Below are positions 1-64,000 of a DNA stretch of 64,000 nucleotides, one piece after another. The notes below the pieces were generated by a model. The model made no database searches, was not told the origin of the DNA, and was given only the letters and a program-made list of their open reading frames with translations. How positions within the stretch are numbered: position 1 is the stretch's first letter; each line of letters starts with the position of its first letter. Made by a program: the position numbers and the translations under genes. Origin of the DNA: Eledone cirrhosa (taxonomy: Eukaryota). The stretch lies in assembly GCA_964016885.1 (NCBI GenBank), contig OZ024740.1, forward strand, positions 406,534,001-406,598,000, read 5' to 3'.

Positions 1-3000
1 GGTCTCAAGCCACCTAGGAAGGTATGGGAAGATGAGACCGTGGTGTCAGCAGCAGAGGTCTCAAGCCACCTAGGAAGGTATGGGTAGATGAGACCGTGGT
101 GTCAGCAACAGAGGTCTCAAGCCACCTAGGAAGGTATGGGAAGATGAGACCGTGGTGTCAGCAGCAGAGGTCTCAAACCACATAGGAAGGTATGGGTAGA
201 TGAGACCGTGGTGTCAGCAGCAGAGGTCTCAAGCCACCTAGGAAGGTATGGTTAGATGAGACCGTGGTGTCAGCAACAGAGGTCTCAAGCCACCTAGGAA
301 GGTATGGGTAGATGAGACCGTGGTGTCAGCAACAGAGGTCTCAAGCTACCTAGGAAGGTATGGGTAGATGAGACCGTGGTGTCAGCAACAGAGGTCTCAA
401 GCTACCTAGGAAGGTATGGGTAGATGAGACCGTGGTGTCAGCAACAGAGGTCTCAAGCCACCTAGGAAGGTATGCGTAGATGAGACCGTGGTGTCAGCAA
501 CAGAGGTCTCAAGCTACCTAGGAAGGTATGGGTAGATGAGACCATGGTGTCAGCAACAGAGGTCTCAAGCCACCTAGGAAGGTATGGGTAGATGAGACCA
601 TGGTGTCAGCAACAGAGGTCTCAAGCCACATAGGAAGGTATGGGTAGATGAGACCGTGGTGTCAGCAACAGAGGTCTCAAGCCACCTAGGAAGGTATGGG
701 TAGATGAGACCGTGGTGTTAGTAACAGAGGTCTCAAGCTACCTAGGAAGGTATGGGTAGATGAGACCGTGGTGTCAGCAACAGAGGTCTCAAGCCACCTA
801 GGAAGGTATGCGTAGATGAGACCGTGGTGTCAGCAACAGAGGTCTCAAGCTACCTAGGAAGGTATGGGTAGATGAGACCGTGGTGTCAGCAACAGAGGTC
901 TCAAGCCACCTAGGAAGGTATGGGTAGATGAGACCGTGGTGTTAGTAGCAGAGGTCTCAAGCCACCTAGGAAGGTATGGGTAGATGAGACCGTGGTGTTA
1001 GTAGCAGAGGTCTCAAGCTACCTAGGAAGGTATGGGTAGATGAGACCGTGGTGTCAGCAGCAGAGGTCTCAAGCCACCTAGGAAGGTATGGGTAGATGAG
1101 ACCATGGTGTCAGCAACAGAGGTCTCAAGCCACCTAGGAAGGTATGGGTAGATGAGACCGTGGTGTCATCAACAGAGGTCTCAAGCCACCTAGGAAGGTA
1201 TGGGTAGATGAGACCATGGTGTCAGCAACAGAGGTCTCAAGCCACCTAGGAAGGTATGGGTAGATGAGACCGTGGTGTCAGCAACAGAGGTCTCAAGCCA
1301 CCTAGGAAGGTATGGGAAGATGAGACCATGGTGTCAGCAACAGAGGTCTCAAGCCACCTAGGAAGGTATGGGTAGATGAGACCGTGGTGTCAGTAGCAGA
1401 GGTCTCAAGCCACCTAGGAAGGTATGGGTAGATGAGACCGTGGTGTCAGCAGCAGAGGTCTCAAGCCACCTAGGAAGGTATGGGTAGATGAGACCATGGT
1501 GTCAGCAACAGAGGTCTCAAGCCACCTAGGAAGGTATGGGTAGATGAGACCGTGGTGTCAGCAACAGAGGTCTCAAGCTACCTAGGAAGGTATGGGAAGA
1601 TGAGACCGTGGTGTTAGTAGCAGAGGTCTCAAGCCACCTAGGAAGGTATGGGTAGATGAGACCGTGGTGTCAGCAACAGAGGTCTCAAGCCACCTAGGAA
1701 GGTATGGGAAGATGAGACCATGGTGTCAGCAACAGAGGTCTCAAGCCACCTAGGAAGGTATGGGAAGATGAGACCGTGGTGTCAGCAGCAGAGGTCTCAA
1801 GCCACCTAGGAAGGTATGGGAAGATGAGACCGTGGTGTCAGCAGCAGAGGTCTCAAGCCACCTAGGAAGGTATGGGTAGATGAGACCCTGGTGCCAGCAA
1901 CAGAGGTCTCAAGCCACCTAGGAAGGTATGGGAAGATGAGACCGTGGTGTCAGCAGCAGAGGTCTCAAGCCACCTAGAAGGTATGGGTAGATGAGACCGT
2001 GGTGTCAGCAACAGAGGTCTCAAGCCACCTAGGAAGGTATGGGTAGATGAGACCGTGGTGTCAGCAACAGAGGTCTCAAGCCACCTAGGAAGGTATGGGT
2101 AGATGAGACCGTGGTGTTAGTAGCAGAGGTCTCAAGCTACCTAGGAAGGTATGGGTAGATGAGACCGTGGTGTCAGTAGCAGTGGTCTCAAGCCACCTAG
2201 GAAGGTATGGGTAGATGAGACCATGGTGTCAGCAACAGAGGTCTCAAGCCACCTAGGAAGGTATGGGTAGATGAGACCGTGGTGTCAGCAGCAGAGGTCT
2301 CAAGCCACCTAGGAAGGTATGGGAAGATGAGACCGTTGTGTCAGCAACAGAGGTCTCAAGCCACCTAGGAAGGTATGGGAAGATGAGACCATGGTGTCAG
2401 CAACAGAGGTCTCAAGCCACCTAGGAAGGTATGGGTAGATGAGACCGTGGTGTCAGTAGCAGAGGTCTCAAGCCACCTAGGAAGGTATGCGTAGATGAGA
2501 CCGTGGTGTCAGCAACAGAGGTCTCAAGCCACCTAGGAAGGTATGGGAAGATGAGACCATGGTGTCAGCAACAGAGGTCTCAAGCCACCTAGGAAGGTAT
2601 GCGTAGATGAGACCGTGGTGTCAGCAACAGAGGTCTCAAGCCACCTAGGAAGGTATGGGAAGATGAGACCATGGTGTCAGCAACAGAGGTCTCAAGCCAC
2701 CTAGGAAGGTATGGGTAGATGAGACCATGGTGTCAGCAACAGAGGTCTCAAGCCACCTAGGAAGGTATGGGAAGATGAGACCGTGGTGTCAGCAACAGAG
2801 GTCTCAAGCCACCTAGGAAGGTATGGGAAGATGAGACCATGGTGTCAGCAACAGAGGTCTCAAGCCACCTAGGAAGGTATGGGTAGATGAGACCATGGTG
2901 TCAGCAACAGAGGTCTCAAGCCACCTAGGAAGGTATGGGTAGATGAGACCGTGGTGTCAGCAACAGAGGTCTCAAGCCACCTAGGAAGGTATGGGTAGAT

Positions 3001-4446
3001 GAGACCATGGTGTCAGCAACAGAGGTCTCAAGCCACCTAGGAAGGTATGGGTAGATGAGACCGTGGTGTCAGCAGCAGAGGTCTCAAGCCACCTAGGAAG
3101 GTATGGGTAGATGAGACCATGGTGTCAGCAACAGAGGTCTCAAGCCACCTAGGAAGGTATGGGTAGATGAGACCGTGGTGTCAGCAACAGAGGTCTCAAG
3201 CCACCTAGGAAGGTATGGGAAGATGAGACCATGGTGTCAGCAACAGAGGTCTCAAGCCACCTAGGAAGGTATGGGTAGATGAGACCGTGGTGTCAGCAAC
3301 AGAGGTCTCAAGCCACCTAGGAAGGTATGGGTAGATGAGACCGTGGTGTTAGTAGCAGAGGTCTCAAGCCACCTAGGAAGGTATGGGTAGATGAGACCAT
3401 GGTGTCAGCAACAGAGGTCTCAAGCCACCTAGGAAGGTATGGGTAGATGAGACCGTGGTGTCAGCAACAGAGGTCTCAAGCCACCTAGGAAGGTATGGGA
3501 AGATGAGACCATGGTGTCAGCAACAGAGGTCTCAAGCCACCTAGGAAGGTATGGGTAGATGAGACCGTGGTGTCAGCAACAGAGGTCTCAAGCCACCTAG
3601 GAAGGTATGGGAAGATGAGACCGTGGTGTTAGTAGCAGAGGTCTCAAGCCACCTAGGAAGGTATGGGTAGATGAGACCGTGGTGTCAGCAACAGAGGTCT
3701 CAAGCCACCTAGGAAGGTATGGGTAGATGAGACCATGGTGTCAGCAACAGAGGTCTCAAGCCACCTAGGAAGGTATGGGTAGATGAGACCGTGGTGTCAG
3801 CAGCAGAGGTCTCAAGCCACCTAGGAAGGTATGGGAAGATGAGACCGTGGTGTCAGTAGCAGAGGTCTCAAGCCACCTAGGAAGGTATGGGTAGATGAGA
3901 CCGTGGTGTCAGCAGCAGAGGTCTCAAGCCACCTAGGAAGGTATGGGTAGATGAGACCGTGGTGTCAGCAGCAGAGGTCTCAAGCCACCTAGGAAGGTAT
4001 GGGTAGATGAGACCGTGGTGTCAGCAACAGAGGTCTCAAGCCACCTAGGAAGGTATGGGAAGATGAGACCATGGTGTCAGCAACAGAGGTCTCAAGCCAC
4101 CTAGGAAGGTATGGGTAGATGAGACCGTGGTGTCAGCAACAGAGGTCTCAAGCCACCTAGGAAGGTATGGGAAGATGAGACCATGGTGTCAGCAACAGAG
4201 GTCTCAAGCCACCTAGGAAGGTATGGGTAGATGAGACCGTGGTGTCAGCAGCAGAGGTCTCAAGCCACCTAGGAAGGTATGGGAAGATGAGACCGTGGTG
4301 TCTGTAGCAGAGGTCTCAAGCCACCTAGGAAGGTATGGGAAGATGAGACCATGGTGTCAGCAACAGAGGTCTCAAGCCACCTAGGAAGGTATGGGTAGAT
4401 GAGACCGTGGTGTTAGTAGCAGAGGTCTCAAGCCACCTAGGAAGGT
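1..4446 (+). repeat. 56-bp tandem satellite (~79 copies, runs off window start); monomer GGTCTCAAGCCACCTAGGAAGGTATGGGTAGATGAGACCGTGGTGTCAGCAACAGA
   Basis: Monomer read directly. Phase recurs at 1, 841 and 1681 (15x56 apart). There is a single 1-bp deletion near 1977 and a few recurrent SNP variants. Confidence 0.98.
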
Positions 4447-5350
4447 TCAGTTTAATCATAAAACTGCCAGAGGCAATGGAAGAGGGAGCTGTATTGGGAC
4501 TCAGGCAGCAAAGGGACAAGATGGTATTTTGGAGGGGAAATGAAGTCCCAGAACTGGACACCAGCAAATTGGTGCGGCACTATCCAATTGTGGGGGTCGC
4601 TCTGAACAGCATGCAGCTATGTCTAGAGACAGGCAGATGGGGTCAGCTGGAAGACAGAGTGGGAGAAAGGACAATGGCCATGCTGTAGGAGATCGTGGAG
4701 AGAGTAAAGATGGAGGACCCAGTAAGAGGAAGCTGGTACCTACCCAAATCGGATAATGGGACCGTATGGTTTGATACTAGCAGCATGGCGCTAGAAGTCG
4801 TCTGGAAATAAGAGGTGTTGAGGTCGAAGATGCAGCTTGGCTCAAGAAAGAAGACTGCAACCGCATCAACATGGCCGAATTGGGCGCCGTGTTGAAGAGA
4901 GTGAATCACGCCCTGGAATGGAGGATGAGCACCAGAGAGATTCGTACTTATTCAGCCACTGTACTCGGATGGGTGAGATCAGTGCTTACCAGTGAGAGGA
5001 GGGTGCGAACGAGAGGGGCGGCGGCAGAAATGCTAATAAAGCGCCTCCTAGGAACTCTGGGAGAGTTGGCTGTTGGGTTCGGCCTGAAGTTGAGTGTGGT
5101 CTTTGTGCCCCCGTAGTAAAAGAGGGCAGACATCCTAATCAGGGTGAAGAAAGCCTGGCTAGAAGAGCCGGATGATGCGGAAAGGAGATAGCTACAGTGA
5201 CTTAGAGTTGAGGAGGTTACATGCCATGCATTATATGGGAAGTGGATAGGACCCTGTTCCTATCCAGGAAAGTCGACTCCAACGTTACCAGACAGAGTGT
5301 CCAGAAAGTGGTCGGGAGTTGCGACAGATGTCAGTCTATCAACCCTGCCC
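4395..5350 (+). pseudogene. pol: Gypsy/Ty3 LTR-retrotransposon pol remnant: RT C-terminus, RNase H, integrase HHCC zinc finger; frameshifted and truncated
   Basis: Translation across frames: VDETVVLVAEVSSHLGRF..KLPE..GAVLGL; HYPIVG; EDPVRGSW..VWFDTSSMAL; EDAAWLKK..INMAELGAVLKRVNHALEW (RNase H); LHAMHYMG..DRTLFL..SCDRCQSINPA (HHCC). Confidence 0.85.
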
Positions 5351-6466
5351 TTAATTAATTGTTTTCCTTTGCCCTGTATTTGATTGTGTGTGTGAAGCGA
5401 ATTTGGGGTTGTTGTGGAGGAGGATGATAAACACGACAAATACCAATAATTTTGGATATATAACTTTTCACTTCAGCAAAATAGGAAAAAAGATATGATT
5501 ACTTCGAATCGTAAATATAAAGTTTGATTGTAGTATTCACAAATGAATTTAGTGTTCACAAATGAAATATAGTCGTCTGTGTTGTGCTGGAGAATCTTTG
5601 TTTAATATGCTATGTTTGATTAAAAAGTGAGAAGTTGTAATCAAAGAGTATTACAGTAGTAAGCTCGCAGTGGCAAGGAAGCTGAGTTGCCTCTATGAAG
5701 AGGCTCTTTGTGGTTGAAGTTCCGATGGAAGAATTGCATGTTGACAGAGCCGGAGTTTTTTGCTAAGTGCCACATCTTACTACCTGTTTGAACAGGTCGA
5801 AGTGATGCTTCTCTTCCGGGTAACCAGAGTCGGAACTTACTTCATTTAACCTCAAGTTAGCTAGCCTCTCCAGACCACTGACGCAAACCAAGATAAAGAG
5901 AAATAGCAGCTAAATGTCATTCGGGGGTCAGTATGTGAGAAGAGATTTCGCTACATGTGTGCTTAATCTAAAGAAACCTCTATTTGTTTATCGATAATAT
6001 CTTGTGCAGACTGTACTCGAGGAGTGACGTGTCCAACTCACTACCACATTGTTTTTTAAAAAGGGTGGAAATGTTATGTAAATGAAAATCATGATTTACG
6101 AAGCCTGTAATAGTTTCTGTTGTCATAAGAAAGCTATGTTTATTCCAGATAACTTTTCACGTTTGGTTAGTTAAGATGCGGGATGAGGTGTAACCACAGC
6201 AACACAGACTGCTAATACTGATTACAAAGTATGATTAGGAATATCCCCCTCCCATCTGCATTTTTTAAACTCTAAAAATAGATCCAATAGTAATAAAATG
6301 ACTACGTCGAGACAATTGTTATGAATTGCTGACAGGCTTTTCCATATCCTGCTGCAGAGAGAATTTCCAATCGATATGTGATCAGCAAAGAAAAACAAAT
6401 AAAACAAGATTACAGTTTACCTTTATGGGACACACTTTGGTTTATTATTAAATACTCTAGGTTAGA

Positions 6467-6690
6467 GGGGCGGTGGATTGGTGGAGTTGTTAGTGCGTAG
6501 GACAAATGCTTAGCAGTATTTGTGCCGGCTCTTTAAGTTCTGAGTTCAAATCCCGCTGAAGTCAACTTTGCCTCACCTCCTTCAGATATCGATAAATTAA
6601 AGTACTAATCAAGTACTGGGATGGTATAATAGACTCCCCCCCCCCCCCACTCAAAATTGCTGGCCTTGTGCTTAAATTAGAAACCATTGT
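6467..6690 (+). mobile_element. tRNA-derived SINE (cephalopod-type; central domain resembles MetaSINE)
   Basis: Has a GGCGG head, B-box GAGTTCAAATCC and core GTCAACTTTGCC..CGATAAATTAAAGTAC, followed by the tail TTGCTGGCCTTGTG. Further copies occur in the window. Confidence 0.8.
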
Positions 6691-6764
6691 TAAATAAATT
6701 ACTGAACCGGTACCGCCAATAATGACGACAATGTTTGGATTTCAGGATTGGTATGCCAGGATTG

Positions 6765-7105
6765 TAGGCGGCAAATTGGCAGAGACGTTAGAACGTCGGA
6801 TAGAATGTCTTATGGTATTTGTTCGGTTTTCTGCTCTCTGAGTTCAAATCCAACCGAAGTCAACTTTGCCTTTCATCTTTCAAGGTCAATAAAAAAGTAC
6901 CAGTCTAGTACTGGAATCGATTCTTCCTCTATACCTCTTTCTCATTTCCTCTCTCTCACTTTCTATCTTTCTCTGAAAGAAATCTGCTATACTCGGGCCT
7001 AGAGAGGGATGGACTCCGTTAGTCTTAGAAAAAATGTTCAAGAAACGCAGTATATTAATACGACGCCCCTACGACTCTCTCAGGAGTTACGGAACCATAC
7101 ATGCC
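6765..7105 (+). mobile_element. SINE copy with extended 3' region (homologous to 24915-25225)
   Basis: B-box GAGTTCAAATCC and core GTCAACTTTGCCTTTCATC, then CTCTGAAAGAAAT..CAGGAGTTAC shared with the 25.1-kb copy. Confidence 0.7.
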
Positions 7106-7123
7106 AGGATTGCGGGATATATG

Positions 7124-7466
7124 TGTAGCGGTTGTCTCCCTTGTTTGGATCTAGACGGGAAGTAGAACCCTTTCTGCAACTTCCGGTCAGAACCCTATAA
7201 AACTAACAACTTTAAGTTCTCATTCTCTCATTGCCTTTTCGGCACCAGGCCAAGAGCCTCTCATTTGGCCTGGCTGGCCTTAGCCAGGCGTCCTCTGCCA
7301 GCCGCGTTTGCCTGGCAATCAAAACGGTAACGACTAACTTTGTTTCATTCTATCATCTATTACTTTGACATGTCAACTATACTATCTACTATTGTTAATT
7401 AAATATTATACACACAAACAATGTATTCCTTGTTACATTCATTGCAACCCTATTACTCTCGCTATA
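7124..7466 (+). repeat. 5' LTR (343 bp)
   Basis: Near-identical to 8796-9137. Contains TATAAAA at ~7196. Confidence 0.93.
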
Positions 7467-7467
7467 T

Positions 7468-7499
7468 TGGTGACCCTGACGTGATACGAACACGCAGCC
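7468..7499 (+). promoter_or_regulatory. Primer-binding site complementary to the tRNA-Trp 3' end, extended to 32 nt
   Basis: TGGTGACCCTGACGTGATACGAACACGCAGCC versus the reverse complement of recalled metazoan tRNA-Trp, TGGTGACCCCGACGTGATTCGAACACGCAGCC. Confidence 0.9.
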
Positions 7500-8783
7500 G
7501 TTCATCGCTATAAGTGGTCACCCCCCAAAAAAGGAAAAAATAGCACATCTGGTTTTGTGTGAGTAACATTACGAATACACAGCAAATTTATCGACAAACT
7601 ATGAAAATACTCAAGGACACGCACATGTGGAATTCGCACAGACAGACTTTTTCTCTCACGCATCAACTAACTGTCGCATTTCACCAATATATATATATGT
7701 TTCTCGTTTCTTACAACGAACTCTTTCAAAACAAAACAAAAAAAAGAAATTTGATATTCTTTAAAAAACATTTCAACAGGAACATTTATTTTCGATGAAC
7801 CATTGCCTTTTTGTTCATTGTTTTCTTCATCGTTCAAGTTTTTTTTTTTTTTTTTTTTTTTCCAAAGTTCACACCAAAGTTCACACCAATAATGCTGAGT
7901 GAAGCCTTTCTTTTTCATCATTGTCACTTTCAAAATTGCACTATCATTTTCTCGCGCGTTAGAAATATTATTTTTTTCAACCTTGTATTGGCACGTGTAG
8001 GCAGCACAAATTCTCGACTCACAGAGATGTCTCTACTCACAGACATAGCCGCACGCCAGAGATAACATTTCTCGCCAAGGATTCTTCAGCCTTAAGCTAT
8101 ATTCTTCTATTTGCCGGTTTATAAATTTACAATGTAAATTTACCGTTGATAACCGCGCATTTATTAAGAATGCTTATTTCTCTGGTCGCTGGCCTCTTGA
8201 CCCTTCCAGGTCAACGCATTCTCAACATCGACCATCAACTTCGGCTGCTATTTCTAGCACTTGGCGCAACTCATTTTTTCTAAAAATTTTTTTTTTTTTT
8301 TACTGTGAATTTAAACACCGAATACGCTCACTCAGCGAGACAACAGCAGCAGCAACAGCAACAGCAGCAGCAATACATCAACACAGCTTCACCAACAACC
8401 AAAGCCAGAGAATTTATTTTTGCAGCACTCTTCCTGTGAGAAAATCCATTCGGAGGTTGGAAATTTCACGATATACCACAGAACAGAGACCACCTGCATT
8501 CATTCTCTGGAACACACTTTCTTTCCTGCTGTCATGTGATTGCACACCTGTGAACTATATTTTGTACATTTGAACTTTGAGCTCTTCTCTTACTTTATTA
8601 CATTGCATCTTTGGGTGATGGATAGATAGATGTCCAGTCGTTCTCTGGCCAAGAGCGGTTGGCTACCTTGATATCTATCATTGGTTTTTGCAAACATTCT
8701 TTTGTCGTAATTTTCATGCCTGTTACAACATTCTCGCCAACTTGCTACATATTTTCATTTCGATTTTTATACACTAAAATTCT

Positions 8784-8792
8784 GGCGGGAGG
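8784..8792 (+). promoter_or_regulatory. Polypurine tract
   Basis: GGCGGGAGG, 3 nt upstream of the 3' LTR. Confidence 0.7.
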
Positions 8793-8795
8793 TTA

Positions 8796-9137
8796 TGTAG
8801 CGGTTGTCTCCCTTGTTTGGATCTAGACGGGAAGTAGAACCCTTTCTGCAACTTTCGGTCAGAACCCTATAAAACTAACAACTTTAAGTTCTCATTCTCT
8901 CATTGCCTTTTCGGCACCAGGCCAAGAGCCTCTCATTTGGCCTGGCTGGCCTTAGCCAGGCGTCCTCTGCCAGCCGCGTTTGCCTGGCAATCAAAACGGT
9001 AACGACTAACTTTGTTTCATTCTATCATCTATTACTTTGACATGTCAACTATACTATCTACCATTGTTAATTAAATATTATACACACAAACAATGTATTC
9101 CTTGTTACATTCATTACATCCCAGTATCTTCGCTATA
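8796..9137 (+). repeat. 3' LTR (342 bp)
   Basis: Near-identical to 7124-7466. Confidence 0.93.
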
Positions 9138-9928
9138 TATGAATAATTATACAAACTGGGAAATTTACGTTTTGATAGAATTTGTGGCTTGTATAAGAGA
9201 AATATTATAGTTTATATCTGAAGTGATTAATGATAAAAATATTCTAATTATTTATTGCTAGGATATAATTAAATAAATATTTAGCATGTATGTAAAAATG
9301 ACATACAGGATAAAATGTATGCATAACTTTGGAGAAACAACCTTTTATAGTGATAAATGTAGGGTTAGAACCCAGGACCTTGTATGTGGACTTGTTATTG
9401 TAGCAACATGACTGAGGAAATACATTGTCTATATGTTTGTGCGTGTAAATTGTATAGATTTCCAAGCGCGCGCGCACACATATATATATATTTATTGTAA
9501 TTTACCTATGGGTTAAATTTCATATAAATCAAAGGGAAAACATTTTCAGCGAGGGTTTGTGTCTCGTTGATTAAAATGAAATATACTTATCCAAGTACCC
9601 TGGGCAATTTAGTTTCAGAATATATATGGTTATGGGGGTCTATCTCCAAAACCATAGGAGGAGTTTGTGAACAAACAAACAAACAGGCAGGAATACAACT
9701 TTATATATATAGATTATATATGTGTGTGTGTGTTGTGTGTGTGTGTGTGTGGGGGGGGGGGTTATTGTATAAACACAGGTGACGTATTGTTAAAATTGAT
9801 TTAATAATGTTAAATGTGAACACATTCTATATATATATAGAGATATATATATATGTATATATATATAGAATATGTTCACATTATTCTATACTCTGTTTTC
9901 AAATCCATATTACTAATTCATAAATAAA

Positions 9929-9992
9929 TTTTCTTGTGATGAATGAAGACAGACATAAATATCTGTCTTCAAGAAACCACTGGTAAATGAAA
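9929..9992 (+). ncRNA. Degenerate type I hammerhead ribozyme motif (core C3 mutated to G)
   Basis: gTGATGA, 10-bp stem II TGAAGACAGA/TCTGTCTTCA, GAAA, CCACTGG, TA. Stem I is weak. Confidence 0.55.
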
Positions 9993-10017
9993 TAATTATC
10001 TTATGTTGTTTATTACA

Positions 10018-10064
<47 letters not shown>

Positions 10065-10116
10065 CAGAATTAGCCGTCGAAACGGCTTGAGCTCAGCTGT
10101 CGGGGTCTTACTGGTT

Positions 10117-10155
<39 letters not shown>

Positions 10156-10264
10156 AATTAGTATATTTATTAACATATATATACAGATGCATACCTATGC
10201 CAGCAAATATATAGGTTTTGTCTTAGTAACTTTGTGGTTCAATGCATGGGGATGCAGAACAATA

Positions 10265-10740
10265 ATATGAGAGACGTAAAATAAGAAAATTATAAAAATT
10301 AACTTACTTACTAAAATTTCACTCCAACTAATTATCTCCAAATTATTTTGTCGAGCCAAAATTGGCCAAAACTGCTACTATAGTTCATAGTAACAGTCCG
10401 GCTGCTGTCTTCTTAACGAACCACTCTTCACTGATTGACCTCGATGTCACGTGATTGATTCTTTTGAATTTGCCACCGACGCAGTAGGCAGTGATTTTTT
10501 CAATGGCTTGGAACTTAGTCCACGCTTTGCTTTTTTCCATCCACTGAATTATTTTTGTATAAGTTCCCTGTGTCCACGTATTGCCTGGAAGCTTAGCTGA
10601 GAATAGACTTCCCTGATGACGAAAGGCTTCTCTGTACGTTTCTTCGGAAAGTACGTTTATTCCCTTTCAGAAACTAATTAGTTGGAGTGAAATTTTAGTA
10701 AGTAAGTTAATTTTTATAATTTTCTTATTTTACGTCTCTC

Positions 10741-10744
<4 letters not shown>
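10265..10744 (+). mobile_element. Penelope-like pLTR fragment with 70-bp terminal inverted repeat
   Basis: 10265-10334 is the exact reverse complement of 10675-10744. It contains a hammerhead and ends in (TA)n. Confidence 0.75.
10607..10688 (+). ncRNA. Type I hammerhead ribozyme
   Basis: ACTTCC, CTGATGA (10613), stem II GAAAGG/CCTTTC with an inner cUUCGg hairpin, GAAA (10670), palindromic CTAATTAG, GUU cleavage triplet, GGAGT. Confidence 0.8.
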
Positions 10745-10772
<28 letters not shown>

Positions 10773-10785
10773 AGACCACAACATC

Positions 10786-12517
10786 ATGAAGAAGATCAAC
10801 AACCTGGCTTCAAAATACCACAACTCATTTACTGATAAGGAAAGAAACTACATCACCAATTTTGAGCCGAAACCCAGCAACCTGTATGGCCTACCGAAAG
10901 TTCATAAGTCAAAAGAAATACAACTGGCAGTAAAAGAACAAAACAGTGAGTACATTAAATTATTACACCCAAAAGACTTAAAACTTAGACCTATTATAGC
11001 TGGTCCAACATGCCCCACCCACCGTCTAAGCAATTTTGTTGACATTATTTTGAAACCACTATGTATCACATACCCAGTTTCATCCGGGATGATATCGACT
11101 TCCTGTCCCATCTTCCCAAAACCACGGAAACGAATTCGCTTCTACTCAGTTTTGATGTGGTAAGCCTTTACACCAACATTACACATGATTTAGGAATAAA
11201 GGCGGTTAAATACTGGGTGGAAAAACATAGAGAAGTGATTCCCATTAGATTCACAGCGCCATTTATATTAGACGCAGTTAAACTTATTCTGGAAAACAAC
11301 ACTTTCTTCTTCAATGGAAAGAATTACATCCAAATTAGAGGCACAGCGATGGGAACGAAGTTTGCTCCCGTTTACGCGAACTCTGTAATGGGATACTTAG
11401 AACAACAACTCTACCAAGAAATAGAGGAAAAATATAGTACTGACTTTAGAAAGTACATTGAAAAATCTTGGAAGAGATACCTTGACGACTGTTTCATCAT
11501 CTGGACAGAATCTCTAGATACTCTGGATGAGTTCAATATCCTCCTGAATAACCTACACCCATCTCTCCAATTCACAAAAGAGATGAGTAGGACCAAATTA
11601 CCATTCCTAGATATAATGATAATCAAAAACGACACCACCATTACCACGGATATATATTATAAACACACAGACACCCATCAATATCTGAATTTTAAGTCGT
11701 GCCATCCACCTCATACAAAACGCAACATCCCATACTGCCTAGCCAGAAGAATTTGTACCATTGTTGAAGATACGAATACCAGGTACAAACGCCTAACAGA
11801 ACTAAGAGAATTTTTGCTCAAACAAAAATACCCATCTCTACTTATAGAAAATGGCATACAGCGGGCTATAAAAATACCTATACAACAACTTAGAACAACC
11901 CAAGGAAGAAGAAACCAAGAACTGGTCATACCATTTATAATGACACACAACCCATGTCACCAGAATATCTTCAACACTACCAAAGCAAACCTACCGATCA
12001 TTGCTCAAAGTAATGAATTAAAAGGCTTAATCACAGATCGATCTTTGACTCTTAGTAAAAGACAGCCAAAAAATTTGAAGCAATTACTAACAAAAGCAAA
12101 GTTAACAACAAAGACCAATCATTCACTGTATCTAAATGCAATGATAGTCGATGCGGCACATGTCAATCCATACACGCCGGTCAATATATGAAAACAAAAA
12201 CTGGAAAAATATTCCCAAATGCAAATATGAACTGCAAAAGCAGAAATCTAATTTACTGCATTAAATGCCTGAATTGTGAAGAACTATATGTCGGTCAAAC
12301 TGGAAATGCACTATCGGAACGTGCACGGGTACACCGTCAACAAATCAGAGACCCAAATGTCCGTCAGATACCCCTAAGCGGCCACCTGGCAACATGTGGT
12401 CAGGGAATATTTATAATATTCCCATTCTACAAATTACACAGCCCAAGTGAAATCAAGAGAAAAATCAAAGAAAAGAATTTTATTGATAAATTCAAACCCA
12501 AGCTAAACGAACAATAA
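10786..12517 (+). pseudogene. PLE reverse transcriptase + GIY-YIG endonuclease; two frameshifts (~11065, ~12115)
   Basis: RT motifs LYGLPKVHK, LRPII, FDVVSLYTNI, GTAMG, RYLDD. Thumb FLDI..YYKHTDTHQYL..SCHP. Linker KCNDSRCGTCQ is in frame with NLIYCIKCLNCEELYVGQTG..R..H (GIY-YIG). Confidence 0.93.
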
Positions 12518-12564
12518 TAACGCTTAGGGGCATTACTTCTACTACCACTATGACCACGACCACT

Positions 12565-12600
<36 letters not shown>

Positions 12601-12909
12601 AATAATAATAATAAAAGTGATGTTGATGGTGATGATTAATAGAAAATGCTATTTTCATCATTTCTAAAAATAGCAAAACAATTGATGCTTTGGATATGAT
12701 CATTGGTCGTTAGCATGCTCAACCAGCCGTGACGCTTAAACCAATCAGCTTTAGTAATTCAGTGAAACTACACACTGATTGGTCGAAATACAGTTTACAG
12801 GGCTTAGCATTCTGGAGCCACTTTTCTCTGTATAAAATGTATAAAAGGTAGGAAATTTACCCATCTCATTACAGTTGAAAATTGCAAACTCGACTGTCAC
12901 CACATATTA

Positions 12910-12948
12910 TGAACCTGAAGATTGCGAAAGCATGAAAGTACTTGCTCA
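12910..12948 (+). ncRNA. Minimal hammerhead ribozyme in the PLE pLTR
   Basis: TGAAC, CTGAAGA, tTGC GAAA GCAt, GAAA, GTAC, TT, GCTCA. Stem I has one mismatch and loop III is palindromic, as is typical of PLE dimeric hammerheads. Confidence 0.75.
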
Positions 12949-13061
12949 ATTAACACTTAGAATTTAATATTCTATCATACTATTTTATTATAATACCATT
13001 ATATATTTTAAAGGATTGTAAATAAAACGAGTAAATCAGACAAAGTTGGAATTCCTCTTAT

Positions 13062-13093
<32 letters not shown>

Positions 13094-13229
13094 GTGTGTG
13101 TGTAAAAGGTAAACAGAAATAACACCAACAGTAAAGTATATGGAAGGAATATATTCTATTGGTCAATTCAAAACCTGTTCCCAAACAGACCTTTTATATT
13201 AATTCTTTGTTTTTTTCAATAAACACATC

Positions 13230-13364
13230 TCATCATTTCTGAGGACGGCATGTATATGTGAAGGTATGTATATTTCCTCTGATAATTTGTAATATTTTTA
13301 CATAGATCTATATGATATACATACAACACACATATACATACCAGAAACGATCGTAAAATGATGA
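13230..13364 (+). ncRNA. Hammerhead ribozyme with long stem II insert
   Basis: Perfect 9-bp stem I TCATCATTT/AAATGATGA, CTGAGGA, 14-bp stem II GGCATGTATATGTG/CACATATACATACC, then GAAA-CGATCG-TA. Confidence 0.85.
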
Positions 13365-13499
13365 ATTTTTTAATATAAGGAACTTGTTCTTTGTTTTTAT
13401 TTCATTGTTTTTATTAATTTATATATATATATATATATATAGACTAAGAAAATACGAAGTAGTTTCAGATATTAAAGTCCTTTATTGATTATTGATAAG

Positions 13500-13574
13500 G
13501 CTGTGATACATGTTTCAATGACAACAATGGCCACACGATTCCGTGTACCCAGTGCCATTACATCATCAGACAGC
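13500..13574 (-). ncRNA. Hammerhead-like motif (minus strand)
   Basis: Minus strand: GCTGT, CTGATGA, stem II AATGGC/GCCATT with inner ACACG/CGTGT, GAAA, CATGTA, TC, ACAGC. Confidence 0.65.
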
Positions 13575-13714
13575 TTCTTACATAATAAGCTTTCGTTCCC
13601 GAGGCAATCCAAATTGAAACGACATATATGTATGTATGTATATATATATATATATAGTGAAAAATGGAACGGGAACAAAACAGAGAGGCAGTACGAACAA
13701 AGGTTTATTAGTTT

Positions 13715-13772
13715 CACGCTCTTGAGAGTGGGGGGGGGGGCGTTTCGGGCATAAGCTCTTCTTCAGGCGAAA
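13715..13772 (-). ncRNA. Degenerate hammerhead core (minus strand)
   Basis: Minus strand: CTGAAGA-AGAGCTTATGCCC-GAAACG. The cleavage triplet and stem I are not cleanly recoverable. Confidence 0.45.
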
Positions 13773-14144
13773 AGTGTGTGGGAAGAGAGTTCCATGGGTG
13801 TGTAGGGGAGTTGGGGAGAGACATTTAGAAAAGAGGGGGTGAAAGGAAACGGTGGAAGTGGTACAAATGAAAATAAATATGAAAAAAAATATGAAAAAAT
13901 AATAATATATATATATATATGAAAATTTTGGAACCCCGACGGCTGGGCTCCTGTCATTTCAACAGCTAGATCTCAAATATTTCATATTACCCATTCTACT
14001 ACCCCAAGTATCGAGTACTCTGGTGAGTAATGGTCTAACAAGTTTTTACTGTATCCATTCCGATTTATATATATATATATATATGAGTGCTTCCAATCTA
14101 TTGTAAAACTCATTCTTTGATTTATTCATTGAACCTTGTTTAAC

Positions 14145-14181
<37 letters not shown>

Positions 14182-14185
<4 letters not shown>

Positions 14186-14310
14186 GGGCGGTGGAACTGG
14201 GAGGGCAGAGGATACATGCGTCCCTCCCCCATTAATTATATTTTTCTCACAAAACTACAACAAAAAAATTCTATTTGTATATGCGCTATAATTTACGTAC
14301 ATGTTATGTA
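14182..14310 (+). mobile_element. Putative end of a non-autonomous DNA transposon (hAT-like), homologous to 21772-21875
   Basis: Both copies share GGTGGAACT..TCC(C)TC..TTATATTTT..CAAACTAC..CTATTTG.ATATGCGCTA.AATTT..GTACATGTT. Confidence 0.5.
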
Positions 14311-14322
14311 GAGTCACAGGGG

Positions 14323-14521
14323 AGAGATAGACATAGATATAGAGAGGGGGATTGGAAAATGTTCCTTGTAGTAGCTATACAGAGGGGAAGAGTTTGGCGT
14401 TAATTGATATAGAGAGGAGGATTGGAAGAGAGTTCCATGTAGTAGATATACTGAGGGAGAGAGTTTGGCGTTAATTGATATAAAGAGAGGGGTTGGAAGA
14501 GAGTTCCGTGTAGTAGATATA
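14323..14521 (+). repeat. Minisatellite (~39+32-bp alternating units starting GATATAGAGAGGGG), left part
   Basis: GATATAGAGAGGGGGATTGGAAGAGAGTTCCGTGTAGTA alternates with GATATAGAGAGGGGGAGAGTTTGGCGTTAATT. The repeat continues at 20262-20530. Confidence 0.8.
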
Positions 14522-14789
14522 TATATCTATTTATTTGCCACCAGGGCATCAAAGATTGGAACAAATACAAAGGGGAGAGTTTACATACATTTAAAAAGAC
14601 GTGTAAAAAAGATATAACAAATTAAATTTAACAATCGATGTCCTCAATAGGGAGGGGCGTTGACATGGGTCGCACCCCCCCCCCCGAAAAAATGTGCAAC
14701 CCTCCTCTTCAGGAGCACAAAGAGCGGGTGCTTCCTTCCTCTTCTCATTCTTCTCCTCTCTCACCTACAGGCTGATATAGAGAGAAGGC

Positions 14790-17700
14790 CCATTCACTCG
14801 GGCCATTCTCACTACTTTCACCCACCTTTCATAAAACTTGCTGGGGTAGAGCACCTCTCTCTCCATTCTGATCCTTCTTCTAAAGTGGAAAAAAAGACCA
14901 GTTGTTGGCCAGAGAGAAAGGTGTCTGACCTCAGCCCTTTCAACCTTGTCCACCATACAACTTCTTTCGCCATAGCTATCACACAGAGGAAAACCGCCTC
15001 TCCTTCGTTTTTGAAAGGGGGAGGCGGTTTGATCGTGACAATGTTCTCGGTGGTCAACCGGATTGGTCCCACCCGCGACAGTAGTCGTTCCACATAGCCC
15101 CACAGGTCAGCAACGCCCGGGCAGTGTACGAATGCGTGTGCGACGGTTTCCTCGTCACGCACGCATCTCGGACAGATCTTCTTCGAGGGGTCCCTACCCG
15201 GGCGCCCGTGTCTGTAGAGATTGTCCCGAACGGGTAGAGATCCTCGGTAACATTGCCAAGCCAGGGACTTTTGGAAGTTGTCCATCGGTCCCGGGCCAAA
15301 CGTCCTACCGAACAGACTGGCCAGCTCATCTTCCTTCATGCTCAGAGCCTCTCCGAGAGCGTCATCGCACTTACTGCGCACCAACCCTCTATAGAATGTT
15401 GAGGTTGAGTCTCCACTGATTGCCGGATCCGCTTGCCAGAGGGCCGTGAGCGCCTGGGCACATTCAATGTGCCAGTCGTCCACTTTTCTCGGTCTTTGCT
15501 TGACCCAGGATTGCAGCTCGGTGAGTGAGACGAGTCTCGGAAAGGCTCGCCTCACAAAAAGGGCCCACACCGGCTGACCGGGGAGGAATACCTGGAGGTT
15601 CCGTAGCCTTAATGCGTGTCTACGCATCGTCAGCCACGGTATCCCCAGCCCTCCGTTCGAAGGGTGTTGACAGCAGATGGATCTTCTCACCAAAAGGAGC
15701 CCGCTTCTCCCAAAGAAATCGGAAGAGCACGCGCTCCATTTTGGCGAGTGTTTTCTCTGGGCAAGGCACGACGGTCAGGCGGTAGTAGATGACGGACGCT
15801 ATATAAGCGTTCGCCACCTCCGCTCGACCTTTCAGGGATAGTTTGCACTCGGCCCACTTCTGGGCAAGTGCAAACACCTTGCCCGTTACCTCGTCCCAGT
15901 TTTTCTCCACCTGGAGGTCCTGTCCGAATCAGACCCCGAGCAGCTTCACCGGTCCCTCCGTCCAGCGTCCGACGATGCCGTCGGAGGGCATCGGTTTTCC
16001 CCTCCACGTTCCGAGCTGCAAACCGACGGACTTGTCCCGGTTCAGCTTGGCTCCTGTGAACCTTTCATATTCCTCCAGTAAGGTGCCGATCTGCCCGATT
16101 TCCGAGGCGCACGACACCATTACTGTCACGTCATCGGCGTAGGCCGACACCGCTTTCCGCAATCCCGGTTCCAAGGGGATGCCCTGCAACAGCTCCAGCT
16201 TCCGCAGTAGTGGCTCGAGAGCCAGTACATACAGGAGGGAGGAGAGAGGGCATCCCTGTCGGATGGATCGCGTGATTTGGAACGGCTTCGAGCAGGTGTT
16301 GCTGCTGTGCATTGCAGCAATCCAGCCCCTGAAAACGGGTCCGAAGCCTGCCGCCGCGAGCACCGCATCTAGGTACCGATGGTCAACCTTATCGAACGCC
16401 TTAGATTGATCCAAGTTGATCAGGACCCCACCAAAGCCGGGTTCGTTCCCTACCCTCTCTAGGATGTATCGCATGAGGTGGAGGTTGTCGTGTATGGACC
16501 TGGACGGGATTGCGCATGTCTGCGCTTCTCCCACTATGTTCCCGACGACAAGCGCCAACCTCTTCGCTAACACCTTGGCCAAAATCTTTAACTCTGTGTT
16601 TAGCAGAGTTATGGGCCTGAAGTTATCTATGTCATCCCCCTTGTTCTCGTCCTTCCTCACCAGAACTTGGTCACAGAACTGGGAATTCTCCCGTTCTGTT
16701 GCCAGTTGCAGTAGACCGCCTCGAGGAGACCGGAGAACAAGCCCGGCATCGCTACATAAAGTTCGTATGGTAGACCATCGAGACCCGGAGATTTGCGTTT
16801 GCCGCATTGGCTCAGCGCTTCCCCTATTTCAGCGGCTGAAATCGGCCTCTCGCAGGACTTCGCCTCCCCGTCCGAGAGCCGCGCCAGACCGTCGAGGTAT
16901 GGACCGAAATCCATGGCCCCACCCGGCCCTCCGCCCCTCCCGAACAGTCGTGCAAAGCGCCGTTGAAAGGCCGCGCTCATCCGCTCAGGTTCAAGGATCA
17001 CGCGTCCATCCTGGTCCTTCAAAGACGGAATCGTGGACTTGTTTCCACTTTTTGCCTCTGTTGCTCGGGCCCAGCTAACAGCTTTGGCTCCCTCGTTACC
17101 CAGAGCACGTATTTTACTCCTGACAACGCAGCCCTCGTGCTTCGCATCAAAGAACAGGTCTAGGGCCGTTCTTGACGCCAGCACGCCGGCCACGTTGCCA
17201 CTCCTAATCGCCTCTTCTACTCTATTTGTTAATTCCCTTTCAGTTCTATTCCTATCAGATGCTAATTCCCGACTAAAACCTATCGATTATATTCTAATTT
17301 CTCTCTTGAGAGAGCCCCACCACCTGCTGTTGACAATTGCCCCCGTCAAACGCTGCTTAACTAGTGTGCTAATCCGCTTACTGTAAGCTTTGTTTGTCGG
17401 TAAAGACAAGTTTAGCTTCCAGTAACCCGGTCCCTGTCTATGAGTTCTATCAAGGTTGACCACTCCGATCACCAACTTGTGATCCGAATAGGCAACCATG
17501 AACATTCGTGGACAGCTTAATATGTCCCTATCCTTATTTCTAACTAAGAACCTATCTAGGTACGACCTAGATGTTCCGCTGCGATTAGTTCACGTCCACA
17601 GTGGCACAGTCGGAAAATCTAGTCGATATCTATCGGCCAGATCAAATCGGCCGATTAATCGTTTGAGACTGTTACACCCCTCTATCGGGGCATGCCCCTA

Positions 17701-18161
17701 CATAGTCCCAACGTGCATCCAGGATACCATTCCAGTCCCCCACTAAAAGCAAGGAGCGAGACGTTCCCAGGAAATTCTCCAGGCGTCGGAAGAAGTCCGG
17801 TCGCGGTGTCCCAGATGGGGCATACGCTGCCACCAGCCTGAAAGCTCCACCTTCACCACTGCCGACGTCTAAAACCACCAGTCGACCCTCCGGGTCCAGG
17901 TGTACCTTCTGTGTGGCAAGACCCAGGTATTTTCGCAGCAGAACAACAACCCCACCCCCACCCCTTGGCTGACAGAGGGATGGATGCGTAGATCTCAAAG
18001 TCGTCGAAGATGGGGGCCAGTTGGCGCTCGCTGCTGATCCTGGACTCGCAAATAACCATTACATCCACTCTGTGCGACCTGGGGTCATTTAAGAGTTTGC
18101 CCTGTTTCCAGGACATCCCCAGGCCACGTGCAGTCACACATCCAACTCTTATATTGGCCAT
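14790..18161 (-). pseudogene. Tx1 ORF2: AP endonuclease, reverse transcriptase, C-terminal zinc finger; multiple frameshifts
   Basis: APE: ARGL..VICESR, YAP, GDWN, SDH, GYWKLN. RT: KSPGLDGLPYELY, FRPITLLNTELKILAK, LDQSKAFDKVDH, RQGCPLS, YADD. Zinc finger: CPRC..ETVAHAFVHC. Confidence 0.93.
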
Positions 18162-18203
18162 GTTGGTGCTGAAGAGTTAAAAAGGAAGAGGAAAGGAAAT
18201 TAC

Positions 18204-20058
18204 TTACCTCTTCGTCTCCTGGGGACCAGGCTGCACAATTTCCATGGGGGTGTTGGAAGGGTTGTTTGGTGGGGTGGTGGTTTGTGGTGGGGTGAGGACA
18301 TCAGTGTGTGGTGGGATTAGGGTGTTTGGTGGGGTGTAGGTGTCTGGTGTGGGGGTGGGGAAACATCTCAATAGGACGTTGTTAAGTGGTTTGGTGCAGT
18401 TGGTCCCCACATGCATTGGATGGTTCTTTTTCAAAGTTACATAGGTTTCCGTTGGGACCCTAATCATCATTAGGTGCGGTTTGTTCGCTGCGTAGGTGAA
18501 AGTGATCCCTTCGGTTTCCACCGAAGGGTTATTTTCTATTGCTTTCATCAAAGTTTTATTGTTCTTGTTAATGTATGTATAGAGTTTTTGTTGTGTTGTG
18601 TTTGTTTTTGTTTGTTGTTCTTGTGCGTGTTTGCGTTTTGTAGTATGTGTTATGTTTTAGGGAGGGGTGGGTTTTTTTGTTTGTGATGTTTGTTCTGTTT
18701 GTGCTGGTGGTTGTGTGTTTGTAGCATTTTTGTTAATGTGGTGCCTTTTTTTTTCCTTTTCACCTGTTGAAAGGGTTCTCCCTCGTCGTCACTGGGTGAC
18801 GTTGATACGGAGTCCTCTTCCGTGTTGTTGGGGAGGGGTATATTTTGGGGTTTTGTTGTGGTTGCTTTTGTATTTGTTTTAGGTGGGGAGAGGTTGGGTG
18901 GAAAAGTGTTTTGTGTTGTTATTTTTCCGTGTTGTTGTGGTTGTTGTTGTTGTTGCTGTTGTTGTTGTTGTGGTGGTGGTGGTGATGGTGGTGGTGGTGG
19001 TGGTGGTGGTGGTGGTGGTTGTGTTGTTGTGTTCGGGGTTGGCAGAAGAGCCTTTTTTTTTTACTCATTAATTGAGGACAGGCAGCCCTCAGGTGACCCC
19101 TGCTTAAGCAGTGGTAACATGACGGCCGCCTTCCCTCCACTGAAATGTTTATATAAGTTAGCCCGTCCAGAGGCACGCGTTGTGGGATATTCGCTATTCG
19201 TTCTGGGCTCATTTGCACCAGAACTTCTACGCTGGTTCCACCAAATACACCTCCGGAGGACTTTCCTATTGAAATTATCCTGTCTTCATCAAAGTCAATG
19301 ATTGCACATAGTATCCACCAAATATTTACATTTGGTGTGATACTCATAATGTTTATTCTTTGTGTCCTTTTTCCCCTGTATGTGGGGAAAAAGGTGAAGC
19401 GGGGGGACACAATGGGTGATACCGAGTATTTTTGTGCTGTTGACTGGTTATTCATTAGCACCGAAATGCTACCAAACAGTTTTCCTTTTTGTATGAAGAT
19501 TATGTCCTTCATTGCATCTTTTAGAACCAGCTCATTTTCATTTTGTGATAATTGAGCTGGTTTTCTTGTTTCGTTCGATACTGTCCTGAAAACTGTGGTT
19601 TTCAGGACAGCCTCTCTACGTAATTCCTGTGGAGAATTTATGCTAAAAGCACCGTTTTCGCCAAAAGTCACGAATTGTTTTGCATCTTGTAGTAGTTGTT
19701 TAGCCTTTGTTATGTCAATTGGCGTGTATAGTTCGTTTTTTTTTTACAGTCTGTGCGAACGTTGTTTTGGTGTTGTTGTCTTTTTTGTTGCTGTTGTTGT
19801 TGTCACTGTTGGTAATATTGTTCATGTTTTCCTTGGTGTTGCTATTGTTGCAGTTGTTGGTTGTGGTGTTATTGTCATTGTTCTTGTTGTTGGTGCTGGT
19901 ATTATTTACCGGGTTTGGTTTCGTGGTTTCAATATTTTCAACGTTTTTCGATAATGCGAGGGGGAAGGCTGCAAGCTTTGTACTCCTACCTTCCCTCCAC
20001 CACTTTTCTTAGTGAACGTGGCACTCACGACAGTGTGCGAGGTTGAAATGGCATCCAT
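18204..20058 (-). pseudogene. Tx1 ORF1 (gag-like, CCHC zinc knuckle, Asn/Thr/His-rich low complexity); frameshifted
   Basis: VEGRRPSCYHCLSRGHLRAACP in ORF 18919-19671. Further fragments at 18204-18551 and upstream. The start position is approximate. Confidence 0.8.
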
Positions 20059-20261
20059 TGCTGACTACCAAGTCTACACAGTTTTGAGATGAAAATGAAA
20101 ATTTCGCCCCAGAAAAGGGCGAAAATTAGTTGACTCAACGTCTGAAGGCCCAGGCAAGGGGTTAAACTAAACAATGCTATTAAATTGAGCAATGAACTCA
20201 CAGTTTTTTTGACAATAATCCGTAAAAGTTCGGAGCGAAGTAATTCACGTCTATATCAAGT

Positions 20262-20530
20262 GGTAATTGATATAGAGAGGGTCATTGGAAGAAAGTCCCG
20301 TGTTGTAGATATAGAGAGGGGGATTGGGAGAGTGTATTGTATATTTGATATAGAGAGGGGGAGAGATTGATGTAGAGATTGTAGAGCGGGGTATTGGAAG
20401 AGATTTCCGTGCATTAGATATAGAGAGGGGGGGGGGGGAGTTTGGTGTTAATTGATATAGAGAGAGGGATTGGAAGAGAGTACCGTGTAGTAGATATAGA
20501 GAGGGGGAGAGTTTGGTGGTTGTAGATATA
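20262..20530 (+). repeat. Minisatellite, right part (same family as 14323-14521)
   Basis: Repeated GATATAGAGAGGGG units. Confidence 0.8.
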
Positions 20531-20853
20531 CAGAATCAGTATAGTGTACGTTCGTAAATATGGGATTTCTTGTAATGTTTTTCTTGTCATATATAATGGT
20601 TTTTTTTAAAGTAAAATGAAATTATTATTAGATTCTCCAGCTGCTGTATCAATATGAATCACTTGCAGTAAAATTTCGCCGGAGATAGATTAGCAAAATT
20701 TAATAAGTGGGTTAGGGGTGTGGGTGGAATAAAAACTGGGGGGGGGGGGGCAAATTAATAAACAGGGGTGAGGACGATTATTCAAGACCTGAGAGTACGT
20801 GAATTATTGACGGACGTAAGAATGGAAACTCAATACCGAAGTAGAGTTTAAAT

Positions 20854-20985
20854 ATTCATTTATTATGGCTAATCCTTGTTACTCTGGAGTCTCACCTGCG
20901 TATTCACCAGAGAGGACTGGTGATCCTGTGAGTGCGCAGGTGAAACTTTAGAATAACAAAACTCACCAATAGCCATAATAAATGA

Positions 20986-20987
<2 letters not shown>
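20854..20987. repeat. 134-bp imperfect foldback
   Basis: Outer arms ATTCATTTATTATGGCTA/TAGCCATAATAAATGAAT. Inner arms TCACCTGCG/CGCAGGTGA and TCACCAG/CTGGTGA. Confidence 0.8.
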
Positions 20988-21019
<32 letters not shown>

Positions 21020-21028
<9 letters not shown>

Positions 21029-21444
21029 TAAACAAATAATGAATAAAACAATGAAACAGTTCCTTATATTAAACAAAAAAAGTTCATTATTTAACGATCG
21101 TTTCTAGGATATATATGTGTTAGAATTGGCATGCACATTCAACAGATCTATGTACAAAATTATACAAAATTATACAAACTATCAAGATTAAATGTACATA
21201 CCAAACACACACATACGCCGTCTTCAGAAATTATTTCTGAAGACGGCGTATGTGTCTGTTTGGTATGTACATTTAATCTTGATAGTTTGTATAATTTTGT
21301 ATAATTTTGTACATAGATCTGTTGAATGTGCATGCCAATTCTAACACATATATATCCTAGAAACGATCGTTAAATAATGAACTTTTTTTGTTTAATATAA
21401 GGAACTGTTTCATTGTTTTATTCATTATTTGTTTAATATTTTAT
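21020..21444. repeat. 425-bp near-perfect palindrome (212-bp arms, centre 21232)
   Basis: The arms are reverse complements with one visible mismatch and a 1-nt spacer. Confidence 0.95.
21230..21378 (+). ncRNA. Hammerhead ribozyme, same family as 13230-13364 (mirror copy on minus strand ~21086-21234)
   Basis: ATTATTT, CTGAAGA, CGGCGTATGTGT..ACACATATATATCC, GAAA, CGATCG, TT, AAATAAT. Confidence 0.8.
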
Positions 21445-21575
21445 CTTGACTCTGTATACCGTTTATCTTTCACCGAAAGTGATTTTTCATTACATCTCTT
21501 CTTTCCATGATATCCGGAATACATTGAGTTCTTCATACGGATTGGACACTACCGTAAACTCTTGGTAGATTTATC

Positions 21576-21665
<90 letters not shown>

Positions 21666-21949
21666 TGTACAAATTGGGTATAATACCTTTTTCTTACCAA
21701 ATGCGAAGAAGCTCGATACATTAACCCGTTAGGAAAGGACACAGAGCATAATTTTTTAAAATTTTATATATACAGTGGTGGTGGAACTTCATGTCCTCTT
21801 CTAATAGTTATATTTTCCCGCAAACTACCAAAACAAACCTATTTGGATATGCGCTACAATTTGTGTACATGTTGTTTATCGCATATCGAAGTTTTCTGAC
21901 CATTTTAGAGTGCAAAGGTCTAAACTAATCACTACAACTAACGGATTAC

Positions 21950-22145
21950 CTGCGAGATGGAATGGCTCTTCCAGCGCATCTCCCTTACATCCTCCGGGGA
22001 AACGCCTTCTCCATTCTGTCCGCCGGGGCTGTGGGACGGCCAGCACGTGGGACCCCATTTGCTCACTATACAGAGAGACGGGGAGGTCGAGAGAGATGGT
22101 GGCGATGACGGTGGGAATTCGGCTCTTCCGTGTTTGGAAGAGTGT
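21950..22145 (+). mobile_element. 3'-end fragment of a CRE-like non-LTR element
   Basis: REMEWLFQRISL..LRGNAFSILSAGAV, homologous to 27600-27680 and 28075-28290. Confidence 0.75.
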
Positions 22146-22499
22146 ATAACAATAAGTTATTAAATAATGATGGTAGTATTTAATATTTGTATATCTGTAT
22201 CAACAGAGGTCACCAATATAGCAGGCGTTTAATAGTCACCAGTTTAGTTGTTAAATAATATTATGCCATGTAATAATAATGATGTATTTTGTTGTAGCAG
22301 GAAAGGTATGGTTTCATCATCATCATCATTTCCTTTTACGTCCGCTTTTTCCCTGCTTGCAAGAGTGGGACGGGAACTGATTCTGGCTTGATTTCTACAG
22401 CTGGATGCCCTTCCTAACACCAACCTCATTTACAGTGAGTGCTGGGTGCTTTTTTGCCGTGGCACCTCCACGACCACTTTGCAGTGGAATGATATGGAT

Positions 22500-22657
22500 C
22501 CCAGTCCCTATCATCTCATTTCTACAGCTGAGTAAACTGGAGCAATGTGAAATAAAGTGTCTTGCTCAAGGAAACAACACATCACCCAGTCTGAGAATTG
22601 AACTCACAACCTTTCGATTGCAAGGCCAATGCTCTAACCACTAAGCCATGTGCCTCC
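22500..22657 (-). mobile_element. tRNA-derived CORE-type SINE
   Basis: Minus strand: GGAGGCACATGGCTTAGTGGTTAGAGC (A box), GTGAGTTCAATTC (B box), CCTTGAGCAAGACACTTTATTTCACATTGCTCCAG (CORE-like). Confidence 0.8.
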
Positions 22658-23363
22658 ATACACATGTTTGTTATATCAATAAATGTAAGTTGAATTGAGG
22701 TTTGGCTGTAAGTCTCAGGTTCTGTTGCTGCTGTGATAACTCTGGAAGGAATCTTTCCATATCATATTAATAGACAATGGCTGTGGTAAATAGCATCACA
22801 AGACTTTACAACGTCTTTTACATCATTTATTTACAAAGGTTGAGCTGGCATGCCAAAACAAATGAAACAAACTAATTAAGATTTTAATTAGGCACGGTCC
22901 ACTGGCTGAGGTGTTAGCCAGGCCCGTGGTTATGCTGTGGTGTTACATATTGGCTAATGGTTCACGGCAAAAGAAAAATGGTTGTTTACCTTTCCACGAT
23001 CAAAGCTTCAAGAGATAGAGTTTATTGAAAGTAGCGGGAAAGTCTCAGTTTAGGCGGAAGTTGAAAATACATGGCCGTGCGCGGCTCACGATTGGCCTGA
23101 CTTAGCCAAATCACGCACGAATAGCCTATCAATGCGCCAAAGGACCAAAGGAAAGTAGCTTGCTACAAATGTATTGTAAACCATATATTTTATGCCACCA
23201 CTTATCTCTTAGATAGTTCATTACCTCCCGACCGACAAAAATATTCAGAAATAAAGAAGGAAGAGAATCACCGGCCGGAAGTCGTGATACTTAAAAAGAT
23301 TTATTTTTATATAAAGAACGGCGCATAATGCAAAGTCAAAAGAAATTGATATTTGGGATATAA

Positions 23364-23564
23364 CCCTTTAGTATTTAAACCAGCCGTATCTGGCCAGAAT
23401 TCTCTCACCTCTTTCTGTTCAAACCAGCCGTAACCAGCTTCTGATACTTATGTTAAGGTATTGTTCTCAAAATAAATAATATCAGAATCTCGTAGATTCG
23501 ATATTATGTAAGGTAAAGCCTTTATGATGAAAATAAAATATTAAATATAGAGTAACGTAAAGGG
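23364..23564. mobile_element. piggyBac-type MITE, 201 bp
   Basis: Termini CCCTTTA..TAAAGGG, flanked by ATAA and TTAA. Confidence 0.65.
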
Positions 23565-24429
23565 TTAAGTGGTTAATTGGTGAGTTGAATTTGCAGGATG
23601 GTTCCTGTATAAGCTTGTACTCATTTTCTATGAGCCATGTTGTTTACAAAGTAGATTAAAAGTTAGAGTAGATGCGATTGGGTCCATGAGTGATCTGGGC
23701 ACTCGTGTATAATGTTTAGACTCATTTTGAAATTAGATAGTAGAATATGTTATGCTAAATTGACCAAATAGTTAGTCAAGTTTGATATTACTCTGTGATG
23801 AAGTCGGTAGGCTATTGATACGACAATGATAATCAGTTTCTCCTAGTCATGACATAAGCGTTCACACCAATTGATTAAACAATCAATACCTTGCTACATG
23901 AGCTGCTAATATTAACTGGGTTGCCACCAGTTGTATATGTTTTATAAGAATACAGACAAATATACAAAGAGCGGGCTGATTCTCTTATCACCCACCACTA
24001 GTCTAATCAAAATATACATTAAGTTGAATGAGAAATCTTTTGACGATGTTTATTTCTACTAGTTTGAATACACATATGTTAACAATGTTAATATCATTTT
24101 TTTCTACTTCTGTATCATGATCTTCTAGTACACATGTGGTATAAATTTAAAGATATTCACTTAAAGTTATTTTCTACTCCCGTTCTGCTAGTCTTAATGC
24201 AAGACGCGTCCTTGTTGAAGGAATCACAAAATCGCCTTATCGCTTTCCTTCGGCCTATTTTTATAACATTTTTCTTACAACACAAATTATTTAATTTACT
24301 TTGTAAAACATTGTTTTCTGCAACACATTATTTAACTGACTTTGTAAACACGAAAATAACTGTGTACATTCACAAACCCAATTATGTAAACTTCTCCATT
24401 TGGCATCTTTATACTCAAGAATCACAGCG

Positions 24430-24900
24430 GTGAAATGTCTGAGAGAGATAGACTAGTGTGGAATGTCAAGAAACGAAACATGCCCTATTTTGTTTACCGT
24501 GTTGACTTTGTGGAAAAAGCGAAGTAAATACATTATCTTTGGCAATAGATACTAGAGGGTCTACCACAGAAAAACAGAAAATATTATGTGACAGAACTAT
24601 TGAGAATGGAAATAGTAAACAGCATAAATTGAATTATTTATCATGGAGAGAGCTCGAACAGAAAATTTATTCAAACAAATGCATGGAATAGTTTTCTACA
24701 TAAATAGTTGACATTACATTATTTTGGGATGAAAGGAGACTGGCATTCTGTGGTACTTTTCATCTGATTGGTAATGTTCACAATGGGAACTTCCTTGAGC
24801 TGGTTGAATCTTTTAGAAGTCAAAGAAAGCCAGAAAAACGAGTAAGATTGCAAACATTAATAGTTGCCGGAATCATATTTCTCTTTACTCGAATTTCATT
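24430..24900 (+). pseudogene. hAT (ZMYM1/DUF4371-like) transposase remnant, N-terminal part
   Basis: ERDRLVWN..HALFCLPC (TTF-type zinc finger), NSKQHK..YLSWRELE, IVDITLF..ERRLAF..IGNVHNGNFLELVE. Confidence 0.75.
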
Positions 24901-24914
24901 ATGAAAGACATACT

Positions 24915-25225
24915 TTCTGAAAGGTCGTTAGATCCTAGGATAGAATATTTTGCATTTTTTACTCAGGTTCTCTGAGCTCTGAGTTCAAACTCCACCGAGA
25001 GGTCAACGTTGCTTGTCATCATTTCGAAGTCGATAAAAAAAAGTATCAGTTCAGTACTGGGGTCGATTCTTCCGTTATATCTCTCTCTTACTTCTTCTTT
25101 ATCATTATCTCTTCTCTGAAAGAAATTAGTTGTGTTCAGACCTGGAGAGAGGATTGACTACGCCAGGCTTAAAATATTCAATATGGCGCCTCTACTATTC
25201 CACCAGGAGTTACAGGTCCACACAT
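24915..25225 (+). mobile_element. SINE with extended 3' region
   Basis: GAGTTCAAACTCC, GTCGATAAAA..AGTACTGGGGTCGATT, then a tail homologous to 6970-7105. Confidence 0.7.
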
Positions 25226-26317
25226 AAATACATACTTCTTGGGTCAAGTATGAAATTTCTAGAAATTTCTAGAAAAAAAAGAAATTTCTACAAATTTCAT
25301 ACTTGGCGACATACACACATAATAGCTGCATCTCGGTTTCGAGAAATTGCCGTCTTTTTAACCTTTTTTCTCATACATAGGTTGCATGAACATGTGCATA
25401 TGCTGCAGCAAGAGAGAAAAAAGAAAAGGCCATGCTCACGCAACACACGTGAAAGTCGTTTAGATCACGTGATGTCTACACTTAAACTTTTCTTGTACCA
25501 GATCAATCCCACTCTCTGAACAAAGGTGACAAGAATCCAAAACATCATTGGCTGCCATCAAGTCGCAGGTTTTACACCAGAGTTTACCTTCTCCTAGAAT
25601 GATGGCGTAACATACATGCATATATACATACACCCATACATACACACACACACATACATACAAAGTATGACTGAACTTGGATTTGTGGACAAAGAACGCA
25701 GCTCCCTACTTCATTGACTACAAATGGCTGAGATATCTGGCACCTTCAAAATTTGCAAAACATTCTTGCGATTCAAGGGATGGCAATTTCTTTTCTTTTA
25801 CAATCTTGCCACCAGGAAGGTGGCCGGTCAAATATATACTCGAAATTAAGAGAAAGAGGGCATACATACATACCCACATACATACATGATAGCTGTCCCT
25901 TCATTATCGAGTATGGCCATTGCACGATATAACATTATTAATAATTATCAATTAATGCTGTCGTGCAATGCCTGAGCGTGAAGATTTTTTTTTAAGTGAG
26001 GAAAGACTGTGCACTGAGCCAATCCCACTCTCTGAGCGACAGTAGCTATAACCCGAAAAGAAGAAAAGATCAACATCATCGCTAACTACTGAGCCGTAGG
26101 TTTCAAGTCGGAGTTATCCTAGTTTCCTGAGTTGCCTTACCTAGAAGGATGCCCTGACAAAGGCTAGGGGTCCTTCACTCCCAGTGGTTTAACTGCGCGA
26201 TCGGGTATCCAGCCCGACTATTTATATGTCCCCGCGCATTTACATACACATGCATACATGTATATACATATATACATATATATATACACATACACATGCA
26301 TACATGCATATATATAT

Positions 26318-26555
26318 ATTTACACATTTTTGGATGGTCGTTGACTTTTATGAGTTCTTCTGCCCTTTGTCATGTTTTGTTTTTTCTCCTGCAGGGTGTC
26401 CAAAATCACCCTCCTCACCAAGTAAACTTGGTGGATTTGCCGGTTTAGTCGCCGACGACCCGACCATGCGACAGGTTGTACTGGGTTACATGTTACCAGT
26501 AGCACTCAAGAGTGACCCGACATATACATACACATGCATGCATGTATATACATAT

Positions 26556-26590
<35 letters not shown>

Positions 26591-26623
26591 ATATATATAT
26601 ATATACATACACATGTATACATG

Positions 26624-26705
<82 letters not shown>

Positions 26706-26863
26706 CACACATGTATACATGTATATACATATTTACACATTTTGGGATGTCCGTTGACTTTTATGAGTTCTTCCACCCTTTGTCAGGTTTTGTTTTTGTC
26801 CTGCAGGGTGTCCAAATTCCTCCTCCTCACCAAGTAAACTTGGTGGGTTGCCGGTTTAATCGA
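26318..26863 (+). repeat. Two diverged copies (26318-26522, 26729-26863) of an unclassified ~135-200 bp repeat embedded in CA/TA microsatellites
   Basis: Both share TTTACACATTTT..GTTGACTTTTATGAGTTCTT..CCTGCAGGGTGTCCAAA..CACCAAGTAAACTTGGTGG..GCCGGTTTA. Confidence 0.8.
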
Positions 26864-27141
26864 CATACATACACACACACACATACATACATACATACAT
26901 ACATACATACATACATACATACATACATACATACACATACATACATACATATACATACATACATACATACATACTTATACACACATACATACATACATAC
27001 AGACATACATACATACATAGATACATACATATATACATACATACATACACACATACATACATACATACATACATACATACATACACACATACATACATAC
27101 ATACATACATACATACACACATACATACATACATACATACA
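26864..27141 (+). repeat. (CATA)n microsatellite
   Basis: Read directly. Confidence 0.95.
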
Positions 27142-27240
27142 CTCTGAAAGATTAAAGGCAAAATACTATTCAGTAATAGTTGATGCAACGCCTGATACCA
27201 CACATGTCTAACAGACAGTATTTATCATTCGTTACCCTCA
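27142..27240 (+). pseudogene. hAT transposase remnant, first catalytic Asp region
   Basis: SERLKAKYYSVIVDATPDTTHV*QTVFIIRY. Confidence 0.85.
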
Positions 27241-27314
27241 AAATATAGATTCTCAATTTAAAATCCAAGCGAGATTCTTGTCTTCTGGGGAGTGTTGTGA
27301 GATAACAGACTCTG

Positions 27315-27690
27315 AGATTGCAAGATGGCATGACCATCTTCCCGTTCGCGGTGGCAAACCCCTCGTCTGGGATGCCACTTGCACCGACACTTTCTCCAGC
27401 CGCAACCTGGTGCAGTCTGCGACTCACCCAGGTTCTGCTGCACTTCGGGCTGAGGAGGCCAAACTCTTCAAATACCGGTCGCTCTCCGACAGGTTTGTGG
27501 TTGTACCCTTGGCAGTGGAGACTTCAGGTGTCCTCGGCCCTAGGGCTACCTCCCTACTCACCACCATAGGCGGCGAGCAGGCCAGCCGCAGGTGTGAGCC
27601 TCGCGAGCTGGAATGGCTTTTCCAGCGCGTCTCCCTTGCCGTCCTCCGAGGAAATGCCTTCTGTCCGCCGGGGCTGTGGGGAGGTTACCA
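27315..27690 (+). pseudogene. Restriction-like endonuclease (PD-D/ExK) C-terminus of a CRE-like non-LTR retrotransposon
   Basis: DGMTIFPF / GGKPLVWDATCTDTF..AEEAKLFKY..VPLAVETSGVLG..WLFQRVSLAVLRGNA. Confidence 0.85.
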
Positions 27691-27814
27691 ATATAATTGA
27701 CTGACTTGTTATTTTATCAGTTAGATGTTTTTAGACTCCCCTTTCTTACGTTACTTCTCTTTCTCTCTCACCCATCTGCCACAAAAGCATCATCGTCTCA
27801 TTATGGTATGATGT

Positions 27815-28030
27815 AATCATGACAAAGGAAACATTGAGTAAAAATAACATGCCATTAGAAGATTGTAGAAGTGAAGAATATGACAATGGTGCCAAGATGA
27901 CAGCCGAGTAGAAGGGTGTACTGGGGATACTAGTCAATGAAATTCCTCATGCTATTTTCTCACCACGTACATACTTTTATTGGATTTGTGTAGCACGGAT
28001 TCAACAAAGTGCTGTACCGAAGTAGTTACC
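27815..28030 (+). pseudogene. hAT transposase remnant, second catalytic Asp region
   Basis: MPLEDCRSEEYDNGAKMTAE*KGV..IPHAIFSP, matching the DCRGQGYDNGANMSG..KGV..A.F.PC motif. Confidence 0.8.
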
Positions 28031-28039
28031 CGTTTCACC

Positions 28040-28290
28040 ACCAGAGGCGCTGAGCTGGCCAACCGCAGGAGTAGCCCTCGCGAGATGGAATGACTCTTCC
28101 AGCACATCTCCCTTACCATCCTCTGGGGAAACACCTTCTCCATTCTGTCCGCCGGGGCTGTGGTGCTGCCAGCACGTGGGACCCCATTTGCTCATAATAG
28201 TGAGAGATGGGGAGGGCGAGAGAGATGAAGGCGATGACAGTGGGTGTTCGGCTCTGGCGTATTCGGACACATTGCACCTGTCAAGAGTGT
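28040..28290 (+). mobile_element. 3'-end fragment of a CRE-like element
   Basis: Homologous to 27570-27680 and 21950-22145. Confidence 0.75.
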
Positions 28291-28552
28291 AAACCATATA
28301 TGTTATGCCACTACTTATCACTTAGATAGTTCATTACCTCCCAACCGACAAAAGTATTCAGGAGTTAGGCTCTTCCGTGTTAGGACACATTGCACCTGTC
28401 ATGTGGATCATGTGATTATTTGTATTTATCAGCTCCATTATTCTGTTAGCGATGAATTCTATAAGAATAAACAGAAAGTCCCCAGTAAGTAGTCTCTGCA
28501 ATCCCCTTTCTTGTCACATTATTGAATATGTTTCTAATATATTTTCCTATAG

Positions 28553-28665
28553 TTGGGGTCAACTTTGTGTTCATCCTTCCAGAGTCGATAAAATAGAGTA
28601 CCAGTCAAGTACTGGGATTGATTTAATTAACTTATCCCTTCTCCCAAATTTGCTGGCCTTGAAAT
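28553..28665 (+). mobile_element. SINE 3' half
   Basis: GGTCAACTTTG..TTCATCCTT..GTCGATAAAATAGAGTACCAGTCAAGTACTGGG..GCTGGCCTTG. Confidence 0.75.
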
Positions 28666-28912
28666 CAATATATTTTTATAGGTTCCAGAAACTTTGCAAA
28701 TTCTTCCAACAGATAGATTGTATTGTATGTCAACTACCTAACGATCAGCTATCACAATTGCTTCAAATTGACCCTGTAGAATGTTCTGGAACGTCTTCTT
28801 TAGTTCATTTTGCTCTCCATGGAACATTGAACAAAGAAAGATCTTCATTCTGTACGGTTGCAAGCCTTGTCACGGGCTTGCTCTCAGGCCATGTATCTAC
28901 GTCATTATTCTG

Positions 28913-29105
28913 GGTGGTCGATTGACAGTATCGGTAGATGGTCAGAGGCCTTGCTTTGCAGCATAGAGTTACGGCCCTTTACTGTCTAAGTTCAAATCCT
29001 GCCGAAGTTAACTTTACCGTTCATCCTTATGGGGTCGATAAAATAAAGTACCAGTAATGCACTGGAGTAATTGCTGGCCTTGTGCCAAAAGTAGAAACAA
29101 TTGTT
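28913..29105 (+). mobile_element. SINE copy
   Basis: AGTTCAAATCC B-box, TTCATCCTTATGGGGTCGATAAAATAAAGTACCAG, TTGCTGGCCTTGTGCCAAAA. Confidence 0.78.
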
Positions 29106-30283
29106 CTGTAGCAACACAGATCGAAAAGTAACCTATTGTTTCGATGTCAAGGGGAGGGCGTCTGTAACTCTAGATAGGGGCCCATTTCAGGTAATGTCAG
29201 TTGAGCTTGGGACTCAAATTTCTTCACTTTATTTTCAAAGAAATATTAGGTAACGCTACGTCCAGTATTGAATTGCTCTTTTGAATCGTTTCGCTCTACT
29301 TTCAATGGTTCTGGAACGTAATCTGACGCGAAAGATCAAAATTTGAGTAACAGGAGCTATTAAATACATGTCCTCTTTCAGATGTTTACTCATATCATCA
29401 AGATGGATGACATGAGTATTTATTCTTGGTCCCATTAACATCTGTAACATGGTATTACATGTACGAAATGCCACTATTGATAGTGGAGTGGACAACACTG
29501 AAATGCTCATCGAAAGTTGGCAGAAAATACGAGATTAGATTGGTATTGCTGAGAGAATTAAAACATGCCGCTAATGGTCTGCAAACTGAAATTAAACTAA
29601 AGGAAATGAAAGAAAACAAAATATATTTTATGAAAATCGGTCAAATAATGAAAAACAGAAAAAAAGAACAAATAGATTAACATGTAGCGAGACAGGATAG
29701 AACTATTTTATCGCTGTGGCGTAATTTGGTTGTGCTTTGTCAGTCGCCAGCCCTGTATGGTTGGTGACGTATGAATACCAATGACCATTTCCGACCAGCA
29801 GTAGAATGCGTCATTTGCAAAACTAACCAGTTGCACTTTGGACGCTGGTAGTGTAACAGCTCTTAACTAGCTTCCCCAGTTTTTGATTTTTCTCTCTAAC
29901 ATTGAGAGTAGTTCCTTAGACGGCTTTTCAGTGATTTATTATTTATCCGTTCGTCTTTGTTTTACCAAATATTCCAATCCCTGACAATAGGTAAGGATAA
30001 ATTAGAGCCTGTCTCACTGTATTTTTTTACCTACTAAAAAGAAAACATTCGTTTCGCTGGCATCTACACACAAAAAACTCTTGGTGCATCCATGTTATAA
30101 CGTATTTATAACAATCATAGGAATAAATTATTTTATTTTTTAAAAAACTGCGCCTTCTGATCTAGAATTTTCGATACATTGGAACACTTCTTATACATCT
30201 CCATCTTGCTAAAGTTTCAATCGTGCAAAAGGTGATAATGACTACTAAAAATATAATCTTTATTTCCAACATCTGTTTTTTAT

Positions 30284-33200
30284 GTCATTGTAGATTCCGT
30301 CATTAGTTAGTAGTCATTGTGGATTCCGTCATTAGCTAGTAGTCATTGTGGATTCCGTCATTAGCTAGTAGTCATTGTAGATTACGTCATTAGTTACTAG
30401 TCATTGTGGATTCCGTCATTAGCTAGTAGTCATTGTGGATTCCGTTAGTAGTTAGTAGTCATTAGCTAGTAGTCATTGTGGAATCCGTCATTGGCTAATA
30501 GTCATTTAGAATTCCGTCGTTAGTTAGTAGTCATTGTGGATTCCGTCATTAGTTAGTAGTCATTGTGGATTCCGTCATTAGCTAGTAGTCATTGTAGATT
30601 CCGTCATTAGTTACTAGTCATTGTGGAATCCGTCATTAGCTAGTAGTCATTGTGGATTCCGTTAGTAGTTAGTAGTCATTAGCTAGTAGTCATTGTGGAA
30701 TCCGTCATTCGCTAATAGTCATTTAGGATTCCGTCATTAGTTAGTAGTCATTGTGGATTCCGTCATTAGTTAGTAGTCATTGTGGATTCCGTAATTAGTT
30801 AGTAGTCATTGGGGATTCCGTCATTAGCTAGTAGTCATTGTGGATTCCGTTATTAGTTAGTAGTCATTTAGGATTCCGTCATTAGCTAGTAGTCGTTGTG
30901 GATTCCGTATTTAGTTAGTAGTCATAAGCTAGTAGTCATTGTGGATCCCGTAATTAGCTAGTAGTCATTGTGGATTCGGTATTTAGTTAGTAGTCATTGT
31001 GGATTCCGTCATTCGTTAGTAGTCATTGTGGATTCCGTTATTAGTTAGTAGTCATTGTGGATTCCGTTATTAGTTAGTAGCCATTGTGGATTCCGTTATT
31101 AGTTAGTAGTCATTAGCTAGTAGTCATTTTGGATTCCGTCATTAGCTAGTAGTCATTGTGGATTCCGTTATTAGTTAGTAGTCTTTGTGGATTCCGTTAT
31201 TAGTTAGTAGTCTTTGTGGATTCCGTTATTAGTTAGTAGTCATTTAGGATTCCGTCATTAGCTAGTAGTCGTTGTGGATTCCGTATTTAGTTAGTAGTCA
31301 TAAGCTAGTAGTCATTGTGGATTCCGTCATTAGCTAGTAGTCATTGTGGATTCCGTATTTAGTTAGTAGTCATTGTGGATTCCGTCATTCGTTAGTAGTC
31401 ATTGTGGATTCCGTTATTAGTTAGTAGTCATTGTGGATTCCGTTATTAGTTAGTAGCCATTGTGGATTCCGTTATTAGTTAGTAGTCATTAGCTAGTAGT
31501 CATTTTGGATTCCGTCATTAGTTAGTAGTCATTGTGGATTCCGTTATTAGTTAGTAGTCATTAGCTAGAAGTCATTTTGGATTCCGTCATTAGTTAGTAG
31601 TCATTGTGGATTCCGTTATTAGTTAGTAGCCATTGTGGATTCCGTTATTAGTTAGTAGTCATTAGCTAGAAGTCATTGTGGATTCCGTTATTAGTTAGTA
31701 GTCATTAGCTAGTAGTCATTGTGGAATCCGTCATTCGCTAATAGTCATTTAGGATTCCGTCATTAGTTAGTAGTCATTGTGGATTCCGTCATTAGTTAGT
31801 AGTCATTGTGGATTCCGTTATTAGTTAGTAGTCATTGGGGATTCCGTCATTAGCTAGTAGTCATTGTGGATTCCGTTATTAGTTAGTAGTCATTTAGGAT
31901 TCCGTCATTAGCTATTAGTCGTTGTGGATTCCGTATTTAGTTAGTAGTCATAAGCTAGTAGTCATTGTGGATCCCGTAATTAGCTAGTAGTCATTGTGGA
32001 TTCGGTATTTAGTTAGTAGTCATTGTGGATTCCGTCATTCGTTAGTAGTCATTGTGGATTCCGTTATTAGTTAGTAGTCATTGTGGATTCCGTTATTAGT
32101 TAGTAGCCATTGTGGATTCCGTTATTAGTTAGTAGTCATTAGCTAGTAGTCATTTTGGATTCCGTCATTAGCTAGTAGTCATTGTGGATTCCGTTATTAG
32201 TTAGTAGTCTTTGTGGATTCCGTTATTAGTTAGTAGTCTTTGTGGATTCTGTTATTAGTTAGTAGTCATTTAGGATTCCGTCATTAGCTAGTAGTCGTTG
32301 TGGATTCCGTATTTAGTTAGTAGTCATAGGCTAGTAGTCATTGTGGATTCCGTCATTAGCTAGTAGTCATTGTGGATTCCGTATTTAGTTAGTAGTCATT
32401 GTGGATTCCGTCATTCGTTAGTAGTCATTGTGGATTCCGTTATTAGTTAGTAGTCATTGTGGATTCCGTTATTAGTTAGTAGCCATTGTGGATTCCGTTA
32501 TTAGTTAGTAGTCATTAGCTAGTAGTCATTTTGGATTCCGTCATTAGTTAGTAGTCATTGTGGATTCCGTTATTAGTTAGTAGTCATTAGCTAGAAGTCA
32601 TTTTGGATTCCGTCATTAGTTAGTAGTCATTGTGGATTCCGTTATTAGTTAGTAGTCATTAGCTAGTAGTCATTGTGGATTTCATTATTAGTTAGTAGTC
32701 ATTAGTCGGTAGTCTTTGTGGATTCCGTCATTAGTTAGTAGTCATTGTGGATTCCGTCATTAGTTAGTAGTCATTAGTTAGTAGTCATTAGCTAGTAGTC
32801 ATTAGCTAGTAGTCATTGTGGATTCCGTTATTAGTTAGTAGTCATTGTGGATTCCATCATTCGCAAGTAGTCATTGTGGATTCCGTTATTAGTTCGTAGT
32901 CTTTGTGGATTCCGTTATTAGTAAGTAGTCATTAGCTAGTAGTCATTGTGGATTCCATCATTCGCAAGTAGTCATTGTGGATTCCGTTATTAGTTAGTAG
33001 TCTTTGTGGATTACGTTATTAGTAAGTAGTCATTAGCTAGTAGTCATTGTGGATTCCGTCATTAGTTAGTAGTCATTGTTGATTCCGTCATTCGCTAGTA
33101 GGCATTGTGGATTCCGTTATTAGTTAGTAGTCATTGTAGATTCCGTCATTAGTTAGTAGTCATTGTCGATTGCGTTATGAGTTAGTAGTCATTAGCTAGT

Positions 33201-36200
33201 AGTCATTGTGGATTCCGTTATTAGTTAGTAGTCATTGTGGATTCCATCATTCGCAAGTAGTCATTGTGGATTCCGTTATTAGTTAGTAGTCTTTGTGGAT
33301 TCCGTTATTAGTAAGTAGTCATTAGCTAGTAGTCATTGTGGATTCCGTCATTAGTTAGTAGTCATTGTGGATTCCGTTATTAGTTAGTAGTCGTGGTGGA
33401 TTCCGTTATTAGTTAGTAGTCGTAGTGGATTCCGTCATTAACTAGTAGTCATTGTGGATTCCGTTATTAGTTAGTAGTCATTAGCTAGTAGTCATTGTGG
33501 ATTCCGTCATTAGTTAGTAATCATTGTGGATTCCGTTATTAGTTAATAGTCATTGTGGATTCCGTTCTTAGCTAGTAGTCATTAGCTAGTAGTCATCGTG
33601 GATTCCGTCATTAGTTAGTAGTCATTGTGGATTCCGTTATTAGTTAGTAGTCATTATGGATTCCGTTATTAGCTAGTAGTCATTAGCTAGTAGTCATTGT
33701 GGATTCCGTCATTACCTAGTAGTCATTGTGGATTCCGTCATTACCTAGTAGTCATTGTGGATTCCGACATTAGCTAGTAGTCATTGTGGATTCAGTTATT
33801 AGTTAGTAGTCATTGTGGATTCAGTTATTAGTTAGTAGTCATAAGCTAGTAGTCATTGTGGATTCCGACATTAGTTAGTAGTCATTGTGGATTCCGTTAT
33901 TAGTTAGTAGTCATTAGCTAGTAGTCATTGTGGATTCCGTCATTACCTAGTAGTCATTGTGGATTCCATCATTACCTAATAGTCATTGGGGATTCCGTCA
34001 TTAGTTAGTAGTCATTGTGGATTCCGTTATTAGTTAGTAGTCATTACCTACTAGTCATTTTGGATTCCGACATTAGTTAGTAGTCATTGTGGATTCCGTT
34101 ATTAGTTAGTAGACATTAGCTAGTAGTCATTGTGGATTCCGTCATAACCTAGTAGTCATTGTGGATTTCGTCATTACCTAGTAGTCATTGTGGATTCCGT
34201 CATTAGCTAGTAGTCATTGTGGATTTCATTATTAGTTAGTAGTCGTAGTGGATTCCGTCGTTAGCTAGAAGTCATTGTGGATTCCGTTATGAGTTACTAG
34301 TCATTAGCTAGTAGTCATTTAGGATTCCGTCATTCGCTAGTAGTCATTGTGGATTCCGTCATTAGTTAGTAGTCATTGTGGATTCCGTTTTTAGTTAGTA
34401 GTCATTAACTAGTAGTCATTGTGGATTCCGTCATTCGCTAGTAGTCATTATGGATTCCATTATTAGTTAGTAGTCATTTTGGATCCCATTATTAGTTAGT
34501 AGTCATTGGAGATTCCGTTATTAGTAAGTAGTCATTAGCTAGTAGTCATTGTGGATTCCGTCATTAGTTAATAGTCATTAACTACCAGTCATTGTGGATC
34601 CGTCATTAGTTAGTAGTCATTGTGGATTCCGTTATTAGTTAGTAGTCATTGTGGATTCCGTTATTAGTTAGTAGTCATTAGCTAGTGGTCATTGTGGATT
34701 CCGTCATTAGTTAGTAGTCATTGTGGATTCCGTTATTAGTTAGTAGTCATTAACAAGTAGTCATTGTAGATTCCGTCATTAGCTAGTAGTCATTGTGGAT
34801 TTAATTATTAGTTAGTAGTCATTAGCTAGTAGTCATTGTGGATTCCGTTATTAGTTAGTAGTGATTGTAGATTCCGTTATTAGTTAGTAGTCATCAGCTA
34901 GTAGTCATTGCGGATTCCGTCATTCGCTAGTAGTCATTGTGGATTCCGTCATTAGTTAGTAGTCATTGTGGATTCCGTTATTAGTTAGTAGTCATTGTGG
35001 ATTCCGTTATTAGTTAGTAGCCATTGTGGATTCCGTTATCAGTTAGTAATCATTAGCTAGTAGTCGTTGTGGATTCCGTAATTAGTTAGTAGTCATTAGT
35101 TAGTAATCATTTTGGATTCCGACATTAGTTAGTAGTCATTGTGGATTCCGTTATTAGTTATTAGTCATTAGCTAGTAGTCTTTGTGGATTCCGTCATTAC
35201 CTAGGAGTCATTGTGGATTCCGTCATTACCTAGTAGTCATTGTGGATTCCGTCATTAGCTAGTAGTCATTGTGGATTCAGTTATTAGTTAGTAGTCATTA
35301 GCTAGTAGTCATTGTGGATTCCCTCATTAGTTAGTAGTCATTGTGGAATACGTTATTAGTTAGTAGTCATTAGCTAGTAGTCATTGTGGATTCCGTCATT
35401 AGTTAGTAGTCATTGTGGATTCCGTTATTAGTTAGTAGTCATTAGTTAGTAGTCATTGTGGATTCCGTTATTAGTTAGTAGTCATTGTAGTTTCCGTTAT
35501 TAGTTAGTAGTCATTGTGGATTCCGTCATTAGTTAATAGTCATTAACTACCAGTCATTGTGGATCCGTCATTAGTTAGTATTCATTAGCTAGTGGTCATT
35601 GTGGCTTCCGTCATTAGTTAGTAGTCATTGTGGATTCCGTTATTAGTTAGTAGTCATTGTGGATTTAATTATTAGTTAGTAGTCATTGGTTAGTAGTCAT
35701 TGTGGATTCCGTCATTAGTCAGTAGTCCTTGTGGATTCCGTCATAAGTTAGTAGTCATTGTGGATTCCGTCATTAGTTAGTAGTCATTAGCTAGAATACA
35801 TTTTTGATTCCATAATTCGCTAGTAGTCATGGAGGATTCCTTTATTAGTTAGTAGTCGTTGTGGATTTCATTATTAGTTAATAGTCATTAGTTAGTAGTC
35901 TTTGTGGATTCCGTCATTAGTTAGTAGTCATTGTGCATTCGGTCATTAGTTAGTAGTCATTAGCTAGTATTCATTGTGGATTACCTCATTCGCAAGTAGT
36001 CATTGGGGATTCCGTTATTAGTTAGTAGTCATTGTGGATTCCGTCATTAGCTAGTAGTCATTGGCGATTCCCTTATTAGTTAGTAGTCATTGTGGATTCC
36101 GTCATTCGTTAGTAGTCATTGTGGATTCCGTTATTAGTTAATAGTCATTGTGGATTCCGTTATTAGCTAGTAGTCATTGTGGAATCAGTTATTAGTTAGT

Positions 36201-39200
36201 AGTCATTAGGTAGTAGTTATTGTGGATTTTATTATTAGTTAGTAGTCATTAGCTAGTAGTCATTGTGGATTCCGTTATTAGTTAGTAGTCATTAGCTAGT
36301 AGTCATTGTGGATTCCGTCATTAGTTAGTAGTCTTTGTGGATTCCGTTATTAGTTAGTAGTCGTTGTGCATTCCGTTATTAGTTAGTAGTCATTGTCGAT
36401 TCCGTTATGAGTTAGTAGTCATTGTGGATTTCATTATTAGTTAGTAGTCATTAGTTAGTAGTCTTTGTGGATTCCGTCATTAGTTAGTAGTCATTGTGGA
36501 TTCCGTTATTAGTTAGTAGTCATTGTGGATTCCGTTATTAGCTAGTAGTCATTAGCTAGTAGTCATTGTGGATTCCGTCATTACCTAGTAGTCATTGTGG
36601 ATTCCGTCATTACCTAGTAGTCATTGTGGATTCCGTCATTTGCTAGTAGTCATTGTGGATTCAGTTATTAGTTAGTAGTCATTGTGGATTCAGTCATTAG
36701 TTAGTAGTCATAAGCTAGTAGTCATTGTGGATTCCGACATTAGTTAGTAGTCATTGTGGATTCCGTTATTAGTTAGTAGTCATTAGCTAGTAGTCATTGT
36801 GGATTCCGTCATTACCTAGTAGTCATTGTGGATTCCGCCATTACCTAATAGTCATTGTGGATTCCGTCATTAGTTAGTAGTCATTGTGGATTCCGTTATT
36901 AGTTAGTAGTCATTAGCTACTAGTCATTTTGGATTCCGACATTAGTTAGTAGTCATTGTGGATTCCGTTATTAGTTAGTAGACATTAGCTAGTAGTCATT
37001 GTGGATTCCGTCAAAACCTAGTAGTCATTGTGGATTCCGTCATTACCTAGTAGTCATTGTGGATTCCGTCATTAGCTTATAGTCATTGTGGATTCAGTTA
37101 TTAGTTAGTAGTCATAAGCTAGTAGTCATTGTGGATTTCATTATAAGTTAGTAGTCGTAGTGGATTCCGTCATTAGCTAGAAGTCATTGTGGATTCCGTT
37201 ATTAGTTAGTAGTCATTACCTACTAGTCATTTTGGATTCCGACATTAGTTAGTAGTCATTGTGGATTCCGTTATTAGTTAGTAGACATTAGCTAGTAGTC
37301 ATTGTGGATTCCGTCATAACCTAGTAGTCATTGTGGATTCCGTCATTACCTAGTAGTCATTGTGGATTCCGTCATTAGCTAGTAGTCATTGTGGATTTCA
37401 TTATTAGTTAGTAGTCGTAGTGGATTCCGTCGTTAGCTAGAAGTCATTGTGGATTCCGTTATGAGTTACTAGTCATTAGCTAGTAGTAATTGTGGATTCC
37501 GTTATTAGTTAGTAGTCATTAACTAGTAGTCATTTAGGATTCCGTCATTCGCTAGTAGTCATTGTGGATTCCGTCATTAGTTAGTAGTCATTGTGGATTC
37601 CGTTTTTAGTTAGTAGTCATTAACTAGTAGTCATTGTGGATTCCGTCATTCGCTAGTAGTCATTATGGATTCCATTATTAGTTAGTAGTCATTTTGGATC
37701 CCATTATTAGTTAGTAGTCATTGGAGATTCCGTTATTAGTAAGTAGTCATTAGCTAGTAGTCATTGTGGATTCCGTCATTAGTTAATAGTCATTAACTAC
37801 CAGTCATTGTGGATCCGTCATTAGTTAGTAGTCATTGTGGATTTCGTTATTAGTTAGTAGTCATTGTGGATTCCGTTATTAGTTAGTAGTCATTAGCTAG
37901 TGGTCATTGTGGATTCCGTCATTAGTTAGTAGTCATTGTGGATTCCGTTATTAGTTAGTAGTCATTAACAAGTAGTCATTGTAGATTCCGTCATTAGCTA
38001 GTAGTCATTGTGGATTTAATTATTAGTTAGTAGTCATTAGCTAGTAGTCATTGTGGATTCCGTTATTAGTTAGTAGTGATTGTAGATTCCGTTATTAGTT
38101 AGTAGTCATCAGCTAGTAGTCATTGCGGATTCCGTCATTCGCTAGTAGTCATTGTGGATTCCGTCATTAGTTAGTAGTCATTGTGGATTCCGTTATTAGT
38201 TAGTAGTCATTGTGGATTCCGTTATTAGTTAGTAGCCATTGTGGAATCCGTTATCAGTTAGTAATCATTAGCTAGTAGTCGTTGTGGATTCCGTAATTAG
38301 TTAGTAGTCATTAGTTAGTAATCATTTTGGATTCCGACATTAGTTAGTAGTCATTGTGGATTCCGTTATTAGTTATTAGTCTTTAGCTAGTAGTCTTTGT
38401 GGATTCCGTCATTACCTAGGAGTCATTGTGGATTCCGTCATTACCTAGTAGTCATTGTGGATTCCGTCATTAGCTAGTAGTCATTGTGGATTCAGTTATT
38501 AGTTAGTAGTCATTAGCTAGTAGTCATTGTGGATTCCCTCATTAGTTAGTAGTCATTGTGGAATACGTTATTAGTTAGTAGTCATTAGCTAGTAGTCATT
38601 GTGGATTCCGTCATTAGTTAGTAGTCATTGTGGATTCCGTTATTAGTTAGTAGTCATTAGTTAGTAGTCATTGTGGATTCCGTTATTAGTTAGTAGTCAT
38701 TGTAGTTTCCGTTATTAGTTAGTAGTCATTGTGGATTCCGTCATTAGTTAATAGTCATTAACTACCAGTCATTGTGGATCCGTCATTAGTTAGTATTCAT
38801 TAGCTAGTGGTCATTGTGGCTTCCGTCATTAGTTAGTAGTCATTGTGGATTCCGTTATTAGTTAGTAGTCATTGTGGATTTAATTATTAGTTAGTAGTCA
38901 TTGGTTAGTAGTCATTGTGGATTCCGTCATTAGTCAGTAGTCCTTGTGGATTCCGTCATAAGTTAGTAGTCATTGTGGATTCCGTCATTAGTTAGTAGTC
39001 ATTAGCTAGAATACATTTTTGATTCCATAATTCGCTAGTAGTCATGGAGGATTCCTTTATTAGTTAGTAGTCGTTGTGGATTTCATTATTAGTTAATAGT
39101 CATTAGTTAGTAGTCTTTGTGGATTCCGTCATTAGTTAGTAGTCATTGTGCATTCGGTCATTAGTTAGTAGTCATTAGCTAGTATTCATTGTGGATTACC

Positions 39201-42200
39201 TCATTCGCAAGTAGTCATTGGGGATTCCGTTATTAGTTAGTAGTCATTGTGGATTCCGTCATTAGCTAGTAGTCATTGGCGATTCCCTTATTAGTTAGTA
39301 GTCATTGTGGATTCCGTCATTCGTTAGTAGTCATTGTGGATTCCGTTATTAGTTAATAGTCATTGTGGATTCCGTTATTAGCTAGTAGTCATTGTGGAAT
39401 CAGTTATTAGTTAGTAGTCATTAGGTAGTAGTTATTGCGGATTTTATTATTAGTTAGTATTCATTAGCTAGTAGTCATTGTGGATTCCGTTATTAGTTAG
39501 TAGTCATTAGCTAGTAGTCATTGTGGATTCCGTCATTAGTTAGTAGTCTTTGTGGATTCCGTTATTAGTTAGTAGTCGTTGTGCATTCCGTTATTAGTTA
39601 GTAGTCATTGTCGATTCCGTTATGAGTTAGTAGTCATTGTGGATTTCATTATTAGTTAGTAGTCATTAGTTAGTAGTCTTTGTGGATTCCGTCATTAGTT
39701 AGTAGTCATTGTGGATTCCGTTATTAGTTAGTAGTCATTGTGGATTCCGTTATTAGCTAGTAGTCATTAGCTAGTAGTCATTGTGGATTCCGTCATTACC
39801 TAGTAGTCATTGTGGATTCCGTCATTACCTAGTAGTCATTGTGGATTCCGTCATTTGCTAGTAGTCATTGTGGATTCAGTTATTAGTTAGTAGTCATTGT
39901 GGATTCAGTCATTAGTTAGTAGTCATAAGCTAGTAGTCATTGTGGATTCCGACATTAGTTAGTAGTCATTGTGGATTCCGTTATTAGTTAGTAGTCATTA
40001 GCTAGTAGTCATTGTGGATTCCGTCATTACCTAGTAGTCATTGTGGATTCCGTCATTACCTAATAGTCATTGTGGATTCCGTCATTCGTTAGTAGTCATT
40101 GTGGATTCCGTTATTAGTTAATAGTCATTGTGGATTCCGTTATTAGCTAGTAGTCATTGTGGAATCAGTTATTAGTTAGTAGTCATTAGGTAGTAGTTAT
40201 TGTGGATTTTATTATTAGTTAGTAGTCATTAGCTAGTAGTCATTGTGGATTCCGTTATTAGTTAGTAGTCATTAGCTAGTAGTCATTGTGGATTCCGTCA
40301 TTAGTTAGTAGTCTTTGTGGATTCCGTTATTAGTTAGTAGTCGTTGTGCATTCCGTTATTAGTTAGTAGTCATTGTCGATTCCGTTATGAGTTAGTAGTC
40401 ATTGTGGATTTCATTATTAGTTAGTAGTCATTAGTTAGTAGTCTTTGTGGATTCCGTCATTAGTTAGTAGTCATTGTGGATTCCGTTATTAGTTAGTAGT
40501 CATTGTGGATTCCGTTATTAGCTAGTAGTCATTAGCTAGTAGTCATTGTGGATTCCGTCATTACCTAGTAGTCATTGTGGATTCCGTCATTACCTAGTAG
40601 TCATTGTGGATTCCGTCATTTGCTAGTAGTCATTGTGGATTCAGTTATTAGTTAGTAGTCATTGTGGATTCAGTCATTAGTTAGTAGTCATAAGCTAGTA
40701 GTCATTGTGGATTCCGACATTAGTTAGTAGTCATTGTGGATTCCGTTATTAGTTAGTAGTCATTAGCTAGTAGTCATTGTGGATTCCGTCATTACCTAGT
40801 AGTCATTGTGGATTCCGTCATTACCTAATAGTCATTGTGGATTCCGTCATTAGTTAGTAGTCATTGTGGATTCCGTTATTAGTTAGTAGTCATTAGCTAC
40901 TAGTCATTTTGGATTCCGACATTAGTTAGTAGTCATTGTGGATTCCGTTATTAGTTAGTAGACATTAGCTAGTAGTCATTGTGGATTCCGTCAAAACCTA
41001 GTAGTCATTGTGGATTCCGTCATTACCTAGTAGTCATTGTGGATTCCGTCATTAGCTTATAGTCATTGTGGATTCAGTTATTAGTTAGTAGTCATAAGCT
41101 AGTAGTCATTGTGGATTTCATTATTAGTTAGTAGTCGTAGTGGATTCCGTCATTAGCTAGAAGTCATTGTGGATTCCGTTATGAGTTACTAGTCATTAGC
41201 TAGTAGTAATTGTGGATTCCGTTATTAGTTAGTAGTCATTAGCTAGTAGTCATTTAGGATTCCGTCATTCGCTAGTAGTCATTGTGGATTCCGTCATTAG
41301 TTAGTAGTCATTGTGGATTCCGTTATTAGTTAGTAGTCATTAACTAGTAGTCATTGTGGATTCCGTCATTCGCTAGTAGTCATTATGGATTCCATTATTA
41401 GTTACTAGTCATTTTGGATCACATTATTAGTTAGTAGTCATTGGAGATTCCGTTATTAGTAAGCAGTCATTAGCTAGTAGTCATTGTGGATTCCGTTATT
41501 AGTTAGTAGTGATTGTAGATTCCGTTATTAGTTAGTAGTCATTAGCTAGTAGTCATTGCGGATTCCGTCATTCGCTAGTAGTCATTGTGGATTCCGTCAT
41601 TAGTTAGTAGTCATTGTGGATTCCGTTATTAGTTAGTAGTCATTGTGGATTCCGTTAATAGTTAGTAGCCATTGTGGATTCCGTTATAAGTTAGTAATCA
41701 TTAGCTAGTAGTCGTTGTGGATTCCGTTATTAGTTAGTAGTCATTAGCTAGTAATCATTTTGGATTCCGACATTAGTTAGTAGTCATTGTGGATTCCGTT
41801 ATTAGTTATTAGTCATTAGCTAGTAGTCATTGTGGATTCCGTCATTACCTAGGAGTCATTGTGGATTCCGTTATTACCTAGTATTCATTGTGGATTCCGT
41901 CATTAGCTAGTAGTCATTGTGGATTCAGTTATTAGTTAGTAGTCATTAGCTAGTAGTCATTGTGGATTCCCTCATTAGTTAGTAGTCATTGTGGAATACG
42001 TTATTAGTTAGTAGTCATTAGCTAGTAGTCATTGTGGATTCCGTCATTAGTTAGTAGTCATTGTGGATTCCGTTATTAGTTAGTAGTCATTAGTTAGTAG
42101 TCATTGTGGATTCCGTTATTAGTTAGTAGTCATTGTAGTTTCCGTTATTAGTTAGTAGTCATTGTGGATTCCGTCATTAGTTAATAGTCATTAACTACCA

Positions 42201-45200
42201 GTCATTGTGGATCCGTCATTAGTTAGTAGTCATTAGCTAGTGGTCATTGTGGCTTCCGTCATTAGTTAGTAGTCATTGTGGATTCCGTTATTAGTTAGTA
42301 GTCATTGTGGATTCCGTTATTAGTTAGTAGTCATTAGCTAGTGGTCATTGTGGATTCCGTCATTAGTTAGTAGTCATTGTGGATTCCGTTATTAGTTAGT
42401 AGTCATTAACAAGTAGTCATTGTAGATTCCGTCATTAGCTAGTAGTCATTGTGGATTTAATTATTAGTTAGTAGTCATTAGCTAGTAGTCATTGTGGATT
42501 CCGTTATTAGTTAGTAGTGATTGTAGATTCCGTTATTAGTTAGTAGTCATCAGCTAGTAGTCATTGCGGATTCCGTCATTCGCTAGTAGTCATTGTGGAT
42601 TCCGTCATTAGTTAGTAGTCATTGTGGATTCCGTTATTAGTTAGTAGTCATTGTGGATTCCGTTATTAGTTAGTAGCCATTGTGGATTCCGTTATCAGTT
42701 AGTAATCATTAGCTAGTAGTCGTTGTGGATTCCGTAATTAGTTAGTAGTCATTAGTTAGTAATCATTTTGGATTCCGACATTAGTTAGTAGTCATTGTGG
42801 ATTCCGTTATTAGTTATTAGTCATTAGCTAGTAGTCTTTGTGGATTCCGTCATTACCTAGGAGTCATTGTGGATTCCGTCATTACCTAGTAGTCATTGTG
42901 GATTCCGTCATTAGCTAGTAGTCATTGTGGATTCAGTTATTAGTTAGTAGTCATTAGCTAGTAGTCATTGTGGATTCCGTCATTAGTTAGTAGTCATTGT
43001 GGATTCCGTTATTAGTTAGTAGTCATTAGTTAGTAGTCATTGTGGATTCCGTTATTAGTTAGTAGTCATTGTAGTTTCCGTTATTAGTTAGTAGTCATTG
43101 TGGATTCCGTCATTAGTTAATAGTCATTAACTACCAGTCATTGTGGATCCGTCATTAGTTAGTATTCATTAGCTAGTGGTCATTGTGGCTTCCGTCATTA
43201 GTTAGTAGTCATTGTGGATTCCGTTATTAGTTAGTAGTCATTGTGGATTTAATTATTAGTTAGTAGTCATTGGTTAGTAGTCATTGTGGATTCCGTCATT
43301 AGTCAGTAGTCCTTGTGGATTCCGTCATAAGTTAGTAGTCATTGTGGATTCCGTCATTAGTTAGTAGTCATTAGCTAGAATACATTTTTGATTCCATAAT
43401 TCGCTAGTAGTCATGGAGGATTCCTTTATTAGTTAGTAGTCGTTGTGGATTTCATTATCAGTTAATAGTCATTAGTTAGAAGTCTTTGTGGATTCCGTCA
43501 TTAGTTAGTAGTCATTGTGCATTCGGTCAATAGTTAGTAGTCATTAGCTAGTATTCATTGTGGATTACCTCATTCGCAAGTAGTCATTGGGGATTCCGTT
43601 ATTAGTTAGTAGTCATTGTGGATTCCGTCATTAGCTAGTAGTCATTGGCGATTCCCTTATTAGTTAGTAGTCATTGTGGATTCCGTCATTCGTTAGTAGT
43701 CATTGTGGATTCCGTTATTAGTTAATAGTCATTGTGGATTCCGTTATTAGCTAGTAGTCATTGTGGAATCAGTTATTAGTTAGTAGTCATTAGGTAGTAG
43801 TTATGGTGGATTTTATTATTAGTTAGTAGTCATTAGCTAGTAGTCATTGTGGATTCCGTTATTAGTTAGTAGTCATTAGCTAGTAGTCATTGTGGATTCC
43901 GTCATTAGTTAGTAGTCTTTGTGGATTCCGTTATTAGTTAGTAGTCGTTGTGCATTCCGTTATTAGTTAGTAGTCATTGTCGAATCCGTTATGAGTTAGT
44001 AGTCATTGTGGATTTCATTATTAGTTAGAAGTCATTAGTTAGTAGTCTTTGTGGATTCCGTCATTAGTTAGTAGTCATTGTGGATTCCGTTATTAGTTAG
44101 TAGTCATTGTGGATTGCGTTATTAGCTAGTAGTCATTAGCTAGTAGTCATTGTGGATTCCGTCATTACCTAGTAGTCATTGTGGATTCCGTCATTTGCTA
44201 GTAGTCATTGTGGATTCAGTTATTAGTTAGTAGTCATTGTGGATTCAGTCATTAGTTAGTAGTCATAAGCTAGTAGTCATTGTGGATTCCGACATTAGTT
44301 AGTAGTCATTGTGGATTCCGTTATTAGTTAGTAGTCATTAGCTAGTAGTCATTGTGGATTCCGTCATTACCTAGTAGTCATTGTGGATTCCGTCATTACC
44401 TAGTAGTCATTGTGGATTCCGTCATTAGTTAGTAGTCATTGTGGATTCCGTTATTAGTTAGTAGTCATTAGCTACTAGTCATTTTGGATTCCGACATTAG
44501 TTAGTAGTCATTGTGGATTCCGTTATTAGTTAGTAGACATTAGCTAGTATTCATTGTGGATTCCGTCAAAACCTAGTAGTCATTGTGGATTCCGTCATTA
44601 CCTAGTAGTCATTGTGGATTCCGTCATTAGCTTATAGTCATTGTGGATTCAGTTATTAGTTAGTAGTCATAAGCTAGTAGTCATTGTGGATTTCATTATT
44701 AGTTAGTAGTCGTAGTGGATTCCGTCATTAGCTAGAAGTCATTGTGGATTCCGTTATGAGTTACTAGTCATTAGCTAGTAGTAATTGTGGATTCCGTTAT
44801 TAGTTAGTAGTCATTAGCTAGTAGTCATTTAGGATTCCGTCATTCGCTAGTAGTCATTGTGGATTCCGTCATTAGTTAGTAGTCATTGTGGATTCCGTTA
44901 TTAGTTAGTAGTCATTAACTAGTAGTCATTGTGGATTCCGTCATTCGCTAGTAGTCATTATGGATTCCATTATTAGTTAGTAGTCATTTTGGATCCCATT
45001 ATTAGTTAGTAGTCATTGGAGATTCCGTTATTAGTAAGTAGTCATTAGCTAGTAGTCATTGTGGATTCCGTTATTAGTTAGTAGTCATTAGCTAGTAGTT
45101 ATTGTGGATTCCGTCATTAGTTAGTAGTCATTGTGGATTCCGTTATTAGTTAGTAGTCATTAACTAGTAGTCATTGTGGATTCCGTCATTCGCTAGTAGT

Positions 45201-48200
45201 CATTATGGATTCCATTATTAGTTAGTAGTCATTTTGGATCACATTATTAGTTAGTAGTCATTGGAGATTCCGTTATTAGTAAGTAGTCATTAGCTAGTAG
45301 TCATTGTGGATTCCGTTATTAGTTAGTAGTGATTGTAGATTCCGTTATTAGTTAGTAGTCATTAGCTAGTAGTCATTGCGGATTCCGTCATTCGCTAGTA
45401 GTCATTGTGGATTCCGTCATTAGTTAGTAGTCATTGTGGATTCCGTTATTAGTTAGTAGTCATTGTGGATTCCGTTAATAGTTAGTAGCCATTGTGGATT
45501 CCGTTATAAGTTAGTAATCATTAGCTAGTAGTCGTTGTGGATTCCGTTATTAGTTAGTAGACATTAGCTAGTAATCATTTTGGATTCCGACATTAGTTAG
45601 TAGTCATTGTGGATTCCGTTATTAGTTATTAGTCATTAGCTAGTAGTCATTGTGGATTCCGTCATTACCTAGGAGTCATTGTGGATTCCGTCATTACCTA
45701 GTATTCATTGTGGATTCCGTCATTAGCTAGTAGTTATTGTGGATTCAGTTATTAGTTAGTAGTCATTAGCTAGTAGTCATTGTGGATTCCCTCATTAGTT
45801 AGTAGTCATTGTGGAATACGTTATTAGTTAGTACTCATTAGCTAGTAGTCATTGTGGATTCCGTCATTAGTTAGTAGTCATTGTGGATACCGTTATTAGT
45901 TAGTAGTCATTAGTTAGTAGTCATTGTGGATTCCGTTATTAGTTAGTAGTCATTGTAGTTTCCGTTATTAGTTAGTAGTCATTGTGGATTCCGTCATTAG
46001 TTAATAGTCATTAACTACCAGTCATTGTGGATCCGTCATTAGTTAGTAGTCATTAGCTAGTGGTCATTGTGGCTTCCGTCATTAGTTAGTAGTCATTGTG
46101 GATTCCGTTATTAGTTAGTAGTCATTGTGGATTTAATTATTAATTAGTAGTCATTGGTTAGTAGTCATTGTGGATTCCGTCATTAGTCAGTAGTCCTTGT
46201 GGATTCCGTCATAAGTTAGTAGTAATTGTGGATTCCGTCATTAGTTAGTAGTCATTAGCTAGAATTCATTTTTGATTCCATAATTCGCCAGTAGTCATGG
46301 AGGATTCCTTTATTAGTTAGTAGTCATTGTGGATTTCATTATTAGTTAATAGTCATTAGTTAGTAGTCATTGTGCATTCGCTCATTAGTTAGTAGTCATT
46401 AGCTAGTAGTCATTAGCTAGTATTCATTGTGGATTACCTCATTCGCAAGTAGTCATTGGGGATTCCGTTATTAGTTAGTAGTCATTGTGGATTCCGTCAT
46501 TAGCTAGTAGTCTTTGGCGATTCCCTTATTAGTTAGTAGTCATTGTGGATTCCGTCATTTGTTAGTAGTCATTGTGGATTCCGTTATTAGTTAATAGTCA
46601 TTGTGGATTCCGTTATTAGCTAGTAGTCATTGTGGAATCAGTTATTAGTTAGTAGTCATTAGCTAGTAGTTATTGTGGATTTTGTTATTAGTTAGTAGTC
46701 ATTAGCTAGTAGTCATTGTGGATTCCGTTATTAGTTAGTAGTCATTAGCTAGTAGTCATTGTGGATTCCGTCATTAGTTAGTAGTCTTTGTGGATTCCGT
46801 TATTAGTTAGTAGTCTTTGTGGATTCCGTTATTAGTAAGTAGTCATTAGCTAGTAGTCATCGTGGATTCCGTCATTAGTTAGTAGTCATTGTGGATTCCG
46901 TTATTAGTTAGTAGTCGTTGTGCATTCCGTTATTAGTTAGTAGTCTTTGTGGATTCCGTTATTAGTAATTAGTCATTAGCTAGTAGTCATTGTGGATTCC
47001 CTCATTAGTTAGTAGTCATTGTGGATTCCGTTATTAGTTAGTAGTCATTAGCTAGTAGTCATTGTGGATTTCATTATTAGTTAGTAGTCATTAGTTAGTA
47101 GTCTTTGTGGATTCCGTCATTAGTTAGTAGTCATTGTGGATTCCGTCATTAGTTAGTAGTCATTAGTTAGTAGTCATTAGCTAGTAGTCATTAGCTAGTA
47201 GTCATTGTGGATTCCGTCATTCGCTAGTAGACATTGTGGATTCCGTTATTAGTTAGTAGTCATTGTGGATTCCGTCATTAGTTAGTAGTCATTGTCGATT
47301 CCGTTATGAGTTAGTAGTCATTAGCTAGTAGTCATTGTGGATTCCGTTATTAGTTAGTAGTCATTGTGGATTCTATCATTCGCAAGTAGTCATTGTGGAT
47401 TCCGTTATTAGTTAGTAGTCTTTGTGGATTCCGTTATTAGTAAGTAGTCATTAGCTAGTAGTCATTGTGGATTCCGTCATTAGTTAGTAGTCATTGTGTA
47501 TTCCGTCATTAGTTAGTAATCATTGTGGATTCCGTTATTAGTTAGTAGTCATTGTGGATTCCGTTATTAGCTAGTAGTCATTAGCTAGTAGTCATCGTGG
47601 ATTACGTCATTACCTAGTAGTCATTGTGGATTCCGTCATTACCTAGTAGTCATTGTGGAATCCGTCATTAGTTAGTAGTCATTGTGGATTCCGTTATTAG
47701 TTAGTAGTCATTGTGGATTCAGTTATTAGTTAGTAGTCATAAGCTAGTAGTCATTGTGGATTCCGACATTAGTTAGTAGTCATTGTGGATTGAGTTATTA
47801 GTTAGTAGTCATTGTGGATTCAGTTATTAGTTAGTAGTCGTAAGCTAGTAGTCATTGTGGATTCCGACATTAGTTAGTAGTCATTGTGGATTCCGTTATT
47901 AGTTAGTAGTCATTAGCTAGTAGTCATTGTGGATTCCGTCATTACCTAGTAGTCATTGTGGATTCCGTCATTACCTAGTAGTCATTGTGGATTCCGTCAT
48001 TAGTTAGTAGTCATTGTGGATTCTGTTATTAGTTAGTAGTCATTAGCTACTAGTCATTTTGGATTCCGACATTAGTTAGTAGTCATTGTGGATTCCGTTA
48101 TTAGTTAGTAGACATTAGCTATTAGTCATTGTGGATTCCGTCATTACCTAGTAGTCATTGTGGATTCCGTCATTACCTAGTCATTGTGGATTCCGTTATT

Positions 48201-51200
48201 AGTTAGTAGACATTAGCTATTAGTCATTGTGGATTCCGTCATTACCTAGTAGTCATTGTGGATTCCGTCATTAGCTAGTAGTCATTGTGGATTCAGTTAT
48301 TAGTTAGTAGTCATAAGCTAGTAGTCATTGTGGATTTCATTATTAGTTAGTAGTCGTAGTGGATTCCGTCATTAACTAGAAGCCATTGTGCATTCCGTTA
48401 TTAGTTACTAGTCATTAGCTAGTAGTCATTGTGGATTCCGTTATTAGTTAGTAGTCATTAGCTAGTAGTCATTTAGGATTCCATCATTCGCTAGTAGTCA
48501 TTGTGGATTCCGTCATTAGTTAGTAGTCATTATGGATTCCATTATTAGTTAGTAGTCATTTTGGATCCCATTATTAGTTAGTAGTCATTGTAGATTCCGT
48601 TATTAGTAAGTAGTTATTAGCTAGTAGTCATTGTAGATTCCGTCATTAGAAAATAGTCATTAACTACCAGTCATTGTGGATCCGTCATTAGTTAGTAGTC
48701 ATTGTGGATTCCGTTATTAGTTAGTAGTCATTGTGGATTCCGTTATTAGTTAGTAGTCATTAGCTAGTAGTCATTGTAGATTCCGTCATTAGCTAGTAGT
48801 CATTGTGGATTTAATTATTAGTTAGTAGTCATTGGCTAGTAGTCATTGTGGATTCCGTTATTAGTTAGTAGTGATTGTAGATTCCGTTATTAGTTAGTAG
48901 TCATTAGCTAGTAGTCATTGCGGATTCCGTCATTCGCTAGTAGTCATTGTGGATTCCGTCATTAGTTAGTAGTCATTGTGGATTCCGTTATTAGTTAGTA
49001 GTCATTGTGGATTCCGTTATTAGTTAGTAGCCATTGTGGATTCCGTTATCAGTTAGTAATCATTAGCTAGTAGTCGTTGTGGATTCCGTTATTAGTTAGT
49101 AATCATTAGCTAGTAGTCATTGTGGATTCCCTCATTAGTTAGTAATCATTGTGGAATACGTTATTAGTTAGTAGTCATTAGCTAGTAGTCATTGTGGATT
49201 CCGTCATTAGTTAGTACTCATTGTGGATTCCGTTATTAGTTAGTAGTCATTAGTTAGTAGTCATTGTGGATTCCGTTATTAGTTAGTTGTCATTGTGGAT
49301 TCCGTCATTAGCTAGTAGTCATTGGCGATTCCCTTATTAGTTAGTAGTCATTGTGGATTCCGTCATTCGTTAGTAGTCATTGTGGATTCCGTTATTAGTT
49401 AATAGTCATTGTGGATTCCGTTATTAGCTAGTAGTCATTCTGGAATCAGTTATTAGTTAGTAGTCATTAGCTAGTAGTTATTGTGGATTCCGTTATTAGT
49501 TAGTAGTCATTAGCTAGTAGTCATTGTGGATTCCGTTATTAGTTAGTAGTCATTAGCTAGTAGTCATTGTGGATTCTGTCATTACCTAGTAGTCATTGTG
49601 GATTCCGTCATTAGTTAGTAGTCTTTGTGGATTCCGTTATTAGTAAGTAGTTATTAGCTAGTAGTCATTGTGGATTCCGTCATTAGTTAGTAGTCATTGT
49701 GGATTCCGTTATTAGTTAGTAGTCATTGTGGATTCCGTTATTAGCTAGTAGTCATTGTGGAATCAGTTATTAGTTAGTAGTCATTAGGTAGTAGTTATGG
49801 TGGATTTTATTATTAGTTAGTAGTCATTAGCTAGTAGTCATTGTGGATTCCGTTATTAGTTAGTAGTCATTAGCTAGTAGTCATTGTGGATTCCGTCATT
49901 AGTTAGTAGTCTTTGTGGATTCCGTTATTAGTTAGTAGTCGTTGTGCATTCCGTTATTAGTTAGTAGTCATTGTCGAATCCGTTATGAGTTAGTAGTCAT
50001 TGTGGATTTCATTATTAGTTAGAAGTCATTAGTTAGTAGTCTTTGTGGATTCCGTCATTAGTTAGTAGTCATTGTGGATTCCGTTATTAGTTAGTAGTCA
50101 TTGTGGATTGCGTTATTAGCTAGTAGTCATTAGCTAGTAGTCATTGTGGATTCCGTCATTACCTAGTAGTCATTGTGGATTCCGTCATTTGCTAGTAGTC
50201 ATTGTGGATTCAGTTATTAGTTAGTAGTCATTGTGGATTCAGTCATTAGTTAGTAGTCATAAGCTAGTAGTCATTGTGGATTCCGACATTAGTTAGTAGT
50301 CATTGTGGATTCCGTTATTAGTTAGTAGTCATTAGCTAGTAGTCATTGTGGATTCCGTCATTACCTAGTAGTCATTGTGGATTCCGTCATTACCTAATAG
50401 TCGTTGTGGATTCCGTCATTAGTTAGTAGTCATTGTGGATTCCGTTATTAGTTAGTAGTCATTAGCTACTAGTCATTTTGGATTCCGACATTAGTTAGTA
50501 GTCATTGTGGATTCCGTTATTAGTTAGTAGACATTAGCTAGTATTCATTGTGGATTCCGTCAAAACCTAGTAGTCATTGTGGATTCCGTCATTACCTAGT
50601 AGTCATTGTGGATTCCGTCATTAGCTTATAGTCATTGTGGATTCAGTTATTAGTTAGTAGTCATAAGCTAGTAGTCATTGTGGATTTCATTATTAGTTAG
50701 TAGTCGTAGTGGATTCCGTCATTAGCTAGAAGTCATTGTGGATTCCGTTATGAGTTACTAGTCATTAGCTAGTAGTAATTGTGGATTCCGTTATTAGTTA
50801 GTAGTCATTAGCTAGTAGTCATTTAGGATTCCGTCATTCGCTAGTAGTCATTTTGGATTCCGTCATTAGTTAGTAGTCATTGTGGATTCCGTTATTAGTT
50901 AGTAGTCATTAACTAGTAGTCATTGTGGATTCCGTCATTCGCTAGTAGTCATTATGGATTCCATTATTAGTTAGTAGTCATTTTGGATCCCATTATTAGT
51001 TAGTAGTCATTGGAGATTCCGTTATTAGTAAGTAGTCATTAGCTAGTAGTCATTGTGGATTCCGTTATTAGTTAGTAGTCATTAGCTAGTAGTTATTGTG
51101 GATTCCGTCATTAGTTAGTAGTCATTGTGGATTCCGTTATTAGTTAGTAGTCATTAACTAGTAGTCATTGTGGATTCCGTCATTCGCTAGTAGTCATTAT

Positions 51201-54200
51201 GGATTCCATTATTAGTTAGTAGTCATTTTGGATCACATTATTAGTTAGTAGTCATTGGAGATTCCGTTATTAGTAAGTAGTCATTAGCTAGTAGTCATTG
51301 TGGATTCCGTTATTAGTTAGTAGTGATTGTAGATTCCGTTATTAGTTAGTAGTCATTAGCTAGTAGTCATTGCGGATTCCGTCATTCGCTAGTAGTCATT
51401 GTGGATTCCGTCATTAGTTAGTAGTCATTGTGGATTCCGTTATTAGTTAGTAGTCATTGTGGATTCCGTTAATAGTTAGTAGCCATTGTGGATTCCGTTA
51501 TAAGTTAGTAATCATTAGCTAGTAGTCGTTGTGGATTCCGTTATTAGTTAGTAGACATTAGCTAGTAATCATTTTGGATTCCGACATTAGTTAGTAGTCA
51601 TTGTGGATTCCGTTATTAGTTATTAGTCATTAGCTAGTAGTCATTGTGGATTCCGTCATTACCTAGGAGTCATTGTGGATTCCGTCATTACCTAGTATTC
51701 ATTGTGGATTCCGTCATTAGCTAGTAGTTATTGTGGATTCAGTTATTAGTTAGTAGTCATTAGCTAGTAGTCATTGTGGATTCCCTCATTAGTTAGTAGT
51801 CATTGTGGAATACGTTATTAGTTAGTACTCATTAGCTAGTAGTCATTGTGGATTCCGTCATTAGTTAGTAGTCATTGTGGATACCGTTATTAGTTAGTAG
51901 TCATTAGTTAGTAGTCATTGTGGATTCCGTTATTAGTTAGTAGTCATTGTAGTTTCCGTTATTAGTTAGTAGTCATTGTGGATTCCGTCATTAGTTAATA
52001 GTCATTAACTACCAGTCATTGTGGATCCGTCATTAGTTAGTAGTCATTAGCTAGTGGTCATTGTGGCTTCCGTCATTAGTTAGTAGTCATTGTGGATTCC
52101 GTTATTAGTTAGTAGTCATTGTGGATTTAATTATTAATTAGTAGTCATTGGTTAGTAGTCATTGTGGATTCCGTCATTAGTCAGTAGTCCTTGTGGATTC
52201 CGTCATAAGTTAGTAGTAATTGTGGATTCCGTCATTAGTTAGTAGTCATTAGCTAGAATTCATTTTTGATTCCATAATTCGCCAGTAGTCATGGAGGATT
52301 CCTTTATTAGTTAGTAGTCATTGTGGATTTCATTATTAGTTAATAGTCATTAGTTAGTAGTCATTGTGCATTCGCTCATTAGTTAGTAGTCATTAGCTAG
52401 TAGTCATTAGCTAGTATTCATTGTGGATTACCTCATTCGCAAGTAGTCATTGGGGATTCCGTTATTAGTTAGTAGTCATTGTGGATTCCGTCATTAGCTA
52501 GTAGTCTTTGGCGATTCCCTTATTAGTTAGTAGTCATTGTGGATTCCGTCATTTGTTAGTAGTCATTGTGGATTCCGTTATTAGTTAATAGTCATTGTGG
52601 ATTCCGTTATTAGCTAGTAGTCATTGTGGAATCAGTTATTAGTTAGTAGTCATTAGCTAGTAGTTATTGTGGATTTTGTTATTAGTTAGTAGTCATTAGC
52701 TAGTAGTCATTGTGGATTCCGTTATTAGTTAGTAGTCATTAGCTAGTAGTCATTGTGGATTCCGTCATTAGTTAGTAGTCTTTGTGGATTCCGTTATTAG
52801 TTAGTAGTCTTTGTGGATTCCGTTATTAGTAAGTAGTCATTAGCTAGTAGTCATCGTGGATTCCGTCATTAGTTAGTAGTCATTGTGGATTCCGTTATTA
52901 GTTAGTAGTCGTTGTGCATTCCGTTATTAGTTAGTAGTCTTTGTGGATTCCGTTATTAGTAATTAGTCATTAGCTAGTAGTCATTGTGGATTCCCTCATT
53001 AGTTAGTAGTCATTGTGGATTCCGTTATTAGTTAGTAGTCATTAGCTAGTAGTCATTGTGGATTTCATTATTAGTTAGTAGTCATTAGTTAGTAGTCTTT
53101 GTGGATTCCGTCATTAGTTAGTAGTCATTGTGGATTCCGTCATTAGTTAGTAGTCATTAGTTAGTAGTCATTAGCTAGTAGTCATTAGCTAGTAGTCATT
53201 GTGGATTCCGTCATTCGCTAGTAGACATTGTGGATTCCGTTATTAGTTAGTAGTCATTGTGGATTCCGTCATTAGTTAGTAGTCATTGTCGATTCCGTTA
53301 TGAGTTAGTAGTCATTAGCTAGTAGTCATTGTGGATTCCGTTATTAGTTAGTAGTCATTGTGGATTCTATCATTCGCAAGTAGTCATTGTGGATTCCGTT
53401 ATTAGTTAGTAGTCTTTGTGGATTCCGTTATTAGTAAGTAGTCATTAGCTAGTAGTCATTGTGGATTCCGTCATTAGTTAGTAGTCATTGTGTATTCCGT
53501 CATTAGTTAGTAATCATTGTGGATTCCGTTATTAGTTAGTAGTCATTGTGGATTCCGTTATTAGCTAGTAGTCATTAGCTAGTAGTCATCGTGGATTACG
53601 TCATTACCTAGTAGTCATTGTGGATTCCGTCATTACCTAGTAGTCATTGTGGAATCCGTCATTAGTTAGTAGTCATTGTGGATTCCGTTATTAGTTAGTA
53701 GTCATTGTGGATTCAGTTATTAGTTAGTAGTCATAAGCTAGTAGTCATTGTGGATTCCGACATTAGTTAGTAGTCATTGTGGATTGAGTTATTAGTTAGT
53801 AGTCATTGTGGATTCAGTTATTAGTTAGTAGTCGTAAGCTAGTAGTCATTGTGGATTCCGACATTAGTTAGTAGTCATTGTGGATTCCGTTATTAGTTAG
53901 TAGTCATTAGCTAGTAGTCATTGTGGATTCCGTCATTACCTAGTAGTCATTGTGGATTCCGTCATTACCTAGTAGTCATTGTGGATTCCGTCATTAGTTA
54001 GTAGTCATTGTGGATTCTGTTATTAGTTAGTAGTCATTAGCTACTAGTCATTTTGGATTCCGACATTAGTTAGTAGTCATTGTGGATTCCGTTATTAGTT
54101 AGTAGACATTAGCTATTAGTCATTGTGGATTCCGTCATTACCTAGTAGTCATTGTGGATTCCGTCATTACCTAGTCATTGTGGATTCCGTTATTAGTTAG

Positions 54201-57200
54201 TAGACATTAGCTATTAGTCATTGTGGATTCCGTCATTACCTAGTAGTCATTGTGGATTCCGTCATTAGCTAGTAGTCATTGTGGATTCAGTTATTAGTTA
54301 GTAGTCATAAGCTAGTAGTCATTGTGGATTTCATTATTAGTTAGTAGTCGTAGTGGATTCCGTCATTAACTAGAAGCCATTGTGCATTCCGTTATTAGTT
54401 ACTAGTCATTAGCTAGTAGTCATTGTGGATTCCGTTATTAGTTAGTAGTCATTAGCTAGTAGTCATTTAGGATTCCATCATTCGCTAGTAGTCATTGTGG
54501 ATTCCGTCATTAGTTAGTAGTCATTATGGATTCCATTATTAGTTAGTAGTCATTTTGGATCCCATTATTAGTTAGTAGTCATTGTAGATTCCGTTATTAG
54601 TAAGTAGTTATTAGCTAGTAGTCATTGTAGATTCCGTCATTAGAAAATAGTCATTAACTACCAGTCATTGTGGATCCGTCATTAGTTAGTAGTCATTGTG
54701 GATTCCGTTATTAGTTAGTAGTCATTGTGGATTCCGTTATTAGTTAGTAGTCATTAGCTAGTAGTCATTGTAGATTCCGTCATTAGCTAGTAGTCATTGT
54801 GGATTTAATTATTAGTTAGTAGTCATTGGCTAGTAGTCATTGTGGATTCCGTTATTAGTTAGTAGTGATTGTAGATTCCGTTATTAGTTAGTAGTCATTA
54901 GCTAGTAGTCATTGCGGATTCCGTCATTCGCTAGTAGTCATTGTGGATTCCGTCATTAGTTAGTAGTCATTGTGGATTCCGTTATTAGTTAGTAGTCATT
55001 GTGGATTCCGTTATTAGTTAGTAGCCATTGTGGATTCCGTTATCAGTTAGTAATCATTAGCTAGTAGTCGTTGTGGATTCCGTTATTAGTTAGTAATCAT
55101 TAGCTAGTAGTCATTGTGGATTCCCTCATTAGTTAGTAATCATTGTGGAATACGTTATTAGTTAGTAGTCATTAGCTAGTAGTCATTGTGGATTCCGTCA
55201 TTAGTTAGTACTCATTGTGGATTCCGTTATTAGTTAGTAGTCATTAGTTAGTAGTCATTGTGGATTCCGTTATTAGTTAGTTGTCATTGTGGATTCCGTC
55301 ATTAGCTAGTAGTCATTGGCGATTCCCTTATTAGTTAGTAGTCATTGTGGATTCCGTCATTCGTTAGTAGTCATTGTGGATTCCGTTATTAGTTAATAGT
55401 CATTGTGGATTCCGTTATTAGCTAGTAGTCATTCTGGAATCAGTTATTAGTTAGTAGTCATTAGCTAGTAGTTATTGTGGATTCCGTTATTAGTTAGTAG
55501 TCATTAGCTAGTAGTCATTGTGGATTCCGTTATTAGTTAGTAGTCATTAGCTAGTAGTCATTGTGGATTCTGTCATTACCTAGTAGTCATTGTGGATTCC
55601 GTCATTAGTTAGTAGTCTTTGTGGATTCCGTTATTAGTAAGTAGTTATTAGCTAGTAGTCATTGTGGATTCCGTCATTAGTTAGTAGTCATTGTGGATTC
55701 CGTTATTAGTTAGTAGTCGTTGTGCATTCCGTTATTAGTTAGTAGCCGTAGTGGATTCCGTCATTAACCAGTAGTCATTGTGGATTGCGTTATTAGTTAG
55801 TAGTCATTAGCTGGTAGTCATTGTGGATTCCGTTATTAGTTAGTAGTCATTGTAGATTCCGTTAATAGTTAGTAGTCATTAGCTAGTAGTCATTGTTGAT
55901 TCGTCATTCGCTAGTAATCATTGTGGATTCCGTCATTAGTTAGTAGTCATTGTGGATTCCGTTATTACGTAGGAGTCATTGTGGATTCCGTCATTACCTA
56001 GTAGTCATTGTGGATTCCGTCATTAGCTAGTAGTCAATGTGGATTCAGTTATTAGTTAGTAGGTATTAGCAAGTAGTCATTGTGGTTTCCCTCATTAGTT
56101 AGTAGTCATTGTGGAATACGTTATTAGTTAGTAGTCATTAGCTAGTAGTCAGTGTGGATTCCGTTATTAGTTAGTAGTCATTGTGAATTCCATTATTAGT
56201 TAGTAGTCATTAGTTAGTAGTCATTGTGGATACCGTTATTAGTTAGTAGTCATTGTGGATTCCGTTATTACTTAGTAGTCATTTTAGATTCTCTTATTAG
56301 TTAGTAGTCATTGTGGATTCCGTTATTAGTTAGTAGTCATTGTGGATTCCGTCATTAGTTAATAGTCATTAACTACCAGTCATTGTGGATCCGTCATTAG
56401 TTAGTAGTCATTAGCTAGTGGTCATTGTGGCTTCCGTCATTAGTTAGTAGTCATTGTGGATTCCGTTATTAGTTAGTAGTCATTACCTAGTAGTCATTGT
56501 AGATTCCGTCATTAGCTAGTAGTCATTGTGGATTTAATTATTACTTAGTAGTCATTAGTTAGTAGTCATTGTGGATTCCGTCATTAGTCAGTAGTCCTTG
56601 TGGATTCCGTCATAAGTTAGTAGTCATTGTGGATTCCGTTATTAGTTAGTAGTCATTGTGGATTACGTCATTAGTTAGTAGTCGTTGTGGATTCCGTTAT
56701 TAGTTAGTAGTCGTAGTGGATTCCGTCATTAATTAGTAGTCATTGTGGATTCCGTCATTAGCTAGTAGTCATTGTGGATTCAGTTATTAGTTAGTAGTCA
56801 TAAGCTAGTAGTCATTGTGGATTTCATTATTAGTTAGTAGTCGTAGTGGATTCCGTCATTAACTAGAAGCCATTGTGCATTCCGTTATTAGTTACTAGTC
56901 ATTAGCTAGTAGTCATTGTGGATTCCGTTATTAGTTAGTAGTCATTAGCTAGTAGTCATTTAGGATTCCATCATTCGCTAGTAGTCATTGTGGATTCCGT
57001 CATTAGTTAGTAGTCATTATGGATTCCATTATTAGTTAGTAGTCATTTTGGATCCCATTATTAGTTAGTAGTCATTGTAGATTCCGTTATTAGTAAGTAG
57101 TTATTAGCTAGTAGTCATTGTAGATTCCGTCATTAGTTAATAGTGATTAACTACCAGTCATTGTGGATCCGTCATTAGTTAGTAGTCATTGTGGATTCCG

Positions 57201-60200
57201 TTATTAGTTAGTAGTCATTGTGGATTCCGTTATTAGTTAGTAGTCATTAGCTAGTAGTCATTGTAGATTCCGTCATTAGCTAGTAGTCATTGTGGATTTA
57301 ATTATTAGTTAGTAGTCATTGGCTAGTAGTCATTGTGGATTCCGTTATTAGTTAGTAGTGATTGTAGATTCCGTTAATAGTTAGTAGTCATTAGCTAGTA
57401 GTCATTGCGGATTCCGTCATTCGCTAGTAGTCATTGTGGATTCCGTCATTAGTTAGTAGTCATTGTGGATTCCGTTATTAGTTAGTAGTCATTGTGGATT
57501 CCGTTATTAGTTAGTAGCCATTGTGGATTCCGTTATCAGTTAGTAATCATTAGCTAGTAGTCGTTGTGGATTCCGTTATTAGTTAGTAATCATTAGCTAG
57601 TAGTCATTGTGGATTCCCTCATTAGTTAGTAATCATTGTGGAATACGTTATTAGTTAGTAGTCATTAGCTAGTAGTCATTGTGGATTCCGTCATTAGTTA
57701 GTACTCATTGTGGATTCCGTTATTAGTTAGTAGTCATTAGTTAGTAGTCATTGTGGATTCCGTTATTAGTTAGTTGTCATTGTGGATTCCGTCATTAGCT
57801 AGTAGTCATTGGCAATTCCCTTATTAGTTAGTAGTCATTGTGGATTCCGTCATTCGTTAGTAGTCATTGTGGATTCCGTTATTAGTTAATAGTCATTGTG
57901 GATTCCGTTATTAGCTAGTAGTCATTCTGGAATCAGTTATTAGTTAGTAGTCATTAGCTAGTAGTTATTGTGGATTCCGTTATTAGTTAGTAGTCATTAG
58001 CTAGTAGTCATTGTGGATTCCGTTATTAGTTAGTAGTCATTAGCTAGTAGTCATTGTGGATTCTGTCATTACCTAGTAGTCATTGTGGATTCCGTCATTA
58101 GTTAGTAGTCTTTGTGGATTCCGTTATTAGTAAGTAGTTATTAGCTAGTAGTCATTGTGGATTCCGTCATTAGTTAGTAGTCATTGTGGATTCCGTTATT
58201 AGTTAGTAGTCGTTGTGCATTCCGTTATTAGTTAGTAGCCGTAGTGGATTCCGTCATTAACCAGTAGTCATTGTGGATTGCGTTATTAGTTAGTAGTCAT
58301 TAGCTGGTAGTCATTGTGGATTCCGTTATTAGTTAGTAGTCATTGTAGATTCCGTTAATAGTTAGTAGTCATTAGCTAGTAGTCATTGTTGATTCGTCAT
58401 TCGCTAGTAATCATTGTGGATTCCGTCATTAGTTAGTAGTCATTGTGGATTCCGTTATTACGTAGGAGTCATTGTGGATTCCGTCATTACCTAGTAGTCA
58501 TTGTGGATTCCGTCATTAGCTAGTAGTCAATGTGGATTCAGTTATTAGTTAGTAGGTATTAGCAAGTAGTCATTGTGGTTTCCCTCATTAGTTAGTAGTC
58601 ATTGTGGAATACGTTATTAGTTAGTAGTCATTAGCTAGTAGTCAGTGTGGATTCCGTTATTAGTTAGTAGTCATTGTGAATTCCATTATTAGTTAGTAGT
58701 CATTAGTTAGTAGTCATTGTGGATACCGTTATTAGTTAGTAGTCATTGTGGATTCCGTTATTACTTAGTAGTCATTTTAGATTCTCTTATTAGTTAGTAG
58801 TCATTGTGGATTCCGTTATTAGTTAGTAGTCATTAGCTAGTAGTCATCGTGGATTCCGTTATTAGTTAGTAGTCATTGTAGATTCCGTTAATAGTTAGTA
58901 GTCATCAGCTAGTAGTCATTGTGGATTCCGTTATTAGTTAGTAGTCATTATCTAGTAGTCATTGTGGATTCCGTCATTACCTAGTAGTCATTGTGGATTA
59001 CGTCATTAGTTAGTAGTCGTTGTGGATTCCGTTATTAGTTAGTAGTCGTAGTGGATTCCGTCATTAATTAGTAGTCATTGTGGATTCCGTTATTAGTTAG
59101 TAGTCATTAGCTAGTAGTCATTGTGGATTCCGTTATTAGTTAGTAGTCATTGTAGATTAAGTTATTAGTTAGTAGTCATTAGCTAGTAGTCAGTGTGGAT
59201 TCGTCATTCGCTAGTAATCATTGTGGATTCCGTCATTAGTTAGTAGTCATTGTGGATTCCGTTATTAGTTAGTAGTCAATGTGGATTCCATTATTAGTTA
59301 GTAGTCATTTTGGATCCCATTATTAATTAGTAGTCATTGTGGATTCCGTTATTATTAAGTAGTCATTAGCTAGTCGTCATTGTGGATTCCGTCATTAGTT
59401 AATAGTCGTTAACTACCCGTCATTGTGGATCCGCCATTAGTTAGTAGTCATTGTGGATTCCGTTCTTAGTTAGTAGTCATTGTAGATTCCGTTATTAGTT
59501 AGTAGTCATTGTGGATTCCGTTATTAGCTAGTAGTCATTAGCTAGTGGTCATTGTGGATTCCGTGATTAGTTAGTAGTCATTGTGGATTCCGTTATTAGT
59601 TAGTAGTGATTAACTAGTAGTCATTGTAGATTCCGTCATTCGCTAGTAGTCATTGTGGATTTAATTATAAGTTAGAAGTCATTAGTTAGTAGTCATTGTG
59701 GATTACGTCATTAGTTAGTAGACCTTCCTTGTGGATTCCGTCATATGTTAGTAGTCATTGTGGATTCCCTTATTAGTTAGTAGTCATTAGCTAGAAGTCA
59801 TTGTGGATGTCATTATTAGTTATTAGTCATTAGCTAGTAGTCATTGTGGATTCCCTCATTAGTTAATAGTCATTGTGCATTCCGTTATTAGTTAGTAGTC
59901 ATTAGCTAGTAGTCATTGTGGATTTCATTATTAGTTTGTAGTCATTAGTTAGTAGTCTATGTGGATTCCGTCTTTAGTTAGTAGTCATTGTGGATTCCGT
60001 CATTAGTTAGTAGTCATTAGCTAGTAGTCATTAGCTTGTAGTCATTGTGGATTCCGTCATTCGCTAGTAGACATTGTGGATTCCGTTATTAGTTAGTAGT
60101 GATTGTGAATTCCGTCATTAGCTGGTAGTCATTGTGGATTCCGTTATTAGTTAGTAGTCATTAGCTAGTATTCATTGTGGATTCCGTTATTAGCTAGTAG

Positions 60201-63200
60201 TCATTGTGGATTACGTCATTCGCTAGTAGACATTGTGAATTCCGTTATTAGTTAGTAGTCATTGTGGATTCCGTCATTAGTTAGTAGACATTGTGGATTC
60301 CGTTATTAGTTAGTAGTCATTGTGGATTCCGTTATTAGTTAGTAGTCATTGTGGATTCCGTCATTAGCTAGTAGTCATTGTGGATTCCGTATTTAGTTAG
60401 TAGTCATAAGCTAGTAGTCATTGTGGATTCCGTCATTCGTTAGTAGTCATTGTGGATTCCGTTATTAGTTAGTAGTCAATGTGGATTCCGTCATTCGTTA
60501 GTAGTCATTGTGGATTCCATTATTAGTTAGTAGTCATTGTGGATTCCGTTATTAGTTAGTAACCATTGTGGATTCCGTTATTAGTTAGTAGTTATTAGCT
60601 AGTAGTCACTGTGGATTCCGTTATTAGTTAGTAGTCATTAGCTAGAAGTCATTTTTGATTCCGTCATTAGTTAGTAGTGATTGTGGATTCGCTCATCAGT
60701 TAGTAGTCATTGTGGATTCCGTTATTAGTTAGTAGTCATTGTGGATTCCGTTATTAGTTAGTAGTCATTAGCTAGTAGTCATTGTGGATTCCGTTATTAG
60801 TTAGTTGTCATTGTAGATTCCGTTATTAGTTAGTAGTCATTAGCTAGTAGTCATTGTGGATTCGTCATTCGCTAGTAGTTATTGTGGATTCCGTCATTAG
60901 TTAGTAGTCATTGTGGATTCCGTTATTAGTTAGTAGTCATTGTGGATTCCATTATTAGTTAGTAATCATTAGCTAGTAGTCGTTGTGGATTCCGTTATTA
61001 GTTAGTAGTCATTAGCTAGTTGTCATTTTGGATTCCGACATTAGTTAGTAGTCATTGTAGATTCCGTTATTAGTTAGTAGTCATTAGCTAGTAGTCATTG
61101 TGGATTCCGTCATCACGTAGGAGTCATTGTGGATTCCGTCATTACCTAGTAGTCATTGTGGATTCAGTCATTAGCTAGTAGTCATTGTGGATTCAGTTAT
61201 TAGTTAGTAGGTATTAGCAAGTAGTCATTTTGGATTCCCTCATTAGTTAGTAGTCATTGTGGAATACGTTATTAGTTAGTAGTCATTAGCTAGTAGTCAG
61301 TGTGGATTCCGTTATTAGTTAGTAGTCATTATGAATTCCATTATTAGTTAGTAGTCATTAGTTAGTAGTCATTGTGGATTCCGTTATTAGTTAGTAGTCA
61401 TTGTGGATTCCGTTATTAGTTATTAGTCATTTTAGATTCCCTTATTAGTTAGTAGTCTTTGTGGATTCCGTCATTAGTTAGTAGTCATTGTGGATTCCGT
61501 CATTAGTTAGTAGTCATTATCTAGTAGTCATTAGCTAGTAGTCATTGTGGATTACGTCATTCGCCAGAAGTCATTGTGGATTCCGTCATTAGTTAGTAGT
61601 CATTGTGGATTCCATTATTAGTTAGTAGTCATTGTGGATTCCGTTATTAGTTAGTAGCCATTGTGGATTCCGTTATTAGTTAGTAATCATTAGCTAGTAG
61701 TCGTTGTGGATTCCGTTATTAGTTAGTAGTCATTAGCTAGTAATCATTTTGGATTCCGACATTAGTTAGTAGCCATTGTGGATTCCGTTATTAGTTATTA
61801 GTCATTAGTTAGTAGTCATTGTGGATTCCGTCATTCGTTAGTAGTGAATGTGGATTCCGTTATTAGTTAGTAGCCATTGTGGATTCTGTTATTAGTTAGT
61901 AGTCATTAGCTAGTAGTCAATGTGGATTCCGTTATTAGTTAGTGGTCAGTGGCTAGTAGTCATTTAGGATTCCGTCATTAGTTAGTAGTCATTGTGGATT
62001 CCGTTATTAGTTAGTAGTCATTAGCTAGTAGTCATTTAGGATTCCGTCATTAGTTAGTAGTCATTGTGGATTCCGTTATTAGTTAGTAGTCATTAGCTAG
62101 TAGTCATTGTGGATTCCGTCATTACCTAGTAGTCATTGTGGATTCCGTCATTAGCTAGTAGTCTTTGTGGATTGCGTCATTAGCTAGTAGTCATTGTGGA
62201 TTCAGTTATCAGTTAATAGTCATTAGCAAGTAGTCATTGTGGATGTCATTATCAGTTATTAGTCATTAGCTAGTAGTCATTGTGGATTTCATTATTAGTT
62301 TGTAGTCATTAGTTAGTAGTCTATGTGGATTCCGTCATTAGTTAGTAGTCATTAGCTAGTAGTCATTAGCTTGTAGTCATTGTGGATTCCGTCATTCGCT
62401 AGTAGACATTGTGGATTCCGTTATTAGTTAGTAGTCATTGTGGATTCCGTCATTAGCTAGTAGTAATTGTGGATTCCGTTATTACTTAGTAGTCATTAGC
62501 TAGTAGTCATTGTGGATTCCGTTATTAGCTAGTAGTCATTGTGGATTCCGTGATTCGCTAGTAGACACTGTGGATTCCGTTATTAGTTATTAGTCATTGT
62601 GGATTCCGTCATTAGTTAGTAGACATTGTGGATTCCGTTTTTAGTTAGTAGTCATTGTGGATTCCGTTATTAGTTAGTAGTCATTGTGGATTCCGTCATT
62701 AGCTAGTAGTCATTGTGGATTCCGTATTTAGTTAGTAGTCATAAGCTAGTAGTCATTGTGGATTCCGTCATTGGCTAGTAGTCATTGTGGATTCCGTTAT
62801 TAGTTAGTAGTCAATGTGGATTCCGTCATTCGTTAGTAGTCATTGTGGATTCCGTTATTAGTTAGTAGCCATTGTGGATTCCGTTATTAATTAGTAGTCA
62901 TTAGCTAGTAGTCACTGTGGATTCCGTTATTAGTTAGTAGTCATTAGCTAGTCGTCAGTGTGGATTCCGTTATTAGTTAGTAGTCATTATGAATTCCATT
63001 ATTAGTTAGTAGTCATTAGTTAGTAGTCATTGTGGATTCCGTTATTAGTTAGTAGTCATTGTGGATTCCGTTATTAGTTATTAGTCATTTTAGATTCCCT
63101 TATTAGTTAGTAGTCTTTGTGGATTCCGTCATTAGTTAGTAGTCATTGTGGATTCCGTCATTAGTTAGTAGTCATTATCTAGTAGTCATTAGCTAGTAGT

Positions 63201-64000
63201 CATTGTGGATTACGTCATTCGCCACAAGTCAATGTGGATTCCGTCATTAGTTAGTAGTCATTGTGGATTCCATTATTAGTTAGTAGTCATTGTGGATTCC
63301 GTTATTAGTTAGTAGCCATTGTGGATTCCGTTATTAGTTAGTAATCATTAGCTAGTAGTCGTTGTGGATTCCGTTATTAGTTAGTAGTCATTAGCTAGTA
63401 ATCATTTTGGATTCCGCCATTAGTTAGTAGCCATTGTGGTTTCCGTTATTAGTTATTAGTCATTAGTTAGTAGTCATTGTGGATTCCGTCATTCGTTAGT
63501 AGTGAATGTGGATTCCGTTATTAGTTATTAGCCATTGTGGATTCCGTTATTAGTTAGTAGTCATTAGCTAGTAGTCAATGTGGATTCCGTTATTAGTTAG
63601 TGGTCAGTGGCTAGTAGTCATTTAGGATTCCGTCATTAGTTAGTAGTCATTGTGGATTCCGTTATTAGTTAGTAGTCATTAGCTAGTAGTCATTTAGGAT
63701 TCCGTCATTAGTTAGTAGTCATTGTGGATTCCGTTATTAGTTAGTAGTCATTAGCTAGTAGTCATTGTGGATTCCGTCATTACCTAGTAGTCATTGTGGA
63801 TTCCGTCATTAGCTAGTAGTCTTTGTGGATTCCGTCATTAGCTAGTAGTCATTGTGGATTCAGTTATCAGTTAATAGTCATTAGCAAGTAGTCATTGTGG
63901 ATGTCATTATCAGTTATTAGTCATTAACTAGTAGTCATTGTGGATTTCATTATTAGTTTGTAGTCATTAGTTAGTAGTCTATGTGGATTCCGTCATTAGT
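30284..64000 (+). repeat. Satellite array (>33.7 kb, runs off window end) of subunits A = GTCATTGTGGATTCC (15 bp) and B = GTYATTAGYTAGTA (14 bp); 29-bp AB and 43-bp ABB monomers
   Basis: Read directly. Single orientation with no visible insertions, and the ORF track shows no ORFs here. Confidence 0.98.

Follow-up and report, generated by a model that had tools for sequence, protein, structure and literature searches.

A 56-bp minisatellite derived from the reverse transcriptase region of a broken Gypsy-like retroelement in Eledone cirrhosa, with the same duplication at two further loci

The window analyzed here (64,000 nucleotides of Eledone cirrhosa contig OZ024740.1, forward strand) opens inside a tandem array of 56-bp units. 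Tandem Repeats Finder, run on the window, placed this array at 1 to 4446 on the plus strand, with a period of 56, 79.4 copies, and 95% matches. A further 40.5 units were found upstream of the window, the array starting 2,270 bp before it. The whole array comprises 120 units over 6.7 kb, of which the window holds the 3' two-thirds, and its units differ from one another by 4.1% on average. An earlier note on this DNA, made from the sequence alone, had given an array from 1 to 4480 with some 79 or more copies; the copy number agrees with ours, while the end has to be moved to 4446. Unit spacing within the window is 56 nt in 77 of 78 intervals and 55 nt in the remaining one, and the majority of units translate as VDET(V/M)VSA(T/A)EVSSHLGRY. 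The array is non-coding, as had been proposed, since each of the six frames contains 76 to 85 stops across it. An assembly artefact was ruled out by short-read contigs, in which the head-to-tail junction has a depth of 270-450 compared with about 5-12 for unique pieces, the runs used for this depth possibly being from the assembly's own sample. We refer to the array as a minisatellite rather than a satellite, the term first applied to it. Its units lie head to tail, fall within the range of about 10-100 bp, and form an array of a few kb, and the unit is single-copy in other family members and collinear there with both flanks. Such arrays were found at three loci; the very long or numerous arrays, independent of the parent element, that characterize a satellite DNA family were not.

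The array lies within the remains of a retroelement pol gene, beginning two codons past the YIDD motif of the reverse transcriptase (RT) and ending in frame with the rest of pol. Directly before the array start is a 125-bp RT flank, the sole remnant upstream of the array, which encodes ...TNSYIDDIL immediately before the first unit and matches intact pol residues 319-373 (67%, E 1e-16). This is what remains of the 5' RT half that the earlier note had proposed to look for upstream. At the other end, the last unit (4395 to 4446, plus strand, 52 nt) reads VDETVVLVAEVSSHLGR and then FSLIIKLPEAMEEGAVLGL in one frame, confirming the continuity with pol already noticed, and the letters after it are of the family type rather than those of the internal junctions. 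The flanks of the array map to pol residues 319-373 and 361-510, and window positions 4395 to 4685 align with residues 361-471 of one intact pol homologue (45%, E 5e-24). The array is followed on the plus strand by an RT remnant at 4447 to 4690, which is 96.5-98% like that of a second array copy of seven units (described below) and shares with it two private deletions and a stop codon. A distal pol remnant at 4691 to 5349 (plus strand) covers the end of the DUF7047/thumb region, the RNase H, and the start of the integrase zinc finger; it contains stops and frame breaks, is cut off at about 5350, and has no special kinship to the 7-unit copy. What had been called the parent pol gene is a broken piece measuring about 1.1 kb (from pol residue 319 to 696 out of 970), and its 3' part contains three stops and runs across three frames. 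No family LTR was found beside it and no displaced 5' half in the 20 kb upstream. The integrase and LTR sequence lying 21 kb upstream represents a different copy, in opposite orientation. A Pfam scan of the window's two pol frames retrieved 0 families for each, and the domains were assigned via relatives. In a predicted homologue model, the unit, which opens two codons past the aspartates, spans the strand end and the helix that follow; to speak of a catalytic-domain origin overstates this.

The parent belongs to an old LTR-retroelement family that is Gypsy-like in its structure. Three LTR pairs of the family are about 90% alike, and the best integrase relatives reach 92%. The order PR-RT-RH-IN was found by Pfam in genomic copies and intact homologues, an order that is also common to BEL, Troyka, and retroviruses. 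The family LTRs have TG..CA termini, with 5-bp target duplications at two loci (L027 and L031), none recognized at a third (L030), and a partial LTR pair only at a fourth (L026). A canonical CX2CX4HX4C knuckle is present in 9 gag-bearing proteins and the Troyka type in none, and 83 of the 120 intact homologues carry YIDD. The domain order, the termini, the 5-bp duplication, the knuckle, and YxDD are all common to the parent and Ty3/Gypsy (Metaviridae). Unlike Ty3/Gypsy, the Pfam RT_RNaseH models were matched by 0 of 41 parent homologues, while RVT_3 and DUF7047 were matched by all 41. The GPY/F integrase motif, which is common but not universal in Ty3/Gypsy (PMC12440569), was found in 0 of 120 homologues using a simple pattern on the last 200 residues. 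The earlier assignment to Gypsy stands as a statement of structure, phylogenetic membership being putative. Searches against solved structures (PDB sequence and fold) rank retroviral proteins first, a ranking that is not a classification; together with ESM Atlas, these searches confirm an RT-RNase H-integrase protein, the superfamily not being fixed thereby. Troyka and the Kuafuorterviruses, which have CG..CG termini, a 3-bp target duplication, xADD, and a CX2CX8-10HX4C knuckle (PMC12440569, PMC11673190), were rejected as the parent on each of these characters.

Elsewhere in the family, the segment from which the unit derives is single. It is present once, with no tandem second copy, in 67 of the 67 other family copies that hold it, the best 40 of 500-900 candidates having been scored in the family-copy searches. 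Among intact pol homologues, 87 of 120 match the strict pattern YxDD..V..L..[FYH]GL..K; a VDETVVS..HLGR-like segment is thus found in intact relatives, and the absence that the earlier note had named as counting against its reading was not seen. With both junctions intact and the segment single-copy in relatives, in-place amplification of the RT segment directly after YxDD is borne out. Its coding origin is less unusual than first claimed. Two further, unrelated arrays lie inside pol among 80 family loci, and ORF-derived tandem repeats are treated in a review (PMC9659126). Arrays inside pol are not rare, with 3 in 146.5 kb (80 loci) compared with 5 in 128.4 kb of other DNA. Arrays being about as frequent in dead pol as in neighboring DNA, nothing special has to be invoked in this genome to account for a coding origin. 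A younger LINE family had 0 arrays in 29 loci. In compiling the locus sets, 4 of 56 were dropped as duplicates, and 19 of 99 because they overlapped or were nearly identical to others.

Two loci beyond the window carry this 56-bp duplication as well, again with the rare junction base. One is a 7-unit array located 1.0 Mb upstream of the window array on the same contig (C1) and strand, and the other is a 5-unit array on another chromosome-scale contig (C14); both lie inside broken family copies. Junction searches of the whole assembly, in which diverged junctions are missed, retrieved three loci only (120, 7, and 5 units), all within parent-family copies. All three arrays carry A as the junction base, compared with 1 of 45 single-copy relatives (22 of the 67 were left out for indels or mismatched anchor bases). 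Of the junction matches, 88 of 88 had A and none the common T, though the pattern allowed it. That the three loci agree in register, and in a junction base seldom seen among relatives, suggests a single founding tandem duplication, probably at a 2-3-nt microhomology. An A-bearing sub-lineage was considered as the source of the base and rejected, as only the C14 terminal matched.

We consider it improbable that a recurrent hotspot produced the 56-bp duplication independently at C14 and C1, with conversion linking the C1 pair only, although several observations fit. Rare states common to the C14 copy and the C1 pair number 0 in the 119 columns compared upstream and 0-1 in the 111 compared downstream. 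Each of the five C14 units bears fixed private variants at its two edges, fitting independent duplication, and the terminal C14 unit itself bears A, the sole such terminal in the genome compared with 17 of the usual type. Trees neither found nor rejected a clade of all three array copies (p-AU 0.30 and 0.51), and hotspots within elements are reported in PMC3389668. A hairpin in the unit would also suit a hotspot. That of the window unit is strong (z -3.4) while the C14 units form only a weak one, and in three relatives the segment ranks no higher for folding than among the top 6-19% of windows; as a general cause, the hairpin is not supported. Also against a hotspot are the uniform junction base and the register itself, whose microhomology amounts to only 2-3 nt (seen in 4 of the 5 relatives compared), whereas 50-58 other nearby registers are equal or better (at least 3 nt).

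The two C1 copies have a closer relationship, and one of the two other array copies likely received its array by gene conversion. Across a short tract made up of the array and about 370 bp of flank, the 7-unit and window copies agree at 94-98% (patchily so, with 94% upstream and 98% downstream); beyond it they are unrelated. Inside the tract, they have 18 rare states in common over 352 columns, compared with 1 in the 479 columns outside, and there the two copies carry 34 and 36 private rare states. The copies are sisters in two tract trees (support 99/94 and 100/99) and not in the distal tree, though a distal tree in which they were forced together is not formally rejected (p-AU 0.28). Since near-identity is bounded by ordinarily diverged sequence, with outer flanks that are not collinear and hence not duplicated, ectopic gene conversion between diverged paralogues is indicated, and 4447 to 4690 would be the right arm of its tract. 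Private deletions of 13 and 9 bp mark both ends of the tract in the 7-unit copy, which favors this copy as the acceptor. Its right tract edge was found in contigs from three runs of one sample and also in the reads of another.

It is highly unlikely that the C1 arrays are linked instead by retrotransposition of an array-bearing element, segmental duplication, or mis-assembly. They do share a strand and a contig 1.0 Mb apart, and repeats carried in mobilized LTR elements are known (LTR12, PMC3389668). However, near-identity ends abruptly at window position 4690 though homology goes on, the shared tract contains inactivating changes, the non-collinear flanks exclude segmental duplication, and short-read contigs bridge the tract edge at both C1 loci without differences.

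Taken together, we think it probable that the post-YIDD segment gave rise to a non-coding 120-unit minisatellite through a small tandem duplication, growth by slippage and unequal exchange, and ectopic conversion to the paralogue 1 Mb away, with no function; these last four elements are each likely. The founding duplication would have occurred either during the family's old copying burst or in one genomic copy. Variant blocks recur along the array (a 17-unit run with period 9, compared with a maximum of 6 in 300 shuffles), suggesting that slippage and unequal exchange have kept acting on it, perhaps with the unit hairpin as an aid. Conversion probably ran from the window copy to the 7-unit copy, long after both had inserted. 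Judged from its sequence, the array gives no evidence of a function, and it likely reflects a familiar type of repeat turnover that serves none. A transcribed piRNA or siRNA source against the parent family, as the earlier note had suggested, or a selected chromatin element, is very doubtful: 120 near-identical units with a stable hairpin would offer ample substrate, and transcription of retrotransposon-derived repeats is reported (PMC3648361), but the window copy has no adjoining LTR, no young target is seen because the family looks old, the median difference between the unit and its relatives is 8 in 52 nt, and similar arrays occur elsewhere in pol and in flanks.

More tentatively, the array may behave like a homing cassette, spreading between dead copies across megabases and chromosomes by repeated ectopic conversion, with several hundred paralogues as landing sites. 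If so, the three loci would represent the earliest readable stage from single-locus minisatellite to multi-locus satellite, one at which donor, acceptor, and tract edges can yet be made out.

In the open literature, searched mostly at the title and abstract level, no array from the RT YxDD segment was found, though the 7,276-row supplementary table of PMC3389668 could hold cases. Similar to our array, human TE-derived minisatellites (Ahmed and Liang 2012, PMC3389668) arise where a portion of an inserted element is tandemly amplified in place; any element region can be used, some are duplicated at several loci, and most lack a 5-20-bp flanking direct repeat, as here. Alu-derived repeats in that set average about 2.3-2.4 units, unlike the 120 units from the RT core of an LTR element described here. 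ORF-derived satellites, among them chicken HinfI (CR1 ORF2), PROsat (L1 ORF2), rye E3900 (gag), and Chenopodium CficCl-61-40 (Tnp2), also have monomers that derive from protein-coding sequence of mobile elements (Zattera and Bruschi 2022, PMC9659126). Those are listed as satellite DNAs with partial similarity to an element, in contrast to a three-locus array with both ends in the parent frame beside YxDD. The maize CRM1TR and CRM4TR repeats (Sharma et al. 2013, PMC3648361) likewise derive wholly from an LTR retrotransposon, occupy two neighboring loci, and have locus-specific variants; a second CRM1TR locus, at a distance of 1.4 Mb, was proposed to stem from intrachromosomal conversion of another copy there. 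Their monomers are long, (peri)centromeric, and drawn from LTR and UTR, whereas ours is 56 bp and coding in origin, with readable tract edges and a third locus on another contig. What is new here is the same duplication at two more loci, one of them likely reached by gene conversion. Usually, the start of a repeat and its spread to a second locus have to be reconstructed once their traces have vanished. In the present case, the parent sequence and both array junctions are legible, dozens of relatives show the single-copy state, and one likely transfer has readable edges, which makes conversion-driven spread testable with population long reads. The three loci offer an unusually clear snapshot of how such repeats begin and spread.

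The 56-bp array is a real, well-preserved retroelement-derived minisatellite. It occupies positions 1-4446 of the window (79.4 copies, 95% matches), with 76-85 stops in each of its six frames, and 40.5 further units lie upstream of the window's edge (G000:C1:406,534,001 in the 3.0 Gb assembly). The whole array has 120 unit starts. Their spacing is 56 nt in 117 cases, 57 nt in one and 55 nt in another, and the array is composed of 31 distinct units with a mean difference of 4.1%. Its junction is found at high depth in short-read contigs, the reads of which may be from the assembly's own sample. Codons for TNSYIDDIL directly precede the first unit, and the last unit is in frame with the downstream pol remnant; the run from last unit into pol reported in the earlier note is thus confirmed, and its anatomy of the array was right. 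A separate satellite with related periods of 29, 43 and 72 bp occupies the second half of the window (30284-64000, on to about G000:C1:406,724,000), and all 98 exact matches of a 43-nt probe from it fell inside ~160 kb at one place. Shorter arrays with a common unit start are present at window 14336-14521 (period 71) and 20269-20508 (period 39), and upstream of the window, in the genomic locus L022 (7426-8697), a 422-bp unit occurs three times at 100%.

Aligned to an intact pol homologue, the array's 5' flank covers residues 319-373 (67%) and the sequence on its 3' side residues 361-696, the latter split over three frames and interrupted by three stops. Within 20 kb upstream no further pieces of this copy were found, and probes made from the LTRs of two other copies matched solely a separate copy 21 kb away, with none at the window copy. 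The parent family has at least 710 long homologues, the named ones being from an octopod and from crustaceans, and its lineage is a compact LTR element of about 4.1-4.2 kb (120 intact pol homologues, P0001-P0120; loci L027, L030 and L031). The domain order in family copies and 710 long homologues is protease, RT, DUF7047, RNase H and integrase, with DUF7047 mapping to the helical region between the RT palm and RNase H. Full-length copies have LTRs with TG..CA termini, ~90% alike, and 5-bp target duplications at two; these features exclude Troyka, as compared with portions of PMC12440569 and PMC11673190, and fit a Gypsy-like element. A firm Gypsy call is weakened because none of 41 homologues matched the Pfam RT_RNaseH models. 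The portions of PMC6238403 consulted give the family no placement. Mapped onto a structure predicted for one homologue (mean pLDDT 77.5), the unit spans the end of the post-YIDD strand and the next helix. Other elements nearby include a LINE remnant at window 14818-18058 (-) with endonuclease, RT and zf-RVT, whose family has thousands of candidates with relatives up to 95% alike, and a second LINE RT piece at 11043-12191 (+). An open frame of 624 aa at L022:4490-6361 (-) matches RT and GIY-YIG; judging by its architecture, it is presumably Penelope-like.

Three loci carry the array: the 120-unit window array on C1, a 7-unit array 1.0 Mb upstream of it (C1:405.53 Mb) and a 5-unit array on another contig (C14:8.64 Mb). 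A DNA search returned three candidate regions, and a looser junction pattern gave 88 matches, all at these same loci; a strict pattern gave 110, with 94 in the window array and 6 in the 7-unit array among the matches listed. These searches overlook diverged junctions, and the count of three has this scope. At L164:8718-10000, some 9 kb away from the C14 copy, there is a further array, with a 48-bp period and at least 26.7 units.

The pair of copies on C1 is a chimera, and was very probably linked by ectopic gene conversion long after insertion. The two are 94.2% identical over 120 nt upstream of the array and 98.1% and 96.5% over 240 nt downstream, and past window 4690 they agree at just 62-83 per 100 columns. 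They share 18 rare states in 352 columns inside this tract versus 1 in 479 outside. Tract trees place them as sisters at 99/94 and 100/99 (the latter with stem 0.14 and tips 0.01); in the outside-tract tree they are not sisters (tips 0.12 and 0.14), although a constraint forcing them together there is not formally rejected (p-AU 0.28). Their outer flanks have dispersed repeats alone in common. The 7-unit copy seems the likelier acceptor, since deletions of 13 bp and 9 bp lie one at each of its tract edges. Contigs from three runs of one sample cross its right edge with no differences, and a second sample covers that edge with 8 molecules, all starting at one site (16 of 17 reads being at least 99% alike).

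The register is identical in all three arrays, and unit position 53 is A in each and T in 44 of 45 single-copy relatives. By rough arithmetic, the same register among ~55 together with the same 1-in-45 base makes two independent origins unlikely, and we consider a single origin probable. The duplication would then have travelled either with a defective element at the time of the family's burst or in a short conversion of older date; homing-like spread of the array among family copies is less likely than not. Independent duplication at C14 and C1 would sit with the finding that the C14 copy and the C1 pair share no rare flank states beyond the null range, that all five C14 units have private variants, and that the C14 terminal unit is the sole A-type terminal in the genome versus 17 T-type. 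A clade of all three array copies was neither recovered nor rejected in trees.

The segment is single-copy in 67 of 80 distinct family loci, none of the 67 having a tandem second copy. Microhomology at the observed register is 2-3 nt in four of five relatives tested, and 50-58 other registers nearby are no worse. The window unit forms a hairpin (-10.7 kcal/mol, z -3.4) stronger than in 44 of 45 relatives (mean -6.9). This fold may have favoured the large expansion of the window unit, but it is weak in the C14 units. A run of 17 units in the window array repeats with period 9, the maximum in 300 shuffles being 6, which points to a recent block duplication. The idea that the array is a piRNA source stays a suggestion, against which stand, indirectly, the lack of an LTR promoter beside the window copy, the lack of any young family member among those seen, and the divergence of the unit from relatives (median 8 differences in 52 nt).

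The earlier note also held an origin in the catalytic domain to be unusual, a claim that, like its one on function, found no support: two other family copies have arrays inside pol, and ORF-seeded repeats are in print. Of the arrays in the 80 family loci, three are within the 146.5 kb of pol-homologous DNA, namely the C14 array and two unrelated ones in integrase sequence (L007:2414-3395, 65 bp x 15; L012:2614-3075, 30 bp x 15.4), both with more arrays in their flanks. Other DNA of these loci, 128.4 kb in total, contains five. One of the unrelated arrays was placed outside by the coverage rule and is counted inside because it sits between pol matches. No arrays were found in 29 loci of a younger LINE family, and ranking of loci by similarity under-samples interrupted copies. 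Loci L005 and L006 (G000:C3:323.85-323.86 Mb) are two instances of one element copy together with its flanks, separated by 10.5 kb and without differences where aligned; either the region was recently duplicated in tandem or the assembly has doubled it.

According to parts of PMC9659126, tandem repeats may be seeded from anywhere in an element, including its ORFs, and 7,276 element-derived human tandem repeats are reported (PMC3389668, as cited there); the same slippage-then-amplification model is set out in part of PMC6947457. A literature search, mostly at listing level, found no published array from a YxDD segment. What the present analysis adds is a readable conversion tract and a third locus. 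The maize repeat CRM1TR, in the portion of PMC3648361 that describes it, similarly has two loci, 1.4 Mb apart, and conversion was proposed there too.
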